Source of the DNA: Mustelus asterias
Lineage: Eukaryota
Length of the DNA: 64,000 bases
Assembly (NCBI RefSeq): GCF_964213995.1
Contig: NW_027590122.1
Coordinates: 1,798,001 to 1,862,000 of the forward strand
Direction: 5' to 3'
How positions within the stretch are numbered: the first letter of the stretch is position 1; every line of letters starts with the position of its first letter. Positions 1 through 64,000 of this stretch are shown piece after piece. The position numbers and the translations under genes were made by a program. The notes below the pieces were generated by a model. It worked only from the letters and a program-made list of their open reading frames with translations. It did no database searches and was not told where the DNA came from.

Positions 1-11559: not shown

Positions 11560-11910
11560 AGGGGGCGGGGCTCCCGGGTCCGCGCGCCTGAACCCAGAGT
11601 GATTGCTATTGGCCGATTCAGGCAGGGCTCCATTGTGCCGTCACAATGACTCGAGGGGCGTTCCCAGCACACAGTGTCCCATTGGCAGCAATATCACTGG
11701 TTACAGAAGCAAAACACTGCGGATTGGACACCAGCTCAGCGCGGCTGGCGGTCAAAGCCCCGCCCACCCGCACGTGTGCTCGGGTTCCGCCCCCTCATTG
11801 TCTCCATGCAGCAGATTGACCAATGGCAACGCGTGGAGGACCGGATGGGCGCTGGTCCTCCAGCCAATCAGAGTCCGGGCTTTGTATCAATGACCGCGTG
11901 GAGCTCCCTG
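11560..11910. promoter_or_regulatory. Orphan ZNF-type promoter remnant
   Basis: GC box, several CCAAT boxes and a CATTGTG..GTCACAATG palindrome; homologous to 16920-17280 and 57780-57810. Confidence 0.5.
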
Positions 11911-12165
11911 TGGACCTGAATGTGGGGGTTCGATCAGTAAGTTTGCTGATGGTCCAAAAATTGGTGATGTGGTAAATAGCGAGGAGGAAAACTTTAGATT
12001 ACAGGATGATGTGGACGAGCTGGTTAGATGGACAGAACAGTGGCAAATGTAATTTAACCCCCTAAAGTCCGTGGTGAGGCATTTTGGGAGGACTAACAAG
12101 GCAAGGGAATAGACAATGAACAATAGGACGCCAGGAAGTGCAGAAGACCAGAGGGACCAGAGGTG
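11910..12165 (+). mobile_element. CR1 LINE RT fragment
   Basis: AGTAAGTTTGCTGATG..AAAATTGGT (SKFAD.TKIG-like), followed by the typical LQDD..L..W..QWQM region. Confidence 0.7.
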
Positions 12166-13259
12166 AATACAAGGAAAATCGGACAAAATTTATCCTGTGA
12201 GGGTCAAGAATTGGGAAGCAATTATTAAACCTCCTCTGAACCACTTTCAATGCGTTTGTATCATTTCTTAAATAGGAGACAAAGCTGCACCCAGTGTTCA
12301 AGATGCAGTCTCAGCAACGCCCTGTATAACTGAAGTACAACATCTTTACTTCTTTGTTCAATTTCTCTCATAATAAAGGATTGCATTCCATTTGTAAGAA
12401 GTTTAATCTATTTGTATTGAGATTTATGGAGTTCTCTTGTTTACAATAACCTCCCTAATCATAAATCACACCAGGTTCCAGTGTCTTAACCATGTGGCAA
12501 GAAAGAACACTTTAAATGGTGAATTCAGAAAGTTAATTAACCATTAAAAATGTAACAAGTCAGAAAGATAAAAAACAGAGTGTCGATTAACAGTTAATAG
12601 AGAAAGCTTAACATTAACAATTGAACAGACTTCTCTCCATCCCTCTCAGACCAGGACATGAAGTGACCGCTCCAAAAACATGGATAACTTGTAAAACCAA
12701 CAGCACTCAACACCTCTCAACACCTCTCTGTAAACATATCTCCCTCCACCTCTCTCTACCAAATTGGCTTCTCAAGACCACTTCTTTATACTTTAAAAAT
12801 GTCGAAAGCCCATCTTAGCCAATTCCCATAAATCTTCAATTATAAACTAAAATAGACATGAGTTTTCAGATGATTTGAAAAGAAATGAACTGTCTGCTGA
12901 AAGGGTTAACTTTTCTACAGAACCTAAAGGGATGGGGAGTGACCAGAAAAAAATTGGCCCACAATAATACCACTTTACACAAGTATAAAAATCAAAACAA
13001 ACTAGATTGTAAACTTCAGCTCTTAATTGTTTAGTTATATTCCATAACCTAATAATTTTAATTTGACCGTTTTTGTTCGGGATGGATAACTTCTGTTCTT
13101 TATAAACTGCTTCACTCATTTTGTTTATTCTACATGGGCTCGGAGAATCAGAACCCAGACTTTATCATCCTTATCCTTTTTCTCCCTTTGCCACCACTCC
13201 CTCTGTTTTGCGGGAGGGTCGTGGGGATTCCAATCAGACCGAATCATTTTATCATAAAA

Positions 13260-13435
13260 GTAAAATACTGCGGATGCTGGAATCTGAAACAACAACAGAA
13301 AATGCTGGAAAAGCTCAGCAGGTCTGACAGCATCTGTGGAGAGAGAATAGAGCCAATGTTTCAAGTCTGGATGACCCTTCATAAGAGCTGTTATGAAATG
13401 TCTTCCAGTCTCGAAACGTTGGCTGTATTCTCTAA
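13260..13435. mobile_element. Penelope-derived inverted repeat (second family)
   Basis: Head-to-head arms ending ...CTCGAAACGTTGGCT; paralog at 45325-45495. Confidence 0.55.
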
Positions 13436-14060
13436 TAATTTTATCAATAAGTTTCTTGCTCTTAGTTTCCAAATAGCAGGTAAGAGACCTGTCCAGTACC
13501 CACTCGAGCTCTGATTTTTCACTGGCCATGCTTGGGTCGGATTATAGCCATTAGAATCTACTCTCAGAGATCTGCTTTTCAGTCCAGTGCTATTTGGAGT
13601 ATACCGTCACTTCACTGACAAATGGGTCACATGTCCCTCACAGTTCTTATCACAAATTTGGGATAAAATCATTTAAACAATGCCCGAGAATGCTTTTTAA
13701 CTTCTTAACTAACTATCTGCCACTGTTTGTTGATTGGTCAGACCTCCCGTTCACAGATTCGGGTATCTCAGCCGCTGAACATCAGCCGGTCCTGGAATAA
13801 GTTTAATTCTAACTCATTCTGAGTAAATATTCTCACCAGGTCCTCTGTCAGGACCCTGCTAAGCAGCTTTAATGGTTCATGATTGCAGAAACTGAGCAGT
13901 CACAGGAATGTGGTCAAGATAGTCCAGTCCCACAATGCCTCACATTCAATCTGCAGTCCTTCAATTATAACAGAATATGTGGCTGTTTGTAGCTGCCTCG
14001 GACATGGTCAACCCCAACACTGCCTTCTTCAACTGCTACAATGCCTGAGGTGTAAGTACA

Positions 14061-14334
14061 CAGTAAGAAGTCTCACAACACCAAGTTAAAGTCCAACAGG
14101 TTTATTTAGTAGCAAACACCACTAGCTTTCGGAGCGCTGCTCCTTCGTCAGGTGAGTGGGAGTTCTGATCATACAAAATCCTGTTTTGTGAACAGAACTC
14201 CCATTCACCTGACGAAGGAGCAGTGCTCCGAAAGCTAGTGGCGTTTGCTACCAAATAAACCTGTTGGACTTTAACTTGGTGTTGTGAGACTTCTTACTGT
14301 GTTTACCCCAGTCCATCGCCGGCATCTCCACATC
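14061..14334. mobile_element. Penelope-derived inverted element with two hammerhead motifs (14120-14154 minus, 14206-14240 plus)
   Basis: Inverted arms each with CAC-CTGACGA-A-GGAGC-loop-GCTCC-GAAA-GC-TA-GTG; flanked by the direct repeat GTGTAAGTACA (14050-14060, 14335-14345). Confidence 0.75.
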
Positions 14335-14574
14335 GTGTAAGTACATCCACAGTGATATTGGGGAGAGATTTCCAGCAACACATTCCAGACTTTCACTGGA
14401 CTGTAGGTGGATATCAGATTGATATATTCCATTCAACCACACCCAAGGTGAGTTATTCCAATTCCTTTATTGTCCAGGACAATATATTCACAATATCTTT
14501 AAAACAGAAATTAAATATTCCCATTTGATTTCAGGTACTAACATATTCTGTTAGTTTGTTCTTTATTGTCGATG

Positions 14575-14870
14575 TCAGGCTGGGGTTGTTCCCCTTGGAG
14601 CAAAGGAGGTTGAGGGGAGATTTGATAGAGGTGGACAAGATTCTGACAGGTTTAAATAAGGTGGACAAAGAAAAGCTGTTCCCATTAGCTGATTGGACAA
14701 GGACGAGGGGGTCACAGATTTAAAGTTTTGGGTCAGAGATGTAGGGGGGGATGTGAGGAAGAATATTTTGATGCAGTGAGTGGTAATGACCTGGAACTTG
14801 CTGCCTACGAGGGTGGAGGCAGTGGAGACAAGACACAATTACAAAGGAAATTGGATGGGCGTTTGGGGGG
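14575..14870 (+). mobile_element. CR1 LINE 3' fragment
   Basis: LGLFPLEQRRLRGDLIEV-type C-terminus; inverted paralog at ~53235-53520. Confidence 0.75.
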
Positions 14871-15218
14871 AGGTTTCAAACAGAAATGCTGACTAAATAT
14901 CTCTGAACTTCCCAACACCCGGTCACTCTGTGATCCTAGAGAAATTTGAAACCAGGTATTCGCAACAAGACTCAAAGAGCATTAGCCCATTGGAGGCCAA
15001 GTTGTGAGACTGGTCAGTCCAGCAGAAAGAAACCCTCTGACCCTCCGCATTGACTAACTGTGAGAATGAACAAAATGCAGTCCTGGATGTAATTGAGAGC
15101 AGAAATAATAACAGCAGAATCCAACCCCTGTGAACTTGTTGGTGCCTCAGCAGCTGTGATGAAATTCTGAACCCTTTTTATACACTGAGCAGGTGGACAG
15201 TTTCTCCCCAGTGTAACC

Positions 15219-15797
15219 TCACTGATGTCTCAGCAGGTGGGACAACTGAGTGAATTCCTTCCCACACTGAGAGCAGGTAAACGGCCTCTCCCCGCTGTGA
15301 ACTCGCTGGTGTGTCCGCAGGTCGGATGACCGAGTGAATCCCTTCCCACACTGAGAGCAGGTGAACGGTCTCTCCCCAGTGTGAACTCGCTGGTGTGTCC
15401 GCAGGTCGGATGACCGAGTGAATCTCTTCCCACACTGAGAGCAGGTGAACGGCCTCTCCCCAGTGTGAATTCGCTGGTGTGTCCATAGATTGGATAACTG
15501 GTTGAATCCCTTCCCACACTGAGGGCAGATGAACGGCCTCTCCCCAGTGTGAATTCGCTGGTGTCTCTGCAAAGTGGATAACACAGTGAATCCCTTTCCA
15601 CACTGAGAGCAGGTGAACGGTCTCTCTCCAGTGTGAACTCGCTTGTGTGACTGCAGGTGGGGGAACCGAATGAATCCCTCCCCACACTGGGAGCAGATGA
15701 ATAGCCTCTCCCCAGTGTGGTTGCGCCGATGAGCATCCAGCAGAGAGGGGTATCTGTATCTCTTTCCACAGTCTGCACATTTCCATGGTTTCTCCAT
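15219..15797 (-). CDS. C2H2 zinc-finger protein, ~7 fingers, premature TGA inside the last intact finger
   Basis: ORF 15219..15833; likely start MEKPWKC in CACCATGG context; TGERP linkers; a degenerate finger follows the stop. Confidence 0.8.
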
Positions 15798-16390
15798 GGT
15801 GCAGGTGTCCTTGCCCCTGCCTTGGGTGGACAATCAGTTGAAGCCTCGTCCACACACACAATACCGGTACAGTCTCTCTCCACACACAGAACACGGGTAC
15901 AGTCTCTCCCCGCTGTGAATGGTGTGATATTTATTCAGACTGTGTAACTGGTTAAAGCTCTTCAGTCAGTGCACTGGAACACTCTCACTTGAATGTGGAA
16001 GTGTGCTGGTGCTTTTCCAGTCACACTGATGTTTGAAATCTTTTCAAATCTCCTTCCAGATTCAATGGCCGATGATATTTAGGTCCCAAGGAATATGACT
16101 CTGCCAGATCTCGACGTGACATTTGAGATTTTAGCCTGTGATTCCTCTTTCAATATCCTGTAAAACAAATTGACACAAGTCATCAGTGTCAGTACAGGGT
16201 CGAAACTCAGAACAGACAATTCCAGTTTCTATGGAACATTCTCTCTCATTCCCCAAAAGCTCTAAATCTCCATCCCACACACTCTCCCTCCATTCTCACT
16301 CTGCTGTACCTAATATTCACCCTCCCAATTCTCCTGAAGGTGCTGATTGAGGCTGATTGACAGATCCATGCTCACTGCTTCCTGTCCTGG

Positions 16391-16510
16391 AGTGGAGATG
16401 CCGGCGTTGGACTGGGGTAAACACAGTAAGGAGTCTAACAACACCAGGTTAGAGTCCAACAGGTTTATTTGGTAGCAAACGCCACTAGCTTTCGGAGCGC
16501 TGCTCCCTCG
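16391..16510 (-). mobile_element. Penelope-derived insert in the ZNF intron
   Basis: Same family as 14061-14334; flanked by TCCTGTCCTGGA on both sides. Confidence 0.7.
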
Positions 16511-16739
16511 AAGACTCCATCGAGGGAGCAGCCATTATCCTGTCCTGGACACAGAGGGCTGAAAATCTCCATGCAGGCGGCCAGACAGATCTATGCCCTT
16601 ATGACTGGACTAAAAATGTGTGGAATGTACAGACTGGATTCGCGACCTTACCCTTCAGTTGCTGCAAGTCCCCAATTTCCCCCAGAATGAGAAAAGAAAT
16701 GGAAAGGGGGAGAAAAGAAAGTGTTTTACTCAGTTGTTG

Positions 16740-17440
16740 GCGAAATGAGGACATTTCAGTCTGTCTGAAGCTTGATTGATGTGGAGATGCCGGCGTTGGA
16801 CTGGGGTAAACACAGTAAGATGTTTAACAACACCAGGTTAAAGTCCAACAGGTTTATTAATAAACCTGTTGGACTTTAACCTGGTGTTGTTAAACTTCTT
16901 ACTGAAGCTTGATTGGCATTGTCACCAAGCCCGGGCTCTGATTGGCTGGAGGTCTCGACGGCTTCCGGTCTTCCAGCGCTGCCGATTGGCCAGAGCCATC
17001 AAACTTCGGCTCGAGGAAGTGCAGGGGGCGGGAAACAATCCCAATTATGTCACTGCAGAGGAGAGTGATTCTAATTGGCTGAATCAGACTAACACCCATT
17101 GTGGACGTCACAATGACTCAGAGGGGCGTTCCCAGCACTCAGCGTCCCATCGGCAGCAAAAGCACTGCGGATTGGACAACAGCTCCGAACCTCCAGAGGT
17201 CAAACTGCCCCCGGCCCCCACGTGGCGTCATTTCGGCCCCTTGTTGTGATTGGGCCCGGGTTGACCAATGGAAAGAGATGGCGTACCGGAAATGGGAATT
17301 ATCCTGCAACCAATCACAGCGCAGTGTTTGTGCTCATGGCCGCACTCAGCTTTCCCCATTGTCTGAATGCGGAGCTCGTCAAGCTGCTCATTCCGGCCCA
17401 GCCAAGCGGCTGCTGCTCTCTTTGAATGGAGATTGAGCTG
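16740..17440. promoter_or_regulatory. Bidirectional CpG-rich promoter between the minus ZNF gene (15.2-15.8 kb) and the plus ZNF gene (19.4-20.5 kb)
   Basis: Multiple CCAAT/ATTGG boxes, GC box, GACGTCAC and CACGTG. Homologous exon-1/intron junctions point outward (~16730 minus; GTGAGT at 17872 plus). Confidence 0.65.
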
Positions 17441-17459
17441 CACACAGACTCAGATTTCC

Positions 17460-17793
17460 CATTTACCGGTCCAGGCTGCGGGCGATCGAGGGGGCCGTCC
17501 ATCCTGACTGTCTGCCCCTCTACCGCGGCTACGTTCGCGGCCAGGTGTCCCTGGAGAGGGAGCATGCGGTGTCCACAGGCGAGGTTGACGCTTTCCGCGC
17601 CCGCTGGGCACCGCAGGGGTTGGGGTGCATTATCGACCCTAATAATCACATTTTAATTTGATGTTTTTAAGTTTCCTTTGTACTTTGACTTCTGTTCGGG
17701 CTGTTCCCCCTCCTTTTTGGGGAGCTGCCCCTTTTACTTTGTCCTGATTTAATCTGAGTTTGTTTACTTGGTTTGGTTTGACCTAAAAAGAGG
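17460..17793 (+). mobile_element. 5'-truncated Tx1-clade L1 copy with a 16-bp TSD
   Basis: Translates IYRSRLRAIEGAVHPDCLPLYRGYVRGQVSLEREHAVSTGEVDAFRARWAPQGLGCIIDPNNHILI* (Tx1 ORF2 C-terminus-like), then a 3' UTR and A-rich end. Perfect ACAGACTCAGATTTCC at 17444-17459 and 17794-17809. Confidence 0.85.
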
Positions 17794-18106
17794 ACAGACT
17801 CAGATTTCCACTTGTCTCCTGCATCTGCATCCTGGACACAGTTAAACAGTCCTTAAAAGAGGCCAACATCTGTGAGTAAAACACTTTCCTTTCCCCCCTT
17901 TCCATTTCTTTTCTCATTCTGGGGGAAATTGGGGACTTGCAGCAACTGAAGGGAAAGGAAGTGAATCCAGGGAGGCCACCCAGATCTCTCTCTGTTAAGA
18001 ACATCCTTTGCTCCCTCAGCTTGACATTTATTTAAAAGTGAACTACTGCAGATGCTGGAATCTGAAACAAAAACAGAAGATGCTGGAAAATCTCAGCAGA
18101 TTTGAC

Positions 18107-18499
18107 ATAGTGCAGTCCATCACGCAAAGCAGCCTCCCATCCATTGACTCTGTCGACACTTCCTGCTGCCTCGGGAAAGCAGCCAGCATAATCAAGCATC
18201 CCCCGCACCCTGGACATTCTCTCTCCCACCTTCTTCCATCGAGAAAAAGATACAAAAGTCTGAGGACACATACCAACTGGCTCAAGAACAGCTTCTTCCC
18301 TGCTGCTGTCAGACTTTTGAATAGACCTACAGCGCATTAAGTTGATCTTTCTCTACACCCTAACTATGATTATAACACTACATTCTGCACCCTCTCTTTT
18401 CTTATATTCTGTGAATGGTATGTTTTCTGTCTACAGCACACGAAACAATACTTTTCACTGTGTCCCAATACACGTGACAGGAATAAATCAAATCAAAAT
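18107..18499 (+). mobile_element. Rex1/Babar-type LINE 3' fragment
   Basis: KAASIIKHPPHPGHSLSHLLPSRKRYKSLRTHTNWLKNSFFPAAVRLLN; tail AATAAATCAAATCAAA. Confidence 0.8.
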
Positions 18500-18534
18500 C
18501 TATGGTCATCCTGACTGGAAATATTGGCTCTATT

Positions 18535-18790
18535 CATAGAATCCCTACAGTCCAGAAGTAGGCCCTTCAGCCCATCAAGTCTGTATTGACCACAATCCGA
18601 CTCAAGCCTTATTCCCGTAACCCCACACTAGTCAATTTAGCAGAGCCAATCAACCTAACCCGCACATCTTTGGACTGTGGGAGGAAACCGGAGCACCCGG
18701 AGGAAACCCACACAGACAGTGACCCAAGGCTGGAATTGAACCCGGGATCTGGAGCTGTGAGGCAGCAGTGCTAACCACTGTGCCGCCCCA
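18535..18790 (-). mobile_element. V-SINE (HE1-like)
   Basis: rc SINE core and tRNA head. Confidence 0.85.
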
Positions 18791-18806
18791 AAACTCAAAT
18801 CAATTC

Positions 18807-18888
18807 TGGCAGCGGTGGGATTCGAACTCAGGCCCCTGCTGAGACTGCAGCCTTAATCCAGTGCCTTAGACCGCTTCACCACAGTGCC
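18807..18888 (-). pseudogene. tRNA-Leu(AAG), degenerate, inside a ZNF intron
   Basis: rc GGCACTGTGGTGAAGCGGTCTAAGGCACTGGATTAAGGCTGCAGTCTCAGCAGGGGCCTGAGTTCGAATCCCACCGCTGCCA; 82 nt with mismatches in the acceptor, anticodon and T stems. Confidence 0.75.
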
Positions 18889-18914
18889 ATTTCTCTCCCC
18901 ACAGATGCTAAAAG

Positions 18915-19217
18915 TAAAAAACATTTATTTGTTAGTCACAAGTAGGCTTACATTCACACTGTAATGAAGTTACTGTGAAAATTCTCCAGTTGCCACACTC
19001 TGGCGCCTGTTCGATACACTGAGGGAGAATTTAGCAAAGCCGATGCACCTAACTTGCACATCTTTGGACTGTGGGAGGAAACCGGAGCACCCAGGGAAAC
19101 CTATGCAGACACGGGGAGAATGTGCAAACTCCACACAGACAGTGACCCAAGTCGGGAATTGAACCTGGGTCCCTGGCGCTGTGAGGCAGCAGTGCTAACC
19201 ACTGTGACACCGTGCCT
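18915..19217 (-). mobile_element. V-SINE (second tail type)
   Basis: rc SINE head and core; same tail as 51490-51772. Confidence 0.85.
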
Positions 19218-19444
19218 CCTCAGATGCTGTCAGACCTGATGAGATTTTTCTGCATTTTTTGTTTTTGTGACACATTTATTTGTCTGACTAAAAGTATGGT
19301 CTCTTTCCTCTCTGACGAAGGGTAATCTAGACTCAAAACGTTGACTCTATTCTCTCTCCACAGATGCTGTCAGACTTGCTGAGATTTTCTGTTTCTGTTT
19401 CAAATTCCAGCATCCAGGTTCATTCGATTCATCAGGACCTGAGC

Positions 19445-20482
19445 ATGGAAGGAAAAAGCACCATTCACACCAGGGAGAAACCATGGAAATGTAGGGACTG
19501 TGGGAAGGGATTCAGACGCCCGTGCGAGCTGGAAATCCATCGACGCAGACACACCGGGGAGAGGCCGTTTACTTGCTCTATGTGTGGGAAGGGATTCACT
19601 CAGTTAATTTGCCTTCAGAGACACCAGAGACTCCACACTGAGGAGAGGCCATTCATCTGCCCCATGTGTGGGAAAGGATTCACTCTCTCATCCCACCTGC
19701 TGAAACATCAGCAAGTTCACACTGACAAGAGAAAGTTTAAATGCTCCGACTGTGAGAAGAGCTTTAAAAACCCACATGGACTGAGGGAGCACCAGCGCAT
19801 TCACACCGGGGACACACCGTTCAACTGCTCACAGTGTGGGAAGAGGTTCAGGACATCACCCCACCTTCAGATACACCAACGAGTTCATACTGGTGAGAGA
19901 CCTTTTAAATGTCCAGAGTGTGGGAAGTGCTTCAAAGGTTCTGGAGATCTTCAATACCATCAACGTGTTCACACTGATGAGAGACCGTTCAGATGCTCTC
20001 ACTGCGGAACTGGGTTCAGACGATTATTTGAACTCACTGTACATCAGCGCACTCACACTGGGGAGAGGCCGTTCATCTGCCCCCAGTGTGGGAAGGGATT
20101 CACTCAGTCCTCCAACCTGCTGACACACCAGCAGATTCACACTGAGAAGAGACCATTCATCTGCTCTGAATGTGGAAAGGGATTTGCGCGACCATCCAAT
20201 CTGCTGACACACCAGCGAGTTCACACTGGGGAGAGACCATTCACCTGCTCCGAGTGTGGGAAGGGATTTATTCGATCATCCAATCTGCTGATACACCAGC
20301 GAGTTCACACCAATGAGAGACCCTTCTCCTGCTCTGAGTGTGGGAAGGGATTTATTAATTCATCTACCCTGCAGGCACACCAGCGAATTCACACCGGGGA
20401 GAAGCCCTTCACATGCTCCACATGTGGAAAGTGTTTTAATCGATCATACAACCTGCTGGTGCACCAGCGAGTTCATAAATGA
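19445..20482 (+). CDS. C2H2 zinc-finger protein, 12 fingers
   Basis: ORF 19364..20482; likely start MEGKST at 19445; 12 CX2CX12HX3H units with TGERP-type linkers. Confidence 0.9.
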
Positions 20483-21019
20483 CTGCACTGCTCTGCTCAT
20501 CAGATTCAGGACTGAACTTTGCTCATTATGACACTGGGGAAGTGTTGATGATGCTGCTGCAAAGTACAGGAACTGGGCTTTGACAAAATTTGCATTGATA
20601 TCACACTCTTCACAACCTCAGATCATCTCCGTGCGTAATCAGCCTCCACAAAGAGCAACATGATAATGAGCAGTGATGATCTGTTTTTAGGGAGATTGGG
20701 TGAGGGGTAATATTGCTCTCACAGGGGTGAACTCCCTGCTCTTGTTCAAAATAGTCACTATAGGATCTTAGAGAGCAGATGGGGGGGTCTTCGGTTTAAC
20801 ATCCTCATATCTCCTGATGTGGCTCAGAGTCACTGCTCCTGTAAAACCCTTTGGGATGTTTCTCATTGTCTGTAAGGAGTTTTATAAATGTGAGATCAAG
20901 GTGACATTGCAGATATAGATGTGCTGGGTGAAGCTGAACCTGATGCTGCCCACAGCTGAGAACTGAACCCACCGGAGCCACCAACAACTATTGAAAAGCT
21001 GAGGTTTTTATAATCTCAG

Positions 21020-21970
21020 ATACAGAATATAAAGAATGGCAAAGAATGACAAAAAGATCAGTAAGGAGAGGGAAATTAGAGTCTGAGAGAAGGTTAGCGA
21101 GAAATATAGAAACAGACAGTAAGAGTTTCTACAAGTCTCCACTGTGGAGGAAACAAATAACATCCTCAGAAATAACTGTGAATAAGGGAGTGAAAGGGAG
21201 AGAGGAACTTGACACAATTACAGGGAACTTATAACATGCTCCAGAGACGAGGAAGTGAGAGAATTATTGTATCTCAAAGCTGACAATTCCCTTGTCTTGA
21301 TGCACAATGTTCTCGGGTCTTACAGAAGTGGCTGCTGAAATAGTAGTTGCAATGGGTTTAATTTTCCAAAATACTCTGGATTCTGGAAAGATCCAATCAG
21401 ATTGGAAAATAGAGAATGTGACTCCTCTATTCAAGAAAGGAGGGAGACAGAAAGCAGGAAACTGTGGGCCAATTAGGTTAACATCGGTCATTGGAAAAAT
21501 TCTCGAATCTGTGATGAAGGAGGTTAAGGTAGGGCATCTCCTTATTAATGGATTCCAGCATCTCCCAATGATGGACATCAGACTCATCTTGAAAGAGAAA
21601 GAGTATTTGTAGTATCTTGGATGATGGTCTTGATCCAGTTTTGAACAAGTTGTTCACATTTCCTCTCATCCTGCTTTGTTCGAATGAAAAGATTCCCAGT
21701 TTCTCCTCATGGGAAAATGAAATTGGGACTAAGTTCGAAGATGGGTCACCCTGAGAAAACATTTCATTCCACAGTGATGGAGTGTGCTGCCTGAAAGCTT
21801 CTGGGAGCAGGTTCAACAATAACTTTCAAAAGAGAATTGGAGAAATGTTTGAAGGGAAATTATTTCTGGAGCTGTGGGGAAACAGCAGACGAGTAGGATT
21901 AATGGGATAGCTCTTCCAAAGAGTTGGCAATGACACCAATGGCAGAGTGGCTTCTTTCTGAGCTGCAGTG
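21020..21970 (+). mobile_element. Degraded CR1 LINE fragments
   Basis: DWKIENVTPLFKKGGRQKAGNCGPIRLTSVIGKILES (ORF 21307..21612) plus rearranged 3' pieces. Confidence 0.75.
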
Positions 21971-23792
21971 AATCTGTTCTGCACCGTGTTCCATGGCCTT
22001 CCTGGTGTCAGATTCCCAAAACCTGACTCAATTCTCAAACAGCAGCTGAACCAATTGTTGAGAAGTTTATTTTATAAAATGTAGGATAATATTTTCAAAC
22101 ACACGCTCCAGCTTGAATGATTTCTGTATCTAAACCCTTTATAATTTATGACAATTCATTGAGGTACGGGGTCTAATATTTTTTTGTGTTTGGGAGAGAG
22201 TTTAGTCTGAGTTCGAGGCTCAAACAGGCTCTTTACTGCAGACAGCTCACCATGGCAACACTGATAAGACATTTCATTGCACAGAATCGACTCAGAAACC
22301 CTTGCCTGAGGCCTGGCTGTACTCAGTAGCCATTGATAATTTAACATGTTTTTGTGACTGTCTTGAATCAGTGACTTTAATGCTGGTGTTACTATTTTAA
22401 AATAAACTCATTCAAAATAATTTATAAAAGTCTGCATTAAAGTATCAGATGAAGGAGTTCACAGGAGCCTGTTAACCGCTGGGACAACAATACAACAGGC
22501 ATTGAGTGAGGGACAGACGCAACCTGGAAACTGGAGGAGTGAATATTGGAAATACTGACCCTTCAGCACCCAGTGAATTCACACATGGCTCTGAGCTCCT
22601 AAACAGGGAACAGAAGCTCCTTTACAACTGGGCTTAGAGTCAGGAAGAACAGCGGTGAATGCTGGAAACGAGCTGTCAAATCAGAGATTGGTGTAAAACT
22701 GGGATCTGTTCCTGAGTGAGAGCGAAACAGTGGGGTTATAATTCCAGTCCGAAAAATGACTGGTATTTATTGTGTAATGATTTAATGTGTTTGTGATAGT
22801 CTTGAATCAGTGACTTTAAAGCTGGTGTTACTAATTTAGAATAAAGCCATTTAAAATAAATCTGTGAAAAATCAGTTGGAGGGGTTAAGAGGAGCCTGTT
22901 AACCCTGGGACAATTATACAACAGACATTGGATCTTCAGATAGAGAAGGAGCTGCAGTGTGTTTCCAGGAATTCCCTGTTTAATTGAGAATAAGCAGCTT
23001 CTGGTCCCGGGTATAAACTGGCGACAGCTTCTCGGCTGTTTCCGGTGACAGACCCGGCACAGCCAATGAGGGAGCTCTTGCTCAGAGCTGCCTCTGACAC
23101 TCTCTCTCTGGTTGGAGGACCAGCCGCCCTTTCTCATTCTTCTTCAGAAGAGTCACGTTGGACATGAAACATTAGCTCTGTTTCTCTCTCAACAGATGCT
23201 GCCAGACCGAGAGCTTTTCCAGCGTTTTCTGTTTTTATTTCACCATCTCCACCATTTCTTTCCTCCACTCCCAGTTTTCTCCCTCCCTCTCCTCTGTGTT
23301 CAGATCTCCAGCTCCTGCCTGCAGCCTAACAGTAAAATCAATGATTTTCTCTCCTGGTCACTGGGACTCTGAAGCCCCGCCCCCTCGCTGTTGTGTCAAG
23401 GTGACCACACGTGTGTTCTGCTCCCTGTTGAAACAAAATGGCAGCCATTAATCTGATCCTGGTCTGGAGCAGAATTCCTGGAGCTGCAAATGCAGGGCCT
23501 GCAGGGTTTTATTCCAGATTTGCTACCAATCCCGGGTGTTAATGACCCCTCCATCAACCTGCCAGCTCCACCGCTCCCTCATATCTCGCTGCCTCTGCCA
23601 CCACTTACCGGCAGCAAATGGGAGAAAAATCTCTTCTTCACCATCACTCACCTTGGGCATGCTCCAAACAATCCAACGCTGTTATTGTGCATTCGTCTCC
23701 CATGATGTAGAGAGGGGACTTTCCCCATCACAGAGAATGCTGGGTATACTCACCACCATTTAAGTCCCAATTAGTTTTAATTATTTATTTGG

Positions 23793-24772
23793 TGTGACGG
23801 CACGAAGACTGGGGTTAGAGTGACAATCAATCAAATTAGGAACTAAATACAGAAACCCAAGTTTACAGTCCCTCTCCAATCTGCCAGACAGTAGGAGATG
23901 GGAATTAGTGAAGAACGAGAGTGTCCACATAGCAGTGCGTTATAATCCAGGTCAGAAACTCCAAGGTGTTTTATGAAGTCATCCCAGATCATAAGCTTTG
24001 CATTTTGACTTTGGCACGGGTAAGCATGAGATGTTTCACTCCAGGTATGATTCAAGTGAGCCACTGGGGAGCTTTTATCAAACAAAGTTTATTTAAAAAT
24101 ACAATTAACACATAGAAAGAAACTTAGCAAGAGCTTTTACCAATTACAAACAAGAAAAAAACCATGATATTGTGTAAACATTAACAGCTCAATGTCCTGT
24201 TCCAACACAACATTCTTATCAACATACACACATGGTTTTGGTTTAGCACAGAAAATGCGGATGCTCACGTGATTTTGCAGCTCTGCAACACCTGCTGTGA
24301 ATTAGTGCTTTGGATGGAGAATTGAAATGCTGACTTCCCCATCCTGTAGCTCCCAGCACCCTCGAGGTAGAGATAGAGCCACTGCTTGCCTCTAGCTAGC
24401 AAACCACTAATTGCAAAATTTTCACTCCAGAAAAGCAAGAAAGACTGCTTCCATCGAGCCAGCAGAATTTCTAATACCAGGGAGAGACACAGAAATACTG
24501 CTTTTCAGTCTGGGATCTAACAGCTTCTACCTAAAAGTGAATCCTTGGATTCCTCTGTGAAGGAACCACCTGACCTTGACCTGTCAATCAATCTTCCCAC
24601 AACAATTCAAAAGGGACATAAACTCGTAAAACTCCAGGACATTCCATTCAGCCCAAATTACAGATAAACAAAAAGGCCCATTGTGCTTTCATCAGACATC
24701 ACGGCAACAATACAAAAACCCCCCAGAGAATCAGGATTAAAATACCTTCCTTAAATGCACAGTAGTATCACA
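23793..24772 (-). mobile_element. Probable solo LTR
   Basis: ~980 bp bounded by TGTGA...TCACA with an AATAAA on the minus strand (~24087). No clean TSD seen. Confidence 0.45.
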
Positions 24773-24917
24773 AGTGATCACTGCAGAATTGACTTCACTG
24801 TAACGTGAGCTCACTGGTGTCTCAGGAAGGTGAGATGCCTGAATCAATCCTGTTTGTAATTTCAGGATTGCATTCTCATGGATATTCCAGATCATGTATT
24901 TTATTTATGGTGGCATT

Positions 24918-25230
24918 TTGATTTGATTTATTATTGTTACATGTATTAGTATACAGTGAAAAGTATTGTTTCTTGCACGCTATACAAAGCATACCGTTCA
25001 TAGAGAAGGAAATGAGAGATTGCAGAATGTAGTGTTACAGTCATAGCTAGGGTGTGGAGAAAAATCAACTTAGTGTGAGATAGGTCCATTCAAAAGTCTG
25101 ATGGCAGCATGGAAAATGCTATTCTTATATCAGTTGGTACGTGACCTCAGACTTTTGTATCCTTTTTTCCAATGGATGAAAGGGAAGAGAATGTCCAGGA
25201 TGTGTGGGGTCCTTAATTATGCTGCTTGCT
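24918..25230 (-). mobile_element. Rex1/Babar-type LINE 3' end
   Basis: TTTGATTTGATTTATT tail; rc similarity to 18200-18499. Confidence 0.7.
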
Positions 25231-25254
25231 GCAGCTCCTTCCTTTTCAGAAGTT

Positions 25255-26380
25255 TATAAGGAACAGGAGCAGGAGTCGACATTTCACCCACCGGGGTTGC
25301 TCTGCCATTCAATGAGATTGTGGCTGATCAGATTATGGCTGATTGCAGCCTGAACTCCACATTCCTGCCTCGCTCCTGTTCCCTCAACTCCCTTTTGATC
25401 AACGCTCTGTGTAACTCAGCCTTGAATATATTCAATGATCCAGCTCCAGTGCTCTCCAAGGAGAGAGAATTCCAAAGTGAATGAGAAGAAATTCCTCCTC
25501 ACCTCCCTTATTATTAAACTCAGCCTCCAGTTTGAGATTTCCATGAGGGGAAACATCCTCTCAGCATCCAACCTGTCGAGCCCCCCCATGAATTTTAGGT
25601 TTCAATAAGATCATCTCTCAATCTTCGAAACTCTGTGTGCGGACCCAACCTTTCCTCATAAAGTAACCCCTTCATCCCAGGAATCAGCCCAGTGAATCTT
25701 CTCTGAACTGCTTCCAACACAATTGTATTTTGTGTCTTTCACTGAAAACAGGACAAATATTTTGTTCAGAGTCTGGGCCATTTCCTTCATTCCCATGATT
25801 GTTCAGTCTTACCTGCTGAGGGACCAATCCTCACTTCAGCTGCCCTTTCCTATTTCATAAACTTGGAGAAATTTTGTGAGAGATGTTTCCTGTGAGTTTC
25901 CCCTCAAACTCCATTTTCCAAGACATTCAATGATCTTAGAGAGGTAGGGAAGTTGGAGATGGGGCGCTAGTTTGCACAAACGGTGGGATCAAGAGCTGGT
26001 TCATTGAAGAGGAGGCTGATGTTGGCAGTTTTGCAGAGTGACAGGACCCGAGGCAAGGGAACAATTAAAACAATCAGCTCACACGGGGAAGGTGATGGTC
26101 AGCAACTTAGTGAGAATAGAGTGAAGGGAGCAGAGGGTGAGTCTCACGGAGAAGGGGAGCTTTGGAGGGGATGAGAGGAGATAGGAGAAAAACTAAAGAA
26201 AGAGGCAAGTTTAAGGCTCAAGGAACGAGGAGCTTTTAGAGACAGTTTGGCTCCATGGGCCAGTGGAAGGGAGTGAATCAGCAGAAGCAGCTGATCAGAT
26301 TGTCTCAATCTTAGTGACAAAGAAGCTCCATGAGCTCCTCACACTTGTTGGAGGAGATGGGGGAGGGAGAGAATTTCAAA
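25255..26380 (-). mobile_element. Old CR1/L2-group LINE fragments
   Basis: rc CR1-type 3' tail (GGAGCAGGAGT...GAGATTGTGGCTGATC), then degraded RT-like sequence. Confidence 0.5.
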
Positions 26381-26569
26381 AGGAACTAACTTATGTTGGT
26401 GACAGTAAAAGGACTTGTCACACTGTGTTTAACACAAAGCTGATTTATTTATCCTTTACCCAGAATATTAACCTCCACCTGAAGTGGAGTTTATTAACAT
26501 CATCAGAAACAGACCCAAGAACATAGTTCAGTCCTGGATGTTATTAACAGAAGAATCAAATCACAGTAA

Positions 26570-26811
26570 TTACATGTGAACTCTCAGGTATGTCAACAGG
26601 TTGGGCAAACAGATAAATCCCTTCCTACACGCTGAGCAGGTGAACAGCCTCTCCCCAGCATCAGTGTGCTGGTTTACAGTGAGTTGAGCTGAACCCAGTC
26701 CCAGAGTGAGAGGACCAGAACAGTCTCTTGTCAGTGTGAACTCGTTGTTGGGATATTAGTTCCTCCAATCGTCTACAGCATTTCCTGGAATTGAGCATTC
26801 AAACAGGTTTC
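26570..26811 (-). pseudogene. Decayed 3' fingers of the 28350-28910 ZNF gene
   Basis: rc shows ~3 degenerate fingers (QQRVHTDKRLF..., GERLFTCSACRKGFICLPNLLTYLRVHM*) followed by the family 3' UTR. Confidence 0.75.
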
Positions 26812-28357
26812 AGATCAGTGATCGGTTCCAGCTTAATTTCAGACTCAGTGAAACAAAAATAAGACGTTTTAGTTGTTCAATTAAACAACAGCCTGTTCCA
26901 TTTGATTACTACCAAAAGCCTGTCTATATTCGTAGAAAGGAGGTTCGATCTATATTTTCATTTGGAATTCGTGGGGATTTTTCTTCTGATCGCAATGCAT
27001 TGCTGGGCGTGATCAATGATCCAATCCAAAGTACGCATGAAATGGGGATGCCTGTTTCTCAAAATCCTCCACCTATTATAGTTAATAGGGGGAGAACATA
27101 CATCGACAACCCTGCAAAGCCCAGTGTATACAATGTTGTTTCAAGACACATATGTAATCTGATTGTAAATTCAAAGGAGACAAAATGGATGCCAGTCATT
27201 TGGAAAACATACTTCCTCGGTGTGATTCGTACATGAGTGCAATAATGAACCCTGGCCAACGATTTCAAAAAGTCCACACCACAAATTACGAGTATCAGAT
27301 ATCCAGTAAAGCAACCCCCAAAGAGGTCTTCAAAGTTTGCCATCTGTGCAAGCACTTCAGCAAAGCGCATATTCATACTTAGAAAGGACATCACCAATAA
27401 CTCTATCAGATGCATCACCCACCACCAGAGTTTCAACCGGCCAGGAAAAGTACAAGCTGTTGGCTCAAACATCATCCATCGAGAGCATGCCGAAAGAAAA
27501 AGGAGTTTATCTCCAGAAGTATTGCCTGCACTCACTCCCAGGACAGGTTGCAAGTACAGAATAATAATGACTCCCGTACAACATCGGATGAGTGCTGGAC
27601 ACTTCTCAGCTTGGGAGGCAGGAAACGATGAAATCCTATACTACATGCAGAAGACCAGTGGTGGTGATATCTAAGGATAAGGCAGTTGCTCCAACACCTC
27701 ATCAAGAAGATCCAATCCAAATTAGCAGACATAAGATGCATGAAACCTGGCTGTCTATTTCTCGAAATCCTCCACCTCATGCACCATCCACCACCACAGT
27801 TTCAACCGGCCAGGGAAAGCGCAAGCGTTTGGATGAAACACCATCCATCGAGAGCATTCCGAAAAGAAAAATGAGTTTATCTCCAAAAATATTGCCATCA
27901 CTCACTCCCAGGACAGGTTGCAAGTACAGAATAACAAAGATTCCCGGACAACATCGGATGAGTGCTGGTCACTTCTCAGCTTGGGAGGCAGGAAACGATG
28001 AAATCCTATACTACATGCAGAAGACCAGTGGTGGTGATGACCAATCTGAGGATAAGGCAGTTGCTCCAACACCTCATCAAGAAGTTCCAATCCAAAGTAC
28101 ACATGAAATGGGGATGCCTGTTTCTGGAAATCCTCCACCTGATGCACCACCCACCACCAGAGTTTCAACCGGCCAGGAAAAGCGCAAGCTGTTGGCTCAA
28201 ACACCATCCATCGAGAGCATTCCAAAAAGGTTTGGTTCTGCCTTTCAATTATCCTAATGAACAATGTTTGCATCTTCATAGCTGCTGACAGATAAAGTTG
28301 ATAAAATACACATTCAGTTGCCTACAACAGTTAATAAACATTTGCAATACTAAAACA
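26812..28357 (+). pseudogene. Processed retrocopy of an unidentified gene encoding a ~120-aa internal repeat
   Basis: TSD AAACAGGTTTC at 26801-26811 and 28358-28368; stop at 28255-28257; AATAAA at 28333 then an A-rich tail; ~365-nt repeats starting ~27409, 27778 and 28141. Confidence 0.75.
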
Positions 28358-28910
28358 AAACAGGTTTCTCATCAGTGTGACTGCGCTGGTGTTTCCGCAG
28401 GTTGGCTAACCGAGTGAATCCTTTCTCACACTCTGGGCAGGTGAATGGCTTCTCCCCAGTGTGAACTCGCTCATGTGCCAGCAGGTTCGATGAGTGAGTG
28501 AATCCCATCCCGCAGTCAGAGCAGAGGAACGGCCTCTCTCCGGTATGAACTCTCCGGTGGTTCAGCAGGTTGTATGAATGAGTGAATCGCTTTCCACAGT
28601 CAGAGCAAATGAATGGCCTCTCCCCGGTGTGAATTCGCTGATGAGTCACCAGACTGGATAACTGAGTGAATCCCTTCCCACACACGGGACAGGTGAACTG
28701 TCGCTCCCCAGTGTGATTTCGCCCATGAGCTTTCAGTTCAAATGAGTAACTGAATCCCTTCCCACAGTCCCCACACTTATAGGGTCTTTCTCCAGAGTGA
28801 ACGTGCTTGTGTTTCAACAGGCCAGATGATCGGCTGTAGCCTTGTCCACACTCAGAGCACGTGTACGGTTTCTCCCCACTCTTAACAGTGCTTTTACCTT
28901 CCATGTTCAA
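28350..28910 (-). CDS. C2H2 zinc-finger protein, 6 fingers, truncated by the retrocopy
   Basis: ORF 186 aa MNMEGKST..., 6 intact fingers; the stop codon is supplied by the insert. Confidence 0.8.
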
Positions 28911-29759
28911 ATTTTGATGATACTGAAGTTCTGATGAATTGGGTGACTCTCAGATCCTGATGTGATGTTCAAATTTCCCAACTGCAAATCCTCCACTTCC
29001 AATACCCTGTGAAATTGATTTAAAACAGAAAAAAAGGGAGTGAGAGAGAACCCACTAAATACAAAGGCAAAGTGTGAAATTGAGCTGAATGAATCAGGTA
29101 ATTTGTGGAGCTGGCACTAGGAAAAGATGACCATGAAAAGTGCTGGATTGTCATGAAAACCCAACTAGTGTTCTTCAGGCGAGGAAACCTGCCCATACAG
29201 TCTGGGTCTACACCAGGTCTGAACCAACACAAGACTCTGGGATCAATGAGGGGAGCAAGGAAGAGAAAGATAGTGAGGTGGGAATGGGAAGTATTGAAGG
29301 AGAGGATTTTATATATCTCCAACCCGACCCGAGCTTTGATGGAACATCCAAACCTTTAGTTCAGCCACCTAAAAGGTCCAGAGCAGCGTGTGTGTGTGAA
29401 CATGAACACCTCCAATTCCCCTCCAAGTAACACACCATCCTCTCATGTATGACATCCAGTGCTCGTTGAGCAGAAATGTCCTCCAATTCAATACTGGGAA
29501 GAGGAAAGCCACTGTCTTCAGTGCTTGCAACAAAATCCACTCCCCACCTACTCTCTCTGCTGTAACTCTTTGAGGCTGAACCAGACAGTTCATAATCTGG
29601 TTGTCAAATTTTATCCCAAGCTGAGGCTCTGATTATATATCACTAAGATTAATATATTAACACCTACAACAAAGATGGAGCTATTTTGCAATTCAGCAGA
29701 AACAGACCCAAATGAATATGGTTCAGTCTGAATATGATCACAGCAAAATCCAATCACTG

Positions 29760-30110
29760 CAGTTAGTTGGAATTTGTTGGTGTTTTCACAGTCTGGATGA
29801 GGTAATGTATCCCTTCCCACAATAGGAACAGGTGAACCACCTCTCCCCCGTGTGACTGCATTGATGAGTTTCCAACTTGGATGAATCTTTGAGTCCCTTC
29901 CCCCAGTCCCCACATTCCCATGCCATCTCCCTGTTGGGACGATAATTATGTTCTGGAAGGCCAGATGATTGGTTGAAATCTTAACCACACACGGTGTTCT
30001 TCCCTTCTATATTAAAAATACAATGGTATTCAGACTACAGTAAATTGGCCAACTCCATGATATTCTCCTGTGATATTTGGTTTCAAATCCTCCCTTCTAA
30101 AATCCTGTGC
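29760..30110 (-). pseudogene. Short degenerate ZNF exon
   Basis: rc ECGDWGKGLKDSSKLETHQCSHTGERWFTCSYCGKG..., with family flanks. Confidence 0.65.
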
Positions 30111-30169
30111 TTTCTTTTGGACAAGTTGTCTCATTCTGAACAATGGGGAACAAGCTCCTCCCACTCATT

Positions 30170-30700
30170 GACAACATTGCCCCTTACAAAGATGGCGGCA
30201 GCGTCAGACGCACATGCGCAGATCTTTGTTATTAACATTCCCACCTACAAAATGGCGGCAGTCAGCTCACTCCCAACGCTTCACGTTACGGCTCCATTTG
30301 GAACAAACCGGGGGGACCGAGACGTTGTTTTGCAAGGTTTGGATTTGAATAACATGTTTACGAAGCCTTTCCACCCACCTGCCAGATTCACCGCTCTCTG
30401 CGCACCGCCTTTTACTTCCAATTGATCTCGGATCCGAGTAAAAACCATCCGCCCATCCCCATGACCCGCACTGCGCATGCTGAAAATCCCGCCCCTCATT
30501 CACTCCGATTGGTTGGAGGACCAGCCGCTCCTGCTCGGTCCTCCAGCTCCGCCCCCTCTTCCTATTGGTCCGAAGCTTCCGTCAATCATTCTCTGGGCAT
30601 TGTGACATTGAGCATGCGCAGTGCAGCTCATGTCCAGGGACAGACGCTTGTTTGTCTCATCTTCAGGCGGATAAGCGGAGGCAGCGTTCGGTGGGGGTGG
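30170..30700. promoter_or_regulatory. ZNF-family promoter
   Basis: YY1-type AAGATGGCGGC/AAAATGGCGGC, NRF1-type GCGCATGC motifs, GC boxes and paired CCAAT; homologous to 34080-34570 and the rc of 40390-40790. Confidence 0.65.
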
Positions 30701-31059
30701 GGAGGTGACATACACACACCCAGGGGAAGCTTCAACATTCAGGACAAACCCCATTCATCAGGACCTGAATATTATCAGCCTTTGAGTTTAAGTGTTGAGT
30801 TCCAGCTCATTACACTTACTGTATAAAAAAAACTTCATTTCCCCTTCTGTCTCTTCCCAAAATCTTAATTCTGTGTCCCTTTTGTAAGATAAATACACAC
30901 ATGAGGGAGAAAGGAATAGAAGGATATGCTGATGGGGCAGATGAAGAGTGGTAAGTGGAGGCTCACGTGGAGTATAAATACTGACACACACTGATTGAGC
31001 CGACTGGCCCGGCCCTGTGCTGTACTCAATGGCACAGAGACAAATGCATTTACTTTAGT

Positions 31060-31618
31060 TCCAAGCAGTAGGAGATGCAGAATCTATCAAATAAATTCAG
31101 CTCAGAATTAAGGGTAATGTTGTTGTGATCTAAGTTAAAAGGGTATGGAGCAGCCACAGCATCTCGGCTACAATGAACATTCATCTTCTGAAAGTCCTTG
31201 TGTGGCCGGTGACAATGTGTGTCTGTGAAAGCTGGACTGTCAATAAGAGTGATGAGCCGCCATTAAAAGTGTTTGAAATGAAAGGACTCAGACGGATATT
31301 GCCACGAACGGCAAAGTGGATGAATGAGTGCTGGAGAAAGCTGGTGTTCACAGGAACTTGTCTGAGGCTCTCACATCCAGGAAGCTCACCTATTTTGGAC
31401 ATGTGTTGTGAATAGGGAGGGAGTGTTTGGAAAAAGAGGCAACGTGAGACAAATCACCTGGAAAATGTGCACAAGGAAGGCCCGAGATGGATGGATAATA
31501 TCAGAATGTGGACCGGCCTCTCGATGGGACAGGCAGTGAGAGCAGCTGAGAAATCAGTGGACAAAGACTGTTCAGAGCGCGGCCAACCCTCAGAACGAGG
31601 ACGGATAAAAGACAAGAT
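31060..31618 (+). mobile_element. RTE-clade LINE 3' fragment
   Basis: LLKVLVWPVTMCVCESWTVNKSDE..LKVFEMKGLRRIL and RWMDNIRMWTGLS, typical of the RTE RT C-terminus. Confidence 0.8.
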
Positions 31619-31872
31619 ACCTGTAGCGGTAAGAAAAAGACTATTTACTATCCAGTATAAAGTTAATATACTACATCTGCTTTTGTGGATCATTTCAGTG
31701 GAAATGTGCCCTCGCTCAAAGGGAATCAGCCACTGGAATGAAAATTGAGAGACCAGCCAGTCCAGCAGCAAGAAACCCTCTGACCCTCCCACTTCACCAA
31801 CAGTCAGAATAAAAATGGTTCAGTCCCGGATGTGATTAACAGCAGCAATAACAGCAAATCCAACCATTGTAA

Positions 31873-32547
31873 TCATTTGTGAACTCCCTGATGTCTCAGC
31901 AGGCTGGTTGACTGGGTGAATCCCTTCCCACAGTCAGAACAGATGAACGGCTTTTCCCCAGTGTGAACTCGCTGGTGTTTCAGCAGGTGGGATGATCGAG
32001 TGAATCCTGTCCCACACACAGAACAGGTGAATGGCCTCTCTCCGGTGTGAACTCGACGGTGTCTCAACAGATGGGATGACCGAGCGAATCCCTGCCCACA
32101 GGTCGAACAGGTGAATGGCTTCTCCCCAGTGTGAACTCGCTGGTGTGTCAGAAGGCTGGATAACTGACTAAATCGCTTCCCACATGCAGAGCAGATGAAG
32201 GGTTTCTCCCCAGTGTGAACTCGCCGGTGTCTCAGGAGGCTTGATGAATTAATGAATCCCTTCCCACAGTCGGAGCAGCTGAATGGACTCTCCCCGTTAT
32301 GAACTCGCTGGTGTGCCAGCAGGGTGGATGAATTTCTGCATCCTTTCCCACACATGGAGCAGGTGAAGGGACTCTCCCCAGAATGAACTCGCTGGTGTGT
32401 CAGCAAGTTTGATGAATTAGCAAATCCCTTCCCACACTGGAAGCAAGTGAACGGTCTCTCCCTGGTGTGACTGCGCCTGTGAATTTCCAGATGAGATGGG
32501 GAAGTGAATCTCTTCTCACAATCTGCACATTTCCACGGTTTCCCCAT
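31873..32547 (-). CDS. C2H2 zinc-finger protein, 8 fingers
   Basis: ORF 224 aa MGKPWKC...HQGVHK; ACCATGG start; family acceptor at ~32700. Confidence 0.9.
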
Positions 32548-34079
32548 GGTATGGCTGTCTGTGTCTCGGTGCTTTTGTAGTCACACTGATGGTAACTGGG
32601 CGATGGCTCCCTGCGTCCAAATGAATTGAGTGACACTGTCAGATCTTGATGTGAAGTTTAGTTTGAGATTTCTTGTGGCAAATCCTCTCCTTTTAATATC
32701 CTGTAAAAGGAGTTTACAAATGTCATCACAGTCAGTACAGCTCAGAAACTCAGAACAGACAATTCTAGTTGCTGTGAAACATTCTTTCCTCTCTCATTCC
32801 CCAAAACCTGTAAGTAACTACCCCTTGCTCCATTCCCCCCACCTCCCCTGCAACACACACTCTCCCTCTATTCTCACTCTGCTGTATCTAATATTCACCC
32901 TCCCAATTCTCCTCAAGGTGCTAATCCATGTTGACACTCACCATTTCTTGTTTTCGACCAAGCAACAAGATCCTATGAAACAGGAGAAGGAGTAGGACAT
33001 TCAGCCCACCAAGTCTGCTGTTCAATTTCATAAGATCCTGGCTAATCTGATTGTGATTTTGGCTTCATTTTCTTCCTGTCACCCATAACCCTTGACCCTA
33101 TATTTAATGATGCACCTCCATTGCTCTCGAGGGAAGAGAACTGCAAAGATTAATGACCCATTAATTGACAGACCAGATGATTGACTGAAGCCTTGGCCAC
33201 ACACAGAAACGTGTCCAAATGGCCTCCTGCACTGTCGGCATTCTATGATTCTAAGATAAAGCTGCTAAACCAGCAGCATAACTAAAATACAGCCATTATT
33301 AGAGGCAGAGGAAGTTAGACAATGACTGAGAGGTGATCAGGGAGGGCAGAGGTGAAGCAGAGCAATGAATGGACATGGATTCAGATCCACAGTAAAGGAG
33401 TCAGACCAGCCCAAGAGATGTGGAACCAGAGCACAGATAACAGAGCACATCATTTAAAACTCTAAATTGTGGGTGAATGGTCACAAACACTCACCTCTGA
33501 AACAATTTAACTGATTTTAATATTAAAATCTCCTGCTGGAGCCTGCAGCTGGAAAGATATCAGAAGCATTGGCATCAGAGAAAAATCTCCCAGTTGAGGA
33601 AATCCCTGGGGAGTGGGGGTGATGTCACTGTGCAATTGTAAGTATGTGATGAGATCACAGACAGGAACACAGAATACCTGGGTCTGTGCAAACCAGTGAT
33701 CACCACACATTATGGAGGATGTGAGGCTCCTTGACAGGGTGCAGAGGAGATTTATCAAAATGGTTCCAGGGATGAGGAATTATAGTTACAATGTTAGGCT
33801 GGATAACTTGGGGTTGTTCTCCTTGGAGCAAAGTAGATTGATAGAGGTGTACAAGGGTACATGGAGATGTCAAAGTTTACATGCTCTGTTTACACGTGTA
33901 CAAGCTCTGTCTATGGGTCATCCAGTCTCAAAACATTGGTTCTATTCTCTCTCCACAGATGCTGTCAGATCTGCTGAGATTTTCCAGCATTTACTGTTTT
34001 TATTTCCCTTTCTTTTCTCCTTCTCTGTCACCGTTCTGTCTCATCAATAAGACATTGGGACTCAGAGGGTTGATACAGT

Positions 34080-34570
34080 TTGATGGACAAGTTGTCTCCA
34101 TTCTGAACAATGGGGAACAAGCTCCTCCCAATGATAGACAATATTGCCCTCTACAAACATGGCGGCCGCACATGCGCACTGCTGTATATTGCCCCCAATA
34201 AAGATGGCGAACGTTAACCCGGGACGAACATGAGGAGCTGCAGCCCTGCTCGGTACAAACTGGGTCCGGGAAGCTCTCTTCCGCGGTTTGCGGCTTACAC
34301 AACATGCTTACGCAGCGTTTCCACCAACCTGGACGATCCATTGCTCTCTCCGTACCGCCAATCACCTCTAACAGATTTCCGAGCCCAAAACAAAAGCCGC
34401 TTTCCATTGCCATTACTCACACTGCGCATGCTCGAGTCAAAGCTGGCCCCGCCCCTCATTCGCTCCTATTGGTTCGATGACCGACCGCTCCAGGTCGGTC
34501 CTCCAGCACTGCCCCCTCTTCCCATTGGTCCACGCTGCCGTCAATCAGCCGGGCATTGTGACGGTGACTT
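34080..34570. promoter_or_regulatory. ZNF-family promoter
   Basis: AACATGGCGGC/AAGATGGCG, ACTGCGCATGC, GC box and two ATTGG boxes. Confidence 0.6.
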
Positions 34571-34604
34571 GCTGCTTGTCCAATAATCACAGTGACAGAA
34601 TCTC

Positions 34605-34787
34605 AGTGTAACAATGACACACACAGGCTCCAATACAATCAGAGTGGGGATGGAGCACAGAGACAACACAGCAAAGCACTGACTTACTCTGAGTGTAACA
34701 ATGACACACACAGGCTCCAATACAATCAGAGTGGGGATGGAGCACAGAGACAACACAGCAAACACTGACTTACTCTGAGTGTAACAA
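34605..34787. repeat. ~87-bp tandem duplication (2 copies)
   Basis: AGTGTAACAATGACACACACAGGCTCC... at 34605 and 34692. Confidence 0.85.
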
Positions 34788-37700
34788 ATACAATGTTTGT
34801 TCAAATAATAAGAGTCACGTTGCAGTATGTTAGTGAACACAGCATTGGATCCAATGTAATGGTAATACAGTCAGTATCTCGTGCACCATAACCAAAGTTT
34901 AGGTTTCATTTGATAGTGTGAGTGAGTCATGGTCCATTGATATAATGTGTTTAGATTCCAGTGTGTGTTACTCTGCCACTGTCATTATCAGACAATAACC
35001 TGTCTGTTATTCCAATTCTGCTGTATTTTACAACTGCAGCTCCTGGGGCTGATTGGAGTCTGGTATAATAATCACAAAGGTCGGTTTCAGTGTCTCTGAG
35101 GTCATTTTAACTGCAGATAATCTGACATTAAGGGAGACAAGAGGCCCAACAAAAATTTGATTATAATAGGAGGACAAAGTGTAAGGGAACAATGATATTT
35201 TAGGGTGTCTGTGTTATGGTGAGTGTCACTGGGAGGTGAGTGATAAAATACAAGTGGAAACATCATGACAGAGACACATGTGACTGACTCGGCCTGACTG
35301 AGAGCTGTTATACTCAAGGGGAGAATAATGAGGACATGGGGAACTCCAGGGATTCCTGATATCTGAGGGGAATCTGTTAGAGGAACTGAAAATAATCAGT
35401 TCCTTCTCATGGTTATCTCCAGTTCGCAAGTTACAGAGACACACAGGAAAGAGATCTGACAGCTCATCAAACCCAATGTTTAAATCTTCTGTTTGAGACA
35501 CATTATGACCGAAAAGATCAAATATTAAAACCTTCGGAGAGAAACATTCAGAATGTCACAAAGATGAGTGAACTGTCCAATTAATCCCATTCACCATAAC
35601 TCTGCCAATTTACCTTCTGCAAGTATTTATCCAATTCCCTTTGAAAGTTACTACTAAACCTGCTTCGAGCACCTGTCAGTTTGTGCATTCCAGATCATAT
35701 CAAGTTATTGTGTAAAACATTCTCCTTATCACCCCCTCCAGTTCTGTTGTCAATTAAGTTAAATCTCTGTGTCCTCTGCTTACAGACCCTCCTGCACCGG
35801 GGAAATAGATTCTCTCCATCGACAAACCCTCGTGCTCCTGGGAGATAATTTCTCTCCATTGACACTATCATAAATCATTTGTCATTTTAAACACCTCTCC
35901 CCATTACATTCCCTGATCTAAGGTGGATAACCCATGTTTTTCCTGCCCTGAAGAATTATATGGACTCAAAATGTTAACTGTTTCTCTCTGAACAGATGCC
36001 GCCGGATCTGCTGGGTTTTTCTGCTTCTCTCCCTGTTTTTCCTTCGAAAATCAATCAGAAACTCTTCATGATTTTGAACAGCTCGATTAAATAGGAACAC
36101 ACAAAGCCTGAGAGAGATACAGCGGAAGGGAGAGACAGAAAGACAGAGAAAAATTGAGAAAGATTTAAAAAGCAGAAAGATGAGGTGGTCAAAGATAAAA
36201 GCTGAGAATCAGAGGAAACAAGCAATACAGAGAGAATGATATAGAATATAAGGGAGCAGGCTATCAGTTCCCAGCTATGGGGAGCAGAGGGAACTCAGTA
36301 ACTGATCCACAGACACAGCTGGTTATATCTGCGAATGGAAACTCTGAACAGAAATAACTGGCTCATTTGTAAATGTCACCACAATGTGACCTTTGTGACT
36401 CTGCCCTGACTCTGTGTACAAATAAAGGTCACATTGACAGATGTTCTCACCAGATTGTGGTTCCTGGATTCATTTTCTGCTCAGAAGTGAGATGTGAGGT
36501 TTGGAACCGGCAGCAGAGAAACAGGAAGTTGTGATACCTGAGAATGAAACAGCCGGCGTCAGTTTGATGTTATCACCGTGAACAGTCTTCCTGTCTGTGA
36601 GGGTGAACTCACCCTGACAGCATCAAGAACAACCACACAGATTGCTGCCAGTCTCAGCATTATATTCATCTCCATTCCCATTTTAAACAATAAAGGAGAT
36701 TATTTGGACTTTTAACACATTCACTGAATTGGGAGATGGACTGAGGGTCATCACTGGGAGAAATGAGGAGGAATTAGAGAACAAATGAGTTTTCCCAAAG
36801 AGGGTTATTAGAAAAGAGGAGATTTAAAGTGAGTCAGGGCCTGTCAGAGGAAGTGGGAGAGAGAAACAGAGAGGATTGAATCTCCATCAATTAGATGTTT
36901 TCTCAGACAGCGAAGAGAGATGAAGTGTGTTTGTGCTTTTTGAGAGAGAGGTAATGAGAGAGAGAAAACAATGAATAAGTTTAAGCAGATCTGAAATAGG
37001 AAGGTTAAATGAGTGAGTGTTTGAAAGAAAGATAGAGAGACATTAAGTGATGAAGACAGTTTCTGAGAGGAGAGAGGTGAAGTGAATGTGAGAGAGGAGC
37101 GAGGTTAGAGTGTAAGAGAGGTGGAAGGTAAGGTAAGTGTGAGTGAATGCCTGGAGAGAAAGAGAGATGTTCAGTGAGTGTGAGAGAGGTGAGAGATGTT
37201 GAGCGATTGAGTTTCTGAGAGAGAGGAGATGCTAAGTGAGTGAATGTCTGAAAGAGAGGAGAGCAGGTTCACACCCAGGGGTCACTGAGAATGATCAAAA
37301 TAAGATCACCCAAAAAACTACCAACAGGAAACTTCAGCTGAACACATCACTCATTCTTAAATGGTCAGTCAGGGCTCTGTTGCTGCTCAGCTTCTCGCTG
37401 TTCTGTTTCTAATGGTTAAAGGCTGATAGGAGTGAGGTTTATTTAGAAGGATAGTGGATGGGAAGCACACAACAAAACTGAGAATTTTTGGATACACACT
37501 GCAGCTCCTTCTCTGTCTGGGAATCAAATTGTTGTCTAATTGTCCCAGCAGTTAACAGGCTCCTTTGAACGTCTCCAGCTGCTACTTTGATGCAGACTTC
37601 AACCAATTTATTTTAAGCCAGTTTCTGTTCAATAAACCAGGACTGACACACACACACATTAAAATGTTTTAGACTTTTTTGCATTTTTAGTCTGGAAACC

Positions 37701-38173
37701 TAAACCTGCCGTTTCACTCTCAGTCAGGAATAGATCCCAGTTTTACACCAATCTTTGACAGCACGTTTCCAGCATTCACCATTGTTCTTCCTAACTCTAA
37801 ACACAGTTGTAAAAGAGCTTCTGTTCCGTGTCTCGGAGCTCGGAACCATGGAAAAGAACGACTGGGACACATTTTTTTACACACCTCAGGATTCACCCAC
37901 ACGGGGACTTTGCTGTCAGTGAAAAGTGACGAAAAAGACCAAAGTGCTGTTTGTCCCTCTCAGCGTGACCCTGAAGGACTGGGTCAAGAATGAAGTTCTG
38001 TTCCTACTGTATGATCCTCCCTCAGATTGCCCTTTCTGAGCTCCAGCCTGGTGACGTTAAACACTCAAATGGAAAAGACAAAAATCTACAACAATGATTC
38101 AATCAAATGTCTATTTCACATTTATTCAGAATATCAAACCTCAACAGAAGAAAAAAGTCAGAGTGAAGATGAT

Positions 38174-39406
38174 TCAGACCTGGATATGATTAACAGCATC
38201 GATAAGTGTAGAATCCAAACCTTGCAGTCCCTTGTGAACTCGCCGGTGTGTTAGCAGGTGGGATGACTGAACAAATCCCTTTCCACAGACATTACAGGTG
38301 AACGGCCTCTCCCCAGTGTGAACTCGCTGGTGTGTTAGCAGGTGGGATGACTGAACAAATCCCTTTCCACAGACATTACAGGTGAACGGCCTCTCCCCAG
38401 TGTGAACTCGCTGGTGTTTCAGAAGATAAGAGAAATGAGAAAATCCCTTCCCACAGACCGAGCAGGTAAATGGCCTCTCCCCACTGTGAACTCTCTGATG
38501 TGTCAGCAGGTTGGATGACTGACTGAATCCCTTCCCACACATGGAGCAGGTGAACGGCCTCTCCCCAGTGTGAACTCGCTGGTGATTCAATAGGTTGGAT
38601 GAACGAGTGAATCCCTTCCCACATACAGAGCAAGTGAATGGCCTCTCCTCACTGTGAACCTGCTGCTGTGTCAGAAGGTTGTATGAACGGGTGAATCCCT
38701 TCCCACATTCAGAGCAGGTGAACGGTCGATCCCCTGTGTGGAGTTGCTGGTGTATCAGAAGGTTGGATGAATTAATGAATCCCTTCCCACAGTCTGAGCA
38801 GGTGAAGGGCCTCTCCCCAGTGTGAATTCTCTGGTGGTTCAATAGGGCAGATGGATGGCTGAATCCCTTCCCACACACACAGCAGGTGAATGGCCTCTCC
38901 CCAGTGTGAGTATATTGGTGCGTCAGCAGATCTTTTTTATTTTTAAAGCTCTTCTCACAGTGGGAACAATTAAAAAGTTTGTTATCAGAGTGAACAAGTT
39001 GATGTGTCTGCAAGTGGGATGACTGAATGAATCCTTTCCCACACACACAGCAGGTGAACGGTCTCTCCCCAGTGTGAATACGTTGGTGCGTCAGCAGATC
39101 TTTTTTGCATTTAAAACTCTTCCCACAGTCAGAACATGGAGACAGTCTCTCATCAGTGTGAACAAGTTGGTGTGTCACAATGTGGGATGAGCGAGTGAAT
39201 CCCTTCGCACACACAGGGCAGGTGAACGGCCTCTCCCCAGTGTGAACCCGTTGGTGAGTCAGAAGGTTGTATGAATGGGTGAATCCCTTCCCACAGACAG
39301 AGCAGGTGAACGGTCTCTCCCCAGTGTGACTGCGCCGATGAACTTCCAGTTGTGATGGGAAACTGAATCCCTTCCCACAATCCACACATTTCCACGGTTT
39401 CTCCAT
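38174..39406 (-). CDS. C2H2 zinc-finger protein, 14 fingers (one degenerate)
   Basis: ORF 410 aa MEKPWKC...; finger 9 has H->Q; the last two fingers are near-identical. Confidence 0.92.
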
Positions 39407-40329
39407 GGTGCTGGTGCCCTTGTGTTTCTCCAGGTTGGATGATCAGTTCAAGCCTCATCCACACACACAACATACACGTAGTTTCACCCTGCTGTGAACT
39501 GTGATTTTTTTTCAGGCTGTGTAACTGGTTAAAGCTCTTTCCACAGTCGGTTCACTGGAACACTCTCACTCGGGTGTGTGTTTGTCCTGCTGCTTTTCTG
39601 GTCACACTGATGTTGAATTTCTTTGCCCACAGGCAGAACAGACAAATATTGCTCCTTCCATATTCAAAGACCGATCATATTCAGCTCCGAAGGAACTGAA
39701 TGACTTTGTCAGATGTGATGTTCGGTTTGAGTTTTCTGTCTGCCATTCCTTCACTTTGAATATCCTGTAAAAACAGTTTAGAAAAGTCATCACTGTCAGA
39801 ACAGGATAGAAACTCTGAACAATTCTAGTCTTTCTGGAACATTATTTCCTTTCTTGTTCCCCAAATCTGTAAATCTCCGTCCCACACACTCTCCCTCCTC
39901 CCTGCGCTGAAATCCAAACCCATCTCACCATTTCTTTCCTCCACTCCCAGTTTTCTCCCTCCCTCTCCTCTGTCTGGGTTCAGTTCTCCAGCTCCTGTCT
40001 GCAGACTGACAATAAAACCAATGGGTCTTATTGGGGGTGTTGGGGCCTCCAGCGGGTGTTTGTGAATCCTCCCCGCCCACCTCCCAGGGTTTCCTTCTTT
40101 CCCAGAGATCAGAGTCCTCATTGATTTGAGGCCAAAGTGTAACCTCTTATTTATTGTCCCCCTCCCCCATCCTCTGATGTGAACCATCCTCCAGTGGCTG
40201 AGCCAGGATGGGGCCGTTAACCTGGGCCTGTTCCCGGGAGGGAGGGAGGGAGAAGCCCCGCAGCTGCAAACCAGGGAGCTGACAATGATTCTGAAGGGTT
40301 TGCGGATCCACAAAGTGTTTCCAAATCCT

Positions 40330-40820
40330 CCCAGCCACCGCCTAACGCTGACTCCGCTTCTCCGGGACAAACAAGCGCCAAGGACAGCAATGACACTGCG
40401 CATGCTCCACATCACAATGCCCGGGGACTGATTGACGGCAGCTCCGGACCAATAGGAAGAGGGGGCGGGACTGGAGGACCGAGCGGGAGCGGCTGGTCCT
40501 CCAACCAATCGGAGTGAATGAGAGGCGGGGCCTGAAGCATGCGCAGTGCGGGTAATGGCGACGGATGGACGGTTTTAGTTTGGAAGCGAGATCAATACGA
40601 GGTAGAGGGCGGCGTGCGGGGAATGATAAATGTGGCGGGTGGGTGGAGAGACTTTGTAAACATGTTGTTCAAACCCAAACCCCGGAAATGAACTTCCCGG
40701 TTCCCCCCCTTTGTACCAAATGGAGCGGCAGCTTGTAGTGTTAGACCCGGGCTGACTGCCGCCATTGAGGCTGCATGTGGGAGGCCGGCAGGGATTGTGA
40801 TCGGAGAGTGAAGCCCTGAC
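40330..40820. promoter_or_regulatory. CpG-rich ZNF promoter
   Basis: ACTGCGCATGC, two CCAAT boxes, GC boxes, CCGGAAAT and GCCGCCATT. Confidence 0.65.
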
Positions 40821-40980
40821 GTCACAATGGAATGGGTGAGAGTGTGAGGTCACAATGGAATGGGTGGGAGTGTGAGGTCACAATGGAATGGGTGAGAGTG
40901 TGATGTCACAATGGAATGGGTGAGAGTGTGACGTCACAATGGAATGGGTGAGAGTGTGATGTCACAATGGAATGGGTGAG
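40821..40980. repeat. 28-bp minisatellite (~6 copies) carrying TGA(C/T/G)GTCA
   Basis: Unit GTCACAATGGAATGGGTGAGAGTGTGAN. Confidence 0.9.
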
Positions 40981-41029
40981 GGTTCCAGATGAGCTGACAC
41001 TGGGCTGGAGTCGGGCGATGGCACTGACA

Positions 41030-41340
41030 TGTGGCCCGGTGGCACAGTGGTTAGCGCAGCTGCCTAACAGCGCCAGGGATCCGGGTTCAATTCCAGCCTC
41101 GGGTCGCTGTCTGTGCAGAGTTTCTACATTCTCCCTGTGTCTGGGTGGGTTTCCTCCGGGTGTTCCGGTTTCCTTCCACAGTCTAAAGATGTGCAGGTTA
41201 GACAGATTGGCCATGATAAATTAACCCTTGGCATCAGGGGGATTAACAGGTAAATATGTGGATAGGGCCTGGATGGGATTGTTGTCGGTGCAGGCTCGAT
41301 GGGCTGAATGGCCTCCTCCTACAATGTATTTTATGATTCA
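41030..41340 (+). mobile_element. V-SINE (HE1-like)
   Basis: GGCACAGTGGTTAGC...GGTTCAATTCC head, core and CR1-like tail. Confidence 0.9.
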
Positions 41341-41464
41341 TTACTGTTAATTAATTAATTACTTTGAATGAAGGTGGTCTTGATGATGATGTGGACGTGG
41401 TTGGAAGCTCATATTGGGATGAACTATTTCACCCTGGTTGTGAACAGCCTGGTTCAGCCTCAGA

Positions 41465-41835
41465 CAGTAAGTAATCTCACAACACCAGGTTAAAATCCAA
41501 CAGGTTAATTTGCTGGCATAAGCCACAGGATTTTGGAGCGCTGCTCTTCATCAGGTGAGTGGGAGTTCTATTCACAAACAGGGCACAGAGACACAAACTC
41601 AATTTACAAAATAATGGTTGGAATGTGAGTCTTTACAGGTAATCAAGTCTTAAAGGTACAGACAATGTGAGTGGAGAGAGGGTGAAGCACAGGTTAAAGA
41701 GATGTGTATTGTCTCCAGCCAGGACAGTTAGTGAGATTTTGCAAGCCCAGGCAATTTGTGGGGGTTACAGATAGTGTGAGTTACAGATAGTGTGACATGA
41801 ACCCAAGATCCTGGTTGAGGCCGTCCTCATGTGTG
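41465..41835 (-). mobile_element. Penelope-like element 3' end
   Basis: rc encodes THEDGLNQDLGFMSHY (GIY-YIG C-terminal motif), followed by a UTR with a degenerate hammerhead motif (~41520-41556). Confidence 0.75.
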
Positions 41836-42728
41836 ATTGACAGATCCGTGCTCACTGCTTCTTGCCCTGGATGCAGAGAGCTGAAAATTTCCATGCAGGC
41901 TGCCAGACAAATAAATGTCTACATTACTGGAGTAAAAATGTGTGGAATATACAGACCGAATTCACTTCATTCCCTTCAGTTGCTGCAAGTCCCCAATTTC
42001 CCCAGAATGAGAAAAGAAATGGAAAGGGGGAAACATTGATTTCCTCCCAGATGTTGTCCAGAGGAGGAAGTTTCAATCTGAAGCTCATTGGACAACTTCC
42101 GCATTGTGACGTCACAATGGAGCCTGCCTGAATCAGCGAATAGGAATCAAGAGCTGATGTTTCTTGTCCAGATGACCCTTTGTCAAAGCTCTGAAACATC
42201 AGTTCTTTTCTCTCCATACAGATGCTGCCAGACCTGCTGAGAATGGGGAGAGAGTGTGTGGGATGGAGATTTACAGCTTTTGGGGAATGAGAGAGGAAAG
42301 AATGTTCCATAGAAATTGTCTGTTCTGAATTTCTATCCTGTACTGACACTGATGACTTTTGTAAACTCGTTTTACAGGATATTGAAAGAGGAATCACAGG
42401 CCGAAATCTCGAACGTCATGTCTAGACGTGACAGAGTCATATTCCTTGGGACCTCAATATCATCGGACTTTGAATCCAGAAGGAGAAATGATTGTCCAGT
42501 CTGTCGATTTGAAAAGATTTGAAATGTCAGTGTGAGTGAAAAAGCATCAACACTCTGCCACACTTGAATGAGAGTGTTCCAATGCACTGACTAAAGAGCT
42601 TTAACCAGTTACACAGTCAGAATAAATATCACACCATTCACAGCGGGGAGAGACTGTAATCTTGTTCTGAGTGTGGGCGAAGTTTCAACTAATTGTCCAG
42701 TCAAGAGAGAGGTAAGGACACCTGCACC

Positions 42729-43907
42729 ATGGAGAAACCATGGAAATGTGGGGACTGTGGGAAGGGATACAGAGCCCCATCTAAGCTGGAAGCTCATCGA
42801 CGCAGCCACACTGGGGAGAGACCATTCACCTGCTCTCAATGTGGGAAGGGATTCACTCGATTATCCCTCCTGCAGAGACACCAGCGAGTTCACACTGGAG
42901 AGAGGCCATTTTCCTGCTCTCAATGTGAGAAGGGATTCAGTCAGTTATCCGACCTGCAGAGACACCAGCGAGTTCACACTGGGGAGAGGCCGTTCACCTG
43001 CTCTCAGTGTGGGAAGGGATTCACTCAATTATCCACCCTGCGGACACATGAACGAGTTCACACTGGGGAGAGGCCATTCACCTGCTCTCAGTGTGGGAAA
43101 GGATTCATTCTGTTATCCAGCCTGCGGATACACCAGCGAGTTCACACTGGGGAGAAACCATTCACCTGCTCTCAGTGTGGGAAGGGATTCATTCAGTTAT
43201 CCAGCTTGCAGAAACACCAGCAAGTTCACACAGGAGAGAGGCCGTTCACCTGCTCTCAGTGTGGGAAGGGATTCATTCTGTTATCCCTCCTGCAGAGACA
43301 CCAACGAGTTCACACTGGGGAGAGGCCATTCAACTGTTCTCAGTGTGGGAAGGGATTCACGAACTCATCCATCCTGCGGACACACGAACGAGTTCACACT
43401 GGGGAGAGACCGTTCACCTGCTCTCAGTGTGGGAAGAGATTCACTCAGTCAGCCGACCTGCAGAGACACCAGCTACGTCACACAAGGGAGAGGCCGTTCA
43501 CCTGCTCTCAGTGTGGGAAGGGATTCATTCTGTTATCCAGCCTGCGAATACACCAGCGAGTTCACACTGGGGAGAAACCATTCATCTGCTCTCAGTGTGG
43601 GAAGGGATTCACTAACTCATCTGATCTGCGGACACACCAGCGAGTTCACACAGGGGAGAGGCCGTTCACCTGCTCTCAGTGTGGGAAGGGATTCACTCAG
43701 TCATCCCACCTGCAGAGACACCAGCGAGTTCACACTGGGGAGAGACCATTCAACTGTTCTCAGTGTGGGAAGGGATTCACTCAGTCATCCAACTTGCAGA
43801 CACACCAGCGAGTTCACACTGGGGAGAGGCCATTCACCTGCTCTCAGTGTGGGAAGGGATTCAGAGTTTCATCCCACCTGCTGAGACACCAGCGAGTTCA
43901 CGAGTGA
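42729..43907 (+). CDS. C2H2 zinc-finger protein, 14 highly homogenised fingers
   Basis: ORF 42693..43907; likely start MEKPWKC (CACCATGG); 84-bp repeat array. Confidence 0.92.
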
Positions 43908-43959
43908 TTCCAGAGGTTGGATTCTCCTGTTATTGTTTCTGCTCTCAATTACATCCAGG

Positions 43960-44840
43960 TAGACAGTGAGGAAGGGTGTCGTAGTTTGCAGGAAGACTTA
44001 GACAGGTTGCAAAGTTGGGCCGAGAGGTGGCGGATGGAGTTTAATGCGGAGAAGTGTGAGGTAATTCACTTTGGTAGGAATAACAGATGTGTTGAGTATA
44101 GGGCTAACGGGAGGACTTTGAATAGTGTGGAGGAGCAGAGGGATCTAGGTGTATGTGTGCATAGATCCCTGAAAGTTGGGAATCAAGTAGATAAGGTTGT
44201 TAAGAAGGCATATGGTGTCTTGGCGTTTATTGGTAGGGGGATTGAATTTAGGAGTCGTAGCGTTATGTTGCAACTGTACACAACTCTGGTGCGGCCGCAC
44301 TTGGAGTACTGTGTGCAGTTCTGGTCCCCACATTACAGGAAGGATGTGGAGGCTTTGGAGAGGGTGCAGAGGAGGTTTACCAGGATGTTGCCTGGTATGG
44401 AGGGGAGATCCTATGAGGAGAGGCTGAGGGATTTGGGATTGTTTTCGCTGGAAAGGCGGCGGCTAAGAGGGGATCTTATTGAAACATATAAGATGATTAG
44501 AGGTTTAGATAGGGTGGATAGTGATAGCCTTTTTCCTCTGATGGAGAAATCCAGCACGAGGGGGCATGGCTTTAAATTGAGGGGGGGTAGTTATAGAACC
44601 GATGTCAGGGGTAGGTTCTTTACCCAGAGGGTGGTGAGGGATTGGAATGCCCTGCCAGCATCAGTAGTAAATGCGCCTAGTTTGGGGGCGTTTAAGAGAT
44701 CCGTAGATAGGTTCATGGACGAAAAGAAATTGGTTTAGGTTGGAGGGTCACAGTTTTTTTTTTTTTTTAACTGGTCGGTGCAACATCGTGGGCCGAAGGG
44801 CCTGTTCTGCGCTGTAATGTTCTATGTTCTATGTTCTATG
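43960..44840 (+). mobile_element. Young 5'-truncated CR1 LINE in the ZNF 3' UTR
   Basis: Open RT C-terminus (ORF 43917..44738) and (TTCTATG)n tail. The empty site CATCCAGG|ACTGCA is seen at ~53010 and in the rc at ~15080. Confidence 0.92.
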
Positions 44841-45014
44841 ACTGCATTTTGTTCATTCTCACAGGTGGTCAATGGGGAGGGTCGGAGGGTTTCTTTCTGC
44901 TGGACTGGCCGGTCTCATGACTTTGCCTCCAGTGGGCTGATGCTCTTTGAGTCTTGTTGCGAATACCTGGTTTTTAGATTTCACACGGATCACAGAGTGA
45001 CAGGGTGTTAGGAA

Positions 45015-45290
45015 GTTATAGAGGTTGACAACATGGAAACAGGCCCTTCAGCCCAACTTGTCCATTCCGCTCAGTTTTTACCACTAACCTAGTCCCAATT
45101 GCCCGTATTTTGCCCATATCCCTCCATACCCATCTTACCCGTGTAACTGTCTAAATGCTTTTGAAAAGACAGTATTGTACCCACCTCTACCACTGCCTCT
45201 GGCAACTCATTCCAGACACTCACCACGACCTGAGTGAAAAACTGCCCCTCTGGACCCTTTTGTATCTCTCTCCTCTCACCTTAAACCTCA
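45015..45290 (-). mobile_element. CR1 3' fragment
   Basis: Near-identical in layout to the 3' end of the CR1 at 45886-46165. Confidence 0.8.
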
Positions 45291-45885
45291 AACTAAGAAC
45301 AAGAAATGTATCGATAAAATGATTAGAGAATAGAGCCAACGTTTTGAGTCTGGATGATACTTCATGAGAGCTGTTATGAAGGGTCATCCAGTATTGAAAC
45401 TTTGGCTCCATTCTTCACAGGTGCTGTCAGACCCGCTGAGATTTTCCAGCATTTTGTGTTTTTGTTTCAGATTCCAGTATCTGCAGTATTTTACTCTTCT
45501 GATGAAATGATTAGTTCTGATTGGAATCCCCATGACCCTCCTTCAAAACAGAGGGAGTGGTGGCAGAAGGAGAAAAATGATAAGGATGATAAAGTCTGGG
45601 TTCTGATTCTCCGAGCCCATGAAGAATTAACAAAATGAGTGAACCAGTTTATAAAGAACAGAAGTTACCCATCCCTAACAAAAACTGATCAAATTAAAAT
45701 AATTAGGTTGAGGAAGAGAACAAAAGAATTCATAGATAAAGTTTAAAATCAACTTTGTTTTGTTGTTAGAGAAGTTTTTAAAAATTATGTAAAGTGATGT
45801 AACTGTGTGCCAAGTTTCTTCTCTCACTCCCCACCCCTTTAGGTTCTGTAGAAAAGTTAACCCTTTCAGCAGACAGTTGATTTAG

Positions 45886-48590
45886 TCATGGAGTTATAGA
45901 GGTTTCCAGCTTGGAAACGGGCCCTTCAGCCCAACTTGTCCATGCCGCCCCTTTTTTAACCCCTGTGCTCATCCCAATTGTCCACGTTTGGTCCATATCC
46001 CTCGACACCCATCTTACCCATGTAACTCTAAACGCTTTTTAAAAGACAAAATTGTACCTGCCTCTACTACTACCTCTGGCACCTTTTTCCAGACACTCAC
46101 CACCCTCTGTGTGAAACAAGTGCCCCTCTGGACCCTTCTGTATCTCTCCCCTCTCACCTTAAACCTATGCCCTCTAGTTTTAGACTCCCCTACCCTTGGG
46201 AAAAGATATTGACTATCTAGCTGATCTATGCCCCTCATTATTTTATAGACCTCTATAAGTTCACCCCTAAGCCTCTTACATTCCAGGGAAAAAAGTCCCA
46301 GTCTATCCAGCCTCTCTTTATAACTCAAACCATCAAGTCCCGGTAGCATCCTAATAAATCTTTTCTGCAGTCTTTCTAGTTTAATAATATCCTTTCTCTA
46401 ATAGGGTGACCAGAACTGTACACAGTATTCCAAGTGTGGCCTTACCAATGTCTTGTAAAACTTCAACAAGACATTCCAACTCCTGTATTCAATGTTCTGA
46501 CCAACATGCAGAATGCCTTCTTCACCACTCTGTCCACCTGCAACTCCATTTTCAAGGAGCTATGTACCTGTACCCCTAGATTTCTGTTCTGTAACTCTCC
46601 CCAACACCCTACCATTAACTGAGTAAGTCCTGTCCTGGTTCGATCGCCCAAAATGTATTACCTCGCATTTATCTAAATTAAACTCCATCTGCCATTCGTC
46701 AGCCCACTGGCCCAATTGATCAAGATCGCGCTACAATCCTAGATAGCCTTCTCCACTGTCCACGATGCCACCAACTTTGGTGTCATCTGAAAACGTACTA
46801 CCCATGCCTCCTACATTCTCATCCAAATCATTAATATAAATGACAAATAACAGTGGACCCAGCACTGATCCTTGAGGCACGCCGCTGGTCACAGGCTCCA
46901 GTTTGAAAAACAACCTTCGACAACCACCCTGTCTTCTGTCATCAAGCCAATTTTGTATCCATTTGGCTAACTCACCCTGGATTTCATTAGATTTAACCTT
47001 AAGCAACAACCTACCTTGCGGTACCTTGTCAAAGGCCTTGCTAAAGTCCACGTAGACAGCATCACCTGTACTGCCCTGATCTACCTTCTTGGTTACCCCT
47101 TCAAAAAACTCAATCAAATTTGTGAGACATGATTTTCCACTCACAAAGCCATGCTGACCGTCCCTAATCAGTCCTTGTGTCTCCAAATGCCTGTAGATCC
47201 TGTCTCTCAAATACCTTCTTACAACTTACAGATGTGAATCACACCGCCCTTTAGTTCCCAGGCTTTTCCCTGCAGCCCTTTTTAAACAAAGGCTCCACAT
47301 TTGCCACCCTCCAATCTTTAGGTACCTCACCCGTGACTATCGATGATTCAAATATCTCTGCTCGGAGACCCGCAATTTCCTCCCTAGCCTCCCACAGTGT
47401 TCTGGGATACACTTCATCAGGTCCCGGGGATTTATCTACCTTGATGCGCTTTATGACTTCCAGCACCTCCTTCTCTGTTATAAGTACACTTCTCAAGACA
47501 TCACTTTATTTCCCCAAGTTCCCTAACATCCATGCTTTTCTCAACAATAAATAATGATGAAAAATATTCATTTATGATCTCACCCATCTCTTGTGGATCC
47601 GCACATAGATGACCTTGTTGATCCTTCAGAGGCCCTACTCTCTACCTAGTTACTCTTTGGCACTTTATGTATTTATAGAACCTCTTTGGATTCTCCTTTG
47701 CCTTATCTGCCAAAACAATCTCGTGTCCCCTTTTTGCCCTCCTGATTTCTCTCTTAATTCTACTCCTACACCCTCTATACTCTTCAAGGGATCCACTTGA
47801 TCCCAGCTGCCTATGCATGTCATGTGCCTCCTTCTTCTTGACGAGGGCCTCAATATCTCGAGTCATCCAGGGTTCCCGACTTCTACCAGCCTTGCCCATC
47901 ACTCTAAGAGCAATGTGCTTACCCTGAACCCTGGTTAAAACACTTTTGAAAGCCTCCCACTTACCAGACGTCCCTTTGCCTTCCCACAGACTCCCCCAGT
48001 TAACTGTCGAAAGTTCCTGCCTGATACCATCAACATTGGCCTTTCCCTAATTTAGAATTTTTACTTTTGGACCTGACCAATCATTTTCCATAGGTATCTT
48101 AAAACTAATGGAATTATGGTCACTGGTCCCAAAGTGATCCCTCACTCACACTTCTATCACCTGCCCTTCCTTATTTTCCAAGAGGAGGTCAGGTTTTGCC
48201 CCTCTCTAGTCGGGCCATCCACATACTGAATGAGAAATTCCTCCTGAATACACTCAACAAATTTCTCTCCATCCAAGCCTCTAATACTGTGGTTGTCCCA
48301 GTCAATGTTGGGAAAGTTAAAATCTCCGACTATTACCACCCTATTTTTCTTGGAACTATCTGTAATCTCCTTACATATTTGCTCCTCAATTTCCCACCGA
48401 CTATTTGGGGGCCTATAGTACAACCCTATCAAAGTGATTTCCCCCTTCTTATTTCTCAGTTCACCCCTTTTGACTCAGTAGGCGAACCCTCGGATATATC
48501 CCTTCTCAGTACTGCCGTGATGTTTTCCTGAATCAAAAGTGCAACTCCCCCTCCTTTCTTTCCTCCTGTTCTATCTTTCCTATGGCATCT
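45886..48590 (-). mobile_element. CR1 LINE ORF2 (EN+RT), frameshifted
   Basis: IGLYYRPP..VVIVGDFNFPNIDW (APE), KSPGPD, DFSKAFDKVP, SGVPQGSVLGPLLF, FSDD; several frameshifts. Confidence 0.92.
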
Positions 48591-50113
48591 TGTTTTTAAC
48601 TTGTTTTTAAATCACCCAGAAACTCGTGTCTATTTTAGTTTATAATTGTGGATTTATTGGAGCCAGTTAAATGTGGAAATTTTAAGCATACCCTGGAGGA
48701 ATTTGGAACAACTGAGAATTTTATATTGTTGTCACCTCAACCCCAGGTAAAGAACAAGGAGATTGCAGGTGGTAACGTGTTTGGGATTTTAAATTAACAA
48801 AGATTAGATGTTGCTGATAAAATCAGGCCTTGGAAGTTGGCTTAAAAAGGGTTAAGTTACAATGAAGGATCTTGCATCTTATTTTAATCAAGGAGTTGTG
48901 AGCTTGTAGTGCTCTGTCGCTTTAAGAAGCTACAGCTGCGAGAGAGAATGCTGAGGATTCATTGTTTGAAATTTACGAGCTGTGAGAATCTGTGTGTTTT
49001 GTTTGTTTTATGTGGATGTTTGTAGATATGTTTTATCATTGTTTTGGGCTACATTTGTTAAGGTTTATCTTTCTGGGGAATTAATCTTACCTTGAGTCTT
49101 TAATTAAAGGCATTTTTGGGAGTTTAAAAACAGAATCAGAAGAATGCTTAAGTAATTAATTTTGGTTATTATTGTAAAGCACATGCTAAGTTTCTCTGTT
49201 TGTGTGTGGATGATTTTTGTGGGTTGAACGCTTTAAGCTTTAAGGTTTTTTGTCTGTGATTTAAATCAAACAGATTTTTTAAATGGAAGTGTCATGAATA
49301 AAGCTTTTTTTTTCAAAAGTTATGAACCTGGAGCCATATTTACTGACCAGAGACAGGATTCCAGGATATTTTACTAAACATGTGGGAATTTTAATCCAGA
49401 TAAAACTCACTCATGAAAATGAGACTTTTAACTTGTAATGGTTATTGTAAGGGGAAGTTTTCTCACTTCCTACCAGCATGAAAGACAAGCAGACATGAGT
49501 ACAGTACAAAAAGGCAACACAAATTTTATTCTCTGTTTAAAATAACAAAACTGCAGGCCTGGGGAGAGACAGCTGCTCGTCAACTGCTCTGCCTGGCTAT
49601 TATGCGCTTTACAGTTTATAGGGTTTTGAACTTCGTGCCAAACATATGGTAATAGGCTCATCATTTACTACAAGTTACATGATCAGTATCTGCTCATAAC
49701 ACAAAGCAGTGGCACAATAGCGAGATATTAAAACAGCCATTATAGATAGGTGGAGCTGATCCCATTTCCCCTGGGCTGATCTGTTTCTGGAGGGCTCCCT
49801 TTGTGATTTGAGCTTCTTGCATAATCTAATCAGTTGAGCTATTGTCTGTGTTTCCCTGCTTGGAGTCGAAAGTGATTAAGGCTGTCTGAAGTGATTAGGG
49901 GATGCAAGGAGCCTCTCCATGAGTCATCGCATTGCTGTGAACTGTTGACAATATTTTAAAATAAATTTGATATACACACGTAAAAATATCCATGATATTA
50001 AGCATAAAAGTCGTCTTAAGCATAAAGGCCGCCCCCTTCAGTTATTTAAAATTTGGTACATATGAAACGATTCTGACCAATTCTGTGTTGGATTGATCTT
50101 GGGTTAAACTTCC

Positions 50114-50659
50114 TGTCAGGTCCAAAGATTTATTCCTGACACAATTAACACAATGAAAAGGAAAATTCTGGAATTGGATACTGAAGAACAGAGTTTAAAA
50201 GGAGAGATTATTAAATAGAAATGATTCCCAGACCGTGTGGTCATTAGATTGAAACAAAGGAAGGGTGCTGACATCCATTTGAGAACTTTTAATCCACCCC
50301 TTTTCAAACTGAGTCTATGTACAAAGAAAACGCCAAGGATGGTCGATAAGGGGGTCTGGAAAACATCATGATGGGGGCACCTATCTGTTCATGAGATGCT
50401 CACAAAGCCCCATGATGCCCAGATACTAATTTAATTGCACCTATATGTAATGTATGTAATCTATCACCATTCTGATTGGATTGTGTCCAGCCGGGATGGA
50501 CTGAGTAACTGCATAAGAATTGATGATATTCTTTGTTGGGTGGAGTTGCACATGGTCAGCCCCTGTGGCTTCTCCCCGCTGGCCTAGCTCAATAAACTGT
50601 TTGTCGATTGAATCAGGTTTGAGTGTTGAATGATTCTTCTGAGTTCATTCCCCCCAACA
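50114..50659 (+). mobile_element. Possible LTR
   Basis: TG...CA ends, CATAAGA and AATAAA (~50591); abuts the integrase fragment. Boundaries uncertain. Confidence 0.4.
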
Positions 50660-50815
50660 CACTGGGTACATTACCACTTCATCCTTGGGAGTGGCCTGAT
50701 AGGCCGTGGTCCAGACTACATGTGGCCCTTGGGGGGCCTTTCATGAATCACATGTTTTTGCTTGTTGTAGATGCACATTCAAAATGCTTGGAAGCACAGA
50801 TCATGAGTAATATTA
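50660..50815 (+). mobile_element. Gypsy-type integrase fragment
   Basis: PLHPWEWPDRPWSRLHV..GGPFMNHMFLLVVDAHSK. Confidence 0.85.
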
Positions 50816-51489
50816 CAGGACAATTAGGACTAGCTTAGTGGTAAAAACTGTGCGGCATGGACAAGTTGGGCCGAAGGGCCTGTTTCCATGCTGTAAACCT
50901 CTATGACTCTAACTACCTTTTTTGTAGCCTGAAGTTCCCACAATTGGAAAGCAGCCAGATTAGTTAAATAGACAGCATTAATTGTGAGACAATTAAATAA
51001 TAAATGATTCATTAATACAGATGTTATAAAGGCTGGAAATGTAAATTTGAACACAAGTTTATAACTTTTAGAATTATAAACACATTAAGAATGGTTAAAA
51101 TGCTGTGGGAATTATCAGATGTTCCCTTCCCATGCTGACAGAATAAAGAAAGATGAAAGGACTTGTTAACCTTGACTGGAGGGAATGAATCGGCTCCTGT
51201 TCAAGATGTCTCAACATTGAATGACTGATGTTAACCAATTATCGGTCGACCCAATTATCAGGCTACCCCAAGCTAAGAGATATTGTTTGAGAGAAAGATA
51301 TGTCTTAAAATTAAGACAATGTGTGCAATTAGCTAAAAACCAAATCAATTTCATTATTGACAAGTTATAGACCAATTCACTAATTCCTAACAATTAGCTG
51401 AGCTGGGCTTTCTACATTTTTAAAGTATAAAAAAGGGGATTCGAGAAACCAATTTGGTAAAAGTTTTTAAAAGTTAACTTTTTTTATAG

Positions 51490-51772
51490 TTTGTTTATTA
51501 GTGTCACACATAGACTTACATTAACATTGCAATGAAGTTACTCTGAAAATCCCCCAGTTGCCACACTCTGGCACCTGTTTGGGTAAACTGAGGGAGAATT
51601 TAGCATGGCCAATGTACCCAACCAGCACGTCTTTCGGACTGTGGGAGGAAACCGGAGCACCCGAAGGAAACCTGCACAGACACGGGGAGAATGTGCAAAC
51701 TCCGCACAGCCAGTGACCCAAGCCGGGACTCGAACCCTCTGCTGTGAGGCAGCAGTGCCTCACACTGTGCCC
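51490..51772 (-). mobile_element. V-SINE
   Basis: rc SINE core; absent from the inverted paralog at ~12700-12760. Confidence 0.85.
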
Positions 51773-52607
51773 TACAGAGAGACGTTGAGAGCTGTTAGTT
51801 TTACAAGTTATCCACGTTTTCAGAGCCATCACTTCATGTCCTGGTTTGAGAAGGATGGAGAAGTTAAAGTTCAGCTTTCCTCCTTTTGCTGTAGATCCAT
51901 ACTTTGCTTTTTTATCTTTCTGACTTGTTACATTTTTAATGGTTAATAAACTTTCTGAATTCACCGTTTAAAATATCCTTTCTTGCCATATGGTTAAGTC
52001 ACAAACCTGGTGTGATTTACGATTAGGGAGGTTATTGCAAACAAGAGAACCCCCATAAATCTTAGTTCAAATAAATCAAAGTTCTTATAAATGGAATGCT
52101 ATCCTTTATTTTGAGAGAAATTGAACATAGAAGTAAAGATGTTATGCTTCAGTAGTGCAGGGCGTTGCTGAGATTGCACCTTGAACACAGGGTACAATTT
52201 TGTCTCCTATTAAACAAAGGATATAAATGCATTGGAAGCAGTTCAGAGGAGGTTCACAAGATTGATTCCCAATCCAGTAGTGTGAAACATTAACACTGTT
52301 TCTCTCTCCACAGATGCTGCAAGACGTGTTGTGTTTTTCCAGCTCTTTCTGTATTTATTTTAGATCTACCTGTAGTGGTAGGAAAAACACTATTTACTAT
52401 CCAGGATAAAATAAATGTCCTTTCAGTGGAAATGTGCTCACCCAGGCTCAAAGAGCATCAGAGAACTAGAAGCAAAGTCATGAGACCGGCCAGTCCAACA
52501 GAAAGAAACCCTCCGACCCTCCCACTTCACCAACTGTCAGAATGAACATGGTTTAGTCCTGGATGTGATTAACAGCAGCAAGAACAGCAGAATCCAACCC
52601 CTGTCAT

Positions 52608-52960
<353 letters not shown>

Positions 52961-54242
52961 TGTGATCACACGGGTTGGATCCTGCTGTTATTGTTTCTGC
53001 TCTCAATTACATCCAGGACTGCATTTTGTTCATTCTCACAGTTGGTCAATGGGGAGGGTCGGAGGGTTTCTTTCTGCTGGACTGGCCGGTCTCATGACTT
53101 TGCCTCCAGTGGGCTGATGCTCTTTGAGACTTGTTGTGAATACCTGGTTTCAGATTTCACACGGATCACAGAGTGACCGGGAGTGAGGAAGTTCAGAGAT
53201 ATTTAGTCAGCACTTCTGTCTAAAACCCCTCAAATGCCCATCCAATTCCCTTTGTAATTGTTTATTGTCTCCACTTCCTCCTCCCTCGTAGGCAGCGAGT
53301 TCCAGCTCATTACCATTCGCTGCATCAAAATATTCTTCCTCACATCTCCCCCCTACATCTCTGACCCAAAACCTTAAATCTGTGACCCCCTCGTCCTTGT
53401 CCCATCAGCTAATGGGAACAGCTTTTCTTTGTCCACCTTATCTAAACCTGTCAGAATCTTGTCCACCTCTATCAAATCTCCCCTCAACCTCCTTTGCTCC
53501 AAGGGGAACAACCCCAGCCTGACGTTGACAATAAAGAACAAACTAACAGAATATGTTCATACCTGAAATCAAATGGGAATGTTTAATTTCTATTTTAAAG
53601 ATATTGTGAATATATTGTCCTGGACAATAAAGGAATTGGAATAATTCACCTTGGATGTGGTTGAATGGAATATATCAATCTGGTATCCACCTACAGTCTA
53701 GGGAAAGTCTGGAATGTGTAGCTGGGATGAATAAGTTGATCACTTTCTCTGGGAGATATTTACAACTTTGTCCATGAACTTTGTTTTTTAAAAATCCACA
53801 TTTGAAAGCCCGGCCACTACATGAAATATCAGCACCAGAACAGCAGGAGATAAGAAAGACAGACACTCACTTTGATCTTTTCATCCGCGCATCTGAGAGT
53901 TAAGAATGTGTGACATGATTTTGGGACACCGGAGTGAGTGGACAGATGTGATTTGTTACATGTGAAAAATAACAAGCCTAAATTCATGGTGAGATGGAGT
54001 GAAGAGCGGGTCCCAAACACACACAGCTACTTGAGACACAGCAGGAGATGAAATGGTTAATGTGGCCAGGGGATTGAGACAACATTGTGACATCATCAAG
54101 GCATTGACACTCCAGAGAGAAACTGAGTTCAAAACAATCAGGATCCAATTAAACACACTGCACATGGACACACAGTGAGGAAAATTACAGTAAAATGGAT
54201 AATCTATTCATCGAGAAGGAAAGGAGCTGGTGCAGAAAAAGA

Positions 54243-54880
54243 TCAACTGAGTGTGAGATAGGTCCATTCAAAAGTCTGATGGCAGCAGGGAGGAAGCTGC
54301 TCTTGAGTCAGTTGGTACATGTCCTGATTTTTGTGTCTTTTTCCTGACAGAAAGTGGAAGAGAGAATGTCTGGGGTGGGTGGTGTCCTTAATTATGCTGG
54401 CTGCTTTGTGGAGGCAGCAGGAAGTGTAGACATAGTCAATGGATGGGAGGCTGGTTTGCATGATGGATTGGGTTTTGTTCACGACCTTTGTAGTTTATTG
54501 CGGTCTTGGACAGAGCAGGAGCCATACCAAGCTGTGATACAATCAGAAAGAATGCTTTCTATGGTGAATCTGTAGAAGTTGGGAGAGTCATAGCTGATGT
54601 GCTAAATTTCCTTAGTCTTCTGAGAAAGTAGAGGCATTGGTGGGCTTTACTATAGTGTCGGCATGGGGGGGAACCAGGACAGGTTGTTGGTGATTGGGAC
54701 ACCTAAAAACATGAAGCTCTCGACCATTTCTGTATCGTCCCCATTGAAGTAGACAGTGGCATGTTCTCCTTTACGCTTCCTGAAACCGATGTCAGTCTCC
54801 TTCATTTAGTTGGTATTGAGGGAGAGATTATTGCCGCCGCACCAGTTCACCAGATTCTCTATCTCATTCCTGTCTCCGTC
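54243..54880 (-). mobile_element. Rex1/Babar-type LINE fragment
   Basis: TSLPSIDYVYTSCCLHKAASIIKDTTHPRHSLFH; homologous to 18107-18340. Confidence 0.8.
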
Positions 54881-55224
54881 TCATCAGTTCCTGAGAGCTT
54901 TTGAAGCCGCACCCACATTCGGAGAATTTAAAGGATCTCTGCAGAGTGTGAGTGATGTTCTGTCTGTGCAGTCTGGATAACCGAGTAAATCCTTTCACAC
55001 TCACTGAGCAGGTAAATGGTCTCTCCCCGGTGTGAACTCACTGGTGTTCCTGCAGGTTGGATGACCATTTAAATCTCTTTGTGCAGTGAGAGTGTGCTGG
55101 TGGGACACCAATTAGCCAGAACTTTTGAAGCCGCGCCCACACACACAGAGCAGCTGAACTGTCTCTCCCCTGTGTAAATGCACTGGTTGATCATCAGTTC
55201 CTGAGAGGTTTTGAGTCCGGCCTC

Positions 55225-56682
55225 TCAGTCAGAGCATTTAAAGGGTCTCTCCTTGGTGTGAGTAACATTGTGTCTCAGCAAGCTGGATGACTGAGTGAAT
55301 CCCTTCCCACACACAGAGCAGGGGAATGGTTTCTCCCCAGTGTGAACTCGCTGGTGTATCCACAGTGTGGATGACCTTTTAAATCTCTTTGTGCAGTGAG
55401 AACAGCTGAACGGTCTCTCCTCAGTGTGAACTCGCTGGTGAATCAACAGTTCTTGAGAGCTTTCAAAACCAGTCCCACAGTCAGTGCATTGAAAGGGTCT
55501 CTCCTGGGTGTGAGTGCTTTTGTGCTTCAGCAGGCTGGACAACTGAGTGAATCCTTTCCCACACACACAGCAGGGGAATGGTTTCTCCCCAGTGTGAACT
55601 CGCTGGTGTTTCCGCAGATTGGATGAACTTTTAAATCTCTTTGTGCAGTGAGAGCAGCTGAAGGGTCTCTCCTCAGTGTGAATGCGCTGGTGAATCATCA
55701 GATCCGCAGCACTTTTGAAGCCACGCCCACAGTCAGAGCATTTAAAAGGTCTCTCATTGCTGTGAGTGACTTTGTGTGTTGTCAGACCAGATGACTGAGT
55801 GAATCCCTTCCCACACACAGAGCAAGTGAATGGCCTCTTCCCAGTGTGAACTCGCTGGTGTACCCGCAGATTGGATGAGGTTTTGAACCTCTTTGTGCAG
55901 TGAGAGCAGCTGAACGGTCTCTCCTCGGTGTGAATGCGCTGGTGGATATTCAGATCCGCAGCACTTTTGAAGCCACTCCCACAGTCAGAGCATTTAAAGG
56001 GTCTCTCATTGCTGTGAGTGACTTTGTGATTCTGTAAGTGGGATGACTGAGTGAATCCCTTCCCACACACAGAGCAGGTGAATGGCCTCTCCCCAGTATG
56101 AACTCGCTGGTGTGTCTGCAGGTGGGATGACCGATTGAATCCCTTCCCACACACAGAGCAGGTGAACAGTCCCTCTGCAGTGTGAAAGCGTTTGTGGGAC
56201 ATCAGTTCACCAGAGCTTTTGAAGCCTCTCCCACAGTCAGAGCATTTAAAGGGTCTCTCCTGGGTGTGGGTGACTTTGTGTTTCAGCAGGCTGGATAATT
56301 GAGTGAATCCCTTCCCACACACACAGCAGGTGAACAGTCTCTCCCCGGTGTGAACTCGCTGGTGTTGCCGCAGGTTGGATGATGTTCTGAATGTCTTTGT
56401 GCAGTGAGAGCAGCTGAACGGTCTCTCCTCAGTGTGAATGCGCTCGTGCTCTCTCAGATCCGCAGCACGTTTGAAGCCGCTTCCACAGTCAGAGCATTTA
56501 AAGGGTCTCTCATTGCTGTGAGTGACTTTGTGTCTGAGCAGGTGGGATAACTGAATGTATCCCTTCCCACACACAGAGCAGGTGAATGGCCTCTCCCCGG
56601 TGTGACTGCGTCGATGGATTTCCAGGTCACAGGGGGCTCTGTATCTCTTCCCACAGTCCCCACATTTCCACCGTTTCTCCAT
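55225..56682 (-). CDS. C2H2 zinc-finger protein, 17 fingers, stop within the 18th
   Basis: ORF 55225..56718; likely start MEKRWKC; decayed fingers continue to ~54880; acceptor at ~57041, donor at ~57724. Confidence 0.9.
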   Translation of the reverse strand: MEKRWKCGDCGKRYRAPCDLEIHRRSHTGERPFTCSVCGKGYIQLSHLLRHKVTHSNERPFKCSDCGSGFKRAADLREHERIHTEERPFSCSHCTKTFRTSSNLRQHQRVHTGERLFTCCVCGKGFTQLSSLLKHKVTHTQERPFKCSDCGRGFKSSGELMSHKRFHTAEGLFTCSVCGKGFNRSSHLQTHQRVHTGERPFTCSVCGKGFTQSSHLQNHKVTHSNERPFKCSDCGSGFKSAADLNIHQRIHTEERPFSCSHCTKRFKTSSNLRVHQRVHTGKRPFTCSVCGKGFTQSSGLTTHKVTHSNERPFKCSDCGRGFKSAADLMIHQRIHTEERPFSCSHCTKRFKSSSNLRKHQRVHTGEKPFPCCVCGKGFTQLSSLLKHKSTHTQERPFQCTDCGTGFESSQELLIHQRVHTEERPFSCSHCTKRFKRSSTLWIHQRVHTGEKPFPCSVCGKGFTQSSSLLRHNVTHTKERPFKCSD

Positions 56683-57267
56683 GGTGCAGGTGTCCTTGTG
56701 ACTCTCCCGGTTAAACAATCAGTTAAATCTCACACAGAACTTGGGTACAGTCTCTCCCCGCTGTGAATGCTGCTATGTATTTTCAGGCTGTGTAACTGGT
56801 TAAAGCTCTTTCCACACTCAGTGCACTGGAACACTGTCCCTCGGGAGTATCTGTATCTTGCTGCTTTTCCAGTCACATTGATATTAAAGACCTGTTTTCG
56901 CAGACAGAACAGAGAAACATTTCTCCTTCCAGATTCAAAGTCTGATAATATTCAGGTCCGATGAATTGAGTGAGGGTGTCAGATGCTGATGTGATGTTTG
57001 TTTCAAGATTTTGGTCTGTTAATCCTCACCTTCTCATATCCTGTAAAAATTCATCAATGTCAGCACAGGATAGAAATTCAGAACAGACAATTCTAGTTTC
57101 TATGGAACATTCTTTCCTCTCTCATTCCCCAAAAGCTGTAAATCTCCATCCCACACACTCTCCCTCCATTCTCACTCTGCTGTATCTAATATTCACCCTC
57201 CCAGTTCTCCTGAAGGTGCTGATTGAGGCTGATTGACAGATCCATGCTCACTGCTTCCTGTCCTGGA

Positions 57268-57528
57268 TAGTCATGATAGACAATACACATCTTTTTAGCC
57301 TGTCTTGATGCTCTCTCCACTCACATTGTTTCGTTTCTTAAAGACTTGATTAGTTGTAAGTATTTGCATTCCTACCATTATTCATGTAAATTGAGTCTGT
57401 GTCTTTATAAGCTCTGTTTGTGAACAGAATTCCCACTCACCTGAAGAAGGGGCTAAGAGCTCCGAAAGCTTGTGTGGCTTTTGCTACCAAATAAACCTGT
57501 TGGACTTTAACCTGGTGTTGTTAAACTT
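57268..57528 (+). mobile_element. Penelope-derived insert with a hammerhead motif (57438-57474)
   Basis: CAC-CTGAAGA-A-GGGGC-TAAGA-GCTCC-GAAA-GC-TT-GTG; flanked by TCCTG(T/C)CCTGGA. Confidence 0.7.
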
Positions 57529-57724
57529 ATCCTGCCCTGGACACAGAGAGCTGGAAATCTCCATGCAGGCTGCCAGACAGATCTATGTCTATCTGACTGG
57601 ACTAACAATGGGTGGAATATACAGACTGGATTCACTTCCTTTCCCTTCAGTTGCTGCAAGTCCCCAATTTCCCCCAGAATGAGAAAAGAAATGGAAAGGG
57701 GAGAAAAGAAAGTGTTTTACTCAC

Positions 57725-58165
57725 AGATGTTGGCGACAGGAGGAAGTTTCCACTCCCCCAAGGTCAGGGGGTGGGATCTCCGCCGCGCGGACCCGGGAGC
57801 CCCGCCCCCACCCATAGTTCCCCTCCCCCTGCACCTCCTCGAGCCAAGGTTTCCAGGCAACCCGCTGGCGGCTCCGGACAGAGCGAGAAGCTGCTCGGTG
57901 ATCTCCCCCTCCCCCCGGCCCCTGACTGCGCATGTCCAAGGGAGAGGGGAAGCTGCGCATGTGCGGTGGAGTGCCCACCCCCTGACCTGTCTGCTGAGGT
58001 GTTGACCAATGGGGGAGTTGGAGGACCTGAAGGACTCTGGTCCTCCAGCCAATCAGAGCTCCCCCATTGTCTGAATGCGGAAGTTGCACAATGAGCTTGT
58101 TCAGCTGCTCATTCCTGCCCGGCAAAGCTGCTGCTTCTCTCTCTGAGTGTAGATTGAGCTTCAGA
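57725..58165. promoter_or_regulatory. Bidirectional ZNF promoter
   Basis: GC box, ACTGCGCATG, TGCGCATGTGCG and CCAAT boxes; the right part is homologous to 17260-17459. Confidence 0.65.
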
Positions 58166-58289
58166 CGGCCTGAGACGTGCCTCCTCTCGGACAACACCCA
58201 GTTTTGTTTCCGGGGTGAGGTGGATTCGTGTTCGCCCGTGTAGCGGAGGGCCCCGGGTCGGAACCGGGCGGAAACTTTGGGAGGGAGGT

Positions 58290-58680
58290 GAGCTGCTGCC
58301 TGTTGCCTGGCCTGCCTGTCGCCTGACCTGCCTGCCTGTCGCCTGGCCTGCCTGCCTGTTGCCTGGCCTGCCGCCTGGCCTGCCTGCCTGTCGCCTGGCC
58401 TGCCTGCCGCCTGGCCTGCTTACCTGCCTGCCTGCCTGCCGTCTGGCCTGCTTACCTGCCTGCCTGCCGTCTGGCCTGCTTACCTGCCTGCCTGCCGTCT
58501 GGCCTGCTTACCTGCCTGCCTGCCGTCTGACCTGCTTACCTGCCTGCCTGCCGTCTGGCCTGCTTACCTGCCTGCCGTCTGGCCTGCTTACCTACCTGCC
58601 TGCCTGCCGTCTGGACTGCCTGCCTGCCTGCCGTCTGGGCTGTCTGCCGTCTGGACTGCCTGCTTGCCTGCCATCCGGCC
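58290..58680 (+). repeat. (CCTG)n-based compound repeat in the Tx1 5' UTR
   Basis: Reiterated GCCTGCTTACCTGCCTGCCGTCTG units. Confidence 0.9.
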
Positions 58681-59065
58681 TCTGGGGGGTGCGCTCTCCC
58701 CGGGGGGGGGGGGGGGAGGAAGAGAGGACAGGGAGTGACTGGAGGAGAGGGGGGGGGCGAAGGCGTTTGGACTGTCTCTTTTCCATCTGCAGTGGGGGGG
58801 GTGAAGACCTTTCCTATTTCCCCTACCCACTACTGCTGCCCCCGGGACCGGCACCCCCTCCCCTTTTCCCTCCTGACTGGGGCATCGGCCTTGTGCCTCA
58901 TCTCCCTCCTGCTCCTCCAACCTCCTCTCTCCCTCTCTCGCTCCGGGGAGAGAGCACCTACACCCTTCCCCGCCTACCCCACCCTGCCTTATCTTCCCCA
59001 TCCCACATACGCCCTGCCGTGCATCTGGGCAGTCTCGGGGTGGGCGTAGCACTTCCCCTGATACC

Positions 59066-61169
59066 ATGGCGACATCACCAGCGTCGCCGGTGGCAGGGCC
59101 TTCTCGGCCCACCTATGCGGGCGTGGCGGCTGCCAGAGCCCCCGCCGCTCCCAAGGCCCTGCCGCCATTCTCTTTAATCACGCGGCAGCTCGGGGTGAAG
59201 TGCTACGCCCACCCCGACATGTCTATCGAGGCCTGCGTTAAGGCAATGGCTGGGGTTGTCGGCCCCTCAGCCATTGTCGCGGCCTCAAAGATGTACGGCC
59301 GGGCCGTATTCTTCCTGAAGGCCGAGCGGGCGGTTCGCCTCGCCCTGGAAAAGGGGCTCACGGTGGGCGGGACGTTCCTGGCGGTGGACCCTTTGGAGGC
59401 CACCGCCCACAAGATAGTAATATCAAACGTCCCGCCCTTCCTACCGAGTGAGCTCCTCCTCCCCCACCTCCATCTACTGGGGGAGGTCAGGTCCGGGGTG
59501 CAGCCGATCCCGCTCGGCCTTCGGGACCCCTCCCTCCGCCATATTTACTCCTTCCGGCGCCAGGTTTTTGTCCGCCTGGCCCGGGAGGAGGAACTGGAGG
59601 GAGGTTTCAATGTCCCCCACGAGGGGACCACGTACCGGGTCTTTTGGTCCGCGGACGGTGTGCGGTGCCATGCCTGTAAGGAGGCGGGGCACGTGAGGAA
59701 AAACTGCCCCGTCTCCAAGGCCGCCGACCACCAACCCAAGGTGGCCGCAGCTGGCACCACAGCCCCCTCTCCCCCCAAGCGAGTACCATCTGCCCCCCCG
59801 CGAGGGGAGGCCACGCCGGCAGCAGCTGCCACCTCAGCTGCCGGCGGGGGGGGAGCGGAGCCCCCGCGCGGCCAAAAGGCCCATAAGGGACCTACAAAAA
59901 AGAAGGGGGGTACCGGAACCCCGGCCCCCAGGGAAAACACCCCAACCACCCCGGCAGCCGGCTCGGGGACCGCCTCAGTCTCCACCTGCGCCCCCCCCCC
60001 CACCACCACCACCACCACCATCTGCCGGGCCCGTGGGCTCTCCGGGGCCTAGTGCTGGGTCCGGCGCCCGGGATCATGGGCCCGAGCATGGGGGGGCAAG
60101 CGACCCCGAGCCGGCAAAACTGGCGACGCCGCCACCTCGGGGGGAAGTGACGGGAGAGCAGGGGGGGCGCGGCAAGGCGAAGAGGGGCGGAGGGCGAGGG
60201 GCCTCGCCTGCCCGAGGGCAGGTTAACAAAAAGAGGCGGGGCCCCACGGGCACCGTAGAGTTCGAGGTCTGCGTGTCCCCCCCCCCTTGTGAGTCATCTC
60301 CTGCCGTGCCCCCACCTGTCTTTGTGCCTTGTCCCGCGAAAAAAGGGGGCAAGGCACCCTGTAAATCCAAGCATGTGTTGCCTCAGTCCCCCGGCGAGGA
60401 GTCTCCGGGGCCGGGTGGCAGCGGGACCCCCACGGTTCCGTTCCACCCGGCCGGTTACAACCCGGAGTTCTTCTTCAGTCTGTCGGGGGACTGGGGCGAC
60501 ACTCCAATGTTCATGTCCTCGTGCGGCGGCGGCGAAGAGACGATCCACTCGTCCTCTCCGTCCCGACCTTGGACGCTGGACATCCCCAACCTCAGTCCGA
60601 AGGATACACCGGACCTGGGGGGTGTCCAAGCGTCTGGGGCGGGGGGGGGGGCTGGGCCGCCGTCGCACGGGGGCCCGCAATCCGGGAAAGGTGAGCCCGG
60701 GGGGAACCCCTCCTCCACCGATCCTGGGGGTGGGATCGGGGAGGGGCTAGGGCTAGTTGGTGGCTCCGTGCCGCCCGCCGTACGTCCTGCGGCGGGGGAC
60801 TCGGAGTCGAGGGGCGACCGCCCTGAGGAGGTCAGCGGCTCGGTGGAGGGCACGGGGACACTTTCAGAGTCTGCCCAGAGCGAGGCGGGGGACTCCCTCG
60901 TGCCCCCCACCGAGTCGTCCCTCATCCCCTCCAAGGACCTCAGGGTCTTTATCCGTAACCATTCCGGTCGCTCCGACATAATCCGGCTAGCCCTCGGCCA
61001 CTGGCCGGACCTGGCGCAGCTCGTCCGGTCCGTGAAGGCATGCTCGCATGCCTCCGCGGGCCTGGAGAAAATAGAGCGGCGCTGGGTACTGCGGTTCCTC
61101 CACAGGCTCGAAAAGGTGGGGGGTGGACTGGTGAGAATTGCGCCAGCGCCCCCCCACACACCTAGTTAA
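59066..61169 (+). CDS. Tx1 ORF1 (gag-like), split into two frames (59066..60052 and 60033..61169)
   Basis: RPTYAGVAA, VGPSAIVAASKM, ISNVPPFLP, SFRRQVF and CHACKEAGHVRKNC; frameshift in the C/G-run region near 59.8-60.05 kb. Confidence 0.8.
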
Positions 61170-61197
61170 GTGGTGACGGTGGCACAAAGCTGCTGAC

Positions 61198-64000
61198 ATG
61201 AAGGTGACCATAGCCAGCCTCAACATCAACGGCAGCAGTGGGCCACACCGCAGGTTCCAGAACTTCTCGGTCCTCCGTGACGGGAAGTATGCGGTGTGTT
61301 TCCTGCAGGAAACCCACACCGTTCCGGGAGACGAAGCCCAATGGCTCCTGGAGTGGCGAGGGGGGGTCTACATGAGCCACCTCACGCTCGCTTCTTGCGG
61401 GGTGGCTATCTTGTTGGCCCCGCGTTATAAGCCGGAGATCTTGGGGGTCAAGGAGCCGGTGCCAGGCCGGTTGCTGCACTTGACGGTCCGTGAGGGGGGC
61501 GTGGTCATTCACTTGCTGAATGTCTACGCCCCGACCGCTGGACCGCAGCAAACGACTTTCTACGAGAAAGTGTCCGCTCACATCGACACCATCGCGGGGG
61601 GCGAATGCATTATCCTCGGGGGAGATTTCAACTGCATCCTCGAGGCACGGGACCGCACCGGCCCCTGGCTGCGCACTCCGGCGGTGGTGAAGTTGCGGGA
61701 CCTGATCGGGTCCCACGACTTGGTGGACGTCTGGAGACATCTCCATCCTGGCTCCAGCGCCTTCACTTTCGTGAGGCCTGGAGTCGGAGCGTCCAGGCTC
61801 GACCGCCTTTACATTTCGAAGGCGCACGTGTCCGGCGTGTCCTCGGTCTCCATGCGGCCGGTGTCGAGCACGGACCACAGCCTGGTGTGGGCGGACTTTG
61901 CGCCGTCTCGCATCCGGCGGGGGTCCGCGTACTGGCACTTTAACAACACGCTGCTGGAGGACGAGCGCTTCCTGGACTCGTTCCGTCGATTCTGGGCCGG
62001 CTGGAGAAGGAAGCGGGGAGGCTTCCCCTCCTTGAGGCTCTGGTGGGATGTGGGCAAGACTCACGCCCGTACCTTCTGTCAGGGGTACGCGAGGGGGTCG
62101 ACAAAGAGGCGGAAATCCAGGCTCGAGGAGTTGGAGAAGGAGGTGCTCGACCTGGAGGCACGTCTCAGTCGGCCTGACGCGGACCCGGCCCTGCGTTCGG
62201 AGTACAGGGAGAAGAAGGACGCGCTGCGAGACCTGCAACTTGCCAGGTCTCGCGGCGCGTACGTGAGGTCGCGGCTCCAGTTCCAGGTGGACCTGGACCG
62301 CGGCTCCCCCTTCTTCTACTCGCTGGAAAGAGGGCGGGCTAACCGTCAGCAGCTCCTTACGCTGCTGGCCGACGACGGTTCCCCCGTCTCGGATCCGGAG
62401 GGCATCCGGGCCATTGCCCGGGAGTATTACACCTCGCTCTTCTCTCCGGATCCGTCCAGCGAGGATGCCCGCAGACTTCTGTGGGAGGACCTGCCGCAGG
62501 TCGGCCCGGAGGGCGTCGGCAGGCTCGAGGCCCCTACCACCATGGCCGAGCTGACCGGCGCCCTAAATGGCCTCAGCCGGGGCAAGGCCCCTGGGCTGGA
62601 CGGGCTGACAGTAGAGTTCTTCAGGGCGTTCTGGGACGTCCTGGGGAGCGACTACGCGGGGGTCCTGGGGGAGAGCGTCGCTACCGGGGAGATGCCCCTT
62701 TCGTGGCGCAGGGCCGTCATTGCCCTGCTGCCCAAGAAGGGGGATCTCCACCTGCTCAAGAACTGGCGCCCGGTCTCCCTCCTCAGCACGGATTATAAAA
62801 TCTTTGCCAGGGCTATGGCTTCACGCCTTGGATCCGTGCTGGACCACTTGATCCACCCTGACCAGTCCTACACGGTCCCGGGCCGTTGCATACATGACAA
62901 TCTCCACCTGGTCCGGGACCTAATCCATCACACCCAGAGGGCTGGTCTGTCGGGCGCCTTCCTGTCATTAGATCAGGAGAAGGCGTTCGACAGGGTGGAG
63001 CACGAGTATTTACTCGGGACTCTGCGGGCATTCGGGTTCGGGACGCATTTTGTCGCCCGGATCCGATTACTGTACTCTGCCGCAGAGTGTCTGATTAAGG
63101 TTAACGGGTCCCTGACGGCGCCCCTTCGCTTCGGGAGAGGAGTACGGCAGGGCTGCCCCTTGTCCGGCCAACTGTATTCCGTATGCGTGGAGCCATTCCT
63201 GCGCCTCTTGCGGAGGAGGTTGTCAGGTTTGGTCCTGCGCGGACCGGACGTAGGGGTGGTCCTGTCAGCTTACGCCGACGACGTGCTCCTCATGTTCACG
63301 GACCCGGCTGACCTGCGGAGGATGCGAGAATGCCAGGCGGTGTACTCCGCCGCGTCCTCCGCCAGGATCAACTGGGCCAAGTGCTCCGGACTCCTTGTCG
63401 GTCCTTGGGAGACGGACCCCCTTCCGGAGGAGCTCAGGCCTTTCACCTGGAGCAGGACCGACCTCCTCTACTTGGGGGCCCATCTCTGCCCAGCCGAGGA
63501 ATCCTGGCCGGCGAACTGGCGGGAGCTGGAGGCCAAAGTCTCCGCCCGCCTGGGTCGCTGGACAGGACTGCTCCGAGTGCTGTCCTACGGGGCGCGAGCT
63601 CGCGTCATAAACCAGCTGGTCGCCTCCATGCTGTGGTACCGGCTGGTCCCTTTGACCCCTCCCCCTGGCTTTGTCACCGATATCCAGAGAACCCTCGTGC
63701 GGTTCTTCTGGGGCAATCGACTGCACTGGGTCCCTGCTGCGGTCCTGTATCTCCCGCTTGAGGAGGGCGGACAAGGTCTGGTGTGCCTCCGCACTCAGAT
63801 AGCGACCTTCCGCCTCCAGGCCCTGCAGAGGTACCTTTACGTTGAGCCCCCTCCACAGTGGTGTGCCATGGCGACGTATTTCTTCCGCCAGTGGCACGGC
63901 CTCAATTATGACGTGCAGCTCCTGCATATCGAACTGGGGCGTGCTTCGACCGCCCTGCAGGAGTTGCCCGTCTTTTACCAGGACCTCCTCACTGTCTGGA
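61198..64000 (+). CDS. Tx1 ORF2 (AP endonuclease + reverse transcriptase), partial
   Basis: MKVTIASLNING, LQETH, NVYAP, LGGDFN, SRLDRLY, TDH, KAPGLDG, NWRPVSLL, DQEKAFD, QGCPLS (63148) and YADD (63271). QGCPLS and YADD are in frame with the ATG; no stop was noticed before the window end. Confidence 0.95.
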   Translation, partial: MKVTIASLNINGSSGPHRRFQNFSVLRDGKYAVCFLQETHTVPGDEAQWLLEWRGGVYMSHLTLASCGVAILLAPRYKPEILGVKEPVPGRLLHLTVREGGVVIHLLNVYAPTAGPQQTTFYEKVSAHIDTIAGGECIILGGDFNCILEARDRTGPWLRTPAVVKLRDLIGSHDLVDVWRHLHPGSSAFTFVRPGVGASRLDRLYISKAHVSGVSSVSMRPVSSTDHSLVWADFAPSRIRRGSAYWHFNNTLLEDERFLDSFRRFWAGWRRKRGGFPSLRLWWDVGKTHARTFCQGYARGSTKRRKSRLEELEKEVLDLEARLSRPDADPALRSEYREKKDALRDLQLARSRGAYVRSRLQFQVDLDRGSPFFYSLERGRANRQQLLTLLADDGSPVSDPEGIRAIAREYYTSLFSPDPSSEDARRLLWEDLPQVGPEGVGRLEAPTTMAELTGALNGLSRGKAPGLDGLTVEFFRAFWDVLGSDYAGVLGESVATGEMPLSWRRAVIALLPKKGDLHLLKNWRPVSLLSTDYKIFARAMASRLGSVLDHLIHPDQSYTVPGRCIHDNLHLVRDLIHHTQRAGLSGAFLSLDQEKAFDRVEHEYLLGTLRAFGFGTHFVARIRLLYSAAECLIKVNGSLTAPLRFGRGVRQGCPLSGQLYSVCVEPFLRLLRRRLSGLVLRGPDVGVVLSAYADDVLLMFTDPADLRRMRECQAVYSAASSARINWAKCSGLLVGPWETDPLPEELRPFTWSRTDLLYLGAHLCPAEESWPANWRELEAKVSARLGRWTGLLRVLSYGARARVINQLVASMLWYRLVPLTPPPGFVTDIQRTLVRFFWGNRLHWVPAAVLYLPLEEGGQGLVCLRTQIATFRLQALQRYLYVEPPPQWCAMATYFFRQWHGLNYDVQLLHIELGRASTALQELPVFYQDLLTVW

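Follow-up and report, generated by a model that had tools for sequence, protein, structure and literature searches.

Probable recurrent targeting of zinc-finger gene first exons by a Tx1-clade LINE in Mustelus asterias

One question raised by a zinc-finger (ZNF) gene cluster of Mustelus asterias is whether a retrotransposon of the Tx1 kind repeatedly selects the first exon of these genes as its target. The window analysed here, a stretch of 64,000 nucleotides (NW_027590122.1, positions 1,798,001 to 1,862,000) from a genome of 3.68 Gb, is a cluster of C2H2-ZNF genes with one coding exon each. Two Tx1-like insertions, at 17.4 kb and 58 kb, lie in it, both in sense orientation relative to exon 1. 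The initial annotation proposed that both had entered one site in that exon. The evidence assembled below makes recurrent targeting of the ZNF first exon by this family highly probable; the single common site has to be given up, as in exon register the short insert is placed 27 bp further downstream than the long element. Coordinates are window positions on the forward strand unless stated otherwise, and numbers above 64,000 continue the same count beyond the window.

The short insert proved to be as first described: a 5'-truncated copy of 334 bp (17460..17793), comprising the final 66 residues of ORF2 and a 3' UTR without poly(A), between perfect 16-bp target-site duplications at 17444..17459 and 17794..17809, the only two exact matches of this 16-mer within the window. 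The 5' duplication defines site 3. The gene assignment likewise stands, with GT of the predicted GTGAGT donor at 17872 and a coding exon for 12 C2H2 fingers, read from its ORF and domains, at 19445..20482. Comparison with duplicates identifies 17417..17443 as an empty site 1 plus the first 27 bp downstream in exon 1 of this paralog; duplicates L012, L197 and L203 carry a Tx1 3' end at the position that is empty here (17417). Further on, a 12-bp tip of an older Tx1 insertion (17851..17862) abuts the 14-bp target of site 2 (17863..17877), within which the donor falls, a tip/target junction seen in 109 genomic copies. The short-insert event itself is present genome-wide as six duplicated copies of one insertion. 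Elsewhere in the window, 8943-9011 holds a copy of the end of this exon 1, without promoter and with the same old Tx1 tip, ahead of the ZNF gene at 9.8 kb, and a ZNF gene region is duplicated in inverted orientation at 96% identity (9114-10827 versus 55569-57271).

The long element consists of two head-to-tail Tx1 units of 7,079-7,080 bp (58140-65218 and 65219-72297), 99.7% identical. Its start had been put at ~58181, directly after a stretch homologous to the short insert's target; the unit begins at 58140, and the supposed flank is the head of the element, the first 45 bases of which recur at the internal tandem junction (65220-65264). The first 27 nt of the head (58140..58166) reproduce almost exactly the target downstream of site 1, and differ from the host copy at 72298. 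There follow, in order, a diverged but collinear copy of the remaining host exon 1, from site 1+27 to site 2, in the 5' UTR (58167..58204); a decayed tRNA-Val-derived segment (58205..58277); a short-period repeat, noted on reading the 5' UTR sequence (58294..58680); ORF1 with a CCHC knuckle (59066..61169), frameshifted in both units, in this copy after ~328 codons; and ORF2, 1,297 aa with endonuclease and reverse transcriptase by domain search (61198..64000, on to 65091 beyond the window). An Rfam scan of 57700-59200, by sequence only and without folding, gave no ribozyme match above gathering score.

Extension past the window settled several predictions. The 3' end of the first unit (window-equivalent 64890-65218) is 95.8% identical to the short insert, so that the two are one family and not unrelated ones; beyond 72297, host exon 1 resumes at 72298, with a predicted donor at 72357 and ZNF fingers at 74.4-75.8 kb, as expected. 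The expected target duplication after the long element is absent, and the two insertions thus do not share a duplication pattern. That they are independent events is borne out by their different subfamilies, junction bases (TCT versus purine-CA) and positions. Upstream of the long element, 57740..58139 is a putative bidirectional host promoter, with a CAAT-box-like motif at ~58049, an ETS-like motif at ~58077 and, on the minus strand near 57720, the predicted donor of a divergent exon 1; promoter activity is a prediction from these sequence features. Over 250 bp the region shares 97% identity with the flank upstream of the site in an empty paralog (L377). The promoters carrying the two inserts are paralogous (74.6% identity over 114 bp), as the initial annotation had held together with the common orientation.

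The family is a Tx1-clade LINE. ORF2 contains PF03372 (residues 6-227) and PF00078 (512-760), matches L1 endonuclease structures at E 1e-18, and shares 48.6% identity with the Xenopus TX1 149-kDa protein; the closest reverse transcriptase homolog is a ray protein (78%). In a tree of 22 chosen homologs, midpoint-rooted and without an L1 outgroup, the reverse transcriptase falls into a 9-row clade with Xenopus Tx1 at support 99/99. ORF1 lies upstream of ORF2 and shows its CCHC motif in translation; it had no match in Pfam. Among 19 full-length units ORF2 is open in 16, and ORF1 (695-705 aa) in 11. The element has no poly(A) tail. A protein in turtle that joins KRAB-ZNF and Tx1 reverse transcriptase (P0020) was considered as a sign of common targeting and rejected; its Tx1 part follows the fingers, and it is probably an annotation join.

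Exact 3' tips of the family number 1,671 genome-wide. Recent copies divide by two 3'-UTR patterns into subfamily A (n=350), that of the short insert, and subfamily B (n=214), the youngest and that of the long element; older copies stand at 91-94% identity. In a tree of 3' ends, site-1 copies and off-target copies with TCT junctions form one shallow group, separate from the older site-2 group, and the short insert is placed with dispersed purine-CA copies; this tree has little resolution within subfamilies, and copies below 335 bp give artefact rows at its base.

The exon under attack is ~70 bp long and common to the ZNF family. Its donor motif has 897 matches genome-wide, indicating a family of ~900 genes; the first 100 matches listed are all in clusters on contigs C12, C23 and C71, and the exon is found clustered on these and on small contigs rather than dispersed, with diverse ZNF ORFs downstream. 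The Tx1 family occupies three positions in it, all in sense orientation. Site 1, near the exon start, is preceded by 129 B-type tips, ~60% of the raw total of ~214 B ends, the two counts having been made with slightly different search patterns; a narrower pattern, for any subfamily, gives 108 matches. Of 20 filled sites, 16 have a sense ZNF ORF within 7 kb, and not one has fingers in antisense. Site 2 is located at the splice donor, 9 bp before it, and takes most of 109 tips, mainly from older copies. Site 3, 27 bp beyond site 1, has nine matches: six are duplicates of the window event, two are unrelated, and one (L273) is an independent 51-bp insertion in the same register with its own 16-bp duplication. 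Site 3 has therefore been struck independently at least twice. Six duplicated loci (L283-L288) carry a 17-19-bp minisatellite, made from an exon-1 segment, upstream of a 133-bp site-2 insertion.

Raw counts of this kind are raised by duplication, as by a 15-20-unit array on contig C89 and the six copies of the short insert, and truncated copies provide a stricter measure. Four 5'-truncated copies at site 1 (L111/L222, L107, L216 and L211) have different ends, at 153, 180, 217 and 331 bp, and each has its own 14-15-bp duplication; L222 also has an empty twin, L180, with 100% identity over 250 bp on either side. At site 2, at least nine different truncation points lie directly in host exon among 30 loci read. 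Truncated copies with their own duplications at the same base mean that duplication alone cannot account for the insertions. Flanks give a similar picture: grouping 43 site-1 contexts by flank yields 16 clusters at 90% identity, or 10 at 80%, and median identity is 99.4% between elements and 56-67% between flanks. The chance expectation for exon sites is 3.6e-5 (comparable TCT sites number ~7e7, of which ~2,700 are exon sites); enrichment comes to ~1,600-fold on the four proven events and ~5,400-fold on the 16 clusters, with denominators of 65-70 independent events that are our own estimate.

A Tx1 family has been called target-specific when more than 20% of its flanks are of one sequence type (PMC4494074). 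Subfamily B passes this threshold with ~60% of raw flanks and comes to ~20% after collapse to 16 clusters; the whole family (~15% of 1,671) and subfamily A fall below it. Among the 1,671 exact 3' ends, no fewer than about 85% lie away from the three sites. The genome-wide flank test suggested at the outset thus gives a divided result, clearly nonrandom for B (129 of ~214 at site 1) and random for the short insert's own subfamily, with 0 of 50 A copies at ZNF exons on contigs C1-C6. Those 50 come only from contigs that lack a donor cluster among the first 100 donors listed, and the 50 B copies examined for junctions comprise the first 30 by contig order and 20 chosen as off the on-target list; neither sample estimates the on-target share. 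One A locus (L040/L231), without alignment to the reference copy, was left out of length counts.

Away from the exon, junctions are simple. Off-target B copies begin with TCT in 32 of 50 cases, usually with 13-15-bp duplications; they match the exon for 3-4 bases only, and position +5 is T in 14 of 48. Off-target A copies have ACA or GCA in 45 of 50, and a duplication in 8 of 46. At site 1 itself the junction slips in 2-bp steps within a short TC run. The difference in junction class is accompanied by one in the enzyme: Gly114 is present in all eight copies with N-CA junctions that cover the residue, four of which also have Gly113, and in none of the copies with TCT junctions. Residue 113 of the ORF2 endonuclease aligns with Asn118 of L1, which would be the position of Tyr98 in R1Bm, where mutation altered cleavage (PMC1919474). 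The correlation is confounded by descent.

The head of the element carries a further record. A near-exact copy of the 27-nt target opens 30 of 30 heads examined, out of 106; 13 of these stand after a host promoter and 17 after the 3' end of another copy. Three heads (L190, L191 and L197) depart inside the 27 nt from their empty paralogs (window 17.4 kb, L173 and L364) and match other elements, which marks this segment as borne by the element rather than produced by plain duplication. Among the copies examined, full-length ones were found only at these ZNF promoters, and all eight long off-target copies that aligned are 5'-truncated. Alignment with host exons and site-2 copies divides the B head into the 27-nt target copy, near-identical to its target, a decayed remainder of exon 1, and a decayed tRNA-Val; site-2 copies have a tRNA-Val, positive by Rfam and ARAGORN, directly behind the duplicated target. 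The series runs from host through site-2 copies to B. For the window element, the alignment of 58205..58277 to the Rfam- and ARAGORN-positive tRNA-Val at the head of site-2 copy L278 was equalled in 0 of 5000 shuffles, whereas the 36-nt exon-derived piece alone was equalled in 83-567 of 5000, a weak support; searched alone against Rfam, 58205..58277 gave no tRNA match. Since B heads hold decayed exon together with the tRNA-Val still borne by older site-2 copies, the simplest history is an upstream move of the lineage with capture of host exon. The ancestor, headed by the tRNA and resident at site 2, would have been transcribed from a start upstream of it, would later have inserted ~55 bp upstream of that site, and would have kept the intervening exon piece.

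Chimeras of pre-tRNA-Arg with a Tx1 tip, which sit between site-2 duplications, show how a tRNA head can arise. Fusions of pre-tRNA-Arg, tRNA-Val or tRNA-Phe-like pieces to Tx1 tips occur in exon 1 or intron 1 at L173, L192, L363-L399 (11 of 40 sites), L202 and window-equivalent 83.2-83.3 kb, and the tRNA-Arg chimera has been amplified along with its gene. The idea that tRNA pieces are neighbouring genes was discarded; they are element heads or chimeric inserts. In one paralog group (L174, L179 and L033:5628-5736) a 5S rRNA copy (Rfam 63-79 bits) with 5' leader replaces the end of exon 1. At L202 (G000:C89:2431.3-2433.9 kb), an A-type insertion located a few bases beyond site 3 underlies a tandem array of ~20 units of 132 bp, each composed of target and Tx1 tip; for this array an origin as a satellite, by repeated targeting or unequal crossover, is proposed.

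One fossil bears on the RNA. Outside the clusters, L201 (G000:C3:156439.0-156439.5 kb, minus strand) holds, between the two copies of a 10-11-bp duplication, a 200-bp Tx1 3' end, the tandem junction, ~150 bp from the head, and A29. It has the structure of a retroposed, polyadenylated RNA that read through the Tx1 3' end, and as such is the single fossil of read-through, which here enters a tandem head and not the host exon. Its end coincides exactly with a donor-like GT that is conserved in the 5' UTR of the element (window 58288), and it could be a released 5' exon. Bases in duplication pairs that might have been templated by RNA are too few to weigh: one off-target hint (L080) and two on-target pairs (L251 and L253).

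Flanks of filled sites often disagree. A concordant empty partner was found for 0 of 11 informative filled sites versus 36 of 45 empty sites (Fisher p ~1e-6, the sites not being independent); one filled/short pair is concordant in the flank comparison. Discordant flanks occur at L185, L187, L190, L191, L197, L198 and at the window element itself (57.7-58.1 kb versus 72.3 kb), and identity to the wrong paralog upstream extends 1.5 kb. L214 and L218 agree in their upstream DNA and in a truncated copy of 2.6 kb, and the genes downstream differ. Recombination through the elements is the preferred reading; misassembly across 7-kb repeats is the alternative. Flank swapping, with probable gene conversion, weakens dating by identity.

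One way to unite these observations, held with moderate confidence, is that host promoters transcribe the element, its endonuclease is loose, and exon-derived RNA pairs with the target at both ends, giving recurrent sense insertion at three positions in exon 1. The first steps of this account are recorded in the genome: the element has inserted repeatedly and independently at sites 1, 2 and 3, as the truncated copies show; an older lineage headed by tRNA-Val occupied site 2, and the current one occupies site 1, ~55 bp upstream, with the intervening exon now in its 5' UTR. Capture of exon would imply transcripts that begin in or before host exon 1, and it is through this head anatomy that the borrowing of host promoters, raised in the initial annotation, finds indirect support. 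Transcripts would continue past the tail-less 3' end into exon sequence, as the fossil partly attests. The endonuclease would contribute a preference of just 3-4 bases, and exon-1 sites would be favoured through read-through RNA that anneals to the strand once it is nicked, a pairing suggested by analogy with R2 elements. The 27-nt head, for its part, may anneal to the target to complete the 5' end, restoring the target at each end and building tandem arrays; this would explain why full-length copies have been found only at these promoters. A change at endonuclease residues 113-114 may have switched the junction from N-CA to TCT.

The account is weakened by off-target junctions, which show no pairing beyond 3-4 bases, and by read-through known from one fossil. 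For the same reasons a second perspective stays in play, though it is unlikely: the endonuclease or ORF2 reads extended exon-1 sequence, or a promoter-bound factor tethers it, head and read-through being by-products. Three positions in one 70-bp exon, used by subfamilies with different junction bases, suggest regional attraction of this sort, and chimeras of pre-tRNA and Tx1 tip, likewise at site 2, fit it; endonuclease changes track junction class, and the endonuclease of Tx1L alone nicks almost only its own target (PMC1950540). Yet hundreds of off-target copies share a mere 3-4-base consensus, so that the enzyme alone looks loose, and the 27 nt of the head have been kept near the target while the rest of the exon decayed, which points to a use for homology.

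A more deflationary view is that a loose TCT or N-CA preference yielded a few lucky insertions at ZNF promoters, which segmental duplication, gene conversion and recombination then multiplied, only promoter-linked copies being active. The many exact duplicates, the full-length copies with flanks of different paralogs (0 of 11 concordant) and the dispersal of subfamily A speak for it. It is quite improbable, being already largely refuted by truncated copies that differ in length, have their own duplications and sit at the same base in different paralogs (four at site 1, at least nine at site 2, two at site 3), where the chance share of such sites is 3.6e-5. Very improbable is the remaining proposal, that the target belongs to a class already known: a (TC)n tract as for Kibi, or a transposon-derived promoter/exon unit, as for the Tx1 that targets Tx1D. 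Site 1 does lie in a short TC run, with its 2-bp slippage, and several off-target B copies are in TC-rich tracts; microsatellites, however, make up only a minority of off-target B flanks, a TC run is absent from sites 2 and 3, and the exon occurs in clusters (on C12, C23, C71 and small contigs) rather than dispersed and precedes diverse ZNF ORFs.

If the preferred account of transcription, pairing and capture is extended, the LINE might be viewed, tentatively, as a promoter parasite of the ZNF family: without a promoter of its own, aimed in part by RNA flanks, walking along the exon by capture, regenerating its target and serving as a promoter-swapping cassette, it would both escape and reshuffle genes suspected of silencing transposons. 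In fish, C2H2-ZNF clusters have been put forward as candidate silencers of transposons, in a study whose main text does not mention sharks (PMC10547256). Known target-specific LINEs hide in RNA genes, telomeres, microsatellites and other transposons (PMC5035012). Two consequences are of general interest. The genome keeps a stepwise record of a target shift, through tRNA head, exon capture, endonuclease change and new junction, and near-identical natural variants of the endonuclease make target change in a LINE directly testable. The element would also drive the shuffling of ZNF promoters, provided that flank swapping is biological.

With the ZNF first exon, a LINE of a familiar kind gains a target class that is new. 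A literature search, confined to listings of papers and not extending to Repbase or Dfam library entries, returned no report of a LINE targeting ZNF first exons, and protein-coding exons are absent from the Tx1 and LINE target lists in the available portions of PMC4494074, PMC5035012 and PMC3747384. Like Xenopus Tx1 (Tx1L), Keno, Kibi, Koshi and crocodilian Tx1-Mar, the element has two ORFs, an APE endonuclease with reverse transcriptase, and a preference for a multicopy target. Targets described for the clade are transposons, U2, U5 and 5S genes, satellites and microsatellites (PMC4494074); the present family instead enters protein-coding Pol II genes, using three positions in the first exon that these genes have in common, and has many off-target copies. 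Insertion into (TC)n or (TTC)n microsatellites, the mark of Kibi and Koshi, is not the pattern, the flanks showing just the short TC run at site 1. Dewa, a Tx1-clade family, inserts into spacers of tRNA gene arrays; here the tRNA forms part of the insertion itself, following the duplicated target, and is not in the flank.

Small-RNA heads on 3' ends mobilized by Tx1 are known from SINEU and snRNA/LINE chimeras (PMC4494074), and the Tx1 tips that, at site 2 or close to it, are joined to pre-tRNA-Arg, -Val or a tRNA-Phe-like piece resemble them, with the difference that one tRNA head, since decayed, stood on the autonomous LINE itself. The likeness to the rDNA retrotransposons R2 and R1 is of another kind. 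R2 has target-derived 5' sequence, is co-transcribed with its target and anneals through read-through RNA, the last as in R2Ol (PMC6795142); target-derived sequence at the 5' end is found here, and co-transcription and read-through annealing would be the counterparts predicted for this element. R2 encodes a restriction-like endonuclease in its single ORF, enters a Pol I target and carries a 5' ribozyme, and its captured sequence is in the 3' UTR: one fish lineage took up 28S sequence with an apparent shift of insertion boundary (PMC5035012). The ZNF-exon element differs in having two ORFs and an APE-type enzyme, in capturing sequence at its 5' end, and in that the 3' junction itself has moved.

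Follow-up and report, generated by a model that had tools for sequence, protein, structure and literature searches.

The stretch of DNA that was analysed (the window, 64,000 nucleotides of the Mustelus asterias genome) contains an insert of 1546 bp that can be read directly from the sequence at 26812-28357. This is quite probably a disabled retrocopy of an mRNA from a gene family derived from NUP153, likely made by a LINE-1-like machinery and likely multiplied as a functionless passenger of a C2H2 zinc-finger (ZNF) gene. The insert lies on the forward strand and is a processed pseudogene of a host gene, neither a virus nor a transposon.

The insert is bounded by an 11 bp direct repeat, AAACAGGTTTC, found on the forward strand at 26801-26811 and again at 28358-28368. 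In the ZNF paralog L145, which lacks the insert, the 10 nt core of this repeat is present once and runs straight on into a finger, so the repeat is a true target-site duplication. The final open frame of the insert extends from 27592 to 28257, ending in TAA (28255-28257). This is followed after 75 nt by AATAAA at 28333-28338, and then by an A-rich remnant at 28352-28357. The tail is short, with about 8 A in the sister copies, and the intron-bearing genes discussed below read on with non-A sequence at the cleavage site. The insert length, 11 bp duplication, stop, ~75 nt 3′ UTR, AATAAA and A-rich tail had all been reported in the initial annotation, and each is present in the sequence, as are the three peptides that it quoted from fragmented frames, which are spread over two different frames. 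The ~120 aa unit that it described as repeated about 2.3 times corresponds to an internal repeat of 463 nt with 87% identity and a period of 363-375 nt. The coding path passes through five frame changes and the start codon has changed from ATG to ATA, so the reading frame is disabled. The bottom strand reads TTT/GA at the putative nick site; the sites of two further retrocopies (on C18 and C1, see below) fit the LINE-1 consensus poorly. The hallmarks of the insert as a whole are consistent with LINE-1-type retroposition, and its likely author is a reverse transcriptase of the LINE-1-like kind.

The insert can be divided into exons, in the order leader-A-B-C-D-E-F-G-B-E-F-G-B-E, after which it continues through the donor of the last exon E into an intron. 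All lie on the forward strand. The first exon or 5′ leader (26812-26847) has only a weak genomic match (26 nt, 81%), upstream of the C5 genes, and three independent insertions start within ~12 nt of its beginning. Exon A (26848-27018) carries the start codon site at 26859-26861, which is ATA in all 16 ZNF-linked copies and ATG in the C18 and C1 retrocopies and in the C5 genes. The first copy of exon B (27019-27074, phase 1 to 0) is followed by segment C (27075-27287), which probably represents a pair of D-related exons and for which no counterpart with introns was found in the assembly. Exon D (27288-27408) appears to be the counterpart of a 117 nt phase 0-0 exon of NUP153. Two modules follow, with borders placed to within 1 nt: module 1 (27409-27777) comprises exons E, F and G (with a 5 nt deletion) and a divergent B of 69 nt, and module 2 (27778-28140) comprises E, F, G and B. 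The last exon E (28141-28229) is joined to the retained start of the following intron (28230-28352), and in the C5 and C1 genes this stretch likewise directly adjoins exon E. This intronic segment holds eight codons, the stop, the 3′ UTR, AATAAA and the cleavage site, beyond which lies the poly(A) remnant (28352-28357), absent from the genes at the same point and longer in sister copies.

The exons are matched one by one, with flanking AG and GT, in genes at C5:108.21-108.23 Mb, C5:108.29-108.31 Mb and C1:34.72 Mb, and intron-bearing relatives are also present on C16. The second C5 gene is a tandem twin of the first, 99% identical. The A|B, E|F, F|G, G|B and B|E junctions of the insert all match AG/GT borders in the C5 and C1 genes; the earlier view of the insert as a retroposed, polyadenylated mRNA is thus borne out by spliced relatives in the same genome. 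In the two C5 genes, exons A-B-E-F-G plus a further exon splice to give open frames of 316 aa, with AG/GT at all five introns. This additional exon, present in all four C5 paralogs, codes for a single zinc finger of the RanBP2 type (PF00641, E = 2e-4, below the cut-off). By contrast the transcript that gave rise to the insert was polyadenylated ~120 nt into the intron that follows the last exon E. The insert lacks the RanBP2-type finger exon because its transcript ended at this intronic poly(A) site.

Looking for an intron-containing parent, as had been suggested at the outset, led to these relatives on C5, C1 and C16, but not to the direct parent itself: no gene with introns and exons at least 95% identical to the insert was found in searches of the assembly. 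Among the loose ends listed in four contig runs, the only intron-flanked ones belong to exon G of the C5 genes. When the retrocopies are compared with the nearest genes, exons E and F differ at 41-54 of 244 sites (78-83% identity), but the retained intron at only 1-5 of 122 (Fisher p = 8e-5 to 6e-8 against the exons). Three explanations of the exon divergence were considered and set aside. Positive selection is not indicated by Ka/Ks of 0.42-0.65, with differences at 4-8 of 23-25 four-fold sites; decay of CpG accounts for only 9-14 of the 41-54 differences; and one-sided acceleration is not seen, with changes relative to an outgroup split 7:5 in E and 13:12 in F. Our guess is that conversion of introns among paralogs explains why the intron is closer than the exons.

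When compared with its own genome the insert gave 44 matches. The 122 bp left flank gave 531 first-look candidates, of which 40 were scored; 16 of these 40 are at least 93% identical to it, and all 16 carry the insert. No close paralog with an empty site was found among the 40 scored matches. The 16 copies share the insertion site and the lost start codon. Since flanks, site and insert are all shared, they represent one insertion, followed by duplication of insert and host together. The duplicated unit measures ~6.8 kb in C172 and C145, the two copies in which it could be delimited on either side, and limits taken from these place it at 22981-29805 in the window, spanning the ZNF exon and the insert. 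The number of modules varies, with 3.3 in four copies (which also have a 1.2 kb secondary insertion) and 2.3 in ten, while two are cut at the 3′ end. Nearly identical copies among the 16 may be assembly redundancy. Contigs of run X1, coded as a second organism and study, span both junctions of the insert, so the insertion is not private to this assembly. In the first 600 bp of the insert 26 of 578 sites are variable among 10 copies, compared with 36 of 565 in the left flank and 49 of 552 in the DNA upstream. The insert is no more variable than its left flank and less so than the upstream DNA, and plain neutral decay is therefore not favoured.

Independent retrocopies of the same isoform lie at C18:86.89 Mb and C1:80.85 Mb. 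They have different flanks and their own 10 bp duplications, and contain 1.3 modules with an intact ATG, a near-identical 5′ start and the same poly(A) site. Across exons A-D, any two of the three independent insertions differ at 20-27 of about 560 sites. The zinc-finger isoform was retroposed as well, and copies with a spliced junction from G to the finger exon are found at C1:105.58 Mb and on C1071. One sister retrocopy has a short inverted piece.

The insert lies antisense within a C2H2 gene, in the linker after finger 6. The initial annotation had described it as antisense in a ZNF exon, to which one correction applies: the frame is not intact on both sides, since past the insert the fingers (26570-26800, reverse strand) are degenerate. 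Six fingers stay in frame in an open frame of 184 aa (28350-28904, reverse strand), terminated two codons on by a TAG derived from the tail of the insert. The possibility that the insertion hit the natural stop codon of the ZNF was considered and is uncertain, because empty paralogs read on in frame. The head of the ZNF is kept in 14 of the 16 copies, in 11 of which there is no internal stop. Across these 14 (two copies without the head being left out of the test) there are 16 distinct synonymous and 12 non-synonymous changes in the ZNF frame, giving pN/pS of 0.22 (p = 8e-5). The host ZNF is under purifying selection. On the ZNF strand there is no AATAAA or ATTAAA inside the insert, and the first two AATAAA past the ZNF stop lie at 26444-26495 (reverse strand). 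Since the first poly(A) signals lie beyond the insert, the ZNF mRNA is predicted to carry the whole of it, antisense, in its 3′ UTR.

A HMMER search of 1.84 billion representative proteins found 15 relatives at E ≤ 0.001. Fourteen of the 15 could be named, 13 coming from eight species of shark and one from an electric ray, and the suggestion of a lineage-specific host gene in the initial annotation is in keeping with this. Nearly all of the relatives are annotated as uncharacterized and the others have been named automatically, one locus being called Nup153-like. The search returned no relatives from chimaeras or bony vertebrates, a result that bounds the reach of the query rather than the range of the family. 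The proteins share a core encoded by exons E-F-G, and 8 of the 15 have a RanBP2-type finger that scores below the Pfam cut-off. In this genome four loci of the family are clustered at C5:107.92-108.31 Mb, and C1 and C16 hold additional pieces. Word-indexed protein searches with the last frame of the insert (lengths 121-387) and with the finger exon (longer proteins) returned nothing; the family was found by HMMER. Among Atlas leads the insert peptide had a top score of 0.78, and the finger exon scored 0.86 to clusters of RanBP2-type fingers. Among the papers listed in searches naming NUP153, a scope outside which fall most subscription journals and supplements, there was none on this family, and a NUP153-derived family of sharks and rays is apparently undescribed in print.

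The family very probably derives from NUP153, its members being paralogous offshoots and not NUP153 itself. The parent was unrecognised in the initial annotation, and while the direct parent has still not been found, its family is likely a branch of NUP153 and no orphan. The comparison with NUP153 was chosen after the fact, prompted by the best PDB matches of the finger, where the fingers of Nup153 ranked above all others (E = 2e-4), ahead of TAB3 (0.017) and RanBP2 (0.47). NUP153 itself is a conserved single gene in this genome, at C2:132.90-132.96 Mb. The C5 paralog at 107.92-107.97 Mb ends in RKIKTAVHRRK-stop, with the RKIKTAV exon at 107,965,941-107,966,021. The phases of its final two exons, 1-2 and 2-stop, are those of NUP153 in this genome. 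RKIKTAV or a close variant also terminates the proteins P0126, P0130, P0132, P0134 and P0140. Thus the longest members of the family end in the terminal motif of NUP153 with matching intron phases, and for this reason the family likely descends from it. The motif is absent from the insert and was not found for the two nearest C5 genes.

Further likeness is found at exon D and in profile comparisons. Exon D can be aligned end to end with the phase 0-0 exon of NUP153, with both borders and phases coinciding; the global score was reached by none of 5000 shuffles and none of 20,675 decoy windows. A single pairwise BLASTP comparison with white-shark NUP153 gives 33% identity over 113 aa (E = 8e-6). 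In the reverse direction, a profile made from seven D-like exons of the family, containing no NUP153, matched 54 of 102 NUP153 proteins at E ≤ 10, in all 54 cases on that exon. Profiles of NUP153 were built from 60 of 82 long proteins in one case and from 45 in another, the latter being used to scan the family proteins. Eight of 16 family proteins were matched at E < 0.001 for 20,000 sequences (best 2.5e-9); the matches to the finger and the C-terminus are colinear, the C-terminal one being in low-complexity sequence. Likeness to NUP153 is thus seen in colinear order at exon D, at the finger and at the tail, each match being weak alone. Comparisons with the insert itself were weaker. NUP153 sub-profiles gave E = 0.86-1.7 among 14,228 decoy frames, which is not significant, and the profile-profile probability was 53%. 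The score of the insert against one primate NUP153 was matched by 20 of 300 shuffles, and those against three cartilaginous-fish proteins by none of 300. No likeness to NUP153 was found for exon A. A correspondence of B plus C with two NUP153 exons (both 269 nt) was rejected as coincidence, since 15 of 300 codon shuffles score equally and C resembles D-type repeats. As sequence and intron phase suggest, what the family would keep of NUP153 is an exon from the N-terminal part, a single RanBP2-type finger and the two final exons.

The ~120 aa repeat appears to be a spliced four-exon module that was duplicated in genomic DNA, as is seen in a relative and as we infer for the parent. The G-to-B junction of the insert is non-colinear with respect to the C5 genes, which hold one copy of each exon. 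In a C5 gene, however, the intron after G contains a 96% copy of 1.1 kb of the A-B intron. The B-E-F-G module starts and ends in phase 1. Differences between the first and last B, and between the first and last E, recur at shared positions when independent insertions are compared, and a 12 nt in-frame insertion is present in one B. A basking-shark protein has the same order, A-(B)-E-F-G-B-E-F-G-B. In a tree of exon F, built without four near-duplicates or the truncated units from C89b and C549, the units cluster by module and not by copy, with only 1 of 18 inner branches well supported. The copied intron, the phases, the recurrent differences and the order in basking shark together point to duplication in the genome and not to a circular RNA.

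The history that emerges combines observed and proposed steps. Exons known from intron-bearing relatives are joined in the insert at AG/GT borders as leader-A-B-C-D-(E-F-G-B)x2-E, and the phase 1-1 unit B-E-F-G was duplicated in genomic DNA in a relative and presumably in the parent. The transcript ran past the donor of the last exon E and was polyadenylated ~120 nt into the intron. Expression in the germline and target-primed reverse transcription would then have preceded the observed landing, in antisense orientation, in the linker that follows finger 6 of a C2H2 gene, where all six fingers are still in frame. The 16 copies have both their site and the lost start codon in common; unequal exchange between modules may have changed their number (3.3 or 2.3), and ZNF mRNAs would be expected to hold the entire antisense insert in the 3′ UTR.

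Several other readings of these data were weighed. It is quite improbable that the family arose independently as a lineage-specific gene and owes its likeness to NUP153 only to a generic RanBP2-type finger and to low-complexity sequence rich in S, T, P, F and G. Such a reading would fit the lack of any match to PF08604 (the Nup153 N-terminal domain) in the insert frames or the 15 relatives, where only an exon-sized remnant is seen, the weak profile scores of the insert, and the conserved core of exons E, F and G, which has no clear counterpart in NUP153 and in which the E/F intron positions differ from it. Yet it would leave unexplained a terminal RKIKTAV whose stop is positioned as in NUP153, the shared phases of the two final exons, the match of exon D including both borders, and the colinear order of D, finger and tail. 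An orthologue of NUP153 would have four RanBP2-type fingers; there is one in the C5 genes and in 8 of the 15 relatives, and none in the insert. The repeat could also have arisen by back-splicing in a single-module gene, either by reverse transcription round a circular RNA or by exon repetition, and junctions like that from G to B do define circRNA-derived pseudogenes (PMC4897178). This is very improbable here. Such a pseudogene should contain only the exons of the circle, few terminal adenosines and repeats that were identical at birth, while the insert has upstream 5′ exons, a poly(A) signal and a tail, and modules that differ by up to 13-20% when independent insertions differ by only the 20-27 sites given above for A-D. 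Moreover the position-specific differences recur between insertions, the F units group by module (with low support), and the junction of a genomic duplication survives after G, which explains the non-colinear order. The remaining option of the initial annotation, capture of a transcript of a DNA virus or large transposon, is largely refuted and has next to no probability left, as has the 3′ end of a retroelement. The 44 genomic matches and the missing parent might suggest it, but the copy number is due to shared flanks, the relatives are intron-bearing host genes in a tandem cluster, and all 14 named proteins are those of elasmobranch hosts. The insert frames gave only chance-level matches in Pfam, with no viral or transposon domain, a PDB search with the insert peptide gave nothing at E ≤ 10, and no terminal inverted repeats were found. 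Nor were other terminal repeats, a transposase, a reverse transcriptase, viral genes or dispersed independent copies found for the insert.

Retrocopy formation being the preferred explanation, the fate of the copies can be viewed in a different way. The ZNF-linked copies might have been kept and amplified for the siRNAs or piRNAs that ZNF transcripts carrying the antisense insert would yield, with germline silencing of the NUP153-like family as the result. We consider this unlikely, and an antisense-silencer role for the insert to be possible but unsupported. Selection on the host ZNF, the 16 copies, the missing parent, the variability of the insert being no greater than that of its flanks, and the lack of a poly(A) signal on the ZNF strand (so that the ZNF mRNA would include the insert) would all be compatible with it, and there is a precedent in Nmy, a retroduplicate that silences Dox through small RNAs (PMC12941216). 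Against this, the ZNF genes of this genome duplicate anyway, as the 531 candidates for the flank indicate, and across exons E and F the identity of the copies to the surviving genes is only 78-83%. In primates, reversed pseudogenes in piRNA clusters are for the most part without constraint (PMC6461890). A more elaborate scheme seems quite improbable. Here the NUP153-derived family of sharks and rays would be engaged in a germline conflict over nuclear transport, as a vertebrate counterpart of Sd-RanGAP; a truncated, module-expanded member would have been silenced by the 16-fold antisense ZNF retrocopy, and the parent then lost, or located on an unassembled sex chromosome.

The retrocopy itself is ordinary. 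Its value is that of a fossil transcript, recording an isoform and a parent gene that is missing from the assembly, and it would imply that the parent was expressed in the germline. It also leads to a tandem family of intron-bearing offshoots of NUP153 that databases list as uncharacterized. Conflict at the nuclear pore, in the germline or with viruses, could well be sought in a fast-changing family of this origin in slowly evolving genomes, and the presence of 16 antisense copies inside a selected ZNF gene makes the silencing idea testable.

Processed pseudogenes of the LINE-1 type have lost introns at exact junctions, and have a poly(A) signal and tail, a target-site duplication and broken frames. 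The insert has all of these traits, its frame being broken by frameshifts and by loss of the start codon. It differs from the usual examples in that the template was an intronically polyadenylated isoform whose direct parent was not found, and in that one insertion has been multiplied 16-fold with the host gene, with a change in the number of modules. With circRNA-derived pseudogenes (PMC4897178) it shares a junction from a downstream donor to an upstream acceptor relative to the single-module genes; unlike them it has a poly(A) tail, 5′ exons and diverged modules, and genomic duplication explains the junction.

The family is like NUP153 in an exon of the N-terminal part, a single RanBP2-type finger, and the two final exons with their terminal basic motif. 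These follow each other as they do in NUP153, and the intron phases agree for exon D and for the final pair. It is unlike NUP153 (PF08604, PF00641 fingers and an FG-rich tail) in that most of the N-terminal domain, three of the four fingers and most of the FG sequence are absent, in possessing a new conserved core (GHF-AW-E...YYM), and in changing fast where NUP153 is conserved. Of these remnants the insert carries only that of exon D.

Drosophila provides precedents for genetic conflict in Sd-RanGAP and Dox/Nmy (PMC12941216), and has fast-evolving nucleoporins (PMC3530687). The shark and ray system would resemble Sd-RanGAP as a truncated duplicate of a nuclear-transport gene, and Dox/Nmy as a retroduplicate that could give antisense RNA against its parent; Ka/Ks between its paralogs is 0.42-0.65. 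The nearest known case is the NPAP1 family. NPAP1, NPAP1L and UPF0607 derive from the nucleoporin POM121 (PMC3942032), and like the family discussed here they are lineage-restricted, truncated, fast-changing and nucleoporin-derived, with rounds of retroposition and duplication. The NPAP1 genes are intron-less retrogenes of placental mammals, while the elasmobranch family has kept its introns, would originate from NUP153, and is organized as a tandem cluster whose retrocopies are broken.

The D-type exon, the counterpart of a phase 0-0 exon of NUP153, is present twice in tandem in the C5c paralog (111 nt each, both phase 0-0; contig C5 of the same genome, G000, at 108,161,962-108,163,155). The NUP153-like exon has therefore itself undergone duplication within the family. 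The C5a gene carries an exon D that is truncated by a repeat (C5:108,220,757-108,220,849; L023), for which no counterpart was found in its 99% identical twin, and segment C is missing from both of these genes. The two intact C5 genes are followed downstream by exons, at C5:108,188,450 and 108,276,432, that match the C-terminus of the family relatives P0122 and P0135, and the two genes may have splice forms longer than the 316-aa frame tested.

Two 5′-truncated retrocopies of the zinc-finger isoform, each retaining the spliced G junction, are located at C1:105,584,1xx (L083) and C1071:71,350 (L084), and are 95-96% identical to the C5 gene. Several kb of downstream sequence are common to both, so that they may represent a single insertion that was later duplicated. 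A 158-bp inverted piece lies immediately upstream of the L083 retrocopy. A lone 87-bp piece of exon E at C14:40,829,786-40,829,872 (L035) is joined to a repeat junction that is also found with the element interrupting the C1:80.85 Mb retrocopy; this piece looks like a small secondary transfer.

A further family member is found at C16:75,965,104-75,968,286 (L036). Its exon A has GTG in place of the ATG of other members, and it also has an exon that matches the end of P0129, another family relative. The 767-nt contig P0123 encodes an 83-aa fragment that is 87% identical to the window retrocopy; its exons run in the order F-G-B-C, and this variant of the module was not seen in the Mustelus asterias genome.

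The window contains seven further C2H2 finger arrays of 84-nt period, on both strands (9791-10827, 15187-15719, 20041-20475, 31878-32470, 38233-39329, 42807-43901 and 55147-56605), and is thus a ZNF cluster. At 58296-58670 it also includes a degenerate, GC-rich array that resembles a microsatellite and shows nested periods between 16 and 80 nt. On C5 a block of near-identical 3-7-kb tandem repeats lies between and beyond the gene copies (108.23-108.35 Mb; L024, L050-L055), and contains a frame (L055:6636-7364) that we take to be a putative Harbinger-type transposase.
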